Below are positions 1 to 64,000 of a stretch of 64,000 nucleotides of DNA, piece after piece. The stretch covers positions 1-64,000 of the forward strand of contig JABCTZ010000003.1 in assembly GCA_018238155.1 (NCBI GenBank), written 5' to 3'. This stretch comes from Candidatus Heimdallarchaeota archaeon (lineage in GTDB: Archaea > Asgardarchaeota > Heimdallarchaeia > JABLTI01). The stretch's first letter is position 1. The number at the start of each line of letters is the position of its first letter. The position numbers and the translations under genes were made by a program. The notes beneath the pieces were generated by a model that saw only the letters and a program-made list of their open reading frames with translations, searched no databases and was not told the DNA's origin.

Positions 1-1
1 C

Positions 2-37
2 CAAAAAATTCTTTCAGAAGGTGAAATCATTGTTTGA
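2..37 (+). CDS. 3' end of a probable MNT antitoxin (truncated by the window edge)
   Basis: The frame from nt 2 reads QKILSEGEIIV*. It resembles the C-terminus of the MNT at 439-750 (NVRKEGIAIE) and overlaps the HEPN start, as in typical MNT-HEPN pairs. Confidence 0.55.
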   Translation, partial: QKILSEGEIIV

Positions 38-401
38 GGATCAAATTGCTCAAGCAGAGGAAAAGCTTCAAGTCGCAAGGCTCCTTTTAAAGGAAGGTTT
101 TTACAATGATGCTGTTAGTCGTGCTTATTATTGCATTTTCTTTGCTGCTTCAGCACTTCTCTCTACCAAAGGTATTTCTGTTAAAACACATAAAGGTCTT
201 CTTTCACAGTTTAGTATAGAATTTGTAAAAACAGGTATAATTGATGATTCTTTTGTGAAAGCTTTTAAAATTGCCAAAGAGTTACGCGAAGAAGCTGACT
301 ATTCCATTATTCGCCAATTATCTCGAGAGGAAGCACTCTCTGTTCTTGCTGATGCTGAAAAGTTTCTTACAAAAACAAAGGAAATCATTAGTGCTATATA
401 A
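21..401 (+). CDS. HEPN domain protein (UPF0332 type), toxin of an MNT-HEPN pair
   Basis: Motifs AVSRAYY..F, KTHKG and LREEADY; 126 aa, helical. Confidence 0.88.
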   Translation: MKSLFEDQIAQAEEKLQVARLLLKEGFYNDAVSRAYYCIFFAASALLSTKGISVKTHKGLLSQFSIEFVKTGIIDDSFVKAFKIAKELREEADYSIIRQLSREEALSVLADAEKFLTKTKEIISAI

Positions 402-438
402 TTAATTAATGACAGCAATATCTTCTTTATTAAAACTC

Positions 439-750
439 TCATTCAATGGCTATGCCTTCTTTTCTTACGTTCAATAGTAATGGGCTGTTCCGTTCTTCGT
501 ATTCTTCTCTAGCTATAGGTACCACTGATATCAACGTGTCATATTTCAAATCTATTTCAGTTATTATATCGATCATTCTATCAATTTCTCGTCCTGGTTG
601 AATATCTCCTTCTAATACTACTAGAAGATCAATATCTGATTCTATTGTTGCTGTTTCTAGTGCCCAAGAACCAAACAAAATTAATTTCACCAACTGGTCT
701 CTATAGCATTCCATAATTTTCTCATGGAATTCCTTAATTGCTGCTTGCAT
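439..750 (-). CDS. Minimal nucleotidyltransferase (MNT)
   Basis: LFGS-x10-DIDLLVV motif; 103 aa. Confidence 0.88.
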   Translation of the reverse strand: MQAAIKEFHEKIMECYRDQLVKLILFGSWALETATIESDIDLLVVLEGDIQPGREIDRMIDIITEIDLKYDTLISVVPIAREEYEERNSPLLLNVRKEGIAIE

Positions 751-865
751 GATTCCTCACAACTTTCCTTAAGTATCTATTTGTGCTTGACTTTAATAAC
801 CTTACTTTAAGAAGTTCACTTTCCAAATTTTATTTCATTCTAATGGAACGAGAAAAAATCAACAT

Positions 866-900
866 GGAGGCTGTGGATTCACATTCCACCAGGTCCACCA
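866..900 (+). pseudogene. Orphan tRNA 3' half (T-arm, acceptor strand, CCA); possible att remnant
   Basis: GTGGA-TTCACAT-TCCAC forms a 5-bp stem with a 7-nt loop, followed by CAGGTCC-A-CCA. No matching 5' half is visible upstream. Confidence 0.6.
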
Positions 901-920
901 ATTTATTTTAAAGTGATTGT

Positions 921-1991
921 TCAGAGTTGTTGTGCTTTTTCCTCACAGGTCTTAGCTTCGGATTTATTACCTATCTCCGTATGGATTTCAGCTAATATCA
1001 CCCAATTCTCTTTATTGCGCGGCTCAAAATTTGTTATTGTCTTCCAGGTATTCAAGGCTAATTTGTAATCTTTCTTATCTTTGTAGTACTGCCCTACTTT
1101 CTTGACATATTTTAGTCCTTCAGCGAGTCGCTTATTTTCGCTATAGTAAGTAAATAATTCCGTTAAGCCAAAGAGATCATCGATTTCTAATACCAACCCA
1201 ATTTCACCTAGCACTTTTGCTTTTTCTCTTTGCCCTATTGTTTCGTACACCAAAACTAGATCAAACCAGAAATTAGGATCTTTTGGATTCTCTTTTCCTC
1301 TCTTTAACTCCTCTAGGATTTTATAATAGGTAGCATACATTATTCTTCGTATTTTATCTGTTTCGGACAAATACATCAACGTATCTCCTGTTTTTCTCTT
1401 AATGTAAATAGGCAATTGGTTTTGTCTCGAGGATTCTGAATAGTAGATGTAATAGTTAGGAAAGAGTAAATTGAAGAAACGAATAACACTGTTGATTATG
1501 TCTTCCACTGATGTTTTTTTGGTTATTTTATAATAGGAGCTAATTTTCTTACCCCAAAACTTGAATGCTTCTTCCCTGAAGTTTGGTTCTTTGTCAAATG
1601 GTCCTAGCCCAATATCGGCTAATATTTCTGTATGCTTGGTTGGGTTATCAATTTGAAGTACTGATAGAATTTTCAAGTAAGTCCTTCTAACATATTTTAC
1701 CATCATTTTTTCTTCTTCGGTAGTAGGTTTTTCACTTGAATCAAGAAAGATATCCAGAATGCCCTCATCTGTATTGTCGTATTTAATAACGTTAAAACTA
1801 TTTTCGCCTTTATCCGGATTATAAGTAGTAATTCTATAGTCAGGAAATTCCTCTTCAAAAAACCGGGCAACTTGGTAGACGATATCTTCTAGCGATTTAG
1901 ATTTAGCAATTTTACTCGAGGTAATAACTCGAGTTGCCCACTCAGTCATCAATTCATCACTAGGTTCAGGTATACCGGAAGTTTGATTCAT
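921..1991 (-). CDS. Protein with two tandem N-terminal repeats and C-terminal TPRs
   Basis: Duplicated W..K....EDI...V.RFF...FP.Y.I...TY.KIL unit; TPR signatures such as DPNFWFDL and EPRNKENWVILA. Confidence 0.75.
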   Translation of the reverse strand: MNQTSGIPEPSDELMTEWATRVITSSKIAKSKSLEDIVYQVARFFEEEFPDYRITTYNPDKGENSFNVIKYDNTDEGILDIFLDSSEKPTTEEEKMMVKYVRRTYLKILSVLQIDNPTKHTEILADIGLGPFDKEPNFREEAFKFWGKKISSYYKITKKTSVEDIINSVIRFFNLLFPNYYIYYSESSRQNQLPIYIKRKTGDTLMYLSETDKIRRIMYATYYKILEELKRGKENPKDPNFWFDLVLVYETIGQREKAKVLGEIGLVLEIDDLFGLTELFTYYSENKRLAEGLKYVKKVGQYYKDKKDYKLALNTWKTITNFEPRNKENWVILAEIHTEIGNKSEAKTCEEKAQQL

Positions 1992-2168
1992 CTTTTACAC
2001 TTCACTCATCGAGGTTAATGTTTCCTTTAAAATTAAATCTTTCTTCAAAATCATAGCAAAAACATTCCTATAGTTCATTTTTTGCTCTGAATAACTTTTT
2101 TATTCAACGAAAACCTTTGATAAACAGTTCACAAGTGATATTTGCCGTTAAAATTAGGGTGAAAGAAT

Positions 2169-5100
2169 TTGAAAAATACAAAAAAATTATCTTTATTAGT
2201 CATTTTAGTTATTTTTTGCTCAGTTTTTGTTTCATTAAAATTGACAGAAGATGAATCAATAACTGTGGTTGAAAATATTCCTTTGGTTGCAAAAGCTCTC
2301 CCTCCTCCTCAAGAGGACATTCTAGACATTGCATCCTTTGGAACAAATACTGCTGAGCTAGGTCAATGTGATTTGAATTATGGTGAAGCACGAAAAGTAC
2401 AGATCGTGGGTACACTAGCTTATGTTGCCAGCTATTTAGGTGGTTTAGTAATACTCGATATATCAACACCGAGTACTCCTACAATTCTTGGTAATTATGA
2501 AAATGAAGAACGAGCTTATGACGTCGAAGTTGTTGGCGATATAGCTTACGTAGCGTTTGATAATGAAGGAACAGTTATACTAAATGTCTCTGATCCAACG
2601 AATATCCAGTTACTTGATAAATATCTTGATACACATGATCATTGGGCTATTGATATTGTAGGTGATCTAGGTTATGCTGCAGCATATTCTCAAGGTTGTG
2701 ATATCTTCAACGTTTCCGACCCCACAAATCCAACTTTTGTTTCGAATTACCAGAATGGATCAAGCTATGTCCAAGGGGTTGATGTTTATGGAGATTTAGC
2801 CTTTGTTGGTCATTCTGGCTTTTTTGATATTGTAAATATCTCCAACCCAGCAAGTCCGACATTTATCTCCTCATTTGTAGATAGTGGTACTTTCAAACAC
2901 TTTTTGTTTGATGATGATATTTGTTATGGTAGTAGTGATTATCAAGGGGTATACATTGTAAATATATCTGATGTAGAGAACCCACAATTAGAATATCAAT
3001 TTAACGTTGATAATACCTATGCTCAGATGACAGAGAAGATAGGGGATATACTTTACATAGCAGATATGGCTACAGCCATGCGAATTCTAGATGTGTCGGA
3101 TGTAACAGCACCAATTGAATTAAGTCGTTTTGATTCCTATGGAACAAATTGGGGTTTAACGATAGATGGAACGAATGCTTTTCTTGCAGATGGATCCAAT
3201 GGTTTAGTTGTTGTAGATATCACTTCGACAAGTAATCCAACTTATACTTCCAATATCGATTTTTACGGCGAAGGACAAGACGTTGAGGTGAAGGATGGAA
3301 TAGCCTATCTGGCGAATGCTCGCGAAGGATTGACAATTATTAATGTAACTAATCCAATGAACCCAACCTATCTTGGCAATATATCAATAAAGAATGGAAT
3401 GTCAAGTAGCATTGACATACAAGGAAACTTCGTTTATTTAGGTGGAATGAATTTCGGATTTGCTATTATCAATATAACGGACCCAAATAATCCTGTACTA
3501 ATGAGCACAAAAATACAAGGGCAACAAATAGGCGATATAGAAGTACAAGGAAACTACGCTTATTGTGCCACGGGTGCAGGAGGATTGCAGATATTTGATA
3601 TTTCTAACCCTTCAAATCCAACATTTACAGGCAGTTATAATGATAATGGTGGTGATGGCGGGGCTGCGTTAGGTCTTACAGTAAATGGCAGCATGGTATT
3701 TATAGGAGACAGATATGCCGGGATAGAAATCATAAATGTGACCATTCCTAGTTCACCTACGGAATATATTCAACATGACGTAGATTCTCATCAATACTAT
3801 GACATAGAAATTTATGGTTCTTTGATTATCGCCTCGAAATATTATATGGGTATAGAAGTATTCAATGGAACTGATTTAAGTGCCATAGTATCATTAGACA
3901 CATTTGATGATGGGGGAAATGCCTATGCCACTCACATAGTAGATGATTTAATCTACATTGCAGATGAAAGCGGTGGCTTGGACATAGTCAATATGAGTGA
4001 TCCTGCAAATCTGGTAAAAATCGCAGGATATGATGACGGGGAATTTGCCTATGGAGTCTTCGCTGAAGATCAAATTGCTTATGTTGCAGATCGGATGGAT
4101 GGCTTAGAAATAATTGCCTACGACCCAGATTATGATTATCTATCAGAATATTTGGAAGATAATGTTTACTCTACAGATATAGCAGATAGTGATTCTGATG
4201 ATGATGGCTTGCTAGACGGAGAAGAAGTCTACTTGTATAAAACAGATCCCAACGATGACGATACCGATGATGACGGTTTGAATGATGGAGACGAAGTAAA
4301 TGTTTACTTTACTGATCCACTCGTTTCAGATGCTGCTCTTGACAGCGACGGAGATGGTTTAACGAATGTGGCAGAAGTGGATACTCATCTCACAGATCCC
4401 AATGACCCTGATTCGGATGACGATGGACTGGATGATCAAGAAGAAGTTAATGCTGGAGTAGACGGTTTTATCACTGATCCCAATGATCCCGATAGCGATG
4501 ACGATGGCCTTGATGACTTCAATGAATATTTAGAAAGCTGCGATCCCCATGATACTGATACTGATGACGATACTCTTACTGATGGTGATGAGCGCTATAT
4601 CTATCATACTGATCCTGATGAAGCCGATACCGATTTTGATGGTCTCAACGATTGGGAAGAATTAAACACTGGTATAGATGGATATGTGACTGACCCATTT
4701 ATAGCTGATATGGATAGTGACGGTCTTTCAGATTATGAGGAGTACCTCGAAGGAACCAATCCTGCAAGCTCAGATAGCGATTGGGATGGCATTAGCGATG
4801 GCGATGAAGTGAATACCCATAATTCAGATCCCTTGGACAACGATACCGATAACGATGGTCTCGAAGACGGTGATGAGCTCACTGAAGGAACCGATATTTT
4901 GTATGATGACTCTGATAACGATGGCTTGTTAGATGGCGCTGAAGTGAACACCCATCTCACTGATCCTAACGATGCTGATAGTGATTCTGATGGTTTAACC
5001 GATGGCGCTGAAATCAATACTCATCTCACCGATCCTCTTGATGATGACTCCGATGATGATTCCATACTAGACGGAGAGGAAGTTGTTTCTGGCTCTGATG

Positions 5101-5354
5101 GTTTTATTACCGACCCTAATGATGCTGATACAGATGAAGATGGCTTTGAAGATGCTGATGAAATTTCTGCGGGAACAGACCCCACTGATCCTGATGATTA
5201 TCCCACTTCACCCTCACCAACTCCTCCCACTCCTACACCAACCCCTACTTCTACAACAGAAGCTAGTGGTTTTGAGAATGGACTTATTTTTGCTTTCTCT
5301 GTAATTACCTTACTAGCTTTCTCTGTTTGGTTTACAAAGCATCGAAAAATCTAA
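2169..5354 (+). CDS. Cell-surface LVIVD-repeat beta-propeller protein with Ca-binding DxDxDG repeats and a C-terminal membrane anchor
   Basis: Signal peptide; many GL.I.DIS.P.NP repeats; about 15 TDP..DxDxDGL.D.EE repeats; P/T linker; SGF + TM + basic tail. Confidence 0.9.
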   Translation: MKNTKKLSLLVILVIFCSVFVSLKLTEDESITVVENIPLVAKALPPPQEDILDIASFGTNTAELGQCDLNYGEARKVQIVGTLAYVASYLGGLVILDISTPSTPTILGNYENEERAYDVEVVGDIAYVAFDNEGTVILNVSDPTNIQLLDKYLDTHDHWAIDIVGDLGYAAAYSQGCDIFNVSDPTNPTFVSNYQNGSSYVQGVDVYGDLAFVGHSGFFDIVNISNPASPTFISSFVDSGTFKHFLFDDDICYGSSDYQGVYIVNISDVENPQLEYQFNVDNTYAQMTEKIGDILYIADMATAMRILDVSDVTAPIELSRFDSYGTNWGLTIDGTNAFLADGSNGLVVVDITSTSNPTYTSNIDFYGEGQDVEVKDGIAYLANAREGLTIINVTNPMNPTYLGNISIKNGMSSSIDIQGNFVYLGGMNFGFAIINITDPNNPVLMSTKIQGQQIGDIEVQGNYAYCATGAGGLQIFDISNPSNPTFTGSYNDNGGDGGAALGLTVNGSMVFIGDRYAGIEIINVTIPSSPTEYIQHDVDSHQYYDIEIYGSLIIASKYYMGIEVFNGTDLSAIVSLDTFDDGGNAYATHIVDDLIYIADESGGLDIVNMSDPANLVKIAGYDDGEFAYGVFAEDQIAYVADRMDGLEIIAYDPDYDYLSEYLEDNVYSTDIADSDSDDDGLLDGEEVYLYKTDPNDDDTDDDGLNDGDEVNVYFTDPLVSDAALDSDGDGLTNVAEVDTHLTDPNDPDSDDDGLDDQEEVNAGVDGFITDPNDPDSDDDGLDDFNEYLESCDPHDTDTDDDTLTDGDERYIYHTDPDEADTDFDGLNDWEELNTGIDGYVTDPFIADMDSDGLSDYEEYLEGTNPASSDSDWDGISDGDEVNTHNSDPLDNDTDNDGLEDGDELTEGTDILYDDSDNDGLLDGAEVNTHLTDPNDADSDSDGLTDGAEINTHLTDPLDDDSDDDSILDGEEVVSGSDGFITDPNDADTDEDGFEDADEISAGTDPTDPDDYPTSPSPTPPTPTPTPTSTTEASGFENGLIFAFSVITLLAFSVWFTKHRKI
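4120..5200 (+). repeat. Intragenic tandem DxDxDG (TSP3-like) repeats, period about 21-27 codons
   Basis: For example, near-identical gatggcgctgaa..aa.ac.catctcac.gatcct units about 69 nt apart near 4932 and 5001. Confidence 0.85.
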
Positions 5355-5369
5355 TGTGTTATCAAATAG

Positions 5370-5410
5370 AAGAAGGATGTTCACCTTCTTTATTTCTTAT
5401 TTTTTCATTT
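5370..5410 (+). terminator. Hairpin plus T-rich terminator
   Basis: aagaagg-N7-ccttctt followed by T-rich sequence, just after the stop codon. Confidence 0.5.
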
Positions 5411-5501
5411 CAAAAAAATACTCATCTGAATTATTGATTATTATAGTTATTATTTCCTGTTTTTTGGCGAGAAGATACTTTCTTCACTATCATCCATTTT
5501 T

Positions 5502-6341
5502 TTAGTGTTCACTCTCACTTTCCACTTGAGTTTTTATCCATTTATTTCTAATCCTCTGCTTAAATCTTTCAGGTAAAATCCATCCTATATAACTTAAAAC
5601 AATACTGATCATGAAAGCAGCTGATTTCATTATGTATACTATGATAATAGGAATTGGACCTATTCCTTCTATAGTAAATACTACTGTCAAGGATACTGTG
5701 ATAAAGAGAAAAATGACTGCTATGAGAATAAATTGCATTCCCTTTCTTCGAATTGGATCTTTTGTTTTGTGTTTCATTAAATTAATTATCATACCAATAA
5801 TAATTCTTAGTTGGACTAGTACAAGCATGATTACATACAATATTAATGAAATTACTAGTGTTGGTTGATATTGCAGCAATTCTGTTCCTGATTCAATTGA
5901 AATCTGAACAAAGATTAAATCAGGTTCTAAAACCCCTGTCATCATCTCGTACCCCAAAACTCCAACAATTGCTCCTGGAATTCCTAATATAATTATACTG
6001 AAAAGTGAGCGTAAAACATCTCCATCATTTAAGATATGTCTACTGGCAAAAATGTATAAGAAATAGAATATTAGAACCGAGCTGATAACATATATTAGAA
6101 GAGTTATTGCATGCCCCTCTGATAGTGGGTTTATTTTTCCTAAAACATTATACACAATAGAATTAATTTGGAATACCGCAACACATCCATAAACAAACGC
6201 CAGAAGGGCAGTTCCACCTGTTTTCCTTTTTAATGAATTTATGATCATTATAACACAGAAAACTGATGCTCCAATTGCAGTTAGACCATAAAGGATCACT
6301 ACAAACCAAACTAATGTTCCAAGAGCCATGTAATAATTCAA
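5502..6341 (-). CDS. Stand-alone seven-transmembrane protein (HisKA_7TM-like topology)
   Basis: Seven hydrophobic segments, a basic loop before TM6, and a WILP+basic C-terminal tail. Confidence 0.65.
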   Translation of the reverse strand: MNYYMALGTLVWFVVILYGLTAIGASVFCVIMIINSLKRKTGGTALLAFVYGCVAVFQINSIVYNVLGKINPLSEGHAITLLIYVISSVLIFYFLYIFASRHILNDGDVLRSLFSIIILGIPGAIVGVLGYEMMTGVLEPDLIFVQISIESGTELLQYQPTLVISLILYVIMLVLVQLRIIIGMIINLMKHKTKDPIRRKGMQFILIAVIFLFITVSLTVVFTIEGIGPIPIIIVYIMKSAAFMISIVLSYIGWILPERFKQRIRNKWIKTQVESESEH

Positions 6342-6442
6342 CCTTAGTGTATAGTACTAAATCTGTTTTCTTATCTTTAAGACTTTTGAAAAAAACAGAT
6401 ACACATCATTTCTATGAAAGATCTAATTGAGTTAGTTCTTAT

Positions 6443-6928
6443 TTAGCTCCAAACATCATCACCAAAAGAATCAAAAGAGTTTTTCTCATCCTCTCTTTGA
6501 TTAAGATGGTATATCAAAGTCATTTCAGCATTGATCTTAATTTTATATTTTCTATTAACTATTCCATCATATAACTTTGGCAGAATTTTTGATATCAAAT
6601 CAATGGTAAGCAGGTTTTTATTTTTCAATTCATCTATTGTATAAGAAAATAGGTTCTCGAGGAATTGTGGTTTGTAATCTGCTGATGCAAAGACTGCTGT
6701 TAATGCTGCTATGTTATTTCTGGGTTTTTTAGGTATAATAAAAATAAAAGTAGAAATAATTCTCTTTTCCACCGTTAATGTAATGAAATCTCTATCTTCT
6801 GCTCCAAGCGGCATACATTTGAAAACTATTTTATTGAGTTCTTTTTTTGAAAGGCTCTCAGGATACGCACTAACTAATTCCAACCCACTTTTCCCCATGT
6901 GAATTAGAATCAAGCTTACTGGTATCAT
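6443..6928 (-). CDS. uDENN/longin-like domain protein
   Basis: Two N-terminal beta-strands, then YP, helix, FKCMPLG...F, matching the uDENN YP...FCFP.G pattern. Confidence 0.55.
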   Translation of the reverse strand: MIPVSLILIHMGKSGLELVSAYPESLSKKELNKIVFKCMPLGAEDRDFITLTVEKRIISTFIFIIPKKPRNNIAALTAVFASADYKPQFLENLFSYTIDELKNKNLLTIDLISKILPKLYDGIVNRKYKIKINAEMTLIYHLNQREDEKNSFDSFGDDVWS

Positions 6929-7159
6929 AGTTTATCCGTCCATTAATTCAGTTTCAAATAATTTAAAACATATTTCTATGTTTGGTATTTTCTTAATATC
7001 GCGTAAATACATGAGTGCTTTTCATTCTTTGTCCATTCGTAACTATGGTATTCTTTTCATCTATCACTATAATATTCAATTTCATCTATTTTAAATCTTC
7101 GAGTGAAAGTGTTTTCATGCAATCAAATTATTTTGCTTAAGACTTGATACAATAGAGGA

Positions 7160-8056
7160 TCATTCTATCCATTGCACTCTCAATTTTCTTCTTGGTGGGG
7201 CTCTTCGATATTCCACTGCAGGATTTCCTATTGTAATTACACCCAAAACATCGAAACCCTTTGGAATTTTGTAGCGCTTTTTCAGTTTACGACTACCATT
7301 CAACTTTCTTTGAGCGAACCCTATCCAACAAGATCCCAAACCTAATGCTTGTGCTGCAAGCATACCATGTGTTAAAGCTACACCAGCATCATTTGCTGCG
7401 AGATTTTTAGTATATTTCCGAGCATAAAGAATGATGACACATGGCGCATTAAAGAAAATAATATCCTCTCCTTCTTCCATTCTTTTCAATCCGCTATCTA
7501 ACTGAATTTTTGTGCTTGGATTTAAAACTCTCTTTCGTTCTCCTGCTGAGAGGAAAGGTACAACCAGAAATCTTAATGGTAATAATTTTCTAGCTACTCG
7601 GAAAAAACTCGAGCTTTCTTTTGATAGATATTTTATCTCTTGCTTATCTGTTATTACCGTATATCGCCAATTTTGTCTATTACTTGCTGAAGGGGCATAT
7701 CTCATTGCTTCCAATATTGCATCTATTTTATCTCTAGGGATATTTTCTTTTTTGTATACCCTCATTGAGCGTCTCATGCGTAAAATTTTCAGTAAATTTT
7801 CATATGAAACGATTTTATCCAGTTTCATTTCTTTGCCAATATTAAACGGTTGATCTGCATCACTGTATTTTATCGCCTCAGTAGGACAAATTGCTATACA
7901 GTGTCCGCATCGTACACAAAGACCAAAAGGGTTAGCAAACTTAGCAGTAATTTTATTGTTATCCCTTTTCGATTCAATATATAGTTTGCTTGGGCAGACT
8001 TTAATGCATCTTAGGCAATCAGTGCATTTTCCATAATCAATATCAATAATTTTCAA
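7160..8056 (-). CDS. Nitroreductase with N-terminal 2x[4Fe-4S] ferredoxin domain
   Basis: Two CxxCxxCxxxCP motifs; RRSMR, APSASNRQ and GLGSCWIG motifs. Confidence 0.93.
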   Translation of the reverse strand: MKIIDIDYGKCTDCLRCIKVCPSKLYIESKRDNNKITAKFANPFGLCVRCGHCIAICPTEAIKYSDADQPFNIGKEMKLDKIVSYENLLKILRMRRSMRVYKKENIPRDKIDAILEAMRYAPSASNRQNWRYTVITDKQEIKYLSKESSSFFRVARKLLPLRFLVVPFLSAGERKRVLNPSTKIQLDSGLKRMEEGEDIIFFNAPCVIILYARKYTKNLAANDAGVALTHGMLAAQALGLGSCWIGFAQRKLNGSRKLKKRYKIPKGFDVLGVITIGNPAVEYRRAPPRRKLRVQWIE

Positions 8057-8154
8057 AGCAATCTAGTAATTGATGTTTCATCTCTTAAAAAATTCTTCTC
8101 TTACTAGTCTTAGATTGGTTTGAAAGAAGATATACTTTTAGAATAAAAACTGAT

Positions 8155-8232
8155 TGGTGCACCGACCGGGATTTGAACCCGGGTACCCAGCTTGGAAGGC
8201 TGGAGTCCTAGACCAGTCTAGACCATCAGTGC
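8155..8232 (-). tRNA. tRNA-Gly(TCC)
   Basis: Reverse complement GCACTGATGGTCTAG...CCAGC-CTTCCAA-GCTGG...GGTTCAAATCC...GTGCACCA; intronless; CCA encoded. Confidence 0.96.
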
Positions 8233-8549
8233 AAATTATTATTATCATTCATTGATTTTTAGCTTTTATTTTAAAACCCTTTCGGTTACGATACTATTTC
8301 TTTGACGATTGAAAAGCCATTAATTAATTTTTGGTGTCAGAAATAGTATTTCATTCAACCAGTCTAATGAAAAAACAATATTCAGCAAATAATTTTCTCG
8401 CATGAAACTAATCTAAAAGAGGAATTAATCTTTGAACAGTCACTTCATCTATAAGATTGCTATTGTAACTTATCAAGATTATTTGTGGAGTCATGGGTTA
8501 AATAGCATTGGATCTGTGCGTCAATTGAGAAACTCTTGCATAGCAATTC

Positions 8550-8890
8550 TCCTATCATCTTGTTCTTTCTATAATTATTTAATGCCCCTTTGTTTAGTCG
8601 TACGGAAGATTAACTCTTATCTCATGTGATTGTGGACTAGTAATAGATCGAGATACAAGCAGTTCAGGAACACAAATGCAGCGCTTCCTTGCTCTGCTAG
8701 CACTATCACAGAAACGCCTTGTGATCAGGCAACAATTCTTGAAATCTTTTCGAGAGAAGCTTTTTGCGACACAATACTGGAATAATTCGGCAGACAGCCA
8801 AACGTCAAACGAAAGTTCCTCCTTTACCGGAGTTGGGCGGACTCGCAGCGAATCAAACGTTAACAAAAACTCTTTTAGAGGTCGTTAACC
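8550..8890 (+). mobile_element. tnpB: Decayed IS200/IS605 tnpB 3' remnant
   Basis: The frame of ORF 8676 extends upstream as SCDCGLVIDRDTSS.GTQMQRFLA (TnpB zinc finger and DRD.NAA.NI RuvC-III pattern). It has an in-frame stop at 8595 and a degenerate first CxxC (SCSFYNY) in another frame. Confidence 0.6.
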
Positions 8891-9076
8891 AAGATAGACC
8901 ATTCGGAGTTGTTTTTTTTAATATTTAATTGCTCTGTTTTCTTCCTTTTCAAGACCAATCTGCTGATAATTTTGCTAGACTCCCCGAATATTTTTTTCAC
9001 ATTATACTTAAATGAAATTGACTATAGTATACTTGTATATTATTGTGAGATATAGTATTATAATGGAGTATTAAAA

Positions 9077-9763
9077 TTGACAGTTGCTGAGCTTTTACGG
9101 GAAGGAAAGGTTTCCCGCTTAATGAAAATAACCGTTCTTGGAACATCGGGATCAGGAAAAACATCCTTTTTACGTTCACTCTTTGGTGATGATTTCGTTG
9201 TTTCAGACGTGAAAAGACAAGATTATCTTGAAGGCAAAGCCAATCTTACTTATACTCCAATTGACGTTGAAGAATCGACAACAACTGTTAGTATGAATCA
9301 ATTAGGTGCTATGGTTATCTTCACTAAAAGCAATCAATTCGAAATTATGGATATTAATGATGGTGTTGACAATCTTCTCTCTCGAGCAGAAGATATCGAT
9401 AGTTTTATGACTTTTTCAATATTTGATACTGCAGGGCAAGAACGCTTTGATTTTATGGCTGATATTTGTCTCAAAGGTTCTGATGCTGTTATTTTGCTTG
9501 CAGATGGTTCCAATGTTTCTTCCATTGAATATCTAAATTATTATATTGAAAAAATTAAGCATGAAGAAATTCGCTCTGGCAAACAAATTCCCGTCATTAT
9601 TTTCATGAATAAAAAAGACCTATCTGAGAAAGGACTTTACTTAGGAGGAGATTTTGCTCGTACAGCAACGAGTAATGAATATGAAGTTTTTGAAACGACG
9701 ATTAAGGATCCCGAATGTTTCCAATTACCATTAAGGATTTTAGTCAATCAAATAAATGATTAA
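9077..9763 (+). CDS. Ras-superfamily small GTPase
   Basis: G1 GTSGSGKT, G2 TTTVS, G3 DTAGQERF, G4 NKKD, G5-like ETTIK. Confidence 0.92.
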   Translation: MTVAELLREGKVSRLMKITVLGTSGSGKTSFLRSLFGDDFVVSDVKRQDYLEGKANLTYTPIDVEESTTTVSMNQLGAMVIFTKSNQFEIMDINDGVDNLLSRAEDIDSFMTFSIFDTAGQERFDFMADICLKGSDAVILLADGSNVSSIEYLNYYIEKIKHEEIRSGKQIPVIIFMNKKDLSEKGLYLGGDFARTATSNEYEVFETTIKDPECFQLPLRILVNQIND

Positions 9764-9879
9764 TAATAATTTTTAGGTTCTAAATTGAGAGAAAATATTA
9801 CTCCTCTCTTCTTTTTATTAAAATGAATGAATGGGCTGCTGCACTTTTTGCACAGCCTGATTATAATCTTGTTTTCTTT

Positions 9880-10326
9880 TTACCAGAAGAATCGAGGCAT
9901 CAACAATAACCCTTCCATAGTGTAAGGGAGTGTTGTTCGATATTCTATTTGCACGTTACTTATCTGTGTTGTTGGATAGCTAAATGCTTGTCTTTTATGC
10001 CTTTCAATATTTGAGAGAGCGTAAAAAGTATATTTCATATTTAGAAGATTCTTTCTTTTAACGATGTCTCCTCTTGTTTGAAGGTCTCTTAGTGCAGAGA
10101 AGAAAAGATAATTACTTAAGCCCTTTACTCGCTTTCCTACTGCTATTCTTATTTCGGAGGATCTCATTAGTCTACAACTAACGAATAAAGTATCCAATAT
10201 AAGTTCTTGAACTCTAATTGTTTTCTTACTTCTCTTTCTTCCTCTAGTTCCCTTCTTCTTTTCTACTGAGAGTCTGATTCTCGCTTCTCGTTCTTTTATT
10301 GAGCTGTTTAGCAATTCAACGATCAA
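9880..10326 (-). CDS. Basic winged-helix-like DNA-binding protein
   Basis: ILDTL...SSEIR...FFSALRDLQTRGDIVKR...FYAL wHTH pattern; K/R-rich N-terminus. Confidence 0.55.
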   Translation of the reverse strand: MIVELLNSSIKEREARIRLSVEKKKGTRGRKRSKKTIRVQELILDTLFVSCRLMRSSEIRIAVGKRVKGLSNYLFFSALRDLQTRGDIVKRKNLLNMKYTFYALSNIERHKRQAFSYPTTQISNVQIEYRTTLPYTMEGLLLMPRFFW

Positions 10327-10723
10327 TTTTTTTCACTGCCTTTTTTCTTATATTAATAATCTAAGATTGAATTAGTTCTTATGTGATGCACATTTGTATT
10401 CCATTTATAAGGTTTTTGCTTTGCAATCTCCCAAGATGGTTGAATATAAACTATCTTAGTTGATATATATTAACCGATATATTATTTATTTCTTTTGTTT
10501 TTATGTTTGGAGTGGGTTTTCAGAGGTTCTTGAGTATTTATGCTTCACGAAAGAAATAGAAACGATATGTGTTAACTTATTTCTTCTTTGGTGTGTAAAA
10601 AAGATTATTATTCACTTTCTAAGATAAAAATACTGTTTTAGTTAATTATTCACCTAAACAGCTATTTTATAATTAATTAGTTGATATCTAGTGATTTAGT
10701 GCATATATTAAGGACTGATTGAA

Positions 10724-11209
10724 TTGCGTCTTCAAACATTTTTTATTGGTGCTTTCGTGATTTTGGTATTAGGTATAATCTTTTCACTTTCTTTTGAAAT
10801 GATAGAATTGATTATTCCATCATTATTTTTCACCGGTGTAGCAGGTGGTGTTTTTGTAGGAATCAAAAGGAAAAGACCAATGACTAATTGCATGTATGAT
10901 GGATTCATTGTTAGCATTCCCACAAGTATATTGCTAGGTTTAGTGCTTGTCCCCTTATTTTGGTTTTATCATGATGTCCAAAGTTTAAACACACCATTCT
11001 GGTCATTTTTCTCCATGGTTTTTTTTGGGGCAATAATGCTCACAGGTATAACTGGTGGACCCATTGGTGGATTAATAACCGGAGTATACTTCCGATATGT
11101 AAAGCAAGATCGTGGTGAAGGAGAGCTATATGAAACCTATTTGGAAGATAAAATGAGTGATGATAAGAAGCAATCTCCTGCAGAGAGAATAGCTGATTTG
11201 GAATCTTAG
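10724..11209 (+). CDS. Four-TM Gly-rich membrane protein (DUF5518-like)
   Basis: Four hydrophobic helices with GG motifs and an acidic tail. Confidence 0.6.
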   Translation: MRLQTFFIGAFVILVLGIIFSLSFEMIELIIPSLFFTGVAGGVFVGIKRKRPMTNCMYDGFIVSIPTSILLGLVLVPLFWFYHDVQSLNTPFWSFFSMVFFGAIMLTGITGGPIGGLITGVYFRYVKQDRGEGELYETYLEDKMSDDKKQSPAERIADLES

Positions 11210-11288
11210 AAGACTTAATTAATACAGTTAATATTGAAAAGCAATTATTTGTAGATAAATGTAAACAAATACTCTCCTGGTATGCTAA

Positions 11289-12383
11289 ATGAACTATTTC
11301 ATTATTCTAACTCGCGCTTGCAATCTTCATTGTAAATATTGTGGAGAAGATGCTTCTTTTGAAGAACCTCCAATTGATATTGCTTATCCTATAGCTGTGT
11401 TGAAATCATTTTTATCTCGAGATGAGAATATAACTATTCAGTTTTATGGTGGAGAACCACTTTTGAGGATCTCTCTCTTAGAAGAGATTATGGATTCAAT
11501 ACCAAATGTACGACATTGGTCTGTGCAAACAAATGCTACTTTTCTTCATAAAGTAAAACCCAAATATCTCAATAAAATGAGTGCTATCCTTGTCTCAATA
11601 GATGGTCGTCAAGAAACAAATGATCTAAATCGTGGAACAGGTAATTATGCAAAAGTACTTGCTAATTCTCGTATTGCTCGAGATAATAACTTCACAGGTG
11701 ATTTAGTAGCTCGAATGGCTGTTTCTGAAGCTGCTGATATATATCAAGAGGTCACTCATCTAGCATTGCTTAAGAATCCAACCTTCAATCATATTCACTG
11801 GCAAATTGATAGCCAATGGGATGACGACCCACATGCACGCTGGAGTGACTTCGATATGTGGGTAGAAACTTCCTATAATCCTGGGATAACTCGCTTAGTC
11901 TCCTGGTGGTTAGAACATTTGAGAAAAGGTCAAGTTTTTGGTTTAGTTCCATTCATTCCATTAATGAAATCTCTACTTTACGATTTATCCAGCACAATTA
12001 GATGTGGTGCAGGTGTAGATTCATTTGCAATAAATCCCAATGGAACGATTTCTGTGTGTCCTATATCTCCCGAGTTCAAATTTTCTCTTGTTGGCGATAT
12101 TAAACAAAGTACTCCAAAATCGATTTACAATTCTATGACTGTTGGAGATCCATGTCCACAATGTGCTGAATTCAAGTATTGTGGTGGCAGGTGTCTGTTC
12201 ATAAACAGGACAAAATTATGGGGTGAAGCAGGTTTTACAAAAGTGTGCGGAACAGTGAAACATCTCCTCAAAGAGCTAAGAGGAATAAAGGAAGAAGTTT
12301 TACTTTTAATTGACAAAGGGATTATTTCTAAGGAAGATTTTGATTATCCCGGCTATAATAATGGATGCGAAATAATACCTTGA
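11289..12383 (+). CDS. Radical SAM/SPASM protein (TIGR04084/AF0577-like)
   Basis: CNLHCKYC, FYGGEPLL, CGAG, CP..CPQC...CGGRC and C-terminal CEIIP. Confidence 0.88.
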   Translation: MNYFIILTRACNLHCKYCGEDASFEEPPIDIAYPIAVLKSFLSRDENITIQFYGGEPLLRISLLEEIMDSIPNVRHWSVQTNATFLHKVKPKYLNKMSAILVSIDGRQETNDLNRGTGNYAKVLANSRIARDNNFTGDLVARMAVSEAADIYQEVTHLALLKNPTFNHIHWQIDSQWDDDPHARWSDFDMWVETSYNPGITRLVSWWLEHLRKGQVFGLVPFIPLMKSLLYDLSSTIRCGAGVDSFAINPNGTISVCPISPEFKFSLVGDIKQSTPKSIYNSMTVGDPCPQCAEFKYCGGRCLFINRTKLWGEAGFTKVCGTVKHLLKELRGIKEEVLLLIDKGIISKEDFDYPGYNNGCEIIP

Positions 12384-12431
12384 TCTATTTTGGTCAATTG
12401 GTTGACTGTGGTAAACATTTCTAATTTCATT

Positions 12432-13409
12432 TCAAACTGCTTTTTTACTATTAATAACATTCAAAATAGTTTCAGCTAAATCTTTTCTTTCTTGTTGTGT
12501 TTTCAGTGAAATATTTGCACAAATAGCTTTAATTCCCAGTTTGGCTATTTCTGGAATTAACTTCTTATCATTTTCACTTATGATAATAATATCGAGAAAA
12601 TCTTTGTATAGTTTTGCTATCCCATAAGCATTGGGTTGATACTGCAATGCTTTCATTAATTTCGCTGCCGGACCACTAAAAGCCGATTCACCTCTAAAAG
12701 GTGCCACTGCGATAATTGTAGCTTGTGTTTTTATTAATGCCGTTTTTAATTCTTTAATAGCTAACATGGGTCCGATACTGGTAATAGGGTTGCTTGGTCC
12801 AATTATAATAGTAGAACTATTAACTAAAGTTTTTTTTATTTCTGAAGTAATAGTAGCTTTTTCTGCACCTTCATATTCAACTTTAACTATTATTGGTCTC
12901 TCCTTCAACTTAACAGTATAATTTTGAAAACTATGTTTAGTGTTGAGTGAATCATATAACATTGTCCTGACTGGGTCATTTGACATTGGAATAATTTTTG
13001 CTTTTATATCCAATCTACAGCAAATCTCTGATATACTCTCTGTTAGTGTCCACCCCTTAGTTATAAGTTCATTTCTCAATAAATGTAAACCAAGATCCTT
13101 GTCGCCAAGTTGGAACCAAATTTCTTCTTTCATTGTTGTCAGTTGCTTCATAGCAGTGAAGGATTCATTTTCTAGTCCCCAGAATTTCTCCAAATCTAAA
13201 GTTCCAGCGAAAAGATAGATTAGCGTGTCAATATCCGGTGAAACTAATAAGCCATAAAATTCATCATCATCTCCCGTATTTCCAATAATTGTTAGGGATT
13301 CATCAAGCATAAACTCCCTCAAACCCAGAATCAATTTTGGTGTTCCTGTTCCTCCCGATAGCAGTACTATTTTTCTATCATCCTTACTAGGTATTATACT
13401 CACTTCCAA
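12432..13409 (-). CDS. cofD: 2-phospho-L-lactate transferase (F420 biosynthesis)
   Basis: LSGGTGTPKL, NTGDD, SPDIDT, LGDKD and GPSNPITSIGP motifs. Confidence 0.93.
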   Translation of the reverse strand: MEVSIIPSKDDRKIVLLSGGTGTPKLILGLREFMLDESLTIIGNTGDDDEFYGLLVSPDIDTLIYLFAGTLDLEKFWGLENESFTAMKQLTTMKEEIWFQLGDKDLGLHLLRNELITKGWTLTESISEICCRLDIKAKIIPMSNDPVRTMLYDSLNTKHSFQNYTVKLKERPIIVKVEYEGAEKATITSEIKKTLVNSSTIIIGPSNPITSIGPMLAIKELKTALIKTQATIIAVAPFRGESAFSGPAAKLMKALQYQPNAYGIAKLYKDFLDIIIISENDKKLIPEIAKLGIKAICANISLKTQQERKDLAETILNVINSKKAV

Positions 13410-13504
13410 TCAGCTATGTTAAAACAATACTAATAAATATTAATCTAGTTTTTAATTAATTGATTCACATTCCTGAGTGCAGTACAAATAGGGAGATTCA
13501 TTAA

Positions 13505-14320
13505 ATGCCCCCCAAAAAAAACCAACAAGACACCGAACCTACTGATTTAGTAGTTACATCAACCATATCTTCAAATTCAGAACAAAAACAAGAAAAACAA
13601 AATATTAGCCTGCCTTCTGAACAAAGTTCTCCAACAAAAAAAGAAAAACTAAAAGCCAATATGAAAACTGTTGTTGGTACTTTTAAATTACTTTTTTCGT
13701 GGAATATAATTTCTATGTCACTCGCACATCATCCGGAATGCGAAACTTTCAATAATCATGTTTTTAAAATTGGTAAAATCCGTCTCTGTAGAGGTTGTAC
13801 ATTGAGTTATCCGCCAATGTATACTTTAGTTTTGATTCTAATATTCTGGTTTGATGCAAGGAATTTTCTTACCGAAACAAGATTATGGATTCCTAATCTT
13901 TGGTGGTTTACTATTGGGTTTGGTGTTGCAGGAGCATTAGCATTACTATTGCGAAAAAATTCTCTTTTCATTAATGATATCTATAAATTTAGTCGAGGCG
14001 TATTCGCCGGATTTTTAATTACAATTATTTTAACACAACATTGGGGATTTAAAATTGGTGCTGGTGCTGTTCTTATAGGTGCAATAGCTTTTCTAAGCCT
14101 TCATCGAGGAAAAGATATGGAGAAAACTTGTGAAGAATGTGAATGGAACGCTAATTATGATGAGTGCCCCGGTTGGAAAGATATTACACAATCATTCAGT
14201 AAAATACAATTATATACTCAACCGTCTCCCAAACAAAAAACAAGTACAGCATTCATGAAAGAGCAACAAGTAAAAAATGAAGAAAAATCTGAGGAACATC
14301 AAATAGACGATACTTGTTAA
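13505..14320 (+). CDS. Membrane protein with Cys/His metal-binding motifs
   Basis: HHPEC..H..CRGC before about 4 TM helices and CEEC..C after them. Confidence 0.65.
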   Translation: MPPKKNQQDTEPTDLVVTSTISSNSEQKQEKQNISLPSEQSSPTKKEKLKANMKTVVGTFKLLFSWNIISMSLAHHPECETFNNHVFKIGKIRLCRGCTLSYPPMYTLVLILIFWFDARNFLTETRLWIPNLWWFTIGFGVAGALALLLRKNSLFINDIYKFSRGVFAGFLITIILTQHWGFKIGAGAVLIGAIAFLSLHRGKDMEKTCEECEWNANYDECPGWKDITQSFSKIQLYTQPSPKQKTSTAFMKEQQVKNEEKSEEHQIDDTC

Positions 14321-14329
14321 TCTTTTTGA

Positions 14330-14581
14330 TCATTTTCTTCCTGTTGTTAGTGCCCATTCTAAAAGCTCTCTTCGCTTTAACTCTCGAGAATAAAGCCCTT
14401 CCTTCAAAAGGTTTTTTTGAGAATTTATATCTAATTTGTTTACTGATGCTTCTTCATTTCTATTTGCTTTTCTTGCTTTTAATAAGGCATCACGTAGTTC
14501 ACTGTTTGACATGCTTTTTGCTTTAAGAACAAGCTGCCTTTCAAAACCCTCAATAAACTCGTTCTGGAATTTTTCATTCAA
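14330..14581 (-). CDS. Small hypothetical helical protein
   Basis: 83 aa charged ORF with protein-like composition, convergent with the previous gene. Confidence 0.55.
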   Translation of the reverse strand: MNEKFQNEFIEGFERQLVLKAKSMSNSELRDALLKARKANRNEEASVNKLDINSQKNLLKEGLYSRELKRRELLEWALTTGRK

Positions 14582-14825
14582 GATGCTAACCTGTTTACAT
14601 TTTCATATAATATATTTAGTGTTAAGATTATTTATTCCTTGGTTATAATTTATCTAAAATTACTCTTTAATATGTTATACAATTAAATAACTATACTAAT
14701 TCAATTACTGTTATGCCTCCAGATTTGGAGTGGAAATTGCCCCTAGAAACATTTTTAAACATTCTAACTATTTTAGAATAAAAGTCAATTAAAGACTATA
14801 AATACTCTTTTTTAATAATGACAAA

Positions 14826-14900
14826 ACTTTTTTAAATGACAATGTAAACTAATTAGTTTAGTGCTCTAAACCTTTGGGCACTAGATTCGCAAGAATCTAG
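14826..14900 (+). promoter_or_regulatory. TATA box, 16-bp palindrome and two leader hairpins upstream of the SBP gene
   Basis: tttttaaat; TAAACTAATTAGTTTA at 14845-14860; tagtgctc..gggcacta; CTAGATTC-GCAA-GAATCTAG at 14881-14900. Confidence 0.6.
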
Positions 14901-14942
14901 ACTATTATAAGGTTGAACCGAAATATTTTTGGTGATCACCTA

Positions 14943-16808
14943 ATGAAAATGAATAAAGTTAAAACCACAATTCTTGTAGGTGTTATTCTATCACTATTTG
15001 CAGTTAGTTCATTCGCTGTACAACCAGCAAAAACTGACGCTATTGACCCATTCTTTACTTTGGTGTTCAAGACAAATGGTGGAGGAGTTAGACCAGATTA
15101 TGGAAACTTCCTCAAACAACATTTAGCAAGAATAGGTATAAACGTTGATGTTATTGTACAAGATTGGCCAACTTTTGTTGGTGAATTGATCGCTTACCGT
15201 GATTTCGATATTTGTTATGTCGCTCTCTCTGGTGGCGGTGCAGATCCAGACTTTTCTGGTATCTATAACGAAAATGGTTCTCTAAACTTGTTCGGTTACC
15301 ATACCGATATGGATTACAATGAAACCCTCGGTACAGGTTTGAACGAATGGTACATGAAGCAAGGCAATTTAATTATGCCTCCTGACAGTACTGAAAGAGT
15401 AACACATTACTGGAACTGGGAACAATATTTAATGGATAAAATCCTCCCATGTCAACCAACATTCGCTCCAAAAGTATTCACCGCTCTATGGTCAACATTA
15501 GAGGGTTATAGTCTAGTAGATGGCTTAACAAACTCATGGGGTAAAATGGGCTTCACCGGTCTTCATGCTGGTCAAATTAAAACTACAGAAATAGTTACAA
15601 CTGACGCAGCTTGGTCAGATCTTAACCCATTGTTCCAAGATGATGCTTCATCTAGCACCATCAGTTCAGCTACAATGGATACTTTGATTTACTATGACGC
15701 TGATTTAAGCGTTCATCCACATTTAGCAAAAAGCTATACATTCCTCAATGATACAACCATTGAAATCGAGACTCGCACAGGAATCAAATGGCAAGACTCT
15801 CCAGATGGTCATACAGGTTATACCTTCGATGCTGAAGATGTTTACTTCACTATCTCTGCTTGGGCAACCGTTTCTAATGATGTAGCCAATTATGATTGGA
15901 TTAAGAAATTAGAATTAGTTGATTCAACACATGTAAAACTTTACATTGATGGTGACCCAGACACTGATGTAAATGATGCTTTCGCACCAGCTATTACTTA
16001 CTTAGCTACAAGAATTCTACCAGAGCATTACTTGAACCAAACACAATTACCAGATGGAATTACTCCAGACATTACACATGCTTCATGGAATAAATTCGCA
16101 ACAAGCTGTTTCGGAACCGGTCTATTCGAACTTGGTACCTTCACTGAAGGTGTTGAAACCGAATTAGATGTTTTCGCCGATTGCTGGATGTTAGATGCCG
16201 CAGTAGACAAAACAGGTATGGATTTCGTTAACAGATTTGGTGACTTCACAGGAGGATTAGACTCTTGGAGAATCAGAATTATACCCGATCAACAAACCGC
16301 TCTATTAGAATTTGAGGTAGGCAAAGTTGATATTGAAGGAATTACTCAATTCCCAGTGAGACGTGATGAAATGATCGCTGATCCAGACTTTGATGTCCAA
16401 AATGATACACAATTCTATTTTGGTTTCTTCGGATATAACATGCGCCCAGTCAGATTAGATATTGGTAGTGCAGCAGTCGCTCCTGGTGACTCTTCAATGA
16501 CAAAAGGTTTAGCAATCAGAAAAGCTATTTCTTACGCTCTTGACAGAGTTGAAATCAATAATGTTATTCACAAAGGTGAATTCACCTTGACAGATCACCC
16601 AATCTACTTGAAGATGGGAATTTGGTGTAATCCAAACATTATTCGATACAACCACGATCTTGACAAAGCACGAGAATACATGGCCAAAGCAGGTTATACA
16701 ATTCCTACTACAACAATTCCAACTCCTGGATTTGGTTTATTAATTACACTCGTTTCAATAATGACTGTAGCATCCGCTTCATTCCTTATTGTTAAGAAGA
16801 GAAAGTAA
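14943..16808 (+). CDS. Family-5 (DppA/OppA-like) ABC substrate-binding protein, circularly permuted, with PGF-type C-terminal anchor
   Basis: LNP, LAKSY, IKWQD..FDAEDVYFT, GTG.F and IRKAISYALDR motifs; TPGF-TM-KKRK tail. Start placed at the ATG after ggtga. Confidence 0.88.
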   Translation: MKMNKVKTTILVGVILSLFAVSSFAVQPAKTDAIDPFFTLVFKTNGGGVRPDYGNFLKQHLARIGINVDVIVQDWPTFVGELIAYRDFDICYVALSGGGADPDFSGIYNENGSLNLFGYHTDMDYNETLGTGLNEWYMKQGNLIMPPDSTERVTHYWNWEQYLMDKILPCQPTFAPKVFTALWSTLEGYSLVDGLTNSWGKMGFTGLHAGQIKTTEIVTTDAAWSDLNPLFQDDASSSTISSATMDTLIYYDADLSVHPHLAKSYTFLNDTTIEIETRTGIKWQDSPDGHTGYTFDAEDVYFTISAWATVSNDVANYDWIKKLELVDSTHVKLYIDGDPDTDVNDAFAPAITYLATRILPEHYLNQTQLPDGITPDITHASWNKFATSCFGTGLFELGTFTEGVETELDVFADCWMLDAAVDKTGMDFVNRFGDFTGGLDSWRIRIIPDQQTALLEFEVGKVDIEGITQFPVRRDEMIADPDFDVQNDTQFYFGFFGYNMRPVRLDIGSAAVAPGDSSMTKGLAIRKAISYALDRVEINNVIHKGEFTLTDHPIYLKMGIWCNPNIIRYNHDLDKAREYMAKAGYTIPTTTIPTPGFGLLITLVSIMTVASASFLIVKKRK

Positions 16809-16829
16809 TTTCCCGATATAACTTAACTT

Positions 16830-16870
16830 GCGGCAGGTTTTAACCTGCTGCCTGTTTATTCTTTTTTAAT
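16830..16870 (+). terminator. Stem-loop plus T-tract terminator
   Basis: gcggcaggtt-tt-aacctgctgc followed by tttattctttttt. Confidence 0.65.
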
Positions 16871-16967
16871 TAATTCCACGAAAATGAGCTAAAATGCTAA
16901 TTTTTGCAACTTCAAGAAAGATTTAAAACCAGATAATCCTTTGAAAAAAAGTATCATTAAATTATTT

Positions 16968-17045
16968 GCCCCAATGGTGTAGTTCGGTCAATCATTACAG
17001 CCTTTCGAGTTGTAGACTCGGGTTCAAATCCCGGTTGGGGCACCA
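16968..17045 (+). tRNA. tRNA-Glu(TTC)
   Basis: GCCCCAATGGTGTAG...ACAGC-CTTTCGA-GTTGT...GGTTCAAATCC...GGGGCACCA. Confidence 0.96.
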
Positions 17046-17102
17046 ATTCATTCTTAGAAAGTTTTTTTATTCTGATAGCGAATATTTTTTCGGTGATTAT
17101 AG

Positions 17103-17483
17103 ATGAGTAAGCTAGAAGTTTATCCTCTTATGTTTAAAATCGAAGGTATTGGAGTAGCAGAAGGTGAGCTATATAGAATTAAAGCTCCACATACTGCAGA
17201 GGAAATTTGGTATGCATTACCTATAACAAGTCGTATTCGTTCACAAGATAACGCCCATGCATATTTCCAAGTTAATTTTCAAGTCAAAGCTGAGAGACCA
17301 ACACAAAATGTGAAACCGGGAGAAATCTGTTATGCCCCTATGGGTAAGACAATTCATATAATATATGATGATGTTCGTCCATATCAAGAAATGAATATTG
17401 TAGGGAAAATAACTAAGGGTTTAGAGATATTCAAAGAATTGAAGTTATCAAAAATGATTGTTGTTGGGAAAAGAGAGAAGTAA
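17103..17483 (+). CDS. Cyclophilin-like fold protein (DUF369/UPF0288-like)
   Basis: APHTAE.I..ALP, V.PGEICY.P.G..I.I and N.VGKI motifs. Confidence 0.78.
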   Translation: MSKLEVYPLMFKIEGIGVAEGELYRIKAPHTAEEIWYALPITSRIRSQDNAHAYFQVNFQVKAERPTQNVKPGEICYAPMGKTIHIIYDDVRPYQEMNIVGKITKGLEIFKELKLSKMIVVGKREK

Positions 17484-17504
17484 TTATATGAAAAGCATTG
17501 CTAA

Positions 17505-17705
17505 TCATTTTTGCATGCTTTTCCAGATGCCTAAGCCACATTTAGTACATTCGATTTTTTGCTGATCACCATTTTTTGACCAAAAAATTTTGATGATAAG
17601 TTGTTCTCCGCATCCGCCACATTTCTCTTGAATATTTTGAGTTTCAATTAAAACCAGATCTTTTTCATCTACTTTAGAATCTTTTGTGAACATTTTTTTC
17701 TCCAA
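17505..17705 (-). CDS. Small zinc-ribbon protein
   Basis: CGGCG...CTKCG. Confidence 0.7.
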   Translation of the reverse strand: MEKKMFTKDSKVDEKDLVLIETQNIQEKCGGCGEQLIIKIFWSKNGDQQKIECTKCGLGIWKSMQK

Positions 17706-17762
17706 CCATTAATAGATTGATTAGAAATTAAAGAATAATTGGAGTTTATCCAATTATTTTCA

Positions 17763-18494
17763 TTACATATATAATGTTTCTGAAGAAAGAGCAATACAGC
17801 CATCTCCTGATAACAAAAATGGTCTGCGAACAAGTTCGTGATTTATTCCTCTCATCTTTCTAATGTAAATGCTTCTCATCAATCTTTGATTGACTTCTTG
17901 AATGTCTAATACAATAACACCTGAAGCCATGAATTCTTCTACTCCATAACGAGAAATTTCACCACTCTGGCTCATTTCGCTTGTAACAATTGTAGTACAT
18001 TTTAAACTGGACATAACTGCACTCAATTTCAGAATTTCCTTTCTAATTCTAAGCTCACTTTCAAGGGAAATTGCTAATGCAGTTAATGAATCAATAACAA
18101 CTCGTTCTGCTCCTAATTCATCAATAAGAGCAATGAGTGTTGTTAGGAGATCATCAATTTCAAGTCGGATGCTATATTTCTCTTTTGAGGCAACACCTGC
18201 TCTCATTGAAAATCCGTCAACTAAAGCTAACAGGTTTTCTTTCTCCAAGCTTTGGATTCTCCAACCGTAACTAGCAAAATTTTGTCTCACAGTTTTTGGA
18301 TTTTCATCAAAAGTAACATAGATTCCTGGGTCTCCATAATCTAAAACCCCTTTGTAAATAAATTGTGTAGCAAGAGTTGTTTTCCCTGCACCTGCCGGTC
18401 CACTTAAGAGTATAGTTCTACCTTTTGGTAGACCACCATTTAGCATTTTATCTAAGCCTGGGATACCTGTTTTTACTCTGGAAATTTGGCTCAT
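17763..18494 (-). CDS. Single-domain KaiC/RAD55-family ATPase
   Basis: TGIPGLD, GPAGAGKT, RVVIDSL, GVEEF and KMRG motifs. Confidence 0.92.
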   Translation of the reverse strand: MSQISRVKTGIPGLDKMLNGGLPKGRTILLSGPAGAGKTTLATQFIYKGVLDYGDPGIYVTFDENPKTVRQNFASYGWRIQSLEKENLLALVDGFSMRAGVASKEKYSIRLEIDDLLTTLIALIDELGAERVVIDSLTALAISLESELRIRKEILKLSAVMSSLKCTTIVTSEMSQSGEISRYGVEEFMASGVIVLDIQEVNQRLMRSIYIRKMRGINHELVRRPFLLSGDGCIALSSETLYM

Positions 18495-18556
18495 ATTTTA
18501 TCTCCTTGATTCGTATAATTTATTAACATAAAATTATTTTGGATTATGCTATTTTG

Positions 18557-19246
18557 TTACAATAGTATTTTGGTACTTATTATCTCTTTCTTAAATAATA
18601 GTCGGTCTTTTATTCTTTCCGGATAGAATCCATTGATTATTGTTGCTTTGATTAGATTGTTTTTAAGAATTATAGGTGTTGTTTTGTCAATCGGTGAATC
18701 GTCGAGTAGCATTAAATCGTCCAATTTTATTTCTTCTACAAGTGTATTATTAATGAAGAGACCATCAACATCTTTTATGAAAATAATCTTGCGTATATTG
18801 AGTTTAGAAGCGATTTCGGAAGCTATAGCATCACTAGAAGAATGCCAATTATGAGATAGCTTGCTTTCATTTTTCATAAAATCTCGCACGCTGAAAATAG
18901 GTACTTGTGTTCCTTGTAATTCATTCATGTTATCAGAGAACTGTTTACTTGAGAATTGAATTAATTTAGATTCAGGAATAAAATGCTGTAGTAACAATGC
19001 ATTTTGTTCCATTGCATATATAGCCATCCAATGAGCTAGTTCATCACTGAAATGAAATTTATTTTGTTTTTTTCTAACTTCTTCAGCAAAGGAACCGCCA
19101 CCTGGAACAAGAATAAAATTCTTTTTGAGTGAATAAATTTCAGCTATAATTTTACCAATTGATTCGATTTGCTGAATAGAACCTTTTTCAGTTATTGACC
19201 CACCAAATTTTATAACATATTCAAAACGCATTTTTTTCTCATGCAT
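18557..19246 (-). CDS. mfnE: Amino-acid-kinase family protein, MfnE-like (methanofuran)
   Basis: IKFGGS, VPGGGSFA, AHWMAI, W..SSD and KDVDG motifs; operon context. Confidence 0.8.
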   Translation of the reverse strand: MHEKKMRFEYVIKFGGSITEKGSIQQIESIGKIIAEIYSLKKNFILVPGGGSFAEEVRKKQNKFHFSDELAHWMAIYAMEQNALLLQHFIPESKLIQFSSKQFSDNMNELQGTQVPIFSVRDFMKNESKLSHNWHSSSDAIASEIASKLNIRKIIFIKDVDGLFINNTLVEEIKLDDLMLLDDSPIDKTTPIILKNNLIKATIINGFYPERIKDRLLFKKEIISTKILL

Positions 19247-19268
19247 ATCTTAGTTCACCTTTCGCTTC

Positions 19269-20333
19269 TCAGTTTTTCCCCAGCTTGTCAATATACAAGT
19301 GTGCTGTGGCATATGCACTGAACGCTGTGGAAACCGCTGTATTGATAATTTCATTTATGAGAACTTGTTCATAAATACCATTCTCTCTTAGAAGAGATAT
19401 TCCTATAACTTCTGAACCCGAACCTATTAGGATGATCTTTGGATCTAGTTTATAATCAGTGTGAAATCTTTTGATAACAGTGTTTAAAGCAGTTGATAAA
19501 ATATTGAATTGTTTTTCTTTAATTTGTTGAGCAATTTGTATAATCTCTCTTGAAGATAATTGATTGTGGTCTGCACAAACTATTCTAGCTAATCTTGCAA
19601 GCGATTTTTCTTTGTTTGGAGCTCTGCCGTCAGCAGTATCAACAGTAAACTCATTTTCAGATATCATATCTAAAATAATATATACATCACCGGAGGTTGC
19701 GAAAAGCTCACTTGAGATGGGGACGATTTTACCTCGTAATTTTATTTCATGAATAATAGCCGGAATAGTTGTTCGAAGAGTTCCCGAATAAACTAATTCT
19801 TGGCTAGCTAACCTTTCAAAATCATTTCTTCCTTTAGCAACAACTTTTCCATTAAAAATGGGGATTATATCCGTAGTGGTAGAACCGATGTCTAACATGA
19901 TCGCGTTTGGATATTCTTTTCCAAGGAAATTTGCTGATGCAACCCAATTTGTTGCTGACACTTCCAGCCACTTTTCTACTGTTTTAGATGTAGAAAGAAA
20001 CTCACCATTTACATCATACATTTGGGGTATATGATTATCTTTTGAAAAAATTTTCTCAACAATTTTACTTATGCTTTCTATTCCTTCTTTCTTTGTTTGA
20101 AAACAATCTGCTAATTCAGCTGTAGTAACAAAAGTAGTATAATCAATACTAGCATATTTCATCTCTATTTTCTCCTTGATACTTATCAAATAATCGGAGA
20201 ATTTTTCAAACTGTTTCCATAGTGGAAAATACTCTGATTCAGCAGCTAACAAGGATACTTTACCTTCACTATAGTCTAAAACGGCAAATTTAGTATTTGC
20301 TCCACCAATATCCAAACCAAGTACTATTGTCAT
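19269..20333 (-). CDS. mfnF: Hydantoinase/oxoprolinase-like MfnF
   Basis: GLDIGGANTK, TAELADCF.TK.EG, DIGSTTTDIIP and RLARIVCAD motifs. Confidence 0.88.
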   Translation of the reverse strand: MTIVLGLDIGGANTKFAVLDYSEGKVSLLAAESEYFPLWKQFEKFSDYLISIKEKIEMKYASIDYTTFVTTAELADCFQTKKEGIESISKIVEKIFSKDNHIPQMYDVNGEFLSTSKTVEKWLEVSATNWVASANFLGKEYPNAIMLDIGSTTTDIIPIFNGKVVAKGRNDFERLASQELVYSGTLRTTIPAIIHEIKLRGKIVPISSELFATSGDVYIILDMISENEFTVDTADGRAPNKEKSLARLARIVCADHNQLSSREIIQIAQQIKEKQFNILSTALNTVIKRFHTDYKLDPKIILIGSGSEVIGISLLRENGIYEQVLINEIINTAVSTAFSAYATAHLYIDKLGKN

Positions 20334-20363
20334 TGTTGATTCGAATAATAATCTATACTAGTA

Positions 20364-21599
20364 TTACTTTAATTTATTTGATATAATTGAAAGATTATTT
20401 TGAAAAGCAATTTGAGCGCTTTGAAATGTTTTTCCTGTTCCTTTAATTAAAGCTAAAATTGTGTTTTTAGATAATTCAAGTGGTGGAGTTAAAATGAAAT
20501 TATCTGCTAAAAATTTTTGAGCGAGTATTACCTCATTTTCTGCTTTCTCGAGTGAAACTTTAGCAAAGTAAGTTACTCTTTTATCGCTAATTTTTTCTGC
20601 TTTCTTCTTATCACTTGCTAATGGTAATAATCTCAGAGGATAGGAATCTTTGGTAATTAAACAACTAATTGGGGTTGTTGCTCTGGGGTTCAATTCAATG
20701 AAATAGATTTCCTTATTTCGAATTACAAAATCAATACCAATTAAACCATTTACTCCTTTCATACTAGATAACAACTGAAAAATCAGTTTTTCAATTTCAT
20801 TGGAAAGATCATGTTGAATGTTTGTCGCACCACCTAAATAATCTGAGATGTTATTCGTGAAGGAAATTAGCTGTTTATTTAGAGAGATAATGCGAACTTC
20901 TTTTGGCGAGATATTCACTGTCGCACTCAAATGTTCACCTTCTATGAATTCTTGAAGTAAGAGTTCTTCTGAAGGATTCTTTTGTAAAAAGTCATTTAAC
21001 TCATTTTGATTTGCACATAAAGCTAATCCTTCACATGCTATTCCATCATTTGGTTTAAGAATTACTGGAAAAGAGAGCTCTCTTTCGTCAATTAATTTAG
21101 ACCAATGTCTCTCTTTTAATGACGAATTTTCAATATCCAGACACAGACCGTTTTTCTGCATTTTGTATGTTTTTGGAAAAGTAATCTGTAGTGTTGAACA
21201 AAACTTGTAGGTAAGATATTTATTGGTAGCTAAATCAATCAATTCACTATTACAATTCAAGCTTCTAGCTTTCGTTTTTGTATAGTTGTTTACAAAGCTA
21301 GAAAGAATATTGTTAGCTCCTGGGGCAATAATTAGAAAATAATCACAATTATTGAGTAAATCACAGCTGACATCAACTATTGACTGCTTTGTAGTAATTG
21401 GTTTAATTATATCTGCAGCTAGAAATGATTCCAATTGTTTCAATCGAAAATCAATTGTTGTTACAACTTCATAACCACATTTTTTGAAATTCAAAATTAA
21501 TGCTCGAAGAATAGCAAAGCCTTCAATTAATAATGATGTGTGAAGTGGGTTATTTACTAATCCACCACCAGTAGCATATTCTTGAACAAAGATTCTCAT
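20364..21599 (-). CDS. mfnD: ATP-grasp ligase, MfnD-like (tyramine-glutamate ligase)
   Basis: EYATGGG, EG..IL, KP.DG..CEG, QEFIEG and ELNPR.TT motifs. Confidence 0.82.
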   Translation of the reverse strand: MRIFVQEYATGGGLVNNPLHTSLLIEGFAILRALILNFKKCGYEVVTTIDFRLKQLESFLAADIIKPITTKQSIVDVSCDLLNNCDYFLIIAPGANNILSSFVNNYTKTKARSLNCNSELIDLATNKYLTYKFCSTLQITFPKTYKMQKNGLCLDIENSSLKERHWSKLIDERELSFPVILKPNDGIACEGLALCANQNELNDFLQKNPSEELLLQEFIEGEHLSATVNISPKEVRIISLNKQLISFTNNISDYLGGATNIQHDLSNEIEKLIFQLLSSMKGVNGLIGIDFVIRNKEIYFIELNPRATTPISCLITKDSYPLRLLPLASDKKKAEKISDKRVTYFAKVSLEKAENEVILAQKFLADNFILTPPLELSKNTILALIKGTGKTFQSAQIAFQNNLSIISNKLK

Positions 21600-21669
21600 T
21601 TATTTAACCTTTAATGACTTTTGTTTTTAAAGCGAAAATAATAAAATATAATGTTTACTATGAAATCAT

Positions 21670-21918
21670 ATGACCTCAGAGAAGAATAAAGAGATTGCAC
21701 TAGAGCTAGATATGACTGGTAAGGAATGCTATCAGGTACGATTAGAATTACGAGTACAAATCCGTAATATAGCCATAGATGAAATCATTAAAGTAATAAC
21801 AGATAATCCAAAATCTCCAAAATCAATTCCAAAGTGGTGTAAACTTAATAATCAAGAATTGTTTCTCTCAGATATTCAAAATGGGAAATATTTTTTCTTT
21901 ATTAAGCGTATTTCGTAA
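21670..21918 (+). CDS. TusA/SirA-like sulfur carrier
   Basis: LD..G..C, V.TD.P.S...IP.WC; the CPxP motif is altered to CYQV. Confidence 0.75.
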   Translation: MTSEKNKEIALELDMTGKECYQVRLELRVQIRNIAIDEIIKVITDNPKSPKSIPKWCKLNNQELFLSDIQNGKYFFFIKRIS

Positions 21919-21990
21919 GAACGGAGAGGAAACTTATAAAAAAGTAAATCACTTTTACCTTATTAGTAAGCCGAAACGCACACAAAACTG

Positions 21991-22494
21991 GTGAATTCTT
22001 TGAGCTATCGTTTAATACAGGGTGGATTAACCTTCAAATTTGCTGCAGCACATTTTGTTTTAGGTGAGACAGGGTGCGAGCGATTACATGGGCATAATTA
22101 CTTAGTGGAAGTCCAAGTACTTGGAGAACAGGATGAAGAAAAAAATTTGGTGATAGATTTCTTGGAATTGAAACCTTTTGTACGAAATTTCGTGGAAGAG
22201 TTGGATCATAGAGTTCTCCTTCCAAGTGAAAACCCACAACTTCTTGTAACAAAAAATGAGGGTGAATGTTTTGTTGAATTTCTTCCTAAAAAGAAAAAAT
22301 ATATTTTTCCAGTTGTGGATGTTTCCCTTCTGCCAATAAAAAATACCACCGTTGAAGAATTCGCGAGATTATTAACAATTAAAATGAAGCCTCTCTTTAG
22401 TAAATATCCGAATATTGAATCCTTTGAGGTTGGTGTTTTTGAATATAAAGGTCAGGGTTGTTGGAAAAAAATCACTCGAGATAATTCAAGTTAA
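21991..22494 (+). CDS. 6-pyruvoyl-tetrahydropterin synthase family (COG0720), CExxHGH type
   Basis: FAAAH, CERLHGHNY, LDH and NTTVEE motifs. Confidence 0.88.
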   Translation: MNSLSYRLIQGGLTFKFAAAHFVLGETGCERLHGHNYLVEVQVLGEQDEEKNLVIDFLELKPFVRNFVEELDHRVLLPSENPQLLVTKNEGECFVEFLPKKKKYIFPVVDVSLLPIKNTTVEEFARLLTIKMKPLFSKYPNIESFEVGVFEYKGQGCWKKITRDNSS

Positions 22495-22503
22495 AATCCT
22501 CTA

Positions 22504-23328
22504 TTACCTCTTATCCAATATTTCTTCTAATTGGTGAAAATCAATTTGGCGAATATTGCTTATTTTTTCTCCTTGAGGAGTACAATTCAGTATTTCTATT
22601 CCCGGAAATTTCAAGGGTATTTTCGCTAGGAGTTTTTTAGCGAAATCTAATTTGATTAATTTTTCTTTGGAAGCTTCAATATCTTCAGAGAAGATTTCTG
22701 GTTTGGAATATTTTCCAATAATTACTCCAAAATCGAAAGCAAAGAGAACAATCATTTTACCTTGAAAATTAGCTGATAAATAAACCGCTCTATCTCCATC
22801 AGAAAATCCACCTAGATTCTTTACTTTAGGTGTTTCAAATGATTGACTTGTACCTATAACATTGCTATCATCTAAAATAGATACTATTTGATTTATCTTA
22901 TCTTGATTATTGCCATGTGCATGAATAACAACAATTGCTCCTTTGGTATGTTCTTCGATTATAGAGTTAATACTACCATCAAGATCTGTAACAATAATAT
23001 CAATTGACATATTATGATCTTGTAATGCTTTTGTTGCACCATCAACAGCAATGATGGTTATTTTTTTGTGGTGATTTTCTAATATTGGTTGTATTCTATT
23101 CAAAGATGAGATTAATGAAGGACCTGCACCGAAAATGAAAACTATATGATTGGAAATTTTCTCAGTAAGATTTCTATAAGCAGCTTTCATTTTTTGTTTG
23201 TTTAATCCTTTATCCAAGAATTTTACTGACGAGATATCAGTCTGCGGATCAATATTTAGAAGGGAGCAAATCTCGTTATATTCACCAAATGTTAGCTTCT
23301 TGTGTTCATCCATCGAAAATCGAACCAT
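22504..23328 (-). CDS. mptE: 6-hydroxymethyl-7,8-dihydropterin pyrophosphokinase
   Basis: GAGPSL, DGA, VTDLDG, HAHG.N, GGFSDGDRA and KL.FAK motifs. Confidence 0.88.
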   Translation of the reverse strand: MVRFSMDEHKKLTFGEYNEICSLLNIDPQTDISSVKFLDKGLNKQKMKAAYRNLTEKISNHIVFIFGAGPSLISSLNRIQPILENHHKKITIIAVDGATKALQDHNMSIDIIVTDLDGSINSIIEEHTKGAIVVIHAHGNNQDKINQIVSILDDSNVIGTSQSFETPKVKNLGGFSDGDRAVYLSANFQGKMIVLFAFDFGVIIGKYSKPEIFSEDIEASKEKLIKLDFAKKLLAKIPLKFPGIEILNCTPQGEKISNIRQIDFHQLEEILDKR

Positions 23329-23422
23329 AATTGATATATTCGTTTAGTAACAAAACGAGTATAATAATACTGTTCAATGATAATTATATTTTGATATAAA
23401 GACACCTCGAGAGAAAAATTAG

Positions 23423-24052
23423 ATGTCCTCAAAAAATCTTTCCTTACTGCCTGGCGTTGTTTATGAAACTATAATAACAACCACAGATAGAAAGAATAAA
23501 CCCAATGGAGCTCCTATGGGCATTCATTTAGATAAAGATAATTATATTATCATTCGACCATTTGTTCAATCTGATACTTTTCAAAATCTCTGGGATAACG
23601 AACAAGCTATAATTAATTTCACAGAGGACCCTAAGCTTTTCACTTATTGTACGCTATTTCAAGATGAACTTTCCGAAGATACTTTCACTCATTGTAAAAA
23701 CAATAACGGTTTCGTTTTAACTGCTTGTAAAAATAATTATTTAGTAGTAAAGATTCTCGAAAAAAAGAAGAAAAATACTGAACGAGCTTATTTTAAATGC
23801 CAAGTAGTCGAGTCGAATTTTCAATTACAAACATATAATCCATTTACTCGAGCATTTTCGTTATTAATTGAAATACTAATTCATTCAAGCCGTTTAGTAT
23901 ATCATTCTAATTCTCAAAACAAATCAATTGAATTAGTTAATAGTTTGCTGAAAACAATTCAAGAACATACAAAAGTGATCAAGAGAGTGGTTCCTGACGG
24001 TTCTATTTACTTAAATCTATTAGAAAAAATTCATCACAAAATTAATTTTTGA
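23423..24052 (+). CDS. DUF447 family protein (FMN split-barrel)
   Basis: YETIITT...PNGAPMG, T..N and RA...IE..IH.SR motifs. Confidence 0.82.
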   Translation: MSSKNLSLLPGVVYETIITTTDRKNKPNGAPMGIHLDKDNYIIIRPFVQSDTFQNLWDNEQAIINFTEDPKLFTYCTLFQDELSEDTFTHCKNNNGFVLTACKNNYLVVKILEKKKKNTERAYFKCQVVESNFQLQTYNPFTRAFSLLIEILIHSSRLVYHSNSQNKSIELVNSLLKTIQEHTKVIKRVVPDGSIYLNLLEKIHHKINF

Positions 24053-24077
24053 AATCGAATGAGTTGGAGAGTACAAT

Positions 24078-25112
24078 ATGCCTCGAGATAATATCACTGA
24101 ACCAATAGAGGGTTTTTTCATTGAATCTAAAGATGGTATGATATTTGATGTCAAGGGATTAAGTCAACCTAAAGATAGAGTAATTGCATTTGTTAGATAT
24201 ATTCCTTGGAAATTTCTAAAAGACGAAGAGAAGAAAAGGAAGGATTTTGTTAAGCTTTACAGCTTGAAAGAAAGGTTCTCTTTTTTAGCTGAGAATTTCC
24301 CTGAATATCTTTTTGAAGATCCAAAAGGCAGAGGGTTATTACAAGGTCTCGAAAGAGATAATATTCAAACAATATACGACCCAAGAATAAAACTTAGTAA
24401 TCTTATGAAAAAATCTTTTCTTGAAAATTCTTTGGAAGATTTAATGATCAGATTAGTAAAAGCTATTGTTTCATTTTCAAGTATAAAATTGGGTTCAATT
24501 GGAATCTCAGGATCAATATTGGTTGATTTACACTCTGAAAATTCTGATATTGATCTAATTATCTATGGTGAAGAAAATGGTTTGAAAGTATATGAAGCAA
24601 TGTCAGAAATTTTTACAAAGGAGAAATTAATTAATCGATATTCTGATGAAAATTTGAAAGCCCTTTGGAAAGAACGAGGGCAAGAAAAACAAATCAATTT
24701 CAGCTCATTTTTAGATTTAGAGGTCGAAAAGAATCTACAAGGGAAAATTCATGATGTAGATTTTTACATCCGGTGTGTCCCCTATCCTGATGAAAGAAAT
24801 GAACCATATGATAAAATAATGATTCTTTCATTAGGGGAAGCAGAGTTTAAAGCAAAAATTGATGATGATACAAGAAAGATTTTCACACCTTGTATTTATA
24901 CTTTGAAAGAAGTAGAGTTAATTTCTGCAGTCGAAACAATAATCATTCCAAACCGAATCTATTCTGTAAGAGGGCGATATTGCGATCTTGCAAAAAGTGG
25001 GGATAAAGTTCACGTAAAGGGAAAAATGGAACAAGTGATAATTGAAAATAAACAAGCTTTTTATCAACTAATCTTGGGAACCTCTAATGATGAATTCTTC
25101 ATGAAAGATTAG
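24078..25112 (+). CDS. Archaeal nucleotidyltransferase (COG1665-like)
   Basis: F.VKG..P..R..AFVRY, GISGS.L......SDIDL..YG and G..V.V.GK.E motifs. Confidence 0.8.
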   Translation: MPRDNITEPIEGFFIESKDGMIFDVKGLSQPKDRVIAFVRYIPWKFLKDEEKKRKDFVKLYSLKERFSFLAENFPEYLFEDPKGRGLLQGLERDNIQTIYDPRIKLSNLMKKSFLENSLEDLMIRLVKAIVSFSSIKLGSIGISGSILVDLHSENSDIDLIIYGEENGLKVYEAMSEIFTKEKLINRYSDENLKALWKERGQEKQINFSSFLDLEVEKNLQGKIHDVDFYIRCVPYPDERNEPYDKIMILSLGEAEFKAKIDDDTRKIFTPCIYTLKEVELISAVETIIIPNRIYSVRGRYCDLAKSGDKVHVKGKMEQVIIENKQAFYQLILGTSNDEFFMKD

Positions 25113-25204
25113 AACTCATTTTAGCATACTTGGACACGTATATATACAGCGTTGAGACATTTTGATTAAAGAATATTGTGAAATTAAACTGAGGAACTTA
25201 AAAA

Positions 25205-25912
25205 ATGACTGTAATAATAAAACAAGGAACTCCGGCGAAATTCTTCAAAGAAGTCTCTCCAATAGTCAGTGAATGCTTTGAGGGTGTTTGGTCTGAGAAA
25301 GATCTAAAAGAATTAATTGGTCTTCCTCATGATTCGAAAATCTTCTTCGTTGCATACAAAGATGATAAACCTGTTGGTTATGCATTTGTTGTAGCTGATT
25401 ATGTTGACGCTGTAGATGCTAAAATTGCTTCAGTGCAAGAGCTAGGTGTACTCCCACAATTTAGAGAAACAGAAGTCGTTGAAGGATTATTGGATAAAGC
25501 AATTCAATTTTCAAAAACAAACAAAGTAGAATTATTAGAACAAGTAGTGTCATCCCTTGATCAATGGATAATTCCAAATTTGGTTAATAAAAATCTTAAA
25601 CCAAGTGAAATAAAAGCTGATAGAGAAATCTCCTCCTCGAATGAGGCAAAACTCATCCTAATAAATCTAAAGAAGAATGACAAAATCAATGTTATTATGA
25701 ATCAATTATTCTTTGAATCTAATAATAAATTAGAATCACAAATGATTGAAGATGAATCAGAATTAGATGGTCTTGAAAGAAATGGTTTGATTGCTTTCGG
25801 ATCTGTTATTTCAGTAGAGAAAACCGAAGAACTTGAATCAACGTTAAATGAACTTTCTTCAATAGATATCAAGTGGGATGAAATAGGAATCACTTTTGAT
25901 TATTACATTTAA
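25205..25912 (+). CDS. GNAT-domain protein with acidic C-terminal domain
   Basis: FFVAY....VGY...ELGVLPQFR...LLDKA; the acetyl-CoA loop is degenerate. Confidence 0.7.
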   Translation: MTVIIKQGTPAKFFKEVSPIVSECFEGVWSEKDLKELIGLPHDSKIFFVAYKDDKPVGYAFVVADYVDAVDAKIASVQELGVLPQFRETEVVEGLLDKAIQFSKTNKVELLEQVVSSLDQWIIPNLVNKNLKPSEIKADREISSSNEAKLILINLKKNDKINVIMNQLFFESNNKLESQMIEDESELDGLERNGLIAFGSVISVEKTEELESTLNELSSIDIKWDEIGITFDYYI

Positions 25913-25937
25913 GGACTTCATTCCTTATTTTTTCATT

Positions 25938-26615
25938 TTATTTGAACTTTTTTTCAATATTAGTTATCGTTTTCCAGTAGGTTCTAATAATATCTGTAGG
26001 CCAGGAACGATTCTGCAAATAATGATTTTCTAACCAAGTAATTGTTTTTTTATCACTCGTACTCCCTGAACCAAAATCACCATATTTTTTTCGTATTTTA
26101 ACTAATTCCTTGAGGGATTGATCTCGAGCGAGAATTGATCCTGCACCAACAGAAATATACTTTGCATCTGCTTTGGGTAGAATGATTAGTTTGATGTTTT
26201 TCATTTTAGTATTCTTTTGCAGCAGAGATCGTAACTTATCTTTTGCTTGAAAGTTATCCACTTGGTATTCATTAATATCTGGTACTTTCTTAATGATATC
26301 TTCTAACCCTCGGAAAAAAGCATATGCTTCAGCTTCATCCATTGACATGCCACTTTTATTGAAATTGTTGAGTACTTTTGCAGAAAGAACTTTTACACTC
26401 CAAGCGAGGGCATTCTTTTTAATAAAATCTGCATGTGCATGAAGTTTTGTTGTTGTAGTGTACCTTTTGCTATCTTTAATACCAAAGTTTCTGAACTTGA
26501 TGCTCATTTCTTCATCTATCGCACAAACACCGATGACCATTGGTCCAACTATTAATCCTCTACTAGCTTCATCTGCACCAACAACAATTTTTCCTGCCAA
26601 ATTAATAACAACCAA
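25938..26615 (-). CDS. rnhB: Ribonuclease HII
   Basis: GADEASRG..GPMV, DSK, KAD..Y.SV.A.SILA and GDFGSG motifs. Confidence 0.88.
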   Translation of the reverse strand: MVVINLAGKIVVGADEASRGLIVGPMVIGVCAIDEEMSIKFRNFGIKDSKRYTTTTKLHAHADFIKKNALAWSVKVLSAKVLNNFNKSGMSMDEAEAYAFFRGLEDIIKKVPDINEYQVDNFQAKDKLRSLLQKNTKMKNIKLIILPKADAKYISVGAGSILARDQSLKELVKIRKKYGDFGSGSTSDKKTITWLENHYLQNRSWPTDIIRTYWKTITNIEKKFK

Positions 26616-26665
26616 TTATTGACTATACTACTACTTTATTGCTATATAATAAAAAAGTTGGTTAA

Positions 26666-27874
26666 TTATTTAGTTAACTTAGCAATAAAGTATCCTTGAG
26701 TTTCATGTCTATCCGGAAAGAAATATTGTAAAAGTTCTGAACCTTTGAAATTAACAAGTCCTTTCTCGCCAAGGTATTGCGATTGTTCAACAACAGAAAG
26801 ACGACCATGATTAATTACTTCTTCAATAATTCGCTCATTTTCTGCAGGATCAAGACTATTTGTAGAATAGTAGATTGTTCCACCTCTTTTCAGTAACCGA
26901 TCTGCTTGAGCCATCATTTTATTCATATTTCGGGCATTGTTGAAAATCAACCCTTCACCAGTATTATCCGAGACCTTTGGTCGAATGCCTATTTTTGAAT
27001 TTGGTGCATGATAAATAATACAATCAAATGTCTCATTTCGATTGAATCTTCTTGAAACTTTATTGCTTTCCATTTTCATAATTTCAATAGGAGCATTATG
27101 TAAACGAAGACGCTTAAGGTTGCTCTTGAATCGAACTAGTCTAGTATTTGAATTGTCTACAGCAATAATTCTTGCATTGGAATTTGAATTATTTTGCCAG
27201 ACATGCGTTAGCAGAGCACCATGTCCTACAGATAAATCTAGAACTCGTGCTTGAGGTTTTAGTTTAATATCGGATCCAATTAATATGCTAGGCAACATCT
27301 GTTCTATGAAGTGACCACGGAGGTATTCTATAACATTTAGGAAATTGGGTAGTACATACTTACTTGCAGTTATCCTAAGAGCTACTCCTCGTTTTTGTTT
27401 ATCAATTTCATTTGGGTTCATCATTAATACAGCATTTGCAACAATGATTTTACCCATTTTATCAACAATTGATACTTCATCGCCAATATTTAGCTCTTCA
27501 TGCTCTTTAATTCCTGGTGCACCTATATCTCCTCCGATTAAAGCTTTAGCAGCAGCATATTTATGCACAGTAATTTTCTTAGTTTTTTCAGCTATTTCAT
27601 TTGGTCCCTGAACATCAACTAATACTGCATCTTCAACTTCAGGATGCTGTTTTGCTGGGATGTCTTTTTCATTTAATGATTTAACAAGATCTTTTGATGT
27701 AGTAAGTAATGTATTAACTCTAATAGGCAAAGTACCTGGATGTACTGTGAGAGATTGGATGATACTTTTTGCACGTTCGAACCCATAAACAAAACTTAAG
27801 CGATTAACTAAAGCAGGATTAAATTGATACTGATCTGCTACTTCATTTATGTGATCATTAACTCTTTCACTCAT
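26666..27874 (-). CDS. RsmB/NOP2/NSUN6-like PUA-containing m5C methyltransferase homologue, apparently inactive
   Basis: IRVNTL, PUA insert, G.RP, L.P.ENE and GYFIAKL motifs; catalytic motifs read HAPNS and STNS. Confidence 0.85.
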   Translation of the reverse strand: MSERVNDHINEVADQYQFNPALVNRLSFVYGFERAKSIIQSLTVHPGTLPIRVNTLLTTSKDLVKSLNEKDIPAKQHPEVEDAVLVDVQGPNEIAEKTKKITVHKYAAAKALIGGDIGAPGIKEHEELNIGDEVSIVDKMGKIIVANAVLMMNPNEIDKQKRGVALRITASKYVLPNFLNVIEYLRGHFIEQMLPSILIGSDIKLKPQARVLDLSVGHGALLTHVWQNNSNSNARIIAVDNSNTRLVRFKSNLKRLRLHNAPIEIMKMESNKVSRRFNRNETFDCIIYHAPNSKIGIRPKVSDNTGEGLIFNNARNMNKMMAQADRLLKRGGTIYYSTNSLDPAENERIIEEVINHGRLSVVEQSQYLGEKGLVNFKGSELLQYFFPDRHETQGYFIAKLTK

Positions 27875-28096
27875 TTTTGGTATCTTCCTATTTATGTTTA
27901 TTCGAAAATCATTTCATACTCTTTTAATTATTCCCTTTTGTTTATCAATTCAGAAATCAATTTTAGTAGTTCTTTGTAGTAAAAAGCCAAATGAAGCAAG
28001 AAATTGTTTTCTAATCTATTTGGGATAGTTTTTATCATTGAAGTGTTCTTACTATTATATTAAAAACGATAATGTCTATTACTGGAGTGTTGAAAG

Positions 28097-28822
28097 TTGC
28101 CTACATTAAATCGTGAAAAATTAGCAAAATTAATTACTTATTCAATTGGAAAGGAAATTCCACGAGATAATGCTTTAAGAAGGTTCGTTGAAGACGAAGG
28201 AAAAAAGAAGAAATATCAACCACTTGGTTCATTTTATCTTAGAGGAGTAGATATAGATGGTGTTATCAGTTTAGTTTTGCCAAAGAAAACATCTTCAGAT
28301 GGATTGGATCATTATCTCTTTGTTTGGTTTTCCAAAAAAAACATCTCAGTAACCAAAGATGGAGCCCATGCAACACTACAAATAAAGTCAGTTAATCCAA
28401 TGAGATTCTCTATAAGAGGAAAACCAGATACTTTCGTGAAGGTTCTTGGAGAAAGTTCTATGATCCAAAGTATTCTCGTAGAATTGGTTGACGATTTAAA
28501 ATGCCTAGAAAATTTCACTATATTTAACAAAACAAGCTCTCAAAAAGACGCTATTATTGAAATTCCAGAAAATTTAATCGATTCACGTTTCATAGTTCAA
28601 ACAATGGTTTCCGATGAACCGACTTCACCAACTTATGGGAAGTTAGAGCGAATGGAAGTTACTTTACCTCAATTAATCGATTTAGCAAATTATTCTATGA
28701 TGACAGGTCTGAAAATGTTCGGACCAATGAATGAATTTTCCAATTTCTGTCCACATTGCGGGAAAAAATTACCTCATGGTAAAAGCGGTTTCTGCATTCA
28801 TTGTGGAAAGAATTTAGAGTAA
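28097..28822 (+). CDS. Hypothetical protein with C-terminal double zinc ribbon
   Basis: FCPHCG...FCIHCG. Confidence 0.75.
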   Translation: MPTLNREKLAKLITYSIGKEIPRDNALRRFVEDEGKKKKYQPLGSFYLRGVDIDGVISLVLPKKTSSDGLDHYLFVWFSKKNISVTKDGAHATLQIKSVNPMRFSIRGKPDTFVKVLGESSMIQSILVELVDDLKCLENFTIFNKTSSQKDAIIEIPENLIDSRFIVQTMVSDEPTSPTYGKLERMEVTLPQLIDLANYSMMTGLKMFGPMNEFSNFCPHCGKKLPHGKSGFCIHCGKNLE

Positions 28823-28846
28823 TTAGTTCGCTGAATTAATTTATCT

Positions 28847-31732
28847 TTATTTTTTATTTCTTAAAAGGGTGAAATCTATTTCCAAATCTTCATATTTAAG
28901 ATATTTCCGGCAGCTGGGACAAATGTTTTTTGCTTTTATTTCCATGATAAGATGTTCTAAATGATACGGTATTTTGCAATGTTCACAATAAATAATCAAT
29001 TCATTATACTTTATTGGAATCATACAAGAATGGCATATCAGAGGTTCATATCCACAATCCGGACATGTTGTTTCTTTTACATTGAACTCAGTTGAACAGT
29101 AAAAACAATTATGTTTGTCTCCATTATTCGAAATATCAAATATTCGTAGAATTCTTTCATTATTATGGGTAAAATTACCAATTCTTTTCAAAATACTGCT
29201 TTTTTGCCAACATTGTAGAATATCCACAATCTTTTCTTCTCTAATTTTCAGGTTAGCAGATAAATCTCTAATTTCTACTTCGGACTGGTCGTCTAAAAAG
29301 AACAGAATTCTAAATAATTTCTTCTTATCATTTTCTATCTTCTCTTTTGAAGCACCTTCTGTTGAAATAATTACACTTTTAATTCGCTGCACTCCAAATA
29401 CAATACTTGTTATCATTATAAACAAACCAATAATCATCAAACTGATTGTCCAATATGGGAAATGAGGATAACTATTTGGATTATTTGGGTCAGTATTTCG
29501 ATCAACCTCTTCTCCATCCGAAAAACCATCCCCATCTGTATCTGCCACTAATGGGTCTGTTCCGTAGATGTTCACTTCATCTCCATCTGAAATTGTGTCA
29601 TCATCTGTATCCCAATCTAAAGGATTTGTTTTATGGAAATTTACTTCATCTCCATCAATTAACCCATCTGCATCCGTATCCTTATTGAAGGGATCTGTGC
29701 CAAAATCTTTTTCTAATTGGTTGGATAATCCGTCAAAGTCAAAATCACCTGAGATTATTTCCATTGTATTATCCCTTTCGATAGCGTAGATATACTCCTG
29801 ATTCTCTGAAAAACCCGTATAATACTTTTCAGTACCGTATGCAGCTATTTTTACAGGATTTTCACTTTCTGAAATATCATAGATTTTCACAGGTGCATAT
29901 GTACCATAAGTATATTCTAAATTAGCATAAGCAAATAACATCTTTCCAGCAAGATAAAGTCCCCCAAATCCATTATCATCTATGTTCTCAAGAACCACAA
30001 TTTCATGTGGGTTTGAAATGTCTACAATTTTCAAATAGATTGCTGCAATGTAGGCTATATTTTCAATAATTGCAAAACTTGAACCCCTAATCATTGTTAT
30101 AGAATCTGTGATTTGTGGTGAATTTATATCAGTTATATCTATAATAGTAAATTTGGAACTAGAATCTTTATTGAAGAGATTCGTCTCAAGTACATAAATA
30201 AATTCATCTTTAACGCTAATTTCGGTTGCAGCTAGGTAAGTATTTATTTGATTAATTTTTAAAGGATTATTTGGATTGGAGATATCGATAATCTCAACTC
30301 CATCAAACCCATCCGCAAGAAACAAATAATCGTCGACTATGCATACATCTAAAGCATTTCCTCCGTCAAAAAAGAGACCTATTCTTACTGGATTTTCAAT
30401 ATTGCTTATATCCACGATTTCTAAACCTAACTCAAGATTAGCAATAAATAATAGATTATTAGCAACCTCAAAATTGACAATATCACCACCTGCATCATAT
30501 TGCGAAACAAACGTGGGATTAAGTGAATCACTACAATTAATGATTTTAATACCGCCCCATCTTTCCGCAATAAAAACAAAATCATTATCATTTTCCAAAG
30601 TTTGAGCAACTCCTCCACAAGTATGGGTTAACTTTATTGGATTTGCCGGTGTGCTCAAATCAAATATTTCTAAACCATCTCCTACTTCTTCTATTACAAA
30701 TAGGCTGCTACCATTTATCGAAAGACCGACTGGCAATCCTCCATCACTAAATGTAGATAGTATTTTTGGATTCAAAGGGTTACTGTGATTAATAACAATA
30801 ATACCACCTAACGAATATGGTTCATAGCTATAGTTTCGGGTTGTAGCAATAATTGTAGTATTACCAGAAATAACTAATTCTATTGGAACTCCTCGATTAA
30901 TTTCCAGTTCGCTAAGTTCTATTGGATTGCTTTTATTACTAACATCAATAATGGTATAATCATTTTCTTTAGATGTAAGGTATACATAATCATTCGCATA
31001 AACAATATCTGTGATTATTTTATCTAAAATTAATTCGGATTTTTTCACTGGATTTTCCGGGTTTTGAAAGCTATAGATCATTAATCCGGTCTTGGTTCCA
31101 ATGTAAAGGAAATCATTACAAGCATCAATTCCTCTTACTAATTCCGATGAAAAATATATATAACCTAGATTAAATTGATCTCCAAGGTTTTCAAGGTCAT
31201 GAATTTCTACATTGAAACCAGTTGTGCAGTAAAAAAAATCTCCATCTATATCAATATCCTTTCCACCATTAACGTATTCTGCATGATATAAATTAGGATT
31301 CATGATATCTGCAACATCTATGATATAAATTTCATCATAGGCTGAATACGTACAATATAATTTGTTGTTATTATAGATGATTTTACTTGGTTGTATATCA
31401 GTACGTATATTCATAGTATTCTCTAAAATAGGTTCTAAAGGATTAGATATATTGTAAAAAAATAATTTATTTTCACCAAGAACATACGCAATAGAATTTG
31501 CTACACATACATCAATCATTTTACCCAGAAGATTATTTTCGAAAAAGGCTATTGTTTCATATTCTCCAGCTAAAGGAATAACATTACTGGAAATAGTTTT
31601 TTGGGTTGAAAAATCATTATTCGCAGAATTTTTATGGAGAACATTTACTGAAAAAAACATGGAAAAAACTAAGATAATGAATAGTGGAAATACTATTAGT
31701 TTTAATCCATGCTTTTTGTAAAGTATTCTCAT
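28847..31732 (-). CDS. Single-pass membrane protein: LVIVD propeller, DxDxDG repeats, TM, winged-helix-like region, zinc ribbon and RING-like finger
   Basis: LVIVD repeats; DTDxDG repeats; TM WTISLMIIGLFIMITSIVFGV; CFYC..CPDC; CHSC..CEHC..H..H..CPSC. Confidence 0.85.
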   Translation of the reverse strand: MRILYKKHGLKLIVFPLFIILVFSMFFSVNVLHKNSANNDFSTQKTISSNVIPLAGEYETIAFFENNLLGKMIDVCVANSIAYVLGENKLFFYNISNPLEPILENTMNIRTDIQPSKIIYNNNKLYCTYSAYDEIYIIDVADIMNPNLYHAEYVNGGKDIDIDGDFFYCTTGFNVEIHDLENLGDQFNLGYIYFSSELVRGIDACNDFLYIGTKTGLMIYSFQNPENPVKKSELILDKIITDIVYANDYVYLTSKENDYTIIDVSNKSNPIELSELEINRGVPIELVISGNTTIIATTRNYSYEPYSLGGIIVINHSNPLNPKILSTFSDGGLPVGLSINGSSLFVIEEVGDGLEIFDLSTPANPIKLTHTCGGVAQTLENDNDFVFIAERWGGIKIINCSDSLNPTFVSQYDAGGDIVNFEVANNLLFIANLELGLEIVDISNIENPVRIGLFFDGGNALDVCIVDDYLFLADGFDGVEIIDISNPNNPLKINQINTYLAATEISVKDEFIYVLETNLFNKDSSSKFTIIDITDINSPQITDSITMIRGSSFAIIENIAYIAAIYLKIVDISNPHEIVVLENIDDNGFGGLYLAGKMLFAYANLEYTYGTYAPVKIYDISESENPVKIAAYGTEKYYTGFSENQEYIYAIERDNTMEIISGDFDFDGLSNQLEKDFGTDPFNKDTDADGLIDGDEVNFHKTNPLDWDTDDDTISDGDEVNIYGTDPLVADTDGDGFSDGEEVDRNTDPNNPNSYPHFPYWTISLMIIGLFIMITSIVFGVQRIKSVIISTEGASKEKIENDKKKLFRILFFLDDQSEVEIRDLSANLKIREEKIVDILQCWQKSSILKRIGNFTHNNERILRIFDISNNGDKHNCFYCSTEFNVKETTCPDCGYEPLICHSCMIPIKYNELIIYCEHCKIPYHLEHLIMEIKAKNICPSCRKYLKYEDLEIDFTLLRNKK

Positions 31733-31885
31733 AGAATTATTCCCCTTTTAACAAGTAAATACTATGTTAAATTAAGATTTCTTAACCGTGTCAATAATTA
31801 CACTTAATTGAATAATTGTAATGGTAAACTACTTAAAATAAAACAATTGAATTTTTATAAACGAAAAAATGGAAGTAAAAAATAA

Positions 31886-33820
31886 ATGAGAATTCAAATA
31901 TCTTCAACCTCAGGTTTTGCTAAACTAGCTAAATTAAAGGAGAATTCAAAGATAGTTGAAACACCAACCATTATGGCAATTTCAAAAAAATCGGATGCTT
32001 TTTTTTGGGCGATTGGCGATCGAAAAGAGAGATTTTCACTGAATCTTCCTCCAAGATATTTATCAACTGAATTATCTATGACTGAAGATTATGATTTTCA
32101 ATTCATAGCAAATTTATTCATGCACAAATCTTTATCGGAGAATATAATTGAAAAACAATTAAATAAAACACTAGAAGCTCTCCGGAATTCCGTTGAAAGC
32201 TATTCAAAAGAAAATTCATTGGTTATTATTCAACCCACAAAGTCAGAACGAATCTTTGAAAAGATTTTGAATGAGCTAAATGATCTTGGATTACAAAATA
32301 TAGCGATAACTAATCTTTTACCAATGATCAATAATTCTCGCCAGATGATTGATTTTATTGCTAATTTAAAAATAGCGCTTCCTTTTAACAGTTTATTATT
32401 TCTATTATCTCCAATACCTCATACTCATATGCCAATATTGGCTTATTCTGGGATAGATGTTTTTTCGAATGGTTTTGCAAATATCGCCGCGAAACAGCGT
32501 TTATATTTAACTGATGCCGGTGGAAATAAGTTAGAAGATTTGAATGAATTAACTTGTTTTTGTGAAATGTGTTCAAAGCATACAGAACCAGAAGATTTCA
32601 TTTCATCAATTACTAAATCCAAAGTTGGTGAACTTTATCCACTCATAATACACAATGAACTGATATTTGAAAAGAAAATACGCGAAATTCGTTCTGCAGT
32701 AAAAAAACAAAATCTAAGAGGATATGTTGAACAAGCAATACAAATTAATCCCTTTAGTGCAGGTGCTTTAAGACTATTAGATAAAGAATGGTCTGATTGG
32801 TTAATTGCAAGAACACCAACTTGGTCAAATGTGCCAATAAAAAGCATTACTTCATATGGTTTTACTCGTCCCTCAATTAGTGAATTTCAAAGAAGAATTC
32901 ATGAACGATTTATCATACCAAGTTCAAAAAAAGTTATAGTTATTTTACCTTGCTCAGCTAGAAAACCATATTCTCAATCAAAAAGCCATCAGAAATTTAA
33001 TACTGCAATCAGTAGTATAGCCAACAACAAGAAGGGCTACATTCAGGAGTTAATCTTAACTTCCCCATTAGGAGTAATACCTCGAGAACTAGAATCAGTG
33101 TATCCTGCCGCACATTATGATATTCCTGTTACAGGTGATTGGTCATATGAGGAGAAGCAAATTGCAATAGATCAACTTGTGGGTGTTTTATCCGATATTG
33201 AATCTGATGTGACTATCATAGCACACATAGCCGGAGAATATATCGAATTATGTCAAGAAACAGAAAAAATCCTGGAACGATCATTTATTTACACCTCTAA
33301 AAATTCACGAGCTACTACAGCTACTTCCTTAGATAGTTTAACAAAAGAAATCAATAAAGTAGTTGAATCACTTCCCACGATGAAGTTCTCAGCTGACACA
33401 AATAAAATACGAAAAATAGCTGATTATCAATTTGGGTTAAGTGTTGGAGAAGCAATGTTTCCTGAGGTTTATTCTCTAAAGGGCAGACCTCCATTACCAT
33501 TTAAAATTCTGAGACAAAATCAACAACATGGCGTGATACATTATACTACCGGAAAGTTAACTCTTTCAATGAAAAACGGTGGAATACTGGCTAAAAAGAA
33601 AAAATACTTTGTTATGTTTGATGGGGAGAAACTTGAAGGATCAACTCTCTTTGCAGTTGGTGTCAAGAAAGCAGACCCTGAAATAAGACCATCAGATGAA
33701 GTAGTTATTGTGGATAAAAATTATACTCTCCTTGCTGTCGGTCATGCTCTCATATCTGGACGAGATATGGAAACAGTAAAATTTGGTGCAGTTGCCAAAA
33801 TTAAAAACAAAGTCAAATAA
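31886..33820 (+). CDS. arcS: Archaeosine synthase subunit alpha (TgtA2)
   Basis: TGT-like N-terminus; LPCSARKPYS.S.SH, TSPLG.IPRELE.YPA.HYDIPVTG.W; C-terminal PUA domain. Confidence 0.92.
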   Translation: MRIQISSTSGFAKLAKLKENSKIVETPTIMAISKKSDAFFWAIGDRKERFSLNLPPRYLSTELSMTEDYDFQFIANLFMHKSLSENIIEKQLNKTLEALRNSVESYSKENSLVIIQPTKSERIFEKILNELNDLGLQNIAITNLLPMINNSRQMIDFIANLKIALPFNSLLFLLSPIPHTHMPILAYSGIDVFSNGFANIAAKQRLYLTDAGGNKLEDLNELTCFCEMCSKHTEPEDFISSITKSKVGELYPLIIHNELIFEKKIREIRSAVKKQNLRGYVEQAIQINPFSAGALRLLDKEWSDWLIARTPTWSNVPIKSITSYGFTRPSISEFQRRIHERFIIPSSKKVIVILPCSARKPYSQSKSHQKFNTAISSIANNKKGYIQELILTSPLGVIPRELESVYPAAHYDIPVTGDWSYEEKQIAIDQLVGVLSDIESDVTIIAHIAGEYIELCQETEKILERSFIYTSKNSRATTATSLDSLTKEINKVVESLPTMKFSADTNKIRKIADYQFGLSVGEAMFPEVYSLKGRPPLPFKILRQNQQHGVIHYTTGKLTLSMKNGGILAKKKKYFVMFDGEKLEGSTLFAVGVKKADPEIRPSDEVVIVDKNYTLLAVGHALISGRDMETVKFGAVAKIKNKVK

Positions 33821-33849
33821 AATGATAAAGTAATTTGGAGTGAAAGAAA

Positions 33850-34968
33850 ATGACTATACTCAAAGGAATTCTCACTGATCAATTATGTACTATGCGAGAA
33901 AAAGCATTGAGATTAAGGAAAAGTAGAGCTCCAAACAAAGCAATTGCTGCTTGGATAGAAGATGATAGATTGATCAATGGAGTAGGGAAAGCTCTAGTAA
34001 TAATAATGAATTCTCGTGGATGTGATTGGGCTCTTGGGGATGGTGGAGGTTGCAGTATGTGTGGGTATTCAAATGATACTTCTGAAGTTATCACAGAAGA
34101 GAATCTAATTGAACAAGTTCAGAAGGTTCTGTCCGAATTTTCGGATAAAACTTTCCAATCCGTGAAACTTTTTAACTCTGGAAGTTTTCTAGATGAAAAC
34201 GAGATTTCAATTAAAGCTCAAGATGAAATTATAAAAATGATCAGTAACCTAAGCCAAGTTACTGAAGTAATTGTTGAAACTAGACCTGAATTTGTTACTA
34301 AAAAGGCTCTAAAAAGATTGAAATCCATTCTTGGTAACGATAAAGAATTAGAATTGGGTATTGGTTTAGAATCGAGTGATGATTTTATCAGAATTAATTA
34401 TATCAATAAGGGATTTCTTTTTGAAAATTTTAACAAAGCCGTAAAATTGGCTATTAAGAATAATGTACGAGTAAAAAGCTATTTGTTATTCAAACCACCT
34501 TTCTTAACTGAAAAAGAAGCAATAGCTGATACTATACAGTCAATCATTGATTCAATAAAAACCGGTGCAAGAACAATATCAATTAATCCGGTAAACATTC
34601 AAAATGGAACCCTAGTCTTCAAATTATGGAGAGATGACCTCTATCGTCCTCCGCGGTTTTGGAGTTTAAAGGAAATTATTAAAGTCGTTTGGCAAAGAAT
34701 TGATGAAGAAGGATTAAGAAATCAAGTTGACAGAATTGTAAGTGATCCATCTGGAGCTGGTTCTCAAAGAGGAATTCATAATGGCCGGCATTGTGATAAA
34801 TTTTTCATAAAAGCATTGAAGAAGTTTACTCTCACACAAAATCCAGAAGAATTGGATCAAATAAACTGCTGGTGTGAATTAGTTTGGAGAGAGCTGTTGG
34901 AATATGAAGAAGTATCTCGAGATTCCTCTCTTAGACTAGTAGAAAATGCAATTAACTTATTAAAGTAG
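33850..34968 (+). CDS. raSEA: Archaeosine biosynthesis radical SAM protein RaSEA
   Basis: GC.W....GCSMCGY, SGSFLD..E, ETRPE, YLLFKPPFLTE and YRPP motifs; adjacent to arcS. Confidence 0.9.
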   Translation: MTILKGILTDQLCTMREKALRLRKSRAPNKAIAAWIEDDRLINGVGKALVIIMNSRGCDWALGDGGGCSMCGYSNDTSEVITEENLIEQVQKVLSEFSDKTFQSVKLFNSGSFLDENEISIKAQDEIIKMISNLSQVTEVIVETRPEFVTKKALKRLKSILGNDKELELGIGLESSDDFIRINYINKGFLFENFNKAVKLAIKNNVRVKSYLLFKPPFLTEKEAIADTIQSIIDSIKTGARTISINPVNIQNGTLVFKLWRDDLYRPPRFWSLKEIIKVVWQRIDEEGLRNQVDRIVSDPSGAGSQRGIHNGRHCDKFFIKALKKFTLTQNPEELDQINCWCELVWRELLEYEEVSRDSSLRLVENAINLLK

Positions 34969-35061
34969 ACTTTAGAAGTAACCTTTTAATTTAATTACAG
35001 ATACAAATTATCTAGATGTATAGATAGATAGACTCTTTGAAACAATTATTTACTTGGTGGG

Positions 35062-35662
35062 ATGAAAAATAGAAATAATATTTAAAGAATTTTCAGAAAA
35101 AGAATGCTATGATGGAAAGCAAATCTATCCATTATGGGCATTAGAACGATACGGAATCTCAGGAGATACTTTTGTCATTTTTAGAGGGAGTATGCGTTTA
35201 GAACAACAAGAAATGATTGATGTCAAAGATATTGTTCGTGAAAAAGATCTCGCAGACATACTTATTTCAGGTGACGATTGCATCCATTTTATCATTGAGA
35301 TGTTTGATGACCAACCGGCAAATTTGAAAGTAGCATATCATAGGCTACATCTGTTAGCATTCATTACTCAAAGAATTCTCGAAAAAGAATTAGCAATTGA
35401 AATAATTAAAAAAGGGACCGATCTGTATTATGATGAAAAGAAGATCAACGTAGGCATTGCAACAAGCTCAAACAATTCTACAAAAATCCATTTTGGATTA
35501 AACATCGTTTCATCGGGCGTACCTGATTACGTTAAAGCAATTGGTTTGCAAGAGATAAAGGACAATATTTCACTAGAAACCATAGCAAAAATGATTGCTG
35601 AAAATTTTATTGGTGAATTAAAAGCAATAAGTGAAGATACTGTAAAATCAAGAACATTTTGA
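35062..35662 (+). CDS. DUF366 family protein (5' part frameshifted or starting at a non-AUG codon)
   Basis: The frame stays open upstream of 35192 and reads YDGKQIYPLWA...GDTFVIFRG; downstream motifs M.D..D, HFI.E, G.DLY, V.IAT and HFG.N. Confidence 0.78.
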
Positions 35663-36132
35663 GGAAATATCACATGCCATTTGAAATTGAATTTGAGGAT
35701 CCTAGAATCGGTTTTGCCTCTGCTCACTTTATAGTAGGTCATGACAAGTGCGGAAGATTGCATGGACATAATTATTTCATAAAAGTGCAATTAAAAGGTG
35801 AATTAGATGAGCAACATATGGTTTTAGATTATGGTGATTTGAAAACCGAATTAAAAAAAATAACCAAAAAATTGGACCATAGAGTACTAATACCCTCTAA
35901 AGCAGAAGGTTTAGATGTGGAAGAAAAAAATGAATCTATTCAAGTTATTTCTTGTAATAAACGTTATTTATTTCCCAAAGAAGATGTGGTATTTTTACCA
36001 TTAGAAGCAACAACTTCAGAAGAGCTATCAAGATATTTTCATTCCATCCTCAAAGAATTGTGGCCTCAATTTGTAATAACGGTGAATATTGAAGAAGCTC
36101 CTGGTGCTAGTGCAACATATTCAGATGAATAA
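35659..36132 (+). CDS. queD: 6-carboxytetrahydropterin synthase
   Basis: CGRLHGHNY (Cx3HGH), LDH and TSEE motifs; lies in the archaeosine cluster. The true start is probably the internal ATG (MPFEI). Confidence 0.85.
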   Translation: MRKYHMPFEIEFEDPRIGFASAHFIVGHDKCGRLHGHNYFIKVQLKGELDEQHMVLDYGDLKTELKKITKKLDHRVLIPSKAEGLDVEEKNESIQVISCNKRYLFPKEDVVFLPLEATTSEELSRYFHSILKELWPQFVITVNIEEAPGASATYSDE

Positions 36133-36224
36133 AAAAAAGCACTAAAATACACTAGCATTATTATATCTCAAAAGTGGTTTCTGTACTATGTAAGAGAAAA
36201 GCTTTGAAAGAGTTGATCTTCCAA

Positions 36225-39185
36225 ATGACACACGAAAATACAGACGAAAGTTTCTATTTAGAATACAAACCAAAATACAAAGTATATCATGAATTAATGG
36301 CAAAGCGATTGACTAATGTGCTGTTGGTTTCAAGTATTTATGATAGTTTTATGTTAGAAGAGGATGGAAGACTCTCTGATCAAATATATGAAGAATTTCA
36401 GAATTTGAATCTACGAACATTGCCTAGAATTACTAGGGTTTCATCTGCAAGAGAAGCACTTGATTTACTACAAAAAAAGAAGTATGATCTCGTCATAACT
36501 ATGAGACGAGTAGGTGATATGGATGCTTTCTCATTTGGCAGTGCAGTTAAAAAAATCCGTGAAATTCCTGTAATATTATTACTAAATAGTGTTGTAGAAA
36601 TAAAGTACCTACCAGGTCCTGAAAATAGAGGTGGAGTTGATAGGACATTCGTTTGGAACGGTGACTCTAAAATATTTGTTGCAATCATTAAACATCTAGA
36701 AGATAAACTGAATGCTGATTATGACACTAAAACAGGTCAAGTAAGAGTATTCATTTTTGTAGATGACTCAGTCAGATTTTATTCATTATTGTTGCCCGAA
36801 TTGTATGCAGAGATAATGATGCAAACACATAGATTGATTTCTGAAGGGACAAATGACTTTCAAGATTTACTGAAAATGAAAGTAAGACCAAAAATCTTGT
36901 TGGCCGAAACTTACGAAGAAGCTATTGAATATTATAATAAATACAATAAATATGTTATGGGTATTATCTCAGATATTGAATTTACTAGAAAAGGCGAGTT
37001 AGATAAATCCGCCGGATTTTCTTTTACAGCTAAAATTCAAAAAGATTGGCCAAATATGCCTATAATTTTGCTCTCGAGTAAAGATTCTTACCGAAAGAAA
37101 GCTATGAAAAATAATTGTTATTTTATACACAAAAGATCACACGGGATGTTATGGGATATACGTAAATGGTTGTTAGATTACGTTGGATTTGGTGATTTTA
37201 TTTTCAAATTACCAAATGGAAAACAAATTGGAAAAGCTAGAGATGTAATAGATTTTCATAAAAAAATCGCTAAAGTTCCAATTGATTCATTAATTTATCA
37301 TGGCACAAATGATCACTTTTCAAATTGGTTAATAGCAAGAGGAGAATTCGAAATAGCTCAGATATTGAAACCTAGAAAAGTTTCTGAATTTTTCAGAGGT
37401 GAATTGAGAGATTTCCTTCGGAATACCATTAACGAAATTGTGCTTGAAAAAACTAGAGGAATAATTAATGATTTCTCTAGAAATAACTATCATCCAGAAA
37501 CATTGTTTCTAAGATTAAGACCAGGCTCATTGGGTGGAAAAGGAAGAGGAATTGCTTTCTTAATGTTTCTTTTGAATACCTTTCTCTCTCCAAAAGAGTT
37601 CGAAAAGGTTTCAATTGAAATACCAAAAACAATTGTAATTGGTACTGATGAATTTGATAAATTTATGGCGAATAACAATCTGTATGATTTTGCTCTATCG
37701 GAAGCATCGGATCAAATAATTAAAGATAAATTTGTTGCTGCAAAACTCTCTTCCAAATTAAAAGATGATTTAAAATTTCTATTGAAAAAATTAAAGGGAC
37801 CATTAGCAGTAAGATCTTCAAGTTTATTTGAAGATTCTGCATATCAACCTTTTGCCGGAATTTTCAAAACATACATGATACCAAATATAGGTCCAAATAA
37901 TGCTCGACGCTTAGAGCAGTTATTTACTGCAATAAAATTGGTTTATGCTTCTCCATTCCTAAAAATCGCTAAATCCTATGCTGATTCAATCGGACAAACA
38001 GTCGAAGAATCCAAAATGGCTGTTGTAATTCAAAACGTGGTAGGGCATGAGCACAATAATCGCTTCTATCCTGACTTTTCTGGAACTGCTACTTCGTACA
38101 ACTACTATCCTTTGGGAGATAATATGAAACCAGAAGACCGAATTGCTCATATCGCTTTAGGGTTAGGTAAAATTATTGTAGATGGCGGAGCAGTACTTCA
38201 TTTCTGTCCAAAATACCCAAAAACAAATTTCTATTCAACACCTGATATTTTACTAAATCAAAGCCAAAGAGAATTCTACGCTATTGATATGACTAAAGAA
38301 GAATTTGATTTTTCCACTGACGACCCATTTCTTATTCAGCTTGATTTTGATGCCGCAATTCAAGATAAAACCCTGACAAAGATTGCAGATACATATGATT
38401 TCAACAATAAAATGTTAAGATCAGGTTATTTTGGTGAAGGTTCTCCTGTAATTACTTTTAATAAGCAATTGAAATTAGAGACTTTACCTTTATCAGATAT
38501 CATTACTAGAATCCTTTCTCTTGGTGAACAAGCTATGGGTTGTTCAATAGAAGTTGAATTTGCGGGTAATTTCAGTCAAAAATCTGATGAAAAGGATAAG
38601 ATCTATTTATTACAGATTCGACCTTTCTTGCGCCAAGAAGCCCAACTATTAGAGGATTCAGAACCAGTTGAAATTGAACAAATTTTTGTTTATTCAAATC
38701 AAGTATCTGGTAATATGGTTCGAAAGGACATTCAAAATATCGTCTATGTTAAACAAGAATCTTTCAATAAAATGAATACACTAGACATTGTTCAAGAGTT
38801 AGATAAAATAAATGCAAATCTAGTAAAAAATAATATTCCATATATTCTCATAGGCTTCGGTAGGTGGGGGACCGCTGATAGATTTCTTGGTATTCCTGCT
38901 AAATGGAATAATCTAAGTGGTGCAAAAATAATCATAGAAGCAGAATTAGCGAATTTTCAAGTTGACTTTTCGCAAGGAAGTCATTTCTTCCAAAACATCA
39001 TAACTTCAAATATTGGTTATTTTCATCTGAAGCATAATTTGCAAGATCACAAAATCGATTGGTCTTGGTTAGAAAAACAAAAGGTTATTACTGAAACGAA
39101 ATATTTGAAACATGTTCAAGTAAAATCTCCTCTTATAATAAGGATAGATGCTCAAAAAAGAGAAGGTTATATTATAAAACCTTAA
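36225..39185 (+). CDS. PEP/pyruvate-binding (PPDK_N-type) protein with N-terminal receiver-like domains
   Basis: GSLGGKGRG, AVRSSSLFED, FAGIF.T, MAVVIQ, LGLG, LQIRP, GRWGT and SQGSHFF motifs. Confidence 0.85.
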   Translation: MTHENTDESFYLEYKPKYKVYHELMAKRLTNVLLVSSIYDSFMLEEDGRLSDQIYEEFQNLNLRTLPRITRVSSAREALDLLQKKKYDLVITMRRVGDMDAFSFGSAVKKIREIPVILLLNSVVEIKYLPGPENRGGVDRTFVWNGDSKIFVAIIKHLEDKLNADYDTKTGQVRVFIFVDDSVRFYSLLLPELYAEIMMQTHRLISEGTNDFQDLLKMKVRPKILLAETYEEAIEYYNKYNKYVMGIISDIEFTRKGELDKSAGFSFTAKIQKDWPNMPIILLSSKDSYRKKAMKNNCYFIHKRSHGMLWDIRKWLLDYVGFGDFIFKLPNGKQIGKARDVIDFHKKIAKVPIDSLIYHGTNDHFSNWLIARGEFEIAQILKPRKVSEFFRGELRDFLRNTINEIVLEKTRGIINDFSRNNYHPETLFLRLRPGSLGGKGRGIAFLMFLLNTFLSPKEFEKVSIEIPKTIVIGTDEFDKFMANNNLYDFALSEASDQIIKDKFVAAKLSSKLKDDLKFLLKKLKGPLAVRSSSLFEDSAYQPFAGIFKTYMIPNIGPNNARRLEQLFTAIKLVYASPFLKIAKSYADSIGQTVEESKMAVVIQNVVGHEHNNRFYPDFSGTATSYNYYPLGDNMKPEDRIAHIALGLGKIIVDGGAVLHFCPKYPKTNFYSTPDILLNQSQREFYAIDMTKEEFDFSTDDPFLIQLDFDAAIQDKTLTKIADTYDFNNKMLRSGYFGEGSPVITFNKQLKLETLPLSDIITRILSLGEQAMGCSIEVEFAGNFSQKSDEKDKIYLLQIRPFLRQEAQLLEDSEPVEIEQIFVYSNQVSGNMVRKDIQNIVYVKQESFNKMNTLDIVQELDKINANLVKNNIPYILIGFGRWGTADRFLGIPAKWNNLSGAKIIIEAELANFQVDFSQGSHFFQNIITSNIGYFHLKHNLQDHKIDWSWLEKQKVITETKYLKHVQVKSPLIIRIDAQKREGYIIKP

Positions 39186-39214
39186 ATTAAGTTAGTAAGT
39201 TAGAATAGTAATTT

Positions 39215-40015
39215 GTGGAAAAACTTCGCGGAGCCATAATCAAAATGCAATTATTTCCCTTAAGCACACCTTTGATAACAACTGATGATACTCTCTATGC
39301 TGTAATATTAAACGCTTTAAAATCCGCAAAGGTTACTTTGCAAGATGGTGATGTTTTAACAATTGCGAGTAAAATAGTTAGTGTCACAAGAGGATTGATT
39401 GTTCATAGTGCTGATATCGAGATTTCTGAAGAAGCTAAAAAGTATTCTGAAATAACTAAACTTTCACCTGAATTTATGGAAGTATCAATTAGGGAATCAG
39501 ATGAGATTTTAGGTGCTTGTTGGGGTGCTCTTTTAACGAAACGTCAAAACAATTTGATGCCAAATGCCGGTGCAGACCAAAGCAATGCTCCGGATGACAT
39601 TATCATTATTCTTCCCAAAGACCCATCAAAAATTGCTCGAGATATTCAAAAATTCCTTGAAGGAGAATTCAATTGTAAATTAGGCATTATTATAGGCGAT
39701 AGTCGTGTTCAACCATTACGACGAGGAACAAGTGGTATAGCTTTAGGTGTTGCCGGTTTTGTGCCAGTTATTGATGACCGTGGTAGACGAGACTTGTATG
39801 GTCGAGAAATGAAAATGACTAGAAGAGCGATTGCAGATAATCTAATGTCTGCTGCAGAAATTCTTTCAGGGGAAGTAGATGAAAAAGTACCTTTGGTTTT
39901 GATACGTGGTGCTCCTATAATTCTTACAGATGAAGATTTAACGGAAACAATGTCAATTCCGCCGAATGAATGTATGTATTTCAGTACATTTCTGAAACGC
40001 AATAAAGAAGAGTAG
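39215..40015 (+). CDS. cofE: Coenzyme F420-0:L-glutamate ligase
   Basis: DGD...ASKIVS, NAG.D.SN, P.DP..A, DS...P.R.G..G.A.G and D.RG..DLYGR motifs. Confidence 0.9.
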   Translation: MEKLRGAIIKMQLFPLSTPLITTDDTLYAVILNALKSAKVTLQDGDVLTIASKIVSVTRGLIVHSADIEISEEAKKYSEITKLSPEFMEVSIRESDEILGACWGALLTKRQNNLMPNAGADQSNAPDDIIIILPKDPSKIARDIQKFLEGEFNCKLGIIIGDSRVQPLRRGTSGIALGVAGFVPVIDDRGRRDLYGREMKMTRRAIADNLMSAAEILSGEVDEKVPLVLIRGAPIILTDEDLTETMSIPPNECMYFSTFLKRNKEE

Positions 40016-40031
40016 TGCTCGTATCAGTTAG

Positions 40032-40700
40032 GTGATTTGCTTGACAACAAAAATATCTGTTTTCATTAGTAGAATCAACACTCATTACGGTGAACAGAAA
40101 TGGACTCGTTGGCGCGAACCGGTAGGAGAGCTAGTTCGAACCATTCTCTCTCAAAACACTACTGATAAAAATAGCTTAAAAGCATACGCAAATCTAATAA
40201 AAAAATACCCTACATGGGAAGATCTAATTCTTGCTGAAGAAAAAGAAATTGCTGAAATAATTAGAAGTGGTGGATTAGCAAATATTAAAGCTAAAAAAAT
40301 AAAAAAAGCACTCATTGAAATAAAACAGCAGAGAGGTACAATCGACTTAGAATTCCTTGCTAATTTTGATGTTCAAAAAGCAGAAGAATACCTTGTTTCA
40401 TTTGATGGTGTTGGACCAAAAACAGCTGCTTGTGTGCTAATCTTTTCATTCAATTTTCCAATCATGCCTGTAGATACTCATGTTCATAGAGTCTGCAATC
40501 GTTTGGGTATGGTTTCAACTAAAAGCAGGGAGAAAACTCAAGAGTTGATGAAATCTCTTATTCCTTCTGAAGAAATGTACAATTTCCATTTGAATATCAT
40601 AGAACACGGCAGAAAGGTCTGCAAAGCTGGAAAACCAAGATGCTCTGAGTGTTTTTTAAATGATCTCTGTGCCTTTTATACCGTTACCACGGGAAAATAA
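40032..40700 (+). CDS. nth: Endonuclease III (HhH-GPD, 4Fe-4S)
   Basis: ILSQNT, GVGPKTA, VDTHV.RV and Cx6CxxCx5C motifs. Confidence 0.9.
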   Translation: MICLTTKISVFISRINTHYGEQKWTRWREPVGELVRTILSQNTTDKNSLKAYANLIKKYPTWEDLILAEEKEIAEIIRSGGLANIKAKKIKKALIEIKQQRGTIDLEFLANFDVQKAEEYLVSFDGVGPKTAACVLIFSFNFPIMPVDTHVHRVCNRLGMVSTKSREKTQELMKSLIPSEEMYNFHLNIIEHGRKVCKAGKPRCSECFLNDLCAFYTVTTGK

Positions 40701-40788
40701 TTCTTAATCTTTAATAAAAGAATAAACCTAATCATTTTAAGAGTGTAATACGATATATTCTCTAAGAAATATCGAAAGCATAACTTGC

Positions 40789-41283
40789 TTGGATGGATGG
40801 CAATTGATTCAGGAAACAAACAACTTACTGGTTCAGGAAATTACTGCTCAGAATGTTTTAAATTGGTTGTTACCTGCTATCGGCACTGTTGCTGCCATTG
40901 CTTTATTGGTTTATTTATGGCGTTATATGCGGAAAGAAAATCATGCGGGAAGAATTTCGGATTTCAATGAAAAAGCATTTAAAAAACTAATCAAGGAAGG
41001 AGAACAACCTGGATTTTGTGAAGATTGTAAAATTCCTATGAGAGTGGAAATCCATTATAAAGACTTTATGAAAGACACAGGTGATTTTTTGGTGAACCGA
41101 GAAACAGCTATTCATACTTTGAAATCTTTTGTTGACTGTTCACGCATGTCTCAAGAGGATATGGATTCAATATTACTTTTCTTTGATTCTCATCCTAAGC
41201 TTGAGCAACAGCTATTCAAGCGATATAAATGTCCAAATTGCAACAAATTGACCGTTTTACCATATCTTCAATCATCAGATTAA
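40789..41283 (+). CDS. Membrane-anchored protein with a split zinc finger
   Basis: One TM; CEDC and CPNC separated by about 65 aa. Confidence 0.65.
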   Translation: MDGWQLIQETNNLLVQEITAQNVLNWLLPAIGTVAAIALLVYLWRYMRKENHAGRISDFNEKAFKKLIKEGEQPGFCEDCKIPMRVEIHYKDFMKDTGDFLVNRETAIHTLKSFVDCSRMSQEDMDSILLFFDSHPKLEQQLFKRYKCPNCNKLTVLPYLQSSD

Positions 41284-41371
41284 ATCGTTTTTAAATGTTT
41301 AAATTGCAATGAACCGTAACAATTTTATTTGATTACACTTTGATTTCAATATCAAATCAGGAGTAGTCTTA

Positions 41372-42358
41372 ATGGAATTACTAGCAATTTTCTTTATTCT
41401 TATTCCTATTGCCCTCGCAATAGGTATTTTAGCAGCACTCATTGGTATTGGCGGTGGAGTGTTAATGGTTCCAATCCTCGCTTATGTTGTTTTTGAAGTA
41501 ATGGTTATTGGTACCGCAGAAATTATCTCAGACCCAAATTTAATTATGAAATATGCGACAACGATTTCAAGTTCGGTGATTATATTTACCGGATTATCAA
41601 GTACTGTTGCGTTCAGTATACAGAAACGAGTTGATTTTGTTGTGGGTGGATTATCTGCAGTATTTGCTGTTGGTGGAGCAATACTGGGAAAATGGACACA
41701 AACACAATTTGATAATACTGTTTTATCTATTATTTTTGCCGTGTTGTTGATAGCAACTTCTATTAGAATGTTTTACAAAGTGCTGACACATTATTTACAG
41801 AATAAAAAACAATCTGCTGATACTCTTGAAGAAGAAGAAGAAGAAGATTGCGAACCAGTTTCTTTCCAAGAAATTGCAACACCCTCTGATCTTCGTCAAG
41901 AAACTTCAATATGGATGAAACTAACTCGTAACAGAGTTCTTGAAGATAATTGTAATGAAACTTGGAATTATGATGCTAAATTATATCTGACTCCATTAGC
42001 ATTCGCCGGTGGATTTGTTGCTGGAATTGCCGGGTTGGGTGGGGGCATTGTCATGGTGCCTATACTCCATATAGCTATTGGTTTACCGATGCATTTTGCA
42101 GCAGCAACATCTGCATTTGTAATGATTTTTTCATCGATTTCAGCTGTCTCTACAGCAGCAATTAAACAAGTGGTAAATATGAATATTATTTGGTGGCCAT
42201 ATGTTGCTGGGCTAGTTGTTGGCATAATCATTGGCACTCAAATTGGAGCATTATTTGCAAAACGGATGAAGTCTCAACCATTAAAAATTATTTTTGCTAC
42301 TGCAATGTTAACTGTTGGAATTTGGTCTATTATTAAAGCAGCATTATTAATTGCTTGA
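41372..42358 (+). CDS. TauE/SafE (TSUP) family transporter
   Basis: Duplicated G.GGG..MVP motif and ATS motif; about 8 TM. Confidence 0.9.
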   Translation: MELLAIFFILIPIALAIGILAALIGIGGGVLMVPILAYVVFEVMVIGTAEIISDPNLIMKYATTISSSVIIFTGLSSTVAFSIQKRVDFVVGGLSAVFAVGGAILGKWTQTQFDNTVLSIIFAVLLIATSIRMFYKVLTHYLQNKKQSADTLEEEEEEDCEPVSFQEIATPSDLRQETSIWMKLTRNRVLEDNCNETWNYDAKLYLTPLAFAGGFVAGIAGLGGGIVMVPILHIAIGLPMHFAAATSAFVMIFSSISAVSTAAIKQVVNMNIIWWPYVAGLVVGIIIGTQIGALFAKRMKSQPLKIIFATAMLTVGIWSIIKAALLIA

Positions 42359-42491
42359 TAGGGGAATTAAATTTTTATTCTTCTATTTTTCTTTTTCTTT
42401 CAAAAACATCTCAAATGGAAAACATTATTAGTACCTATTCTATTCCGTAGATGTAAGTTCGTCCCCTCATAGAACTTACAATTAGGATGGT

Positions 42492-42923
42492 ATGGAAATG
42501 ACTGAAGTAACTGATTTACACGTACTAGCAAAGATGTCAAATGGAACCCCAAATGAGGATGATGCATTTATACTTAGAGATTCAGGTAATGGTGAAACAA
42601 AAATCAAAATTCACAGCTTACATGAACTCGTTGATGTATTATCTGCCATTCCAACTGCTGAAATTTTTCCTGCCCTATGTAGAATAGATAACGGGGATTT
42701 TGAATGTGATATTGCTTTATGGATCCATTATGTTCTCGGTGATGCTGTTTTATCAGCAAAAATTCTAAACCTAGTTAGTGAATATCACAGTAATCCTGAA
42801 AGGTTGAGACTTGAGACATTCAATTTGTGTTTTAATAGGTATCTCAATTTTCAAGAAATAACACTATATTCTGATGACCTAATTCACCTCAATGATGAGA
42901 AAGTTCCTCCTACAGACATCTAA
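42492..42923 (+). CDS. DUF5752-like small protein
   Basis: AF.L......I.SL.EL...L......D.A.WI..VLGD..L pattern. Confidence 0.6.
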   Translation: MEMTEVTDLHVLAKMSNGTPNEDDAFILRDSGNGETKIKIHSLHELVDVLSAIPTAEIFPALCRIDNGDFECDIALWIHYVLGDAVLSAKILNLVSEYHSNPERLRLETFNLCFNRYLNFQEITLYSDDLIHLNDEKVPPTDI

Positions 42924-43097
42924 TTTAGTAATAAACCTCTCGTTTTCCAGTTAAGCCTTCAAATAATCTTTTTTGATAGTAAAGTTTCAAAAAGAAAGTG
43001 TAGAAGCAGTTCTTCCTTGTTTTATTAACCGCTTTCTTTAATATTACCTGAAATCAAAGGTATAATTAGACTAATTTTAATTGGAGGAAAAAAACAA

Positions 43098-44096
43098 ATG
43101 AAATATCGTAGTGTAGGAAAAAGTGGTTTAAAAATAAGTGAAATTTCATTAGGTTCATGGTTGACTTATGGTGGAACCGTTGAAAATGAAATAGCAAAAA
43201 AATGTATGGCTGTAGCGATTGAACAAGGAGTTAATTTTATTGATTCAGCAGAAATCTATGCAAAAGGAGATGCTGAAAAAGTTATTGCTGAATTCTTAGC
43301 TGAAGGGACAGTGGATCGTAAAGATCTAGTTATTTCTAGCAAAGTTTTCTGGCCAATGAGTGAAGATATGAATCGGTGGGGTTTAGGTAGAAAGAATATT
43401 AAGAATGCTATTGAAGGAACACTCGAGCGATTGAATCTCGATTATATTGATATCTATTATATGCATCGATATGATTACATGACCCCTGTCAAAGAAACAA
43501 TCGAAGTTCTCGATGATCTTGTTCGAGATGGGAAAATTCACTATTGGGGAACTTCTGTTTGGACTGCAGCACAATTAGAACGAGCTAATGCTGTTGCTAA
43601 AGAATTGAAAGCTCACAAACCCATTGTTGAGCAACCAATGTATAATATGTTTAGCAGGCACATAGAATTAGAGATTATGTCCGTAGCAAAAACTCATGGT
43701 ATGGGTTTTACTGTCTGGTCTCCATTGGGTCAGGGTTTATTGACTGGAAAATACAATGATGGTATTCCCGAAGGAAGCAGAGGTAGTAGATCAGAATCAA
43801 TTAAAAAATATCTCACTGATGAAAATTTGTTGAAAATCAAAAAACTTGGCGAGATAGCTAAAACACTTGACATTACAATGGGTCAGTTAGCTTTAGCTTG
43901 GATTCTAAGACGACCTGAAATTTCTGCTGCAATAATTGGTGCATCAAAACCAGAGCATGTTATTGAAAATGTTAAAGCTTCTGATGTTACTTTAACTAAA
44001 GATATTTTAGAACAAATTGAAGAGATATTGGTTAATGAACCTGAATGGCCTCTTACTTATAAACCAAATAAATACTTTTTAGACAAGATGAGATAA
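43098..44096 (+). CDS. Aldo/keto reductase (Kv-beta-like)
   Basis: SLGSWLT, D.AE.Y, SSKVFW, YIDIYYMH and WSPL.QGLLTGKY motifs. Confidence 0.93.
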   Translation: MKYRSVGKSGLKISEISLGSWLTYGGTVENEIAKKCMAVAIEQGVNFIDSAEIYAKGDAEKVIAEFLAEGTVDRKDLVISSKVFWPMSEDMNRWGLGRKNIKNAIEGTLERLNLDYIDIYYMHRYDYMTPVKETIEVLDDLVRDGKIHYWGTSVWTAAQLERANAVAKELKAHKPIVEQPMYNMFSRHIELEIMSVAKTHGMGFTVWSPLGQGLLTGKYNDGIPEGSRGSRSESIKKYLTDENLLKIKKLGEIAKTLDITMGQLALAWILRRPEISAAIIGASKPEHVIENVKASDVTLTKDILEQIEEILVNEPEWPLTYKPNKYFLDKMR

Positions 44097-44203
44097 GAAA
44101 CCCTCTTATCTTCCTCTTTCTTCACACACTAAAACATTGTAGAATAATTGAATTTATTTAGCATATAACAATTCTTTTATATGACATATATTTCACATCA
44201 TTT

Positions 44204-44749
44204 ATGATTCCAATTTTTTCACTAACCAAAATACTCGATTCTCTAGTTCTTATGCAAATAGTACTAGAGGGATCTATGCATGGGTATGCTTTGACTTCTT
44301 CTATAGAGGAAAAATTTGGTTGGAAACCAAGTCAAACAGCGGTCTATAATACACTTCGCTCTCTGGAGAACGAAAACATGGTTTCTGTTGAAGAAAGAAT
44401 CGAAAAAGGACGTGCTCAGAAAGTTTATTCAATAACAGAACGGGGACGACAATCCTTCGAAGAGACTCGAAAGGAAATGAAAAAACATGTAATGAAGAAT
44501 TTTTCACAATTCCTTTCATTTGCTCAGCTGGTGAGTGAAATAGAGAATTTGGAGGAATCAGAAATTTTTCAAAAGAGAATTTACGATATATCAGAAAATT
44601 TGAGGAGCATTTATCTTCTGATATTTCTGCTAACAAAAGAAGCTCCTGTGGAAGCTCAGATATTTATTGAGGATACTCTTACTTCCCTCAAAAATCTAGC
44701 TGAAAAATTAGATATTAAATTCCAAGAAGAGGAAAATACTGTTGAATGA
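44204..44749 (+). CDS. PadR family transcriptional regulator
   Basis: HGY.L, VY..L..LE and K.Y.IT..G motifs; directly upstream of the ABC exporter. Confidence 0.88.
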   Translation: MIPIFSLTKILDSLVLMQIVLEGSMHGYALTSSIEEKFGWKPSQTAVYNTLRSLENENMVSVEERIEKGRAQKVYSITERGRQSFEETRKEMKKHVMKNFSQFLSFAQLVSEIENLEESEIFQKRIYDISENLRSIYLLIFLLTKEAPVEAQIFIEDTLTSLKNLAEKLDIKFQEEENTVE

Positions 44750-44776
44750 ATATAATAAAATTGGAGTAAAAAATCT

Positions 44777-47017
44777 ATGATTAAATTATTAAAATATACA
44801 AAACCATATCTGCTCTTGGTTCTTTTTTCCATTGGCTTATTAGCTGCACAAGCAAACCTAGACTTAGCTTTACCTGATTATCTTTCCGACATAATTGATA
44901 CCGGAATTCAACAAGGTGGTGTTGAAAGCGCAGTCCCAATTGCATTTCGTCAAAGTGAGTTGGACCGAATTTTTATTTTCACACCCTCGGATAATCATAC
45001 CACCGTGCTTGCAGAATATACTTTAGTAGATGAAAACTCGTCAGATTATGATACTTATATTGATGATTACCCCGTACTTGAGAATGAGTCAATATTAGTT
45101 TTAAATAAAATTAAACAAGACAAGAAAGATGAGCTTCATCAGATACTAGTAGAACCTACTGTAGTTGTTTTTACTCTGAAACAAGCACTGGCTAATCCGG
45201 AAAATGCGACTATGGTATGGATTGCCCTGAATATTTCAGATCCTACAGGTCTTACTGAGGAAATTTTCTTTAGTATTTTAGAAGGCTTGCCGCTTGCTAA
45301 TCGAATGCTTCTTTCCCAAGCAATCACCAAGAATTTCAAAGCAATAGGAGAGACCATGCTTGACCAAATCGCTGCTCTTGCCGTGGGGTTAGAATATGAA
45401 ATAATAGGGTTAGATATCGATAAATTACAGAGTAATTATATCTTCAAAGCTGGGGGATTGATGCTACTAATGACTCTGCTTTCTGTGCTTTGTACGGTCA
45501 CGGTAAGCTTTCTTGCATCAAGAACGGCTGCAGGGATGGCTCGAGATATTCGTAGTGATTTATTCAAAAAAGTTGAAAACTTTTCAAGTAACGAATTTGA
45601 TACTTTTTCAACCGCTTCATTAATCACTCGTTCTACCAACGATGTTACTCAAATTCAATCAGTTACTGTTATGATAATTCGAATGGTTTTCTATGCACCT
45701 ATCTTAGGTGTAGGAGGAATACTTCGAGCATTGGATAAAAGTTCCTCAATGTGGTGGCTTATTGCTATTGCAGTTGGTGTATTGATATTGTTAGTACTGA
45801 TTGTCTTTTTCATTGCTGTGCCAAAATTCAACAAAATGCAAGCTCTAACAGATCGTATCAATTTAGTTGCTCGTGAAAATCTAATCGGTATGCTGGTTAT
45901 TCGCGCATTTAATAGAGAAAAAATTGAAGAAAAGCGATTTGACAACGCAAACAAAGATTTGACATCTGTTATATTGTTTATCAATAGAGTGATGGTTATT
46001 CTGATGCCAATTATGATGCTAATTATGAATGGTCTAATGATCAGCATTATTTGGATAGGCTCACATGAAGTCGATGCAGCCGCTATGCAAGTAGGTGATA
46101 TGATGGCATTCATGCAGTACGCAATGTTGATTGTATTTGCATTTCTGATGTTAACAATGATGTTTATCATTTTGCCTAGAGCCGTGGTATCCGGAAGACG
46201 TATCAACGAAGTGTTAGTCACAAAGCCAACAATCACGGACCCAGAGGACCCAAAAATCTTTTCTGAATCTTTCAAAGGAACAATCGAATTCCGAAATGTT
46301 TCGTTCAAATATCCGGGTGCAAAGAAAAATGTTTTACAGAACATTACTTTTACTGCCCAACCTGGTCAAACGACTGCACTTATTGGGGCAACCGGTTCAG
46401 GAAAATCAACTGTTATAAATCTAATTCCAAGATTCTATGATGTAACTTCAGGTTCAATTCGGATTGATGGAATAGACATTAGGAAAGTGTCTCAACATGA
46501 TTTAAGGGACAAGATAGGGTATGTTCCTCAAAAGAGTTCTTTATTCTCAGGTACTATTGGAAGCAATTTGCTTTTTGCAAATGAAGATGCGACAGATGAA
46601 GAACTTAAATCTGCATTAGAAATTGCACAAGCAACAGAGTTTGTTTTTGACAAATCTAATGGATTGGATCGTGAAATTGCCCAAGGTGGAATGAATGTTT
46701 CAGGCGGGCAAAAACAACGTCTTTCTATTGCCCGTGCATTGGTTAAGAAACCACCAATATACATTTTTGATGATAGCGTTTCTGCTCTAGACTTTAAAAC
46801 TGATGCTGCTTTACGCAGAGCTCTCAAGGAAAAGACTGGAAATAGTACAGTACTAATGGTCACACAACGTGTTTCCACAATAAAAAATGCAGAGCAAATT
46901 CTAGTGATAGATGAAGGAAAAATTGTTAATAAAGGCACTCATGATGAATTGATGAAAACATGTGATATCTACAAAGAAATTGCTGTTTCACAACTTGAAT
47001 TGGAGGAATTTGCTTGA
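44777..47017 (+). CDS. Heterodimeric ABC exporter, subunit 1 (degenerate site, large extracellular loop)
   Basis: TMD+NBD; GATGSGKS, SGGQ, DDSVSALD and Q in the switch. Confidence 0.92.
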   Translation: MIKLLKYTKPYLLLVLFSIGLLAAQANLDLALPDYLSDIIDTGIQQGGVESAVPIAFRQSELDRIFIFTPSDNHTTVLAEYTLVDENSSDYDTYIDDYPVLENESILVLNKIKQDKKDELHQILVEPTVVVFTLKQALANPENATMVWIALNISDPTGLTEEIFFSILEGLPLANRMLLSQAITKNFKAIGETMLDQIAALAVGLEYEIIGLDIDKLQSNYIFKAGGLMLLMTLLSVLCTVTVSFLASRTAAGMARDIRSDLFKKVENFSSNEFDTFSTASLITRSTNDVTQIQSVTVMIIRMVFYAPILGVGGILRALDKSSSMWWLIAIAVGVLILLVLIVFFIAVPKFNKMQALTDRINLVARENLIGMLVIRAFNREKIEEKRFDNANKDLTSVILFINRVMVILMPIMMLIMNGLMISIIWIGSHEVDAAAMQVGDMMAFMQYAMLIVFAFLMLTMMFIILPRAVVSGRRINEVLVTKPTITDPEDPKIFSESFKGTIEFRNVSFKYPGAKKNVLQNITFTAQPGQTTALIGATGSGKSTVINLIPRFYDVTSGSIRIDGIDIRKVSQHDLRDKIGYVPQKSSLFSGTIGSNLLFANEDATDEELKSALEIAQATEFVFDKSNGLDREIAQGGMNVSGGQKQRLSIARALVKKPPIYIFDDSVSALDFKTDAALRRALKEKTGNSTVLMVTQRVSTIKNAEQILVIDEGKIVNKGTHDELMKTCDIYKEIAVSQLELEEFA

Positions 47018-48906
47018 GTCAAAATGGCACCCAAAAACAACCCAAAAGTAGACCTAGACGTACAGGTCCAATGGGTAGTATGATGCAAGGCGGCGAAAAA
47101 GCAAAAGATTTCAAAGGAACAATGGCTAAGCTGATCAGATATTTAGGTAAATATAGAATAATAATTATTATTGCTATTCTAATTGCTATAGCTTCTACAA
47201 CTGCAAATATTATTGGTCCTAAAATCCTCGGAAGAGCTACTACTGAGCTTTTTGAAGGATTGATGGCTTCTATTCGAGGGACAGGTTCAGTTGATTTTGC
47301 TTATATTGGTAGAATAATGTTGATAACTTTATCACTCTATGTTGTATCTGCACTATTGTCATACATCCAGGGTTGGATTATGGCTAAAGTATCGACAGAT
47401 ATATCCTATCGTTTACGTAAAGACGTTTCAGAAAAAATGAATCGAATGAAACTCAAATACTATGATAGTACTACCCATGGTGAAATACTTTCAAGAATAA
47501 CTAATGATGTAGACACGATCAACCAAACTTTGAGTCAAAGTATCACAATGATTATGTCATCTATAGTCACTATAATTGGTGTACTTGTGATGATGTTTAC
47601 TATCAGCTGGAAGCTAACTTTGGTCGTTATGGCAGTAATTCCACTATCTGGTTTGATGATAGCTTTTATCGTAAAAAGATCACAAAAACATTTCAATCAA
47701 CAACAAGAGTACTTGGGTCATGTGAATAGTCACGTAGAAGAGATGTTCGGTGGTCATTTAATTGTGAAAGCATTTAATGGTGAAGAACAGAGCCTCAAAA
47801 CATTCTCAAAGTACAACTATACTCTACACAAATCTGCATGGAAATCACAGTTCTTTTCAGGACTAATGATGCCAATGATGACTTTTATTGGTAATTTGGG
47901 TTATGTTGCTGTCGCAATCTTTGGCGGTTATTTAACTAGCCAAGGCACCATCACGATAGGTGATGTTCAAGCTTTCATTCAATATGTGCGTTCATTCACT
48001 CGACCTCTTGGTCAGATTGCCAGTGCATCCAATGTTCTACAACAAACCGCAGCAGCTTCAGAAAGAGTGTTTGCATTTCTAGAAGAATCTGAAGAAATTG
48101 CTGATACCACTGAACCGAAAAAATTTGAAAATGTTACCGGTCTTGTAGAATTTAGAAATGTTAATTTCGGTTATCACAAAGATAAGACAATTATCAGTAA
48201 TTTTTCAGCTATCGCAAAACCAGGACAGAAAATAGCTTTAGTTGGTCCTACTGGCGCCGGAAAAACTACCATGGTTAAACTTCTAATGCGTTTTTATGAT
48301 GTGAACGATGGAGCGATATTAGTAGATGGGATCGATATTCGAGAGATAACACGTTATGACTTGCGTGATAATTTCGGTATGGTTCTACAAGATACATGGT
48401 TGTTTAATGGAACAATATTGGAGAATATTCGCTACGGACGTCTAAATGCTACAGATAAAGAAGTCAAAGCAGCTGCAAAAGCAGCTCATGTTGACAAGTT
48501 CGTTCATGCACTGCCTGGTGGATTTGACATGGAAATTAATGAAGAAGTGACAAATATCTCACAAGGACAGAAACAACTGCTAACTATTGCAAGAGCTGTA
48601 TTAGCGGATCCACCTATCCTAATATTAGATGAAGCAACTAGTTCAGTTGACACTCGAACTGAAATTCTCATCCAGAGAGCAATGGATGACTTAATGAAGA
48701 ATAGAACAAGTTTTGTTATCGCTCATCGTTTGTCCACAATCCGAAATGCTGATCTAATTCTCGTAATGAATGAAGGAGATATTGTAGAACAAGGTACTCA
48801 TAAAGAATTACTAGCGAAAGATGGATTTTATGCAGAACTACACAACAGCCAATTTGATGTCATTAACAATAATTCACAACAACCAGTGCAACAGTCAAAC
48901 GATTAG
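47014..48906 (+). CDS. Heterodimeric ABC exporter, subunit 2
   Basis: GPTGAGKT, SQGQ, LDEATSSVD and AHRL motifs. Confidence 0.92.
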   Translation: MSQNGTQKQPKSRPRRTGPMGSMMQGGEKAKDFKGTMAKLIRYLGKYRIIIIIAILIAIASTTANIIGPKILGRATTELFEGLMASIRGTGSVDFAYIGRIMLITLSLYVVSALLSYIQGWIMAKVSTDISYRLRKDVSEKMNRMKLKYYDSTTHGEILSRITNDVDTINQTLSQSITMIMSSIVTIIGVLVMMFTISWKLTLVVMAVIPLSGLMIAFIVKRSQKHFNQQQEYLGHVNSHVEEMFGGHLIVKAFNGEEQSLKTFSKYNYTLHKSAWKSQFFSGLMMPMMTFIGNLGYVAVAIFGGYLTSQGTITIGDVQAFIQYVRSFTRPLGQIASASNVLQQTAAASERVFAFLEESEEIADTTEPKKFENVTGLVEFRNVNFGYHKDKTIISNFSAIAKPGQKIALVGPTGAGKTTMVKLLMRFYDVNDGAILVDGIDIREITRYDLRDNFGMVLQDTWLFNGTILENIRYGRLNATDKEVKAAAKAAHVDKFVHALPGGFDMEINEEVTNISQGQKQLLTIARAVLADPPILILDEATSSVDTRTEILIQRAMDDLMKNRTSFVIAHRLSTIRNADLILVMNEGDIVEQGTHKELLAKDGFYAELHNSQFDVINNNSQQPVQQSND

Positions 48907-48989
48907 GATATCTAGAAAAATAATTCGTTTACAATAAGAAAAATTGCTGAGAAAGTGCTAAAATTACTTTCTTAAGCAATAGTTTTTTT

Positions 48990-50081
48990 TTATCTCCAAT
49001 CAAAATAAACCGTTTCTACTTTCTCAGGTATTGGCACATTATTCATATTGAAAAAATCAAGGTTGATTTTTTTATCAAAGAAAAAGAATTTAGCATCTTT
49101 CAAAGGTTTCATATCAAAATATGGTATGTATGGTGTTTGTAATCCATACCAACCATGTTCTTCAGAAGTTTGGCAAAGATAGTTTGCTAAATCTCCCGCT
49201 TCTTTTGTTGTCAATCGATGAATATGAACCATATCAAGCCATCCGAATGGCAATCTATTTCCCATACCTGCTAGGATAAACTCCCAAGCTAACATGAATC
49301 CTTTTACTTTTCCATTATCATCTTCATGAACAACACAATTGACACAAGGGTTACTTAGTGTCCATTTCAAGTCAGCAAGTTCAGGAACTATGGATAACTC
49401 ATTGCGACTCACTTGTTCCTGGATGATTTCAAACATATCTTGGATATCTTTTTCTTGATATTTTCTTATATATTTAGAATCGATTTTTTTGTATTTTTGA
49501 AACATTTTAAAAACTAATTTTTCATACCATCGCAATTTTACTACTTTGGAAACTTCATTCACATTAAAGGCTTTTATTACAAATTGAGTTAGTTCGATAA
49601 TTCTTTGGAATGGTATTTTCAAATCTCTGGCAACAGCAGAGGAAACATCTATTCCATGATGTTGAGGTTCATGAAAAGAAAACCCTCCGTCATACCCTAA
49701 TTTGTTGCCAGTTTCAAATAGCTTCTTTCCCATACCTTTGGCTAATCCTTTCCTTTGGTGTTGGGAATGAACACTTAACCAAGATGGTATAGCAAATTTG
49801 TAGGTTTTACCTAGAATTGAAAGTTTTCGAGGTATCCCTCCTAAGAATCCCACAATTTTCCCTGTTGGTTTATGAGTTGCTTTTATGAATAGATCTTTGT
49901 CAATAGATGGGGCACCATACATCATGTTGAACGTTTCTTCAGAAAAAGCGACTGATGCTCCTTCTTGAATTGCTGTTTCATCACTAAAGAAAGCTTGAGT
50001 GATTAGTTTTGCAAGCTCATCGAAATTATCTTTTTCAATCGTAAATTGTTCAATAATATAATCACTAATATCATTGGTCAT
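48990..50081 (-). CDS. Tandem GNAT acyltransferase resembling N-myristoyltransferase
   Basis: VGFLGGIP, LSVH..HQRKGLA, second-half IR.Y..KDI...V.ED.NG.V.GF and an NMT-like C-terminus. Confidence 0.7.
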   Translation of the reverse strand: MTNDISDYIIEQFTIEKDNFDELAKLITQAFFSDETAIQEGASVAFSEETFNMMYGAPSIDKDLFIKATHKPTGKIVGFLGGIPRKLSILGKTYKFAIPSWLSVHSQHQRKGLAKGMGKKLFETGNKLGYDGGFSFHEPQHHGIDVSSAVARDLKIPFQRIIELTQFVIKAFNVNEVSKVVKLRWYEKLVFKMFQKYKKIDSKYIRKYQEKDIQDMFEIIQEQVSRNELSIVPELADLKWTLSNPCVNCVVHEDDNGKVKGFMLAWEFILAGMGNRLPFGWLDMVHIHRLTTKEAGDLANYLCQTSEEHGWYGLQTPYIPYFDMKPLKDAKFFFFDKKINLDFFNMNNVPIPEKVETVYFDWR

Positions 50082-50216
50082 TTCTTTAATCTCCTACTAA
50101 TGAGTAATAATGTTAATTGACAGTTAGAATATTGTCGGAACTTTTTCAACAATCACTTGAAAATATATAAACTTTTTACTAAAAAACCACTAACATCAAT
50201 GAAATTTACTAAAAAA

Positions 50217-51485
50217 TTAGCTGTAATATTTATTCATTACATATTCATAGGCTTTTTTCTCAAGGTTCCGGAAATAGCTACTCTTTCCCTGTTCTACAAA
50301 TTCTTGAATAATTGATCTAACTAATTTATTTGTAGAGATTTCATTAAACTCATCCTCTACCAATAGGCCAAAATCTCGAGCTGAATTTTCTACTAAATGA
50401 GCTGCCCTGTTAAAATCTTGACTCTCAAATTTCGAATCATGAATGACATTTCTTTTAATATAAGAAATCATCAACAAGAGTTCAGCAATTTTTAAGTTGG
50501 ATTCTATTCTCCCTTCTGGTACATATCTATCAGCAACGAAGGAAATTCCTGACTCATAACCATATTTGTAACCTTTGATTGCCGGCCAAATAAGGCTCAA
50601 CTTCTTAAATTGGTCAATATCAAAACTACCATTTTTGTTCTCATTCCCATAAAGCTGCTTATATTTTGGATAAATGTCAGGATAATTTGTTCTTATAGTT
50701 TCCATAAACTCGTTTTTATTTCTACCTGGTTTCAAAGTTAATCCTGCACAATTGACAAACTGTGCATCTACTTCCTTTGCCTTTTGATAAATTGAATTAA
50801 CATTTTCTTCTGTATCACCAATAAATGGAAGACAAGGATAAAAATAGATCCCGGAAGGGATGCCTTCTTTCCGAAGAATTCTGATTGCTTCAAATCGTTC
50901 TTTTGAAGAACTTGCTTTAGGTTCGAATATTTTACGTGCTCGTTCATCTGCTAATGTAATGGTAAAATTCACACAAGCATACGATTCTTTATTGATCTTT
51001 TTTATCAGATCAATATCTCTGAGAACGAGTTTGTTTTTCGTGAGAATCCAAAGTGGTAATTGATAATCATAAACTATTTCAAGCAATTTACGAGTCATCT
51101 TTACTTCTTTTTCAGCCGGTTGATAAACATCACACACTCCCCCGCCTATAGCAATTATCGATTTAGGTTTACAATCTGATTTAACATCTCTCCTCAATAC
51201 GGGAAAAAAATCTGTGATTGAAAATTGCTTTTTGCTATGAACTGATTTAAAACCTTGTTTTTTCAAGAATTTTATCAATAGTTCTGGAGCATTCGTTTTC
51301 ACTCGTATTCGTTCTCCAAAATCTTCATGCATATAGTACTGTTCTGATTTTCCATCACAGTAGACACAATCATGATAACATCCTTGATATGGGTTGAGAT
51401 ATGTTTCTGCCCAAGAAAAAATCGATACTCCTCCCTGTCGTACTAGGGATTTTGCTTCATAATTTTCTATTTTCATAACAAGCAA
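50217..51485 (-). CDS. Radical SAM protein, SPL-like (COG1533)
   Basis: NPY.GC.H.C.YC, D.YQP.E, TR..L, TK and EP......RF motifs. Confidence 0.88.
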   Translation of the reverse strand: MLVMKIENYEAKSLVRQGGVSIFSWAETYLNPYQGCYHDCVYCDGKSEQYYMHEDFGERIRVKTNAPELLIKFLKKQGFKSVHSKKQFSITDFFPVLRRDVKSDCKPKSIIAIGGGVCDVYQPAEKEVKMTRKLLEIVYDYQLPLWILTKNKLVLRDIDLIKKINKESYACVNFTITLADERARKIFEPKASSSKERFEAIRILRKEGIPSGIYFYPCLPFIGDTEENVNSIYQKAKEVDAQFVNCAGLTLKPGRNKNEFMETIRTNYPDIYPKYKQLYGNENKNGSFDIDQFKKLSLIWPAIKGYKYGYESGISFVADRYVPEGRIESNLKIAELLLMISYIKRNVIHDSKFESQDFNRAAHLVENSARDFGLLVEDEFNEISTNKLVRSIIQEFVEQGKSSYFRNLEKKAYEYVMNKYYS

Positions 51486-51594
51486 TTCTATAATGTTCTC
51501 TGAATACTAAATGTTTGTTGTTTTATACAGTAAATGATTTTTTGTCTTGTTTATTGACAATCAGTTAAATCACTTGAAAGAAGCACTTACTTTA

Positions 51595-52608
51595 TTACTT
51601 CTTCTCTGCTTGTTTAACAACTTCTTCTGGGAGATGTATAGCAAATAAACATCTAGAATCACCATCTAGAATTGTTTCTAATACTTCAACTTCAATGGGT
51701 TGATTCAATATTACATCCCATTGATTCTTATAGTAACCTGCACTGCATTTGCAAAACTTTGAAGGCACATCTATTTCTCCCGTCTTCAGCGCTTCTCTAA
51801 CCCACGCACAATGACAATAGAAATATTTTTTCATATTTTCATCTGTTTCATTTAGGGATTTCTTTGTCAAATAGGGGATTTTCTCAGTGTAAAGAATATT
51901 ACCTTTTCTTACTCCACCTTCAATTTGTGGATTATTCTTCACATGCTTTACTACTTCATCATCAACTTCTTGAGTATAAAATAACGTTTGATCATCTCGA
52001 TGCTTTTCTAAAATCTTGATAAAATTGGTATGTCTTTCAGCTAGATATTCATCAATATTCTTTGCCTCAAGGAACTTTTCTCTTTGCCTGTTATAGCTTT
52101 CCTTTGGAATACCATGAAGATTACTAACTAATATTTTATGACAAGTTTTTTCATCTAGATTTTCTTCAAGACGTTGAATAACTTTCTTTGTTATCACTGG
52201 TTTTTTCACTGAAAGTGTGCCTAGAACTGGGAAATCAATCCCTTGCAAAATTTTTTTGCTTTTTTCTTCTCCAACAACTTCAGATAATTCTCTTGTTAAA
52301 TTTACAAGAACATCACTACCGTCTAATAATTCATATAATGCGATAAGCATATTTTCGTTCCCTAAGAAACCACAATATCTGATCAAAGCATAAAAAGTCT
52401 CTTTACTATTATTGCCGGTATCAATTAGATGTTGAGCATATTTATGAACGTCTTTCTCATTAACAGTATCAATATTCCTTCGAATATCGTGCAGAAAGTT
52501 ATTGAAGTGTTCTATCTTCTCTATAGTCTCTTCAATTATTTCTTTCTTATACTCCTTCTCTTCACAGAATTTTCTAAAATCGTCAATATTCATTTCTAAT
52601 ATTTCCAT
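51595..52608 (-). CDS. DUF6144/V4R-like Cys-rich protein
   Basis: YCHC.W, FC.CSAG and V...ETIL.GD..C.F.I motifs. Confidence 0.7.
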   Translation of the reverse strand: MEILEMNIDDFRKFCEEKEYKKEIIEETIEKIEHFNNFLHDIRRNIDTVNEKDVHKYAQHLIDTGNNSKETFYALIRYCGFLGNENMLIALYELLDGSDVLVNLTRELSEVVGEEKSKKILQGIDFPVLGTLSVKKPVITKKVIQRLEENLDEKTCHKILVSNLHGIPKESYNRQREKFLEAKNIDEYLAERHTNFIKILEKHRDDQTLFYTQEVDDEVVKHVKNNPQIEGGVRKGNILYTEKIPYLTKKSLNETDENMKKYFYCHCAWVREALKTGEIDVPSKFCKCSAGYYKNQWDVILNQPIEVEVLETILDGDSRCLFAIHLPEEVVKQAEKK

Positions 52609-52833
52609 TTGTTTATTGTTATTATACTAGGAGAGGTATATTAGATTTCTCATATTTTTGAGAATTATCTTTCACCTCGGTGGGAAATTTGCCCCCCTAG
52701 GAAGTATATTCTTTTTCAGCTTAAGATAGTGGTTTCTATCTATTTTTAAACAAAAAAAAAATTCGAATCAATTATTAATTTGGACTTCAATCAGCAAAAA
52801 AATGTAATCTTTATTTATTAGAAAGTAATAATA

Positions 52834-53388
52834 TTGCATATGGAACTTGATAATGCAATTACAAATAGAAGATCAATACGGAAATTCAAACCTGACCCTT
52901 TGAATAAAGAGTCTATTGAAGCAATACTTGACGCTGGTAATAAAGCACCTTCTGCAAAAAATAGTCAGCAATGGCGATTTCATGTGTTTCATGGAGAGGC
53001 AAAGGATAATTTCGCTAAATTCTGTTTACAGGAATTTAAAAAAATAGAAAATCATCCTCAAGTACATCAGTACGCAAAAAACAGCTTTAAAATAATGGAT
53101 CAGGCTCCAGTAAATATCCTTGTCTATAATGCTCATCCATTGCCATTTCAAGCAAAACCTGATATTCAATCAGTTTCAGCAGCAATTCAAAATATGTTAT
53201 TGAAAGCATATAGTTTAGGTTTGGGCTCTCTTTGGATATGTGATATTCTCTACATTGATGCTGCAGTGAATGAATATCTCAAAACTGATATGCAACTTAT
53301 TGCTGCAATAGCATTTGGTTATACAGATAGCAACCCAAGAGATATTAGAAAATTAACTGTAGAAGATGTAACAGTTTGGCATGAATAA
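52834..53388 (+). CDS. Nitroreductase
   Basis: RRSIRKF, APSAKNSQ.W and QNMLL.A..LGLGSLW motifs. Confidence 0.92.
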   Translation: MHMELDNAITNRRSIRKFKPDPLNKESIEAILDAGNKAPSAKNSQQWRFHVFHGEAKDNFAKFCLQEFKKIENHPQVHQYAKNSFKIMDQAPVNILVYNAHPLPFQAKPDIQSVSAAIQNMLLKAYSLGLGSLWICDILYIDAAVNEYLKTDMQLIAAIAFGYTDSNPRDIRKLTVEDVTVWHE

Positions 53389-53476
53389 CTTAATTGCTAG
53401 TTCATTCTATTATAATTCCACTCCCAGAGCATTCGACCAAGCAAAAAAAGCATTTTATATTTATGAGGTAATCAAC

Positions 53477-54451
53477 TTGACGGATTCGAAAATCAATGAA
53501 GAAGCTCATTTGCGAGATTTAGTTAGTAGAGAATCAGATAACGTTCAAGCATGGGCGAATCTCGGGAAAGTCTTGAATATCAAAAACGATTTCATTGGTG
53601 CTGCAGAAGCATTAAGCACCGCTTTAGAATTAAAACCAGATGATGAATGGATTCTATTTGAATATGGATATGCTCTAAGTATGCAAGATGATTTTGATAA
53701 AGCAGAGATGGTCTATCGTAAGCTTCTTACAACGAAACCAAACCAAATTAGTATCTGGTATAATCTAGCTTTGATTTTGAATAAAAAACAAGATTGGGAA
53801 GCTACACGAGAGACTTATTTGAAAATTATTGAACTTGAGCCAAACGATAAGCATTCTTGGTTAAATTATGGTGTTCTATTAAATAGATTGGGGGAGTTTG
53901 AAGAAGCAGAAAAAGCTTTCAGAAAAGCATTAGCAATTGATTCAAAATACACAAAAGCAGCTCTAAATCTTGGTCTCTTATTAGAAGAGGATCTTAAAAA
54001 AGTAAGTGCTGCCGCAGAAGTGTACAAACAATCTTTCGCAGAAAACCCTTACTGTATTCTCTTACTGGTTCATTATTATAGAGCAATAGGAAACAATAGG
54101 TATCTACCAACAATTATCGATGCCCAACCAAAGAAAGATTTTTCTTTTGAAGGATTCAAAGCAGTTGTTGTAGATGAGATTGATAGTATCGGTAAAATTG
54201 AATACGACTACCTTTTGCTCCTATATGATGATAAATCGAGTGAACCTCTCTTTTATGTTTCTTTGGAACGAAACTCTCTATTCATAGAATTAGGTCCACC
54301 TTCCCATTTTCTATGTGGATTTGACGAAACTGGTCATCAGAATTATGGTGGTTTTGAGGAAGAAACCAATTTAGATAATTTTACAAAGAAGGCATTAGAA
54401 ATTGTCGGAAACAAATACAAAATTGCTAAAGAAAAACTACATCTCAAATAA
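53477..54451 (+). CDS. TPR-repeat protein with a distinct C-terminal domain
   Basis: About 5 TPRs (W.NLG...A...P). Start moved to the TTG after gaggt. Confidence 0.8.
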   Translation: MTDSKINEEAHLRDLVSRESDNVQAWANLGKVLNIKNDFIGAAEALSTALELKPDDEWILFEYGYALSMQDDFDKAEMVYRKLLTTKPNQISIWYNLALILNKKQDWEATRETYLKIIELEPNDKHSWLNYGVLLNRLGEFEEAEKAFRKALAIDSKYTKAALNLGLLLEEDLKKVSAAAEVYKQSFAENPYCILLLVHYYRAIGNNRYLPTIIDAQPKKDFSFEGFKAVVVDEIDSIGKIEYDYLLLLYDDKSSEPLFYVSLERNSLFIELGPPSHFLCGFDETGHQNYGGFEEETNLDNFTKKALEIVGNKYKIAKEKLHLK

Positions 54452-54537
54452 TTAATTTTCAGTTTTATCATTAAAATAATGATTTTAGAGGAGAACCTGT
54501 ACAATCTTCAATATCTGTTAACAAAAATTAGTTGTTT

Positions 54538-55869
54538 CTATGAAATTATAACGAGAATTTCATTGATATATTCTTTTAAATATGCTAATGTTTCAGTTTT
54601 CATTTGTTCTTTTTTCTGTTGATTCTGCCCATGAGCAATAGCTACGTCATAAGCATTGTAAGCTGTATGGAATTGTTGAATCACAGTTAAATTATCTTGA
54701 GATTGCTTTAAATGGTTTACAAATTCATTAACAGTAGCGATTTCAATTGCGTTTTGTAAAATTGTCCGAGCTTCTTCGTAAGAATTTGCTGCTGCCTTGA
54801 GCATAGCTTTTAGGTTGAGGAAGATGAGCTTGTAGGTAGTGGAATTTATTTCCTTAGTAATCTTCAATGCTTCTTCGACATCAACTGTAGCATCCTCCAC
54901 CATGTTTTGGTCTAGTTCTATCATAATTTTTACTGCAAGATTTTTAATTAAAAATTCGAAATCCATTGAATCTTCTGTTGATTTGAGGATCTCATTTGCT
55001 TCATCTACGAGAGCAAGTGCTCCCCGCCAGTCATTCTTTGATTTAAATAATAAGAATGCGTATACAGTCTTTGTTTGAGCTGTAGATGATTTAATATCGA
55101 GTTCTTTTGCTAGTTGTAGTGCTTTTACAATCTCCACTTCCGCTTCCTCGAAATTTTCTAGTAGCGTTAATACTTCTGTAAGACTAGTTGAGAGTTGTAC
55201 AGACCATGTCCGTAGATTTGCTTTCTTTGCAATTATAGCTGCTTCCTCGAAATTTGCAAGCGCTTTTTCATGCATAAGAAAGTCCTTGTGGAGATTCCCC
55301 ATATTACCATAAGCACAGATAATTCCTCCAAGGCTCTGTGTTTTCTGACTTAATTCTAGACTTTGCTTGACATATTGCATTGATAAATCAAAATCTCCTT
55401 TAATGCGGAAAATTATTGCTAAAATATTTGTAACCCTACCGTAAACATTTAGTTCATATTTATTCATCGAAGGTATCTTTTCAATGACATCCAATGCTTC
55501 AAGTAGATATTTTTGACCTGTATTTAAGTCACCTTTTGTCATGTATATTATCCCAAGTGCTGCTAAAGCATCAAGTTTCATTGTTCCATCATTTGAATGA
55601 TGTTCAATCAATTCCAAATACCTTTGTCTTCCTTCCTCGAATCTTCTCATTGCCATAAGAATGGTTCCCTCTAGTGATATTCCTTTTCCCTTGAGAAGAG
55701 AGTCATTGATTTGTAAGGCATTTCGTTGGATTCTTTTAGCATACATTAAGGCAATTTGAAATTCCCCTTGTCCCAGTTTTAATGTTCCAGCATCTAATAA
55801 TCGTTCCATTTCCTTTCGAAATTCTTTTTTATACTTCTTGGAATATGGTTTCTTTTTTGGAATCATCAA
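54538..55869 (-). CDS. TPR-repeat protein (MalT-like TPRs)
   Basis: LG.IY...GD...A...L repeats across the length. Confidence 0.8.
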   Translation of the reverse strand: MMIPKKKPYSKKYKKEFRKEMERLLDAGTLKLGQGEFQIALMYAKRIQRNALQINDSLLKGKGISLEGTILMAMRRFEEGRQRYLELIEHHSNDGTMKLDALAALGIIYMTKGDLNTGQKYLLEALDVIEKIPSMNKYELNVYGRVTNILAIIFRIKGDFDLSMQYVKQSLELSQKTQSLGGIICAYGNMGNLHKDFLMHEKALANFEEAAIIAKKANLRTWSVQLSTSLTEVLTLLENFEEAEVEIVKALQLAKELDIKSSTAQTKTVYAFLLFKSKNDWRGALALVDEANEILKSTEDSMDFEFLIKNLAVKIMIELDQNMVEDATVDVEEALKITKEINSTTYKLIFLNLKAMLKAAANSYEEARTILQNAIEIATVNEFVNHLKQSQDNLTVIQQFHTAYNAYDVAIAHGQNQQKKEQMKTETLAYLKEYINEILVIIS

Positions 55870-55988
55870 CTTACCTCCTATCTTAGCTATAATCTATTCT
55901 TATGTCATTTTTTTTCTAACTGATATATTATCTTCAATCTAATTAAATCAATTGGAAAAATCATCAGCAGGTAAAGGCTAAAATTTAC

Positions 55989-56951
55989 TTAATAGTTTGA
56001 TTCTAATCTATTTAATATCCTATAAACAAGAAAAGTTATCCAAGGAGAAGGCTCTTTTTTCTGCCCAAAATCCCATCCTTTGGATGCTCTCCAAACGGAT
56101 TCAGCAGAAAAGAATCCATTGGTATCTGCTTTTGCCTTCATAATAGAAATCATTTCTAAAAATCGTTCATCTTTGTGCAAACTTTGTAGCTGGCTAAGGA
56201 CGTCCATCAAATGAATTATGTCGTACCAATTCATCGGCGCTTTCAATTTTTTAAAATCGGTACCCATCCCAAATAAATATGGTTTACGTTCTTTCCGTTG
56301 ATTCCATAAACCGAGTAGTACTTCTGCTCCTTCTCTTGAGATTTTATCATTCTTCCATTTTGGATGTTGAATTAAAGCTTTCAAAGAGATTAGATTAGCA
56401 TACGGACAAGGATCACCTTTTCTTCCCGGTCCTCGAAATTTGCCTATTTTCTCAGAAGCTGTGCAGTGCCAACCATTCTCTTTCTTCAGACCGACTAAAT
56501 GCTCATATGATTTTTCCATTTTATCTGTTCTTTCCAAACCCAATTTCATCAATGAATACAAAACTGTTGGAGTATCACAAAGCATCCATACGGATTCATC
56601 CTCTCCTGAACCACCAAAATGAGTTGGTATATTCATAATAATCTCAAAAGCTCCTTCTGGTGATTGAGTTTTGAGTATTCGTTTGATAATTTCTCCTATT
56701 TTTGAGTCTTCTTTTCTCAATCCAATGTCAGCTAGAAATGATAATTTGTGAATTGAATGTTTAGCATCATTATGCCGTTTTAAAACTGCACCAGGCCAAT
56801 GTAATAATTCTTCAATGATAGTTGCTACTCTCTGATCGTCAATAATTTTTGATCTGATTTCACAATTTTTTTCACTCGTGCTCTTTTCTTTAAAAAATTC
56901 AATTCTTGTATTGTATTCTATATAATGTTCAGATTGTAAAAGCCAGTCCAA
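55989..56951 (-). CDS. Prenyltransferase/terpenoid-cyclase-like alpha-alpha toroid protein
   Basis: MDWLL, Q..EG.F, GW.C, CP.A, P..WYD..H and PS.W.T motifs. Confidence 0.65.
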   Translation of the reverse strand: MDWLLQSEHYIEYNTRIEFFKEKSTSEKNCEIRSKIIDDQRVATIIEELLHWPGAVLKRHNDAKHSIHKLSFLADIGLRKEDSKIGEIIKRILKTQSPEGAFEIIMNIPTHFGGSGEDESVWMLCDTPTVLYSLMKLGLERTDKMEKSYEHLVGLKKENGWHCTASEKIGKFRGPGRKGDPCPYANLISLKALIQHPKWKNDKISREGAEVLLGLWNQRKERKPYLFGMGTDFKKLKAPMNWYDIIHLMDVLSQLQSLHKDERFLEMISIMKAKADTNGFFSAESVWRASKGWDFGQKKEPSPWITFLVYRILNRLESNY

Positions 56952-57085
56952 TGTTACTTATTCCATAATTCACACAAACCAATTACTATAATTTCAATAC
57001 AATTTATAAGAATTGCAAATTAAAAAGTTATATGAGTAAAAATAACCATTCATCTAATATTAAAAAATAGAGACAAAGAATTATT

Positions 57086-57925
57086 CTATTTCTTTTTTTT
57101 TGCTTCTTTTTTCATCATTCGATTCATTTTCATTGCACCATGGATGAGCTTGAAAAGTGAGAATCCTCTGAAATTTGCTCCGTTTTTATTGTTCTCTGGT
57201 AAAACAAAGGGAATGACTGCTAAGCAGCTTTTACGAATATCACCAGACATATACTCAAATGCTAGTTCTATGTTAGTATCCATTTCTTCATTTGATTTCC
57301 AACCTGAAACTATTTTCACATCTTTAGACAGATTCGTTTTCAACATGCCTGGCTGGTAGATGTTGATTGTAATGTCCTCCTCTCTTTGAGAGAGTTCAAG
57401 AGCTAAACATTTCGAGAAAGCAACTAATCCTCCTTTTGAAGCAGAATAGAGAGTCATATTTTCAAGTGGTCTATCAGCACCACCACCTGAAAGAGTAATA
57501 ATTCGCCCATACTTTTGCTTGATCATCCCAGGTAAAACCGCAGAAATGGTATTCAATGTTCCAATTAAATTAGTACCAATAATTATTTTTGCATCTTCAG
57601 CTACTTCTTCCGGAGTTAAGTAATTAAATGGACCATATCTACGATTTAAACCTGCATTAGCCACTAGAATTCTAACGGAGCCAAATTTCTTAACTGTTTT
57701 CTGGACTGCATTTTTTAGTGTTTTTGTATCAGAAACATCACAAGTAAAACCAATCACAGAATCTCCGAATTTTTCTTTCAATTCTTCAACTGTTTTCTTT
57801 ACTTTATCTGCATTTCTCGAACAGATTGATACTTTGCATCCTTCTTCAAGAAAAGTTCTTGCTAATTCTTTTCCAATCCCACTTGTTGAACCTGTAATAA
57901 TTGCTGTTTCATTTTTCATCTTCAT
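57086..57925 (-). CDS. Short-chain dehydrogenase/reductase
   Basis: TGSTSGIG, NAG and YSASK motifs. Confidence 0.93.
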   Translation of the reverse strand: MKMKNETAIITGSTSGIGKELARTFLEEGCKVSICSRNADKVKKTVEELKEKFGDSVIGFTCDVSDTKTLKNAVQKTVKKFGSVRILVANAGLNRRYGPFNYLTPEEVAEDAKIIIGTNLIGTLNTISAVLPGMIKQKYGRIITLSGGGADRPLENMTLYSASKGGLVAFSKCLALELSQREEDITINIYQPGMLKTNLSKDVKIVSGWKSNEEMDTNIELAFEYMSGDIRKSCLAVIPFVLPENNKNGANFRGFSLFKLIHGAMKMNRMMKKEAKKKK

Positions 57926-58027
57926 TTTTATCAGTCTAACGTTATTCCATGAAAATATAAGATATCCGTATTAGATTATAACAAGTTTAGACCTAAGATT
58001 AAAAAAACAAAATGGTTCAGTTTTAAT

Positions 58028-59239
58028 TTGATAAAAATGACTGCTCTAATTCTTAAAACAAATGATTTTGAATCAATCCTTATCACTAAAGCCCAAGGTT
58101 CCTGGGTTTGGGATACAGACGGGAAGAAGTATTTGGATTGTGTGTCTGGAACATGGACTTGTAATTTGGGGCACAAGCATTCAAAAGTTCTTCAAGATAT
58201 GAAGAAACAAATGGATAATATAATACATCGCTGTATGAGATTCCACACACCAACAACACTCAAAGCTGCAGAACAAGTGCTAGATTTTCTACCAAATAAA
58301 TATGATAAAATCACCTTCTTAAATAGCGGAAGTGAAGCAATGGAATTTGCAATTTCATTTGCACGAAATATAAGGAATAAAACAAAGATATTATCACTGA
58401 AGGATTCATATTTAGGAGCTTTTGGTGTTGCTAAGGAGTCCTCTTACACATCCACAAAAGCATCAAAACTGAAAATACCTTATCCTGAATGCAATTCAGC
58501 AAACTGCAATTGTTTAGCTGATTTTGAAACATTAATTAATCATATCATGGAAAATTACTCCTCAGAACTAGCGTGTTTTGTTCTTGAACCAATAATGGTA
58601 TCTGGTGGAATTCATAAAGCATGCAATAAATTCATTTCTAAATTATGCTTGCAATTACAGAAAGTAGGTGTTCTAGTTATTGCAAACGAAGTGACTACGG
58701 GATTTGGTCGTTCCGGTTTTAGATTTGGTCACCAATATTTCGATATTAATCCAGACATTGTTGTTATGGGTAAAGCTCTGGGAAATGGTTATCCTGTAAG
58801 TGCAATTGCAACTCGTTCAATTTTAGAATCAAAACTTAATCAGTCGGATTATTATTATGCTCAATCCCATCAATTGGATCCATTGGGAACAGCAGTAGCA
58901 AATTCTGTTGTAGGTGTGTTCAAAGATGAACAAATTATTGAAAAAAGTCAAGATAAAATTAAGCAATTTAATACGTTCTTCAAATCATTATTATATCCCT
59001 TTATCAAAGCAGTCAGATCTTATGGTATGATATTTGGCGTTCAAATTCAACCTCTAGAAGGTAAGACTTGCAAGGAATTAATACTCGAGATAAAAGATGC
59101 TCTTTTAGAGGAAGGTATACTAATCGGTATTAGTTTGGGGAAAGAATTGCTACGTCTTTTACCATCACTCACGATAACAGATGATGATATTAAATTCTTT
59201 ATGAAGAAATTTGTGAACGTATTGGATAAAGTAGAATGA
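58028..59239 (+). CDS. Class-III PLP aminotransferase
   Basis: D.DG..YLD, LGH, NSGSEA, EP, NEVTTGFGR.G and PDI...GK motifs. Confidence 0.9.
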   Translation: MIKMTALILKTNDFESILITKAQGSWVWDTDGKKYLDCVSGTWTCNLGHKHSKVLQDMKKQMDNIIHRCMRFHTPTTLKAAEQVLDFLPNKYDKITFLNSGSEAMEFAISFARNIRNKTKILSLKDSYLGAFGVAKESSYTSTKASKLKIPYPECNSANCNCLADFETLINHIMENYSSELACFVLEPIMVSGGIHKACNKFISKLCLQLQKVGVLVIANEVTTGFGRSGFRFGHQYFDINPDIVVMGKALGNGYPVSAIATRSILESKLNQSDYYYAQSHQLDPLGTAVANSVVGVFKDEQIIEKSQDKIKQFNTFFKSLLYPFIKAVRSYGMIFGVQIQPLEGKTCKELILEIKDALLEEGILIGISLGKELLRLLPSLTITDDDIKFFMKKFVNVLDKVE

Positions 59240-59531
59240 TTTAATAATTACTAATAACATCGGATAATTATATTGAGGTAATTCTCTGATTTCTTTCTTA
59301 AATAACAGATAATCTTTGTTATTAACTCATTCTTTCTGACAAAAATAAACAATACTCGGTCTTTTCTCGACAAAAAAGCTGAGAAGATACTTTTTTTCAA
59401 ACACAATAATAATCTTATTATATAATGAAAATCTTTAAAGAATTGTTGTTTAAGCAATTTGGGGCAAGAGAAAGATTATGTTTAATTATATCCAAATTTT
59501 TTAAGCAATTTGAAATAAATGGAGAAATAGA

Positions 59532-60044
59532 TTGATGAAGAGAAATAAAATAACTACATACTTAGTAATTTTTATGATAGGAATTAGTTTCCTTATTCCA
59601 TGTTTAGTGAATATTATCAACGTAAATGCAATAGGACATACTAAAATTAAAATAACTTGGTATCAATATTATTGCACCGAAGATTATGATGCCGACAACA
59701 ACGGTAATTTTTACATACAAGCAAAATTTTATAAAAATGACAATATACGTTACCGAAAGACTGTTGGAAAAACCATTACTCCAACAGTTCTCGCAACACC
59801 TGATAGATATATCATAATTTATAATTTACAGGAAGGTACTAATTTAGGAATTCGATTAATGGAAAATGATTTCATGAATGCGGATGATTGTGTGGTAACC
59901 GATTATATAAAAGATCAAGGTTATTATAATGATGGTTATTACAAGAATTTCTATATATCAGCTTCTTTTGAGTCATTTGATGGATATATATATAGTGCTT
60001 ACAATAGTGACTGGATCAAAATATCAATAATAAATCTAGGATAA
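59532..60044 (+). CDS. Secreted small protein, C2-like beta-sandwich
   Basis: Signal peptide; D.D.D..G.FY and L.I.LME.D...ADD acidic loops. Confidence 0.5.
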   Translation: MMKRNKITTYLVIFMIGISFLIPCLVNIINVNAIGHTKIKITWYQYYCTEDYDADNNGNFYIQAKFYKNDNIRYRKTVGKTITPTVLATPDRYIIIYNLQEGTNLGIRLMENDFMNADDCVVTDYIKDQGYYNDGYYKNFYISASFESFDGYIYSAYNSDWIKISIINLG

Positions 60045-60081
60045 AAATGAACAATTCAAATTTATCCTTTTTTTTGAAAAA

Positions 60082-62805
60082 ATGAGGTTGTCCATTATGC
60101 GAAGTTCTGTTTTCCCTTTGTTTTTTAAAAAAATTTCTAAGCAAACATCTCCAACATTTATTATTAGTTTAATTATTTTCAATTTTTTTGGAATAGTTTT
60201 CATTTCAAATGCTCTGATTTCAAAAACTCAATTTGAGGAAGGATTATCTCACGAAACACTAATTGACATTGATGGAGATATAATGCCTCCTGGTTTCGAC
60301 CAATTAGAAATTGAAAATATTCTGTATAATTTTGAAAATATTAACATTAGTAAAGACTTAGATTTGGATTTTGGTTTAGTAATTGGTATTCAAATAGACG
60401 ATGACAATGATAGTTTGATTATTCCATTTATTGGATTGAGTGAAGAACTTCTACATAAATTAAACATTACAAATAGTCATTCTGTTATTAGTGATATTGG
60501 AACAACACAAATTAATATCACTAACGTTGAAAATACTTCTAATCATTTAATGATAGAACTAAGTTCAAATGAAAATTTAATCAAGAATGAATTATATATG
60601 AATATTTTAAGAAAAAGTCAATTTCATAGTCTTGGATTAAGTTCTCAAATAATTGATTATTGGAAATTCTCAATCATTGGAAATTTGAGTTATTGTTTAA
60701 ATATTATTTCTGAGTTAGAAATTAGCAATGCTAAAGTAGGGGGATTCTTCTATGGGTATGTTAATAATGAATTATATAGTCAAACTACAATCAAGCAATT
60801 AGATAATCTAGTAGAAGAATTCGAGATTAAGTTATTTCAAAAGCTTATAATAATTGGCATAAATCCATATTCAATAGTTATTGAATCAAAATTAAGAACA
60901 GCAATAAATAATATTGAAGCCAATATTGGTGAAGAAATAATGTCTACTCAGTTTCTTAGTATTCCAAGTATCATACTAATATTATTACTAATCTTTTCTT
61001 TGGAATTGGGCATAACCTCTTATTTTAGAAAACTTCGATCAATACTTAATTCAAGAGGTTTATCTAAAAAAAGAACAAAAATCCTTTTTTTCACTATTGA
61101 ATTAGTTTCTGATCTTTTTGCATGTCTTCTAACTATACTCTTTTATTCAATTATGGTTTTTGTACTAAAAATCCATCATCCACTTATATTTATATTATTG
61201 AAATCTCTAGGAACCACTCTACTTATATTGGTTCTTTGCAAATCTCTAAATTTCTTTCTGTTAAAAGATAAGGAATTATTCAAGAACAAACAAGTAAATA
61301 AACACACTCGAAAGAAGAAAGAAACTAATAAACTAAAAATCATTAGCTTAGTATTACTTCTATTAATAATTTCATTACAAATAGTAAGGCATATTGAACC
61401 ATTATTTTGGTTTCCTATAATTTCAGGAATAAAAGGCATTCTATTTGATATAATCTCTTTAATTATAATTTTTGTTAATCTGGTTATTTTGTATTTACCA
61501 AACTCTTACACTACCAGAAAAACAAACCAAGAAAATATCGATTCTTTAATTAAAGGATTCTTTAATAAAACCGTAAAGAAAGTCAAAGTACATCGCATGG
61601 CAATTTTTGGTTTTTTCACGATTATGACCTTTCTGCTAGTAAATCTAACTACTACTAAACTGTATAGTACTTCTGAAAATAATGAATATCTTTTTGATTT
61701 CAGCATCTTAATAAAATCTTCTGAAGAGCTTGGAATTGAATCCAATGAAATATTCAATTTAACAAGAAATTTTCCAGAATTAAAAAACCTTACTCTTCTT
61801 AATACTTTTCCTAGTTCTATACTCTCAAAAAGAAGTTTGGATAGTGTACAGATTTTTGCGTTTAACAGTACTATCTATTCTTCGAAAAATCTAGGAAGAG
61901 ATAGATTTCTTTGTAATACAAAATTAACTAATAACGATATTTTTAGTAGGATGAACAAAACTACTATTATTCTCAACAAAAAACTAGCTGAAAAAATTGG
62001 CGCGAGAATTGGAAGTAATATCTCTTTAGAAGCAAATCATTTTGCTTCTGTTAATGGTTCATTTGTTTCAATTTCAAGAAATAATCTTAAGGTAATTGGA
62101 ATTCTGGATTCGTTCCATATTCCAAATATTTGGAGTTTTATTACTCCATTTGCATATATTGATTATACTCTATTTGAGGATTTAAGAGGAAGTAAAGGTC
62201 TACCAGTTCTTCCTATGGAGTTTTCTTTTGATCTTCAATATGAAGAAACGAATTCAACAATAATAGAAAATTTACAAATCCAAACAATTGAGAAAATCAA
62301 AGAAACATTGAACTTACATACTGGATCCATTACGATAACTGATTATGGATTACAATCAACTCATTATAGTGAATTGCATTATACGAGTCAATTATGTTTT
62401 ATTTGGATTGAGCTCATAATAATTATTATTCTACTACCCTTCACAACTCTTGCGCTTAATAGTAAAATGATGAAGTCATTGAAACCATTTCTTCGGATAA
62501 TTGAATCAAGAGGTTATAGTAATAAAATGATGCGAAGAATCTATACAAAAGAGATGTTTTCTACTCTAACCTCTAGTTTAATGCTTGGTATAACTGTTGG
62601 TTTGATAACTAGTAATATTTATTTATATTATCAAATACCAACCCTGTTTTTTACCTATCACTTGAACATATTTTATTCAATAATAGCAATTATCTTTGTT
62701 TTATTATTAGGGGGAATAAGTTCGATAGCAATAATACAGATTATTTCAAATAGAAATATTAAGACTCTTAGGACTAATGGAGACCAACAGATATGGCTTA
62801 CATAA
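60082..62805 (+). CDS. FtsX/MacB-like ABC permease (two halves)
   Basis: Two L.SRG.S loops, a 2x(1+3) TM pattern and large extracellular domains. Confidence 0.8.
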   Translation: MRLSIMRSSVFPLFFKKISKQTSPTFIISLIIFNFFGIVFISNALISKTQFEEGLSHETLIDIDGDIMPPGFDQLEIENILYNFENINISKDLDLDFGLVIGIQIDDDNDSLIIPFIGLSEELLHKLNITNSHSVISDIGTTQINITNVENTSNHLMIELSSNENLIKNELYMNILRKSQFHSLGLSSQIIDYWKFSIIGNLSYCLNIISELEISNAKVGGFFYGYVNNELYSQTTIKQLDNLVEEFEIKLFQKLIIIGINPYSIVIESKLRTAINNIEANIGEEIMSTQFLSIPSIILILLLIFSLELGITSYFRKLRSILNSRGLSKKRTKILFFTIELVSDLFACLLTILFYSIMVFVLKIHHPLIFILLKSLGTTLLILVLCKSLNFFLLKDKELFKNKQVNKHTRKKKETNKLKIISLVLLLLIISLQIVRHIEPLFWFPIISGIKGILFDIISLIIIFVNLVILYLPNSYTTRKTNQENIDSLIKGFFNKTVKKVKVHRMAIFGFFTIMTFLLVNLTTTKLYSTSENNEYLFDFSILIKSSEELGIESNEIFNLTRNFPELKNLTLLNTFPSSILSKRSLDSVQIFAFNSTIYSSKNLGRDRFLCNTKLTNNDIFSRMNKTTIILNKKLAEKIGARIGSNISLEANHFASVNGSFVSISRNNLKVIGILDSFHIPNIWSFITPFAYIDYTLFEDLRGSKGLPVLPMEFSFDLQYEETNSTIIENLQIQTIEKIKETLNLHTGSITITDYGLQSTHYSELHYTSQLCFIWIELIIIIILLPFTTLALNSKMMKSLKPFLRIIESRGYSNKMMRRIYTKEMFSTLTSSLMLGITVGLITSNIYLYYQIPTLFFTYHLNIFYSIIAIIFVLLLGGISSIAIIQIISNRNIKTLRTNGDQQIWLT

Positions 62806-63455
62806 CTATTGAATCGTTATATAAAATCTATCAAGGAACGGTAGAAACAGTTGCTTTAGAGAATTTCAATGGAAAAATCGATAAGGGTGAAGCTGTTGCC
62901 ATTGCAGGACCAAGTGGGAGTGGAAAGACCACTCTTCTATCCTGTATAGGTGGCGTTTTGAAACCAACTAGTGGACGGATACTAATAGATGGTCATGATA
63001 TTACCAAGCTTTCTGATGAAGAATTGGTTATTCACCGGAGAGATCAAGTGGGTTTAATATATCAAGACTTTAATCTGATAGATGAATTCTCTATCTTCGA
63101 AAACGTTAGTCTACCATTGCTCATCGCAAAAAAACCTTTTTCAGAGATTAAAGAGCGTGTTAGCTATCTCCTTGAAATTTTAAACATTCAACGCTATGAA
63201 AAAACTTTCCCAAACTTCCTTTCAGGTGGTGAGAAACAACGAGTAGCTATTGCAGTTGCTCTAGCAAATGACCCTGGTATTATCTTGGCTGATGAACCTA
63301 CCGGTAATCTTGATCTAGCTTCTCGTGGTACAGTTATTGATCTCCTTATTGAGAAAAGTAAGGAACTCAATAAAGTATTGCTTATTGCTACTCATGATCC
63401 TTTCATTATGGAAAAAGTTGACCGGGTCATCGAACTTCCCAAATTGCAAAGGTGA
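62793..63455 (+). CDS. LolD/MacB-family ABC ATPase
   Basis: [25 protein letters not shown] and ATHD motifs. Confidence 0.93.
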
Positions 63456-63462
63456 TTCTCTC

Positions 63463-64000
63463 TTGAAATTTTCATTACTATTTTTTAGAAGACATTGGAA
63501 ATTATATTCAAACCATTTCTTCTTTACTTTTCTAACTATTCTCATTGTTTGCTTATCCTCGCTAGGAGGTGCTACAGTTGATAGAATAACAATTGCTAGT
63601 TTTCTGGATGAACAAAGTAATGATTTAGAGGTTTCAGTTAATCTTAAGTGGGGCTATTCTTCAGCTAATTTTTCTGATCTGTCAACTAATCAATTAGCAT
63701 GGCTTGATATTAGATCTCAATGGGCAAGGTTAATTTCGAATGACTATTCACTTGTTTTCATAGATTACTTGATTAATGATTCACTGTATACTATTGGTAT
63801 TGATTTTGCTGATAAATCATATAATCAGAAGCTACAAGCATTTCCTTTCAGCTTTGTTAATTTTTTCAAAAACAATATTTCATTAGATTATTTCCAACCA
63901 AATACTGTAATGCCTTTTGATATCAGTATAATCTTTACATACGAATATCTAACTTCTTTAGACCTTTCTAGTTTTAATATTACGTCTGAAAATTCACAAA
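63463..64000 (+). CDS. Probable second FtsX-like permease (partial, runs off the window)
   Basis: TTG start; MKFSLLFFRRHWK then a TM segment; frame open to the window end. Confidence 0.65.
   Translation, partial: MKFSLLFFRRHWKLYSNHFFFTFLTILIVCLSSLGGATVDRITIASFLDEQSNDLEVSVNLKWGYSSANFSDLSTNQLAWLDIRSQWARLISNDYSLVFIDYLINDSLYTIGIDFADKSYNQKLQAFPFSFVNFFKNNISLDYFQPNTVMPFDISIIFTYEYLTSLDLSSFNITSENSQ

Follow-up and report, generated by a model that had tools for sequence, protein, structure and literature searches.

The gene lies at positions 28847..31732 on the minus strand of the window (the whole 64,000-nucleotide stretch of DNA that was analyzed) and encodes P0001, a protein of 961 aa, in a single intact frame without stops, as seen from the open reading frame and its translation. 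Its features are given below, with motif coordinates verified by translation. The span singled out by an earlier sequence-only reading, 28847-29460, corresponds to residues ~758-961, i.e., the transmembrane (TM) helix and the tail.

28847..31732, minus strand: whole gene of P0001, a receptor-like type I membrane protein; single open frame
31640..31696, minus strand: N-terminal hydrophobic helix, residues 13-31 (Kyte-Doolittle 19-residue window mean 2.48)
29753..31555, minus strand: LVIVD-repeat beta-propeller region, residues ~60-660 (Pfam PF08309)
29462..29719, minus strand: membrane-proximal Ca-binding TSP3-type repeats, residues ~672-757 (Pfam PF18884)
29390..29446, minus strand: TM helix ISLMIIGLFIMITSIVFGV, residues 763-781 (hydropathy 2.59; sequence checked)
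29135..29365, minus strand: leading helix and PCI-type winged-helix domain, residues 790-866 (model, fold and profile matches)
29054..29107, minus strand: zinc ribbon CFYC-x10-CPDC, residues 876-893, first zinc site (Cys conservation, model)
28910..29035, minus strand: RING-type finger C4H2C2, residues 900-941, second and third zinc sites
28850..28909, minus strand: C-terminal 20 residues beyond the last Cys, with a short conserved hydrophobic strand, here EIDF

Preceded by basic residues, the helix at residues 13-31 is a signal peptide or signal anchor. The extracellular propeller that the sequence-only reading had proposed was borne out by a Pfam match to LVIVD (E=1.3e-23, 82.4 bits versus a cut-off of 20.2) in five stretches; we counted about 13 repeats by eye and 10 by a strict motif. 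The region that follows matches TSP3_bac in four stretches (E=6.7e-18, 64.6 bits versus a cut-off of 25) and contains three D-x-D-x-D-G..D..E motifs at residues 685, 708, and 731. The position of the TM helix is kept in 10 of 10 homologs in the tail alignment. Because zinc sites need the cytoplasm and a basic stretch (QRIK...KEK...KKK) follows the TM helix, the C-terminal part is probably cytoplasmic.

A protein of equal length (961 aa) from a second assembly clusters with P0001 at 90% identity, and collinear homologs of 856-955 aa are present in Heimdallarchaeota/Asgard metagenome-assembled genomes (MAGs), every listed one annotated as "hypothetical protein." These relatives were found by exhaustive search of representative proteins; a protein-homology search limited to 528-1682 aa returned the query alone, and a related-locus search of genome contigs yielded one short 2.2-kb contig labeled Bathyarchaeota. 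Homologs P0002-P0009 share the LVIVD region. Eight LVIVD homologs from further Asgard MAGs keep the whole ectodomain-to-tail architecture, and the fusion is therefore under selection.

A single TM helix followed by a tail with a winged helix, a CFYC..CPDC ribbon, and a RING-like finger had been described before, and every motif quoted was found on translation. A single-sequence AF2 model of the tail reached a pLDDT of 36; we instead used an alignment-based model (79 sequences), which reached 89. The winged-helix segment is supported by the model, by fold matches, and by profile matches, and it forms a winged-helix fold with a preceding helix that resembles the C-terminal subdomain of PCI domains. 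Its profile also matches Zalpha (E 3e-5), TFE, Lrp/MarR-type HTH, and ribosomal protein S25, and nucleic-acid binding is frequent among zinc ribbons. Both points would fit a membrane-tethered nucleic-acid or transcription regulator, whose winged helix and zinc fingers bind DNA or RNA and whose tail is released or activated on ectodomain engagement, a reading that we consider improbable.

The zinc ribbon, modeled as a pair of beta hairpins, has four Cys that are invariant or at least 90% conserved among the 79 family members, and it aligns with the ribbon found ahead of the RING in WDR24 and WDR19. The finger has the pattern C-x2-C-x12-C-x2-C-x4-H-x2-H-x10-C-x2-C, here CHSC-x12-CEHC-x4-H-x2-H-x10-CPSC, with ligands C900, C903, C916, C919, H924, H927, C938, and C941. 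All 12 Cys/His ligands are invariant in ten collinear homologs that share 24-35% tail identity, so the pattern is not due to chance, and across the 79 family representatives the ligands are invariant or at least 90% conserved. Core hydrophobic residues of the finger are also invariant, and an alternating hydrophobic C-terminal segment occurs in all homologs in the tail alignment. In the model, the finger can be superposed on RING and U-box domains. We conclude that the finger is predicted to adopt a true RING cross-brace fold, which together with the ribbon makes three zinc sites, in keeping with the earlier view of the tail as a RING rather than plain ribbons.

Most family members carry, in the helix after ligand 6, a RING-H2-like L-x-E-W-[LIV]-K signature. 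This signature, together with the agreement of family profile and model on RING and U-box, argues against a PHD-type reader or tandem zinc ribbons unrelated to ubiquitin. The fold and profile matches listed were likewise RING or U-box, with no PHD finger among them. That alternative does have the spacing C-x2-C-x12-C-x2-C-x4-H-x2-[H] on its side, which is that of a PHD finger with His replacing the sixth Cys, as well as the finding that the top Pfam scores of P0001 by itself come from double zinc ribbon models (Zn_ribbon_6, 25.8 bits); we regard it as very improbable.

Ribbon-plus-RING modules form a large family in Asgard archaea, and the cassette is one of its members. The same genome encodes about 20 paralogs of the module, many reaching the Pfam zf-RING_2 cut-off unaided, and among the 79 family representatives, 59 match zf-RING_2 and 55 match Prok-RING_1. 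Searched against the PDB, the family profile found RNF4, RNF126, RNF24, and EL5 at E values of 5e-9 to 1e-7, a relation to RING families that is significant at the family level only. P0001 itself lies below the Pfam cut-offs for every RING family: Prok-RING_1 (PF14446) gave 24.2 bits with the tail and 13.3 with the whole protein versus a cut-off of 29.1, and P0001 is absent from the genome's hit lists for zf-RING_2 (PF13639) and Prok-RING_1. When P0001 alone was searched against PDB sequences, RING matches were nonsignificant, the best being TRIM37 (E 0.048).

We then compared the residues with which RINGs contact E2 enzymes. The sequence-only reading had noted that the usual Trp is missing from the helix HLIMEIK (residues 927-933), and the deficit proved graver than stated: E931 occupies the second contact position (ligand 6 + 4), which is Trp in 56 of the 68 other family members, and S902 occupies the first (C1 + 2), a first-loop hydrophobic that is Val or Ile in 63 of the 68. 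The change runs through the ten-member LVIVD-receptor branch, which has S (three), V (two), L (two), A, C, and T at the first position and H (four), Y (three), F, E, and D but never W at the second. The closest full-length homolog, P0004, likewise combines Ser with an acidic residue. P939 of C-P-x-C, a Pro that is invariant in homologs and that we take to be an E2-contact residue in known RINGs (c-Cbl P417), is the only member of the hydrophobic contact set of a competent RING E3 retained in P0001. At the "linchpin" position, P0001 has R942; the branch is unconserved there (N in three, H in two, S in two, and R, T, and L once each). As judged from these alignments, the receptor branch appears to have lost the residues that its relatives use for gripping the ubiquitin-carrying enzyme, which leaves ligase activity plausible but weaker for P0001 than for its paralogs. 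A complex model of the ribbon-plus-RING unit (residues 868-961, 78-row alignment), the genome's E2 (53-row alignment), and three Zn, run without controls, scored 0.01 and 0.13 against a mark of 0.32, which weighs on neither side of the binding question.

In both sequence and fold, the ribbon-plus-RING unit most resembles the C-terminal domains of IFT144/WDR19 and of GATOR2/SEA subunits. The IFT-A proteins IFT144/WDR19 and IFT122, GATOR2's WDR24, WDR59, and MIOS, and yeast Sea2/3/4 end, like P0001, in a zinc ribbon and a RING, and in P0001, as in them, a CxxC..CxxC ribbon sits just before a C4H2C2-type RING and forms one unit with it. For these RINGs, a structural role has been demonstrated (PMC9646525). 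The resemblance suggests common descent of the unit in P0001 and in the IFT-A/GATOR2/SEA tails. However, the eukaryotic proteins are soluble coat subunits with a beta-propeller and an alpha-solenoid, whose RINGs build the cage, whereas P0001 has an extracellular LVIVD propeller, an intervening TM helix, and a PCI-type winged helix before the ribbon, without a solenoid. Pfam and hydropathy analysis of P0001 gave no cytoplasmic WD40 propeller with alpha-solenoid of the protocoatomer kind.

These comparisons bear on the possibility of a noncatalytic RING, in which ribbon, RING, and PCI-type winged helix would serve for assembly or docking without binding E2 themselves. Such a module might oligomerize the tails of the receptor or engage a second RING, in the manner of BARD1, BMI1, and MDMX in eukaryotes and of Sea2/3/4, WDR24/WDR59/MIOS, and IFT144/IFT122 in coat-like complexes; P0001 would then act at the surface as an adhesin or sensor, and its tail would build a scaffold in the cytoplasm. 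We take this rival, a noncatalytic RING for assembly or partnering, seriously and judge it plausible while leaning against it. At the Trp position, eight of the ten branch members have an aromatic or imidazole residue (H, Y, or F), and at the first position six have a nonpolar one (V, L, A, or C), so E2 contact may persist in an altered form. The invariant Pro of C-P-x-C also counts against this rival, as does the lack of an identified partner for the P0001 RING. Active eukaryotic RINGs without the Trp exist, moreover, and RING1 of Parkin has Thr at the first contact position.

The sequence-only reading had advised a search of the genome for ubiquitin, E1, and E2, and all three kinds of gene are present in the same organism. 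Two of the three grounds it named for its rejection, concerning the fold and the lack of an E2, were put to the test and did not overturn it, which leaves that reading supported in part. Ubiquitin is a protein of 77 aa that ends in GG (C1:30532-30765). There are three ThiF-type E1-like genes, two UEV-like proteins (UEV-Vps23-like), and one catalytic E2 (C3:20117-20590), whose HPN...C was read from the sequence and which has the RING-binding F (FPF) and P-A (TPA) residues. Across the phylum, the module occurred in 139 of 201 sampled genomes and UQ_con in 143 of 201. By family, the respective counts were 0/43 and 1/43 in f10, 0/5 and 0/5 in f20, and 1/7 and 1/7 in f23, and every other populated family was positive for both. 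Module and E2 thus have nearly the same family-level distribution, in counts that cover the whole module family rather than the receptor branch and that come from related, nonindependent genomes. The neighbors of P0001 within the window are housekeeping genes, with no ubiquitin gene nearby, and the gene neighborhoods of three homologs gave no conserved partner. Inspection of the ubiquitin and E2 loci revealed no operon with a RING gene; the genes are scattered.

Weighing these observations, we put at about even the chance that P0001 works in the archaeon's ubiquitin system as a membrane-anchored component, with a RING predicted to recruit E2. The LVIVD propeller region and the Ca-binding TSP3 repeats would face outward, linked by one TM helix to a cytoplasmic unit of winged helix, ribbon, and RING. 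Binding of a ligand by the ectodomain might cluster or reposition the tails, and the RING, alone or with a canonical paralog RING, would then bring the cell's single E2~Ub to substrates near the membrane or to the receptor itself. Ubiquitylation could possibly feed a UEV-Vps23/ESCRT route. The E3 reading is favored by RING homology, the invariant ligands and Pro, the ubiquitin, E1, and E2 genes, the co-occurrence of module and E2, the conserved fusion, and a precedent in vitro, where an Asgard E1/E2/RING E3 cascade with a small soluble RING was active (bioRxiv 10.1101/2023.07.25.550441). It is opposed by S902 and E931, the unconserved linchpin, the RING scores below cut-off, the likeness of the unit to IFT-A/GATOR2/SEA, and the absence of a conserved neighborhood.

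Set beside known ligases, P0001 shares the cross-brace, the eight ligands, the C-P-x-C end, and the helix after ligand 6 with canonical RING-H2/RING-HC E3s (RNF4, RNF126, EL5, Rad18, RING1B) and with the small RING E3s of archaeal ubiquitin operons, such as Caldiarchaeum srfp (PMC5654768) and the Helarchaeia RING E3 (bioRxiv 10.1101/2023.07.25.550441). In both cases, the same genomes also carry ubiquitin, E1, and E2. In contrast, the ligands of P0001 are C4H2C2 instead of C3H2C3 or C3HC4, Ser and Glu stand where canonical RING E3s have Ile/Val and (in RING-H2) Trp, and its RING is fused to a receptor-like membrane protein. The parallel with RNF43, ZNRF3, and GRAIL drawn earlier held for the layout: in PA-TM-RING proteins (RNF13, GRAIL/RNF128, plant RMR; PMC12552968) and ZNRF3/RNF43, as in P0001, a binding domain outside or in the lumen is joined by one TM helix to a RING that lies in the cytoplasm close to the C terminus. 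It failed for the domains, since Pfam gave LVIVD and TSP3 but no PA ectodomain, the translation has a C4H2C2 finger in place of a RING-H2 C3H2C3 finger, and P0001 has an additional winged helix and zinc ribbon. The relation of P0001 to eukaryotic ectodomain-TM-RING ligases is therefore an analogy of design and not membership, with a sequence relation limited to the RING superfamily.

Receptor-type membrane RING ligases are viewed as a eukaryotic coupling of the cell surface to ubiquitin-dependent sorting. A conserved archaeal protein of the same layout, beside ubiquitin, E1, E2, UEV-Vps23-like proteins, and ~20 related RING proteins, makes a pre-eukaryotic origin of this coupling testable; the literature searched (Asgard RING, GATOR2, membrane-anchored; coverage incomplete) held no description of an Asgard receptor-RING architecture. 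The branch shed an E2-contact signature that paralogs in the same genome kept, a contrast that raises the question of whether the RINGs of Asgard archaea had already diverged into a catalytic kind and a structural or partner kind, as is known from eukaryotic RING heterodimers and from the GATOR2/SEA and IFT-A cages. We can also imagine, while thinking it unlikely, that the Asgard ribbon-plus-RING is the forerunner of the GATOR2/SEA and IFT-A assembly RINGs and that P0001 is a membrane-wired partner RING that does not bind E2, with ligand-driven clustering of its tail with canonical paralog RINGs switching on ubiquitylation at the membrane. If true, this would be a prokaryotic receptor-to-ubiquitin signaling device made of active and inactive RING pairs, comparable with BRCA1-BARD1.

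The winged helix of P0001 can also be likened to DDRGK1 of the UFM1 E3 complex and to the PCI winged helices of CSN, the proteasome lid, and eIF3, with all scores falling short of the family thresholds and for a fold that is very widespread.

The receptor gene is a single uninterrupted frame of 961 codons (window positions 28847-31732, minus strand). The sequence-only reading had placed a transmembrane (TM) helix and tail at 28847-29460; translation verified these coordinates and located all of the quoted motifs where that reading had put them.

Features of the receptor protein, P0001 (the last three verified by translation)
Residues 13-31: N-terminus, basic then hydrophobic (hydropathy)
Residues ~60-660: LVIVD-repeat region (PF08309, 82.4 bits against a cut-off of 20.2; 10 strict LVIVD cores, ~13 by eye)
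Residues ~672-757: TSP3 calcium repeats, bacterial type (Pfam, 64.6 bits against a cut-off of 25)
Residues 763-781: second hydrophobic helix (TM), with a Lys/Arg-rich stretch after it
Residues 782-961: tail, 180 residues
Residues 876-893: CFYC-x10-CPDC, zinc ribbon
Residues 900-941: CHSC-x12-CEHC-x4-H-x2-H-x10-CPSC, RING-type finger
Residues 927-933: HLIMEIK

The zinc sites, together with the positive-inside rule, lead us to infer that the propeller lies outside and the tail in the cytoplasm. Modeled from one sequence, the tail reached a pLDDT of 36; with the 79-row alignment of its ribbon+RING family, it reached 89, and the sequence profiles of the family agreed with the folds. The family profile matched WDR24 (4.5e-9), WDR19 (5.2e-9), RNF4 (5.5e-9), and RNF126 (1e-8) along with many RING-H2 ligases. 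In the profile alignment, WDR24 has, like the tail, a ribbon followed by C-x2-C...C-x2-C-x4-H-x2-H-x10-C-P. P0001 alone fell under all Pfam RING cut-offs (Prok-RING_1, 24.2 bits vs. 29.1), and zf-RING_2 and Prok-RING_1 were matched by 59 and 55 of the 79 family members, respectively. The predicted fold and the family profile, rather than the Pfam score of P0001 itself, thus support its membership in the RING superfamily, in line with the RING-like finger originally proposed. Set against this fold and profile, a PHD finger or plain zinc ribbons would be highly improbable; that P0001 is a nucleic-acid regulator tethered to the membrane is also improbable.

When 1.84 billion representatives were searched exhaustively in HMMER with the tail as query, 251 proteins matched at E<=1e-3. 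The full architecture (LVIVD, TSP3, TM, and tail) recurred in eight of the nine best matches to the tail (856-955 aa); homolog P0010 (1155 aa) carries nothing but TSP3 repeats on the outside, and P0005, at 210 aa, is a fragment. The nearest homolog of the receptor is 31.6% identical across 902 aligned residues. The matches belong to MAGs of Heimdallarchaeota or of the "Asgard group," and every one is annotated as hypothetical. The tail's 12 Cys/His are all invariant among the ten sequences despite a tail identity of just 24-35%, and they are invariant or at least 90% conserved among the 79 family representatives. The sole assembly-contig match to the tail profile (JAENXI010000209.1, 2252 bp) was binned as Bathyarchaeota, and P0009 also carries a Bathyarchaeia label; these may be mis-binned Asgard DNA, or the family may be present outside Asgard archaea.

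We placed the classical E2-contact positions on the family alignment and compared the ten-member LVIVD-receptor branch with the other family members.

Residues at the classical E2-contact positions (others, n = 68; receptor branch, n = 10)
Between C1 and C2: others V 48, I 15 of 68; branch S3 V2 L2 A C T; P0001 S902
Ligand 6 +4 (RING-H2 Trp site): others W 56 of 68; branch H4 Y3 F E D; P0001 E931
Pro of C-P-x-C: others invariant; branch invariant; P0001 P939
Linchpin site, after last Cys: others R/K in half; branch mixed, N3 H2 S2 R T L; P0001 R942

The absence of the E2-contact Trp, already remarked on in the sequence-only reading, was confirmed, with E931 at that site, and the first-loop site is changed as well (S902); in the nearest full-length homolog, these two sites are likewise Ser and an acidic residue. 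The alignment indicates that the branch holds its zinc scaffold under strict selection and has given up the family's E2-binding signature, which makes the ligase reading weaker for P0001 than for its paralogs. This loss is consistent with the tails of SEA/GATOR2 and IFT-A, the nearest relatives of the ribbon+RING unit, where RINGs heterodimerize and hold the cage together (PMC9646525). The main alternative, a noncatalytic RING for assembly or docking, agrees with the lost signature and with these relatives; we take it seriously but hold it to be less likely than not. The branch may still bind E2: of its ten members, eight retain H, Y, or F at the Trp site, some RINGs that lack Trp are active, and in Parkin RING1 the first contact site is Thr. 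We found no description of Asgard ectodomain-TM-RING proteins in the literature searched; new here are the branch with the LVIVD propeller and the observation that this branch has lost the E2-contact signature.

The genome (4.08 Mb, 46 contigs, with the window part of contig C21) contains the genes that the initial reading had proposed to look for: one for ubiquitin (77 aa, GG end), one for a catalytic E2 (157 aa, HPN...C with RING-contact residues FPF and TPA), and three ThiF-type E1-like genes. It also encodes two UEV-like E2-fold proteins without catalytic Cys and with coiled-coil tails.

C21:137967-138677 (-): UEV-like E2-fold protein, 236 aa, on the window's contig but beyond the window; HPN kept, catalytic Cys missing, long coiled-coil tail
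C13:47171-47989 (-): UEV-like E2-fold protein, 272 aa; HPN kept, catalytic Cys missing, long coiled-coil tail

Both resemble UEV-Vps23-type proteins reported from Asgard archaea, from which an E1/E2/RING cascade has been reconstituted using a small soluble RING (bioRxiv 10.1101/2023.07.25.550441). No operon joins ubiquitin or E2 to a RING gene at the ubiquitin and E2 loci. In an even sample of the phylum, UQ_con was found in 143 and the module profile in 139 of 201 genomes, with nearly identical per-family tallies, also in the families that have neither. These tallies argue for a functional link of E2 with the module family, as evidence on the family as a whole from related genomes. Our preferred reading, which we hold at about an even chance, is that P0001 is a receptor-like protein of the cell surface, with a tail that serves the ubiquitin system at the membrane. 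The tail would be a RING E3, or one partner in a RING pair, and would carry the single E2~Ub of the cell to targets close to the membrane.

The neighbors of the receptor gene have housekeeping roles, encoding RNase HII, an RsmB/F-PUA methyltransferase, and a TGT/DUF5591/PUA enzyme; no common neighbor genes emerged across the neighborhoods of three homologs. The last of these enzymes (31886-33820, +, 644 aa; partial TGT domain, DUF5591, TGT_C2, and PUA), encoded divergently 153 nt upstream, is an archaeosine-pathway tRNA-guanine transglycosylase/ArcS-type enzyme. A 241-aa ORF (28097-28822, +) is convergent with the receptor gene, their stops 24 nt apart; at its C-terminus is a CPHC-x11-CIHC zinc ribbon with weak Pfam DZR/Zn_Ribbon_1 matches only, and its remainder has no family match. 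In one Asgard MAG (locus L047:4551-8841), the gene for homolog P0008 lies directly downstream of the genes for the proteasome beta and alpha subunits, on the same strand, an adjacency absent at the two other homolog loci examined.

A search of the genome with the tail found ~20 ribbon+RING paralogs whose scaffolds differ widely and of which several are single-pass membrane proteins; zf-RING_2 had 19 matches. Membrane RING proteins have expanded locally at C1:130453-132955 (+), where three small tandem genes (about 150-220 aa) all encode a canonical RING finger with V and W, and two or more of them also an N-terminal TM helix. Another paralog (C4:72465-73793, -; 436 aa) has two TM helices; its winged helix and zinc ribbon are retained, and its finger is decayed, with both His ligands gone (CKLC...CASCGVFGRENNITGFLFIDHICESC).

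Follow-up and report, generated by a model that had tools for sequence, protein, structure and literature searches.

An NMT-homologous tandem-GNAT protein of Asgard archaea with a predicted NMT-type C-terminal tail

Does an archaeal gene encode a relative of eukaryotic N-myristoyltransferase (NMT), and does it reveal where protein N-myristoylation, a modification regarded as a hallmark of eukaryotes and as a mirror of eukaryogenesis, came from? The question is raised by an open reading frame (ORF) in a 64,000-nucleotide stretch of DNA (hereafter, the window) from a Candidatus Heimdallarchaeota archaeon (contig JABCTZ010000003.1). The original prediction read the ORF as an archaeal NMT-like protein that ends at a point similar to that of NMT, may represent an ancestral acylation system and possibly acts on small GTPases. 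We find true homology between this protein and NMT, together with a tandem GNAT arrangement and a matching end point, whereas the ancestral status and the small-GTPase substrates are not supported.

The gene and its sequence relationship to NMT

The ORF list and its translation give an uninterrupted reading frame of 363 amino acids and a stop codon on the minus strand of the window (positions 48990-50081), in which all the peptide strings quoted in the original prediction are present. With 87 close homologs and dN/dS values of 0.07-0.22 against its relatives, the ORF is a real gene under purifying selection. Two paralogs are found in the source genome. The spacer to the upstream radical-SAM gene is 135 nt long and holds a TATA-like sequence, which may be a chance occurrence because the genome is A/T-rich. 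The gene and its candidate upstream signals are as follows:

48990..50081, minus strand: coding sequence of the putative NMT-type tandem-GNAT acyltransferase, 363 aa and a TAA stop (translation, homologs, dN/dS)
50091..50094, minus strand: candidate Shine-Dalgarno-like GGAG, 9 nt ahead of the ATG start codon, proposed from a reading of the sequence
50161..50172, minus strand: candidate archaeal TATA-like box, TTTATATATTT, likewise proposed from the sequence

At present the family carries no annotation beyond 'GNAT family N-acetyltransferase' and is not covered by any Pfam or NCBIfam model; the 363-aa protein itself matches no NCBIfam family. Its best Pfam match is PF13527 (Acetyltransf_9) with 42.4 bits against a cut-off of 25 (8e-11, residues 15-124). 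PF13527 is a generic GNAT-domain model and is matched by a true NMT (P0235) too. A check against the two NMT domains of Pfam gave a divided result. The N-terminal domain (PF01233) matches residues 16-117 with 32.0 bits, above the curated cut-off of 25 (E 1.3e-7), and is also carried by most of the 87 homologs. However, the C-terminal domain (PF02799) does not match the 363-aa protein even at E<=10 and does not occur among the precomputed matches of the 87 homologs, whereas true NMTs reach PF02799 scores of 1e-46 to 1e-80 in the same search.

Profile and sequence searches point to NMT over a longer stretch. All 13 matches at E<0.1 in a phmmer search of the PDB sequences are NMTs. The family profile, when searched against the PDB using hmmsearch, retrieves NMT at 2.3e-14 over two colinear stretches, the best non-NMT at 1.6e-3 and Eis at about 1, and when searched against 1.8 billion proteins it recovers NMTs carrying both PF01233 and PF02799 at 1e-11 to 1e-6. 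Using hhalign, the family profile could be aligned with that of 15 bona fide NMTs with a probability of 99.5 % and an E of 3.2e-23 over 231 columns (query residues 16-266). These searches (phmmer and hmmsearch against the PDB, and hhalign) reproduced, far beyond chance, three of the four blocks for which colinearity with NMT had been claimed, namely FDELAKLITQAFFSD…FSEETF…P, KIVGFLGGIP…SWLSVH…R..LA and IRKYQEKDI…EDDNGKVKGF. The fourth block, comprising the C-terminal ~100 residues, fails by sequence, as hhalign of the C-terminal 105 residues against the NMT C-terminal profile, with the C-terminal parts taken alone, gives a non-significant probability of 0.6 %; it is supported by superposition of the structural model on NMT. 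The 363-aa protein is thus a true but distant homolog of eukaryotic NMT.

Predicted fold, motifs and C-terminus

An AF2 model of the protein (pLDDT 92, pTM 0.89) was used to initiate structure similarity searches. The best 50 Foldseek matches are all NMTs, with an E of ~1e-21 and TM scores of 0.72-0.79 (about 0.76), and VIA-align superimposes the model on NMTs with Z scores of 31.6-33.4 and an rmsd of 2.6-3.0 over 328-337 aligned residues. The best tandem GNAT other than NMT among the matches listed reaches a Z score of 22.9. Eis chains (targets of 388-409 aa) give Z scores of 17-20 (best 20.2) with an rmsd of 5.4-6.9 and ~100 unmatched target residues, MshD gives 15.4, and HisAT (PDB identifier 9emd_A) gives 14.7 with an rmsd of 4.9 over model residues 2-348 only, which leaves out the tail. 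FemABX was not found among the 50 structural matches listed, which is no proof of difference. Fem, Eis or generic GNATs as the best structural matches would have spoken against the NMT-like reading; NMTs instead score 32-33, as against 20 for Eis and 19-23 for other tandem GNATs. The features of the predicted protein are:

49566..50081, minus strand: N-terminal GNAT lobe, residues ~1-172, predicted to bind acyl-CoA and to be catalytic (PF13527, PF01233, AF2 secondary structure)
48993..49565, minus strand: degenerate C-terminal GNAT lobe, residues ~173-363, predicted to bind the acceptor (hhalign to residue 266; superposition)
49830..49853, minus strand: strand V77-G-F-L-G-G-I-P84, equivalent of the NMT 'VGFISAIP' strand (profile alignments)
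49776..49781, minus strand: W101-L102, aligned with yeast NMT F170-L171 (residue-by-residue alignment, numbering checked on PDB chain 2p6e_A)
49740..49757, minus strand: Q109-R-K-G112-L-A114, putative pyrophosphate-binding loop of GNAT motif A, Q/R-x-x-G-x-G/A (read from the sequence)
49629..49676, minus strand: family-specific segment, residues 136-151, F-H-E138-P-Q-H-H142-G143-I-D145… (gap in NMT in hhalign)
48993..49010, minus strand: C-terminal tail V358-Y-F-D-W-R363-COOH, predicted to enter the active site (fixed end and AF2 superposition)

The protein shares with eukaryotic NMT (EC 2.3.1.97; PF01233 and PF02799; yeast Nmt1p, human NMT1/2) two GNAT lobes in tandem, the first active and the second degenerate, and a colinear sequence over residues 16-266. 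The N-lobe aligns to residues 89-196 of yeast NMT. In the AF2 model the whole C-lobe superposes on that of NMT, while by sequence the match to the NMT C-lobe runs to residue 266; an R206/D212 pair at the start of this lobe is common to both. The V, G and F of the VGF(I/L)xxIP strand are conserved at 97-100 % in the core clade, 63-79 % in the surrounding shell of homologs and 58-87 % in NMT. At the (F/W)-L β-bulge strand, S100-W101-L102-S-V-H105 aligns with yeast N169-F170-L171-C-V-H174 and retains the aromatic-Leu pair and the following V-H, but relative to the NMT consensus I-N-F-L-C-V-H-K it has Ser/Ala/Gly in place of the Asn, and I-P where NMT has the flanking E-I. In NMT the columns of W101-L102 are conserved at 91 % (F) and 91 % (L), and the backbone amides at the F170-L171 β-bulge form the oxyanion hole, for which W101-L102 is the putative counterpart judging by the alignment.

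The protein is, however, not a canonical NMT. Apart from the missing PF02799 match, it lacks the NMT segment ahead of the first GNAT strand (human NMT1 ~115-150) that helps form the myristoyl-CoA site. Structural alignments begin at model residues 1-8 (mostly 3), which correspond to residue 151 of the human, 74 of the yeast and 51 of the L. major enzyme. The model has ~7 residues before the first strand, and the archaeal N-terminus is ~35-40 residues shorter than that of NMT. The motif A loop is of the canonical GNAT type in the archaeal protein, where it aligns to 'R-S-K-R-L-T/A' of NMT. The family-specific segment (E138/H142/G143/D145) takes the place of the NMT 'Y-T-A-G' site, opposite which hhalign leaves a gap of 16-17 residues in NMT; the corresponding MAFFT columns are 95 % gap in NMT. 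Within this segment G143 is invariant in the core, and E/D138 is present in 100 % of the core and 68 % of the shell; E138 may be an alternative general base. The C-lobe signature of the NMT alignment consensus, LKFxxGxGxLxYYLYN, is absent from the 363-aa protein, which has AKFFFFDKKINLDFFN instead, without the GxG. The sole common part is K-F, with the F332 column conserved at 87 % in the core, 91 % in the shell and 79 % in NMT (MAFFT).

The terminal carboxylate of NMT is its catalytic base, and the original prediction of a shared C-terminal end point is borne out by the superposition, in which residue 363 of the model lies opposite the terminal residue of the NMTs of six species (human 496, yeast 455, C. 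albicans 451, A. fumigatus 492, L. major 421 and P. vivax 410). A human deltaC3 truncation is likewise in register, its alignment ending at 360 with human 493. The tail is therefore predicted from the model to follow the catalytic C-terminus of NMT in register, at a pLDDT of 88 for residues 351-360 and of 68 for residues 361-363. The end column is identical in 40 of 40 core rows, bacterial ones included, and in 69 of 74 shell rows. The terminal residue of NMT is variable, whereas the archaeal ending …W-R-COOH is conserved throughout the core (R363 100 %, W362 97 %).

Other tandem GNATs resemble the protein less. Eis is a three-domain protein with an additional C-terminal domain; it forms hexamers and acetylates aminoglycosides and proteins. 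Eis/Acetyltransf_9 and further bacterial tandem GNATs (MAB_4324, the clavulanate-pathway tandem GNAT, MshD) share the tandem arrangement and the PF13527 match of the N-lobe, which in Eis is active, but these score Z 15-23 and none has its tail in the active site. The 363-aa protein has neither the three-domain architecture of Eis nor its closest structural likeness to it. It also differs from human HisAT/NAT16 and the archaeal Ta0821-type proteins, which share a double GNAT with an active N-lobe, and among which HisAT can take long acyl chains; the HisAT type has a Trp on a β-hairpin of the second lobe, and its C-terminus stops after the last strand. The closest likeness of the archaeal protein is not to this β-hairpin acceptor site but to the NMT type.

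The statement that NMT is generally regarded as eukaryotic no longer quite holds, since predicted structures of NMT-type double GNATs in archaea and bacteria were reported in 2025 in the paper on HisAT/NAT16 (PMC12219266, whose Supplementary Table 8 includes Thorarchaeota A0A3L6J856, Euryarchaeota A0A2E6C328 and Halorubrum A0A6G2HH32). These are prokaryotic and uncharacterised, and are defined as double GNATs with a C-terminus that reaches the active site, both of which are predicted for the 363-aa protein by the AF2 model and its superposition. That set was obtained by structure search only; the Asgard-centred clade, its sequence homology to NMT, the W-R terminus, the paralogs and the distribution were not defined there.

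Distribution and phylogeny

Unlike eukaryotic NMT, the family is prokaryotic and patchily distributed. The core clade occurs in 64 of 400 Asgard genomes, being near-universal in some Heimdall- and Loki-group families, and bacteria carry members too. Cultured Ca. Lokiarchaeum ossiferum has the gene. Genomes of the source genus have up to four matches each, some of them partial, and one Heimdallarchaeota MAG has three full-length copies and a fragment. A comparison of gene neighbourhoods found no conserved operon around the core genes: a synteny of radical-SAM, DUF6144-like and ABC-ABC-PadR genes is confined to part of Heimdallarchaeia, and other recurrent neighbours (peptidase M28, DinB-like, TPR) are lineage-specific. 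The wider family is largely bacterial, with shell taxonomy taken from gene contexts and ESM-Atlas cluster labels. This speaks against an NMT-like protein acylation, as bacteria are not known to attach fatty acids to the N-termini of cytosolic proteins.

NMT and the core are each monophyletic (support 99-100), both on long stems. With the full set of 138 rows, a site-heterogeneous C20 mixture model makes a small clade of prokaryotic shell sequences, and not NMT, the sister group of the core (95*). With 55 rows, core and NMT group together with a support of 53 under LG+G4, while a careful C20 search yields a star backbone with this grouping in 22 % of the bootstrap trees. The Asgard-centred clade, eukaryotic NMT and ~15 other prokaryotic lineages thus radiate from a poorly supported backbone. 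The core clade stands among many deeply branching, mainly bacterial lineages that share the NMT-type architecture, and its genes have passed between Asgard archaea and bacteria. The claim of an ancestral system is not supported, in view of the low bootstrap frequency, the patchiness of the clade in Asgard archaea, its sharing with bacteria and its place inside a largely bacterial family; nothing shows that the Asgard protein is the ancestor of eukaryotic NMT.

Proposed activity and candidate acceptors

We hypothesize, at roughly even chances, that the protein is a cytosolic acyl-CoA-dependent N-acyltransferase of NMT-type architecture, with the N-terminal α-amine of a peptide or protein as acceptor, which represents a prokaryotic sister lineage of NMT rather than a canonical NMT. 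Acyl-CoA would bind the N-lobe and the acceptor amine would occupy the cleft between that lobe and the degenerate C-lobe. The α-carboxylate of R363, or alternatively the conserved E138 of the family-specific segment, would deprotonate the amine, which would then attack the thioester. The acceptor is perhaps the α-amino group of a peptide or protein N-terminus unlike the eukaryotic Met-Gly motif, to which we commit as a guess. A stand-alone gene without a conserved operon is what is expected of a protein-modifying rather than a pathway enzyme, and several copies per genome suggest a diversified acceptor specificity.

A possible, though doubtful, alternative is a small-molecule N-acyltransferase on an NMT-like fold, with a free amino acid, a polyamine, an aminosugar or the amine of a lipid head group as its acceptor; tandem or single GNAT folds serve in this way in HisAT/NAT16, MshD, Eis and the N-acyl-amino-acid synthases. 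The invariant terminal Arg after a Trp, in a position where the side chain varies in NMT, hints at a role for the side chain, for example in binding a substrate carboxylate or phosphate, which would fit a free amino acid or another small acceptor. E/D138 could then serve as a conventional GNAT general base, and the mostly bacterial membership of the wider family is consistent with such an activity. One shell member (P0140) overlaps an esterase gene and lies downstream of genes for an AMP-binding, acyl-activating enzyme and a ketoreductase in the same operon, and the double GNAT HisAT has been shown to acylate an amino acid in its free form and to take long acyl-CoAs (PMC12219266). Nevertheless, the Z scores of 32-33 for NMT stand far above those of HisAT, MshD and Eis, a tail in the NMT register is the hallmark of the NMT type and not of the HisAT-type β-hairpin, and the core genes lack a conserved biosynthetic operon.

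A reading in line with the original prediction would make the protein an N-terminal Gly (or Ser) fatty-acyltransferase that lipidates Asgard Arf-likes or other membrane-associating proteins and is the direct ancestor of eukaryotic NMT, which we consider unlikely. No known protein is closer to it in sequence and fold than NMT, whose C-terminal register it shares, and a clade of core and NMT is not rejected by the trees. The source genome also encodes at least 14 strongly Arf-like proteins with N-termini resembling the Arf1 helix, most starting MSF[LI]xxLF[KR] and one MGILSKLFRK, and in Ca. Lokiarchaeum ossiferum and one further genome (G281) the gene occurs together with Arf-likes starting MGIFSLLRRK or MGIFDIFKRK. 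However, when the genomes carrying the gene are set against those with strong PF00025 matches, and the N-termini of these matches are compared, such helices turn up whether or not the gene is present, and co-occurrence lends no support to the substrate idea. The gene is found in none of the 22 genomes of one family (f6), yet all 22 have 5-7 Arf-likes each; two other families (f7 and f2) lack the gene while possessing Arf-likes with identical MSF[LI]… or MG… amphipathic N-termini, f6 having MSFLSKL… or MG… as well; and Heimdallarchaeum retains such Arf-likes despite a broken gene copy. Asgard Arfs are reported to have no predicted myristoylation motif, and a Gly2 mutant of one of them is still targeted to membranes in yeast (PMC11914678); Gly2 is absent from HodArfR1 and GerdArfR1 (bioRxiv 10.1101/2024.02.28.582541). 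The grouping of the core with prokaryotic shell members in the 138-row tree likewise speaks against this reading, as does the lack of a PF02799 match, of the N-terminal segment of NMT and of the GxG. Arf-likes were rejected as dedicated substrates on account of the identical N-terminal helices in genomes without the gene, and the small-GTPase proposal gains no support. ESCRT-III proteins of the source genome were also rejected, as they have no Gly2, their N-termini reading MVFGKF… (with an upstream ATG, MDGKITMVFGKF…) and MPKVKNW….

An N-terminal or lysine acetyltransferase that uses acetyl-CoA and no lipid, with a likeness to NMT that reflects shared tandem-fold ancestry and nothing more, is improbable: the generic Acetyltransf_9 model as best Pfam match, a motif A more canonical than that of NMT, and the missing N-terminal segment would favor it, as would the point that long-chain fatty acyl-CoAs are, to our knowledge, not major metabolites of archaea, but archaeal Ard1/NatA-type enzymes, which are much smaller proteins, already cover N-terminal acetylation, and we know of no fixed C-terminal tail outside NMT-type enzymes. 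A minor role of long-chain fatty acyl-CoAs in archaea has also been argued elsewhere (PMC4917890).

The protein, which we prefer to read as an N-acyltransferase of NMT-type architecture, belongs to a prokaryotic clade that is defined here and is uncharacterised. The homology of this clade to NMT is demonstrable, and its C-terminal tail is predicted to be of the NMT type. We give a very slight chance to the further proposal that the Asgard-centred clade is the lineage that gave rise to eukaryotic NMT and was already N-terminally fatty-acylating membrane-associating proteins, for example Gly2- or Ser2-initiated Arf-likes such as the MGIFSLLRRK protein of Ca. Lokiarchaeum ossiferum. In one published view, fatty acylation of GTPases originated with the bacterial partner (PMC4917890). 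If the Asgard clade were the source of NMT, protein lipidation of the NMT type would predate eukaryogenesis and would have come from the archaeal host and not from the bacterial partner, and the presence of the gene in cultured Ca. Lokiarchaeum ossiferum makes the question experimentally approachable.

Sequence and structural relationship to N-myristoyltransferase

The gene under study is an uninterrupted ORF (window 48990-50081, minus strand; 363 codons followed by TAA), which contains all the peptide strings quoted in the original prediction. Its closest database proteins, from Heimdallarchaeota/Heimdallarchaeaceae MAGs, are at most 92 % identical and are annotated as 'GNAT family N-acetyltransferase' and nothing further. 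The dN/dS values of 0.07-0.22 against the closest relatives reveal purifying selection and thus a functional gene. Direct reading of the sequence finds two motifs upstream of the ORF:

9 nt upstream of the ATG, minus strand: GGAG
A/T-rich spacer of 135 nt between the ORF and the upstream radical-SAM gene, minus strand: TATA-like TTTATATATTT

The resemblance of the encoded protein to eukaryotic N-myristoyltransferase (NMT; Pfam PF01233 and PF02799) is real by several independent measures. Pfam searches match the protein to the generic Acetyltransf_9 (8e-11) and to PF01233, the N-terminal domain of NMT (32 bits against a curated cut-off of 25), and find no match to PF02799. When the single sequence was searched against all PDB chains, every match at E<0.1 was an NMT (best 2e-5), and a family profile built from 34 members matched NMT at 2.3e-14 in two colinear stretches, one per lobe, as against 1.6e-3 for the best non-NMT chain and about 1 for Eis. 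Among 1.8 billion representatives, the family profile retrieved true NMTs, i.e., proteins with PF01233 and PF02799 at 1e-46 to 1e-80, with E-values of 1e-11 to 1e-6. Using hhalign, the family could be aligned with 15 true NMTs at 99.5 % probability (E 3.2e-23, 231 columns, query 16-266), which recovers the first three of the four alignment blocks originally proposed. The fourth finds no counterpart by sequence, the last 105 residues matching the NMT C-terminal profile at 0.6 % probability, and Phe alone of its 'K-F' is common to both proteins.

A confident AF2 model predicted from the family alignment (pLDDT 92.1, pTM 0.89) matches NMTs over its full length in all of the best 50 Foldseek matches against the PDB (E about 1e-21, TM 0.72-0.79). 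In a Foldseek-independent structure search, two NMT cluster representatives rank first, and not the Fem/Eis or generic bacterial GNATs that would have counted against the original prediction. Their Z-scores are 31.8 and 29.9 (over 335 and 327 residues at rmsd 2.8 and 3.0), ahead of the tandem GNATs MAB_4324 (22.9), Eis (20.2), the clavulanate-pathway enzyme (19.2), MshD (15.4) and HisAT (14.7). In each of the six species listed, residue 363 of the model aligns with the C-terminal residue of NMT: human (496), yeast (455), C. albicans (451), A. fumigatus (492), L. major (421) and P. vivax (410). For the human deltaC3 truncation, whose last residue is 493, model residue 360 is the final one aligned, and the two C-terminal tails are thus superposed in register. 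In NMT itself, catalysis relies on the terminal carboxylate as base (NMT literature as reviewed in PMC12219266). The proposed end point shared with NMT is supported by model superposition in six species, though not by the fourth sequence block; the placement is that of a predicted model, with a pLDDT of 68 for the last three residues.

Residue equivalences were taken from the alignment to yeast NMT, with numbering verified on chain 2p6e_A:

V77-G-F-L-G-G-I-P84: yeast V-A-F-I-S-A-I-P
S100-W101-L102-S-V-H105: yeast N169-F170-L171-C-V-H174, where F170 and L171 provide the oxyanion hole of NMT
Q109-R-K-G112-L-A114: canonical GNAT motif A

The predicted CoA-binding lobe is intact. Unlike NMT, the protein carries a 16-17-residue insert (F-H-E138-P-Q-H-H142-G143-I-D145…) where NMT has Y-T-A-G, and lacks the GxG part of the NMT motif 'LKFxxGxG'. 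The model begins at human residue 151 and so has no counterpart to the N-terminal segment that opens the core of NMT.

Distribution and phylogeny of the family

Using the family profile, we distinguish a core (E<1e-96), which is an Asgard-centred clade that includes the subject gene, from a shell of more distant, largely bacterial proteins of the same architecture (330-410 aa, E 1e-28 to 1e-6). Columns common to core, shell and NMT are P58, V77/G78/F79, (W/F)101-L102, V104-H105, R/Q109, A114, R206, D212 and F332. All 40 core sequences, bacterial ones included, end in …[FL]-x-W-R-stop, making W362-R363 invariant in the core, whereas the terminal side chain of NMT is variable; 69 of 74 shell proteins stop in the same column, usually with …Y-x-D/E-x-R/K. 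Several shell proteins exceed the PF01233 cut-off, and one (P0111, 42 bits) outscores the Asgard protein. Of three shell contigs sampled, two are clearly bacterial by their neighbours (Mfd/TRCF, Mur-ligase and DAP epimerase; GGDEF), and, as a lead, ESM-Atlas neighbours fall in clusters that are 87-100 % bacterial. The Atlas neighbours also include NMT clusters (PF01233 and PF02799, 332-362 aa) labelled 81-92 % Nucleocytoviricota, and several of the short 'NMT' representatives retrieved with the family profile may come from giant viruses.

A match to the gene is present in 64 of 400 genomes of the phylum. Some families have the core gene almost throughout (11/11, 27/31 and 11/14 genomes); in many others it is missing or gives weak matches at most (0/12, 0/22, 0/19 and 4/135). 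The source genus has up to four matches per genome, some partial, and one Heimdallarchaeota MAG has three full-length copies and a fragment. The source genome carries a second copy outside the window (contig C8:56388-57470, plus strand; 362 aa, 48 % identical, ending …VYFEWR), which lies in an unrelated gene context and groups in the tree with another subfamily (P0067/P0084). Named records with the core gene are Heimdallarchaeota, Promethearchaeota/Lokiarchaeia (the cultured Ca. Lokiarchaeum ossiferum with its complete genome, Ca. Harpocratesius and a Promethearchaeum sp.), Sigynarchaeum and one Bathyarchaeia contig (L030). Bacterial carriers include long contigs of Smithella (160 kb; L037, L036), Leptospirales (187-330 kb; L050/L060), a deltaproteobacterium (5.7 Mb; L052) and Fusibacter (1.25 Mb; L068), as well as Neomarinimicrobiota. 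Core genes on the long bacterial and Bathyarchaeia contigs are 34-53 % identical and all end in …W-R. In the tree, the bacterial and Bathyarchaeia members branch from within the Asgard sequences at several separate points (Syntrophaceae, for instance, with L. ossiferum, support 98), which indicates repeated inter-domain transfer. In the closed genomes of Ca. Heimdallarchaeum aukensis (CP084166; L065, 1010117-1014199) and Ca. H. endolithica (CP084167; L071), the gene looks inactivated, with two TAG and one TAA in frame in the former and halves about 2 kb apart in the latter.

NMT and the core each form a fully supported clade on a long stem, and the backbone between them is without resolution. 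A C20 mixture-model tree of 138 rows places the core as sister to a small shell clade (95) with NMT outside, an LG+G4 tree of 55 rows joins core and NMT with support of 53, and a careful C20 search of the 55 rows gives a star topology with core and NMT together in 22 % of bootstrap trees. Thus, an Asgard origin of NMT is neither supported nor rejected, and the suggestion of an ancestral system draws no support from the trees.

Gene context and small GTPases

The subject gene is stand-alone. Its neighbours in the window are:

51595-52608, minus strand: 337-aa protein with weak DUF6144 and integrase-SAM-like matches, upstream of the radical-SAM gene
50217-51485, minus strand: radical-SAM protein, 422 aa, CxxxCxxC near the N-terminus, upstream of the subject gene
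44204-48906, plus strand: PadR-family regulator, then two ABC exporter genes that overlap (fused TMD-NBD proteins of 746 and 630 aa), converging on the subject gene

This order, including the converging PadR and exporter genes, is kept in one 54 %-identical Heimdall relative (L002), and was not found in a 72 %-identical relative or in Lokiarchaeia. Only some Heimdall relatives keep the radical-SAM and DUF6144-like pair in synteny with the NMT-type gene, and other recurring neighbours of core genes are lineage-specific. On a bacterial metagenome contig (L121:5556-11056), the distant shell member P0140 overlaps an esterase/lipase gene by 8 nt, with an AMP-binding acyl-activating enzyme, a short-chain dehydrogenase and DUF3108 upstream; such an operon, with its flavour of lipid metabolism, may give a clue to what chemistry the bacterial branch performs.

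Small GTPases had been proposed as substrates. The source genome holds 43 PF00025 matches, 14 of them strong, for example:

C15:290052-290567, minus strand
C39:62280-62786, minus strand
C29:32667-33179, minus strand
C20:19956-20462, minus strand
C41:74765-75271, plus strand
C17:62400-62915, minus strand

Ten of the 14 start M-S-[FIL]-[FIL]-x-x-L-…, mostly …L-F-[KR], and one starts MGILSKLFRK. The ten N-termini resemble the amphipathic helix of Arf1, with Ser2 in place of Gly2, the residue that is myristoylated in Arf1. One possibility is that Ser2 is conserved through N-terminal acetylation after Met removal. Arf-likes with Gly2 occur in gene carriers (L. ossiferum, MGIFSLLRRK; another surveyed genome, G281, MGIFDIFKRK). 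The same kinds of N-termini are found where the gene is absent, namely MSFLSKLRAKF/MSFISKIKKLW and MGFRDW…/MGRSFSTW… in families f7 and f2; all 22 genomes of family f6 have 5-7 strong Arf-likes each and none has the gene, and Heimdallarchaeum retains such Arf-likes despite its broken gene. Co-occurrence therefore gives the proposal no support, though some Arf-likes may be substrates where the enzyme occurs. Asgard Arfs have been reported to be without a recognisable myristoylation motif, and mutation of Gly2 to be without effect on membrane targeting in yeast (PMC11914678).

Putative mechanism and classification

The protein is most likely an acyl-CoA-dependent N-acyltransferase. The acceptor amine would bind between the lobes and be deprotonated by the carboxylate of R363, or else by E138, to attack the thioester, with the W101-L102 bulge probably providing stabilization. 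With the N-terminal segment missing, myristate should not be assumed as the acyl chain. A small-molecule acceptor is a serious rival, being favoured by the invariant terminal Arg and the breadth of the family in bacteria. Nevertheless, we propose with modest confidence that the acceptor is the N-terminus of a peptide or protein, because NMT is the nearest relative, leading by about 10 Z units, the two tails superpose in register, and the gene stands alone and has several paralogs.

Structure searches published in 2025 had already brought up NMT-type double-GNAT models from archaea and bacteria (PMC12219266), and our literature searches found no paper on the Asgard-centred clade, on its relationship to NMT at the sequence level or on the invariant W-R with which it ends. 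Since the protein lacks a PF02799 match, the N-terminal segment and the GxG signature, and the trees give no firm grouping with NMT, we assign it to the prokaryotic NMT-type tandem GNATs and do not call it an NMT, to which it is nonetheless homologous and like which it would work.
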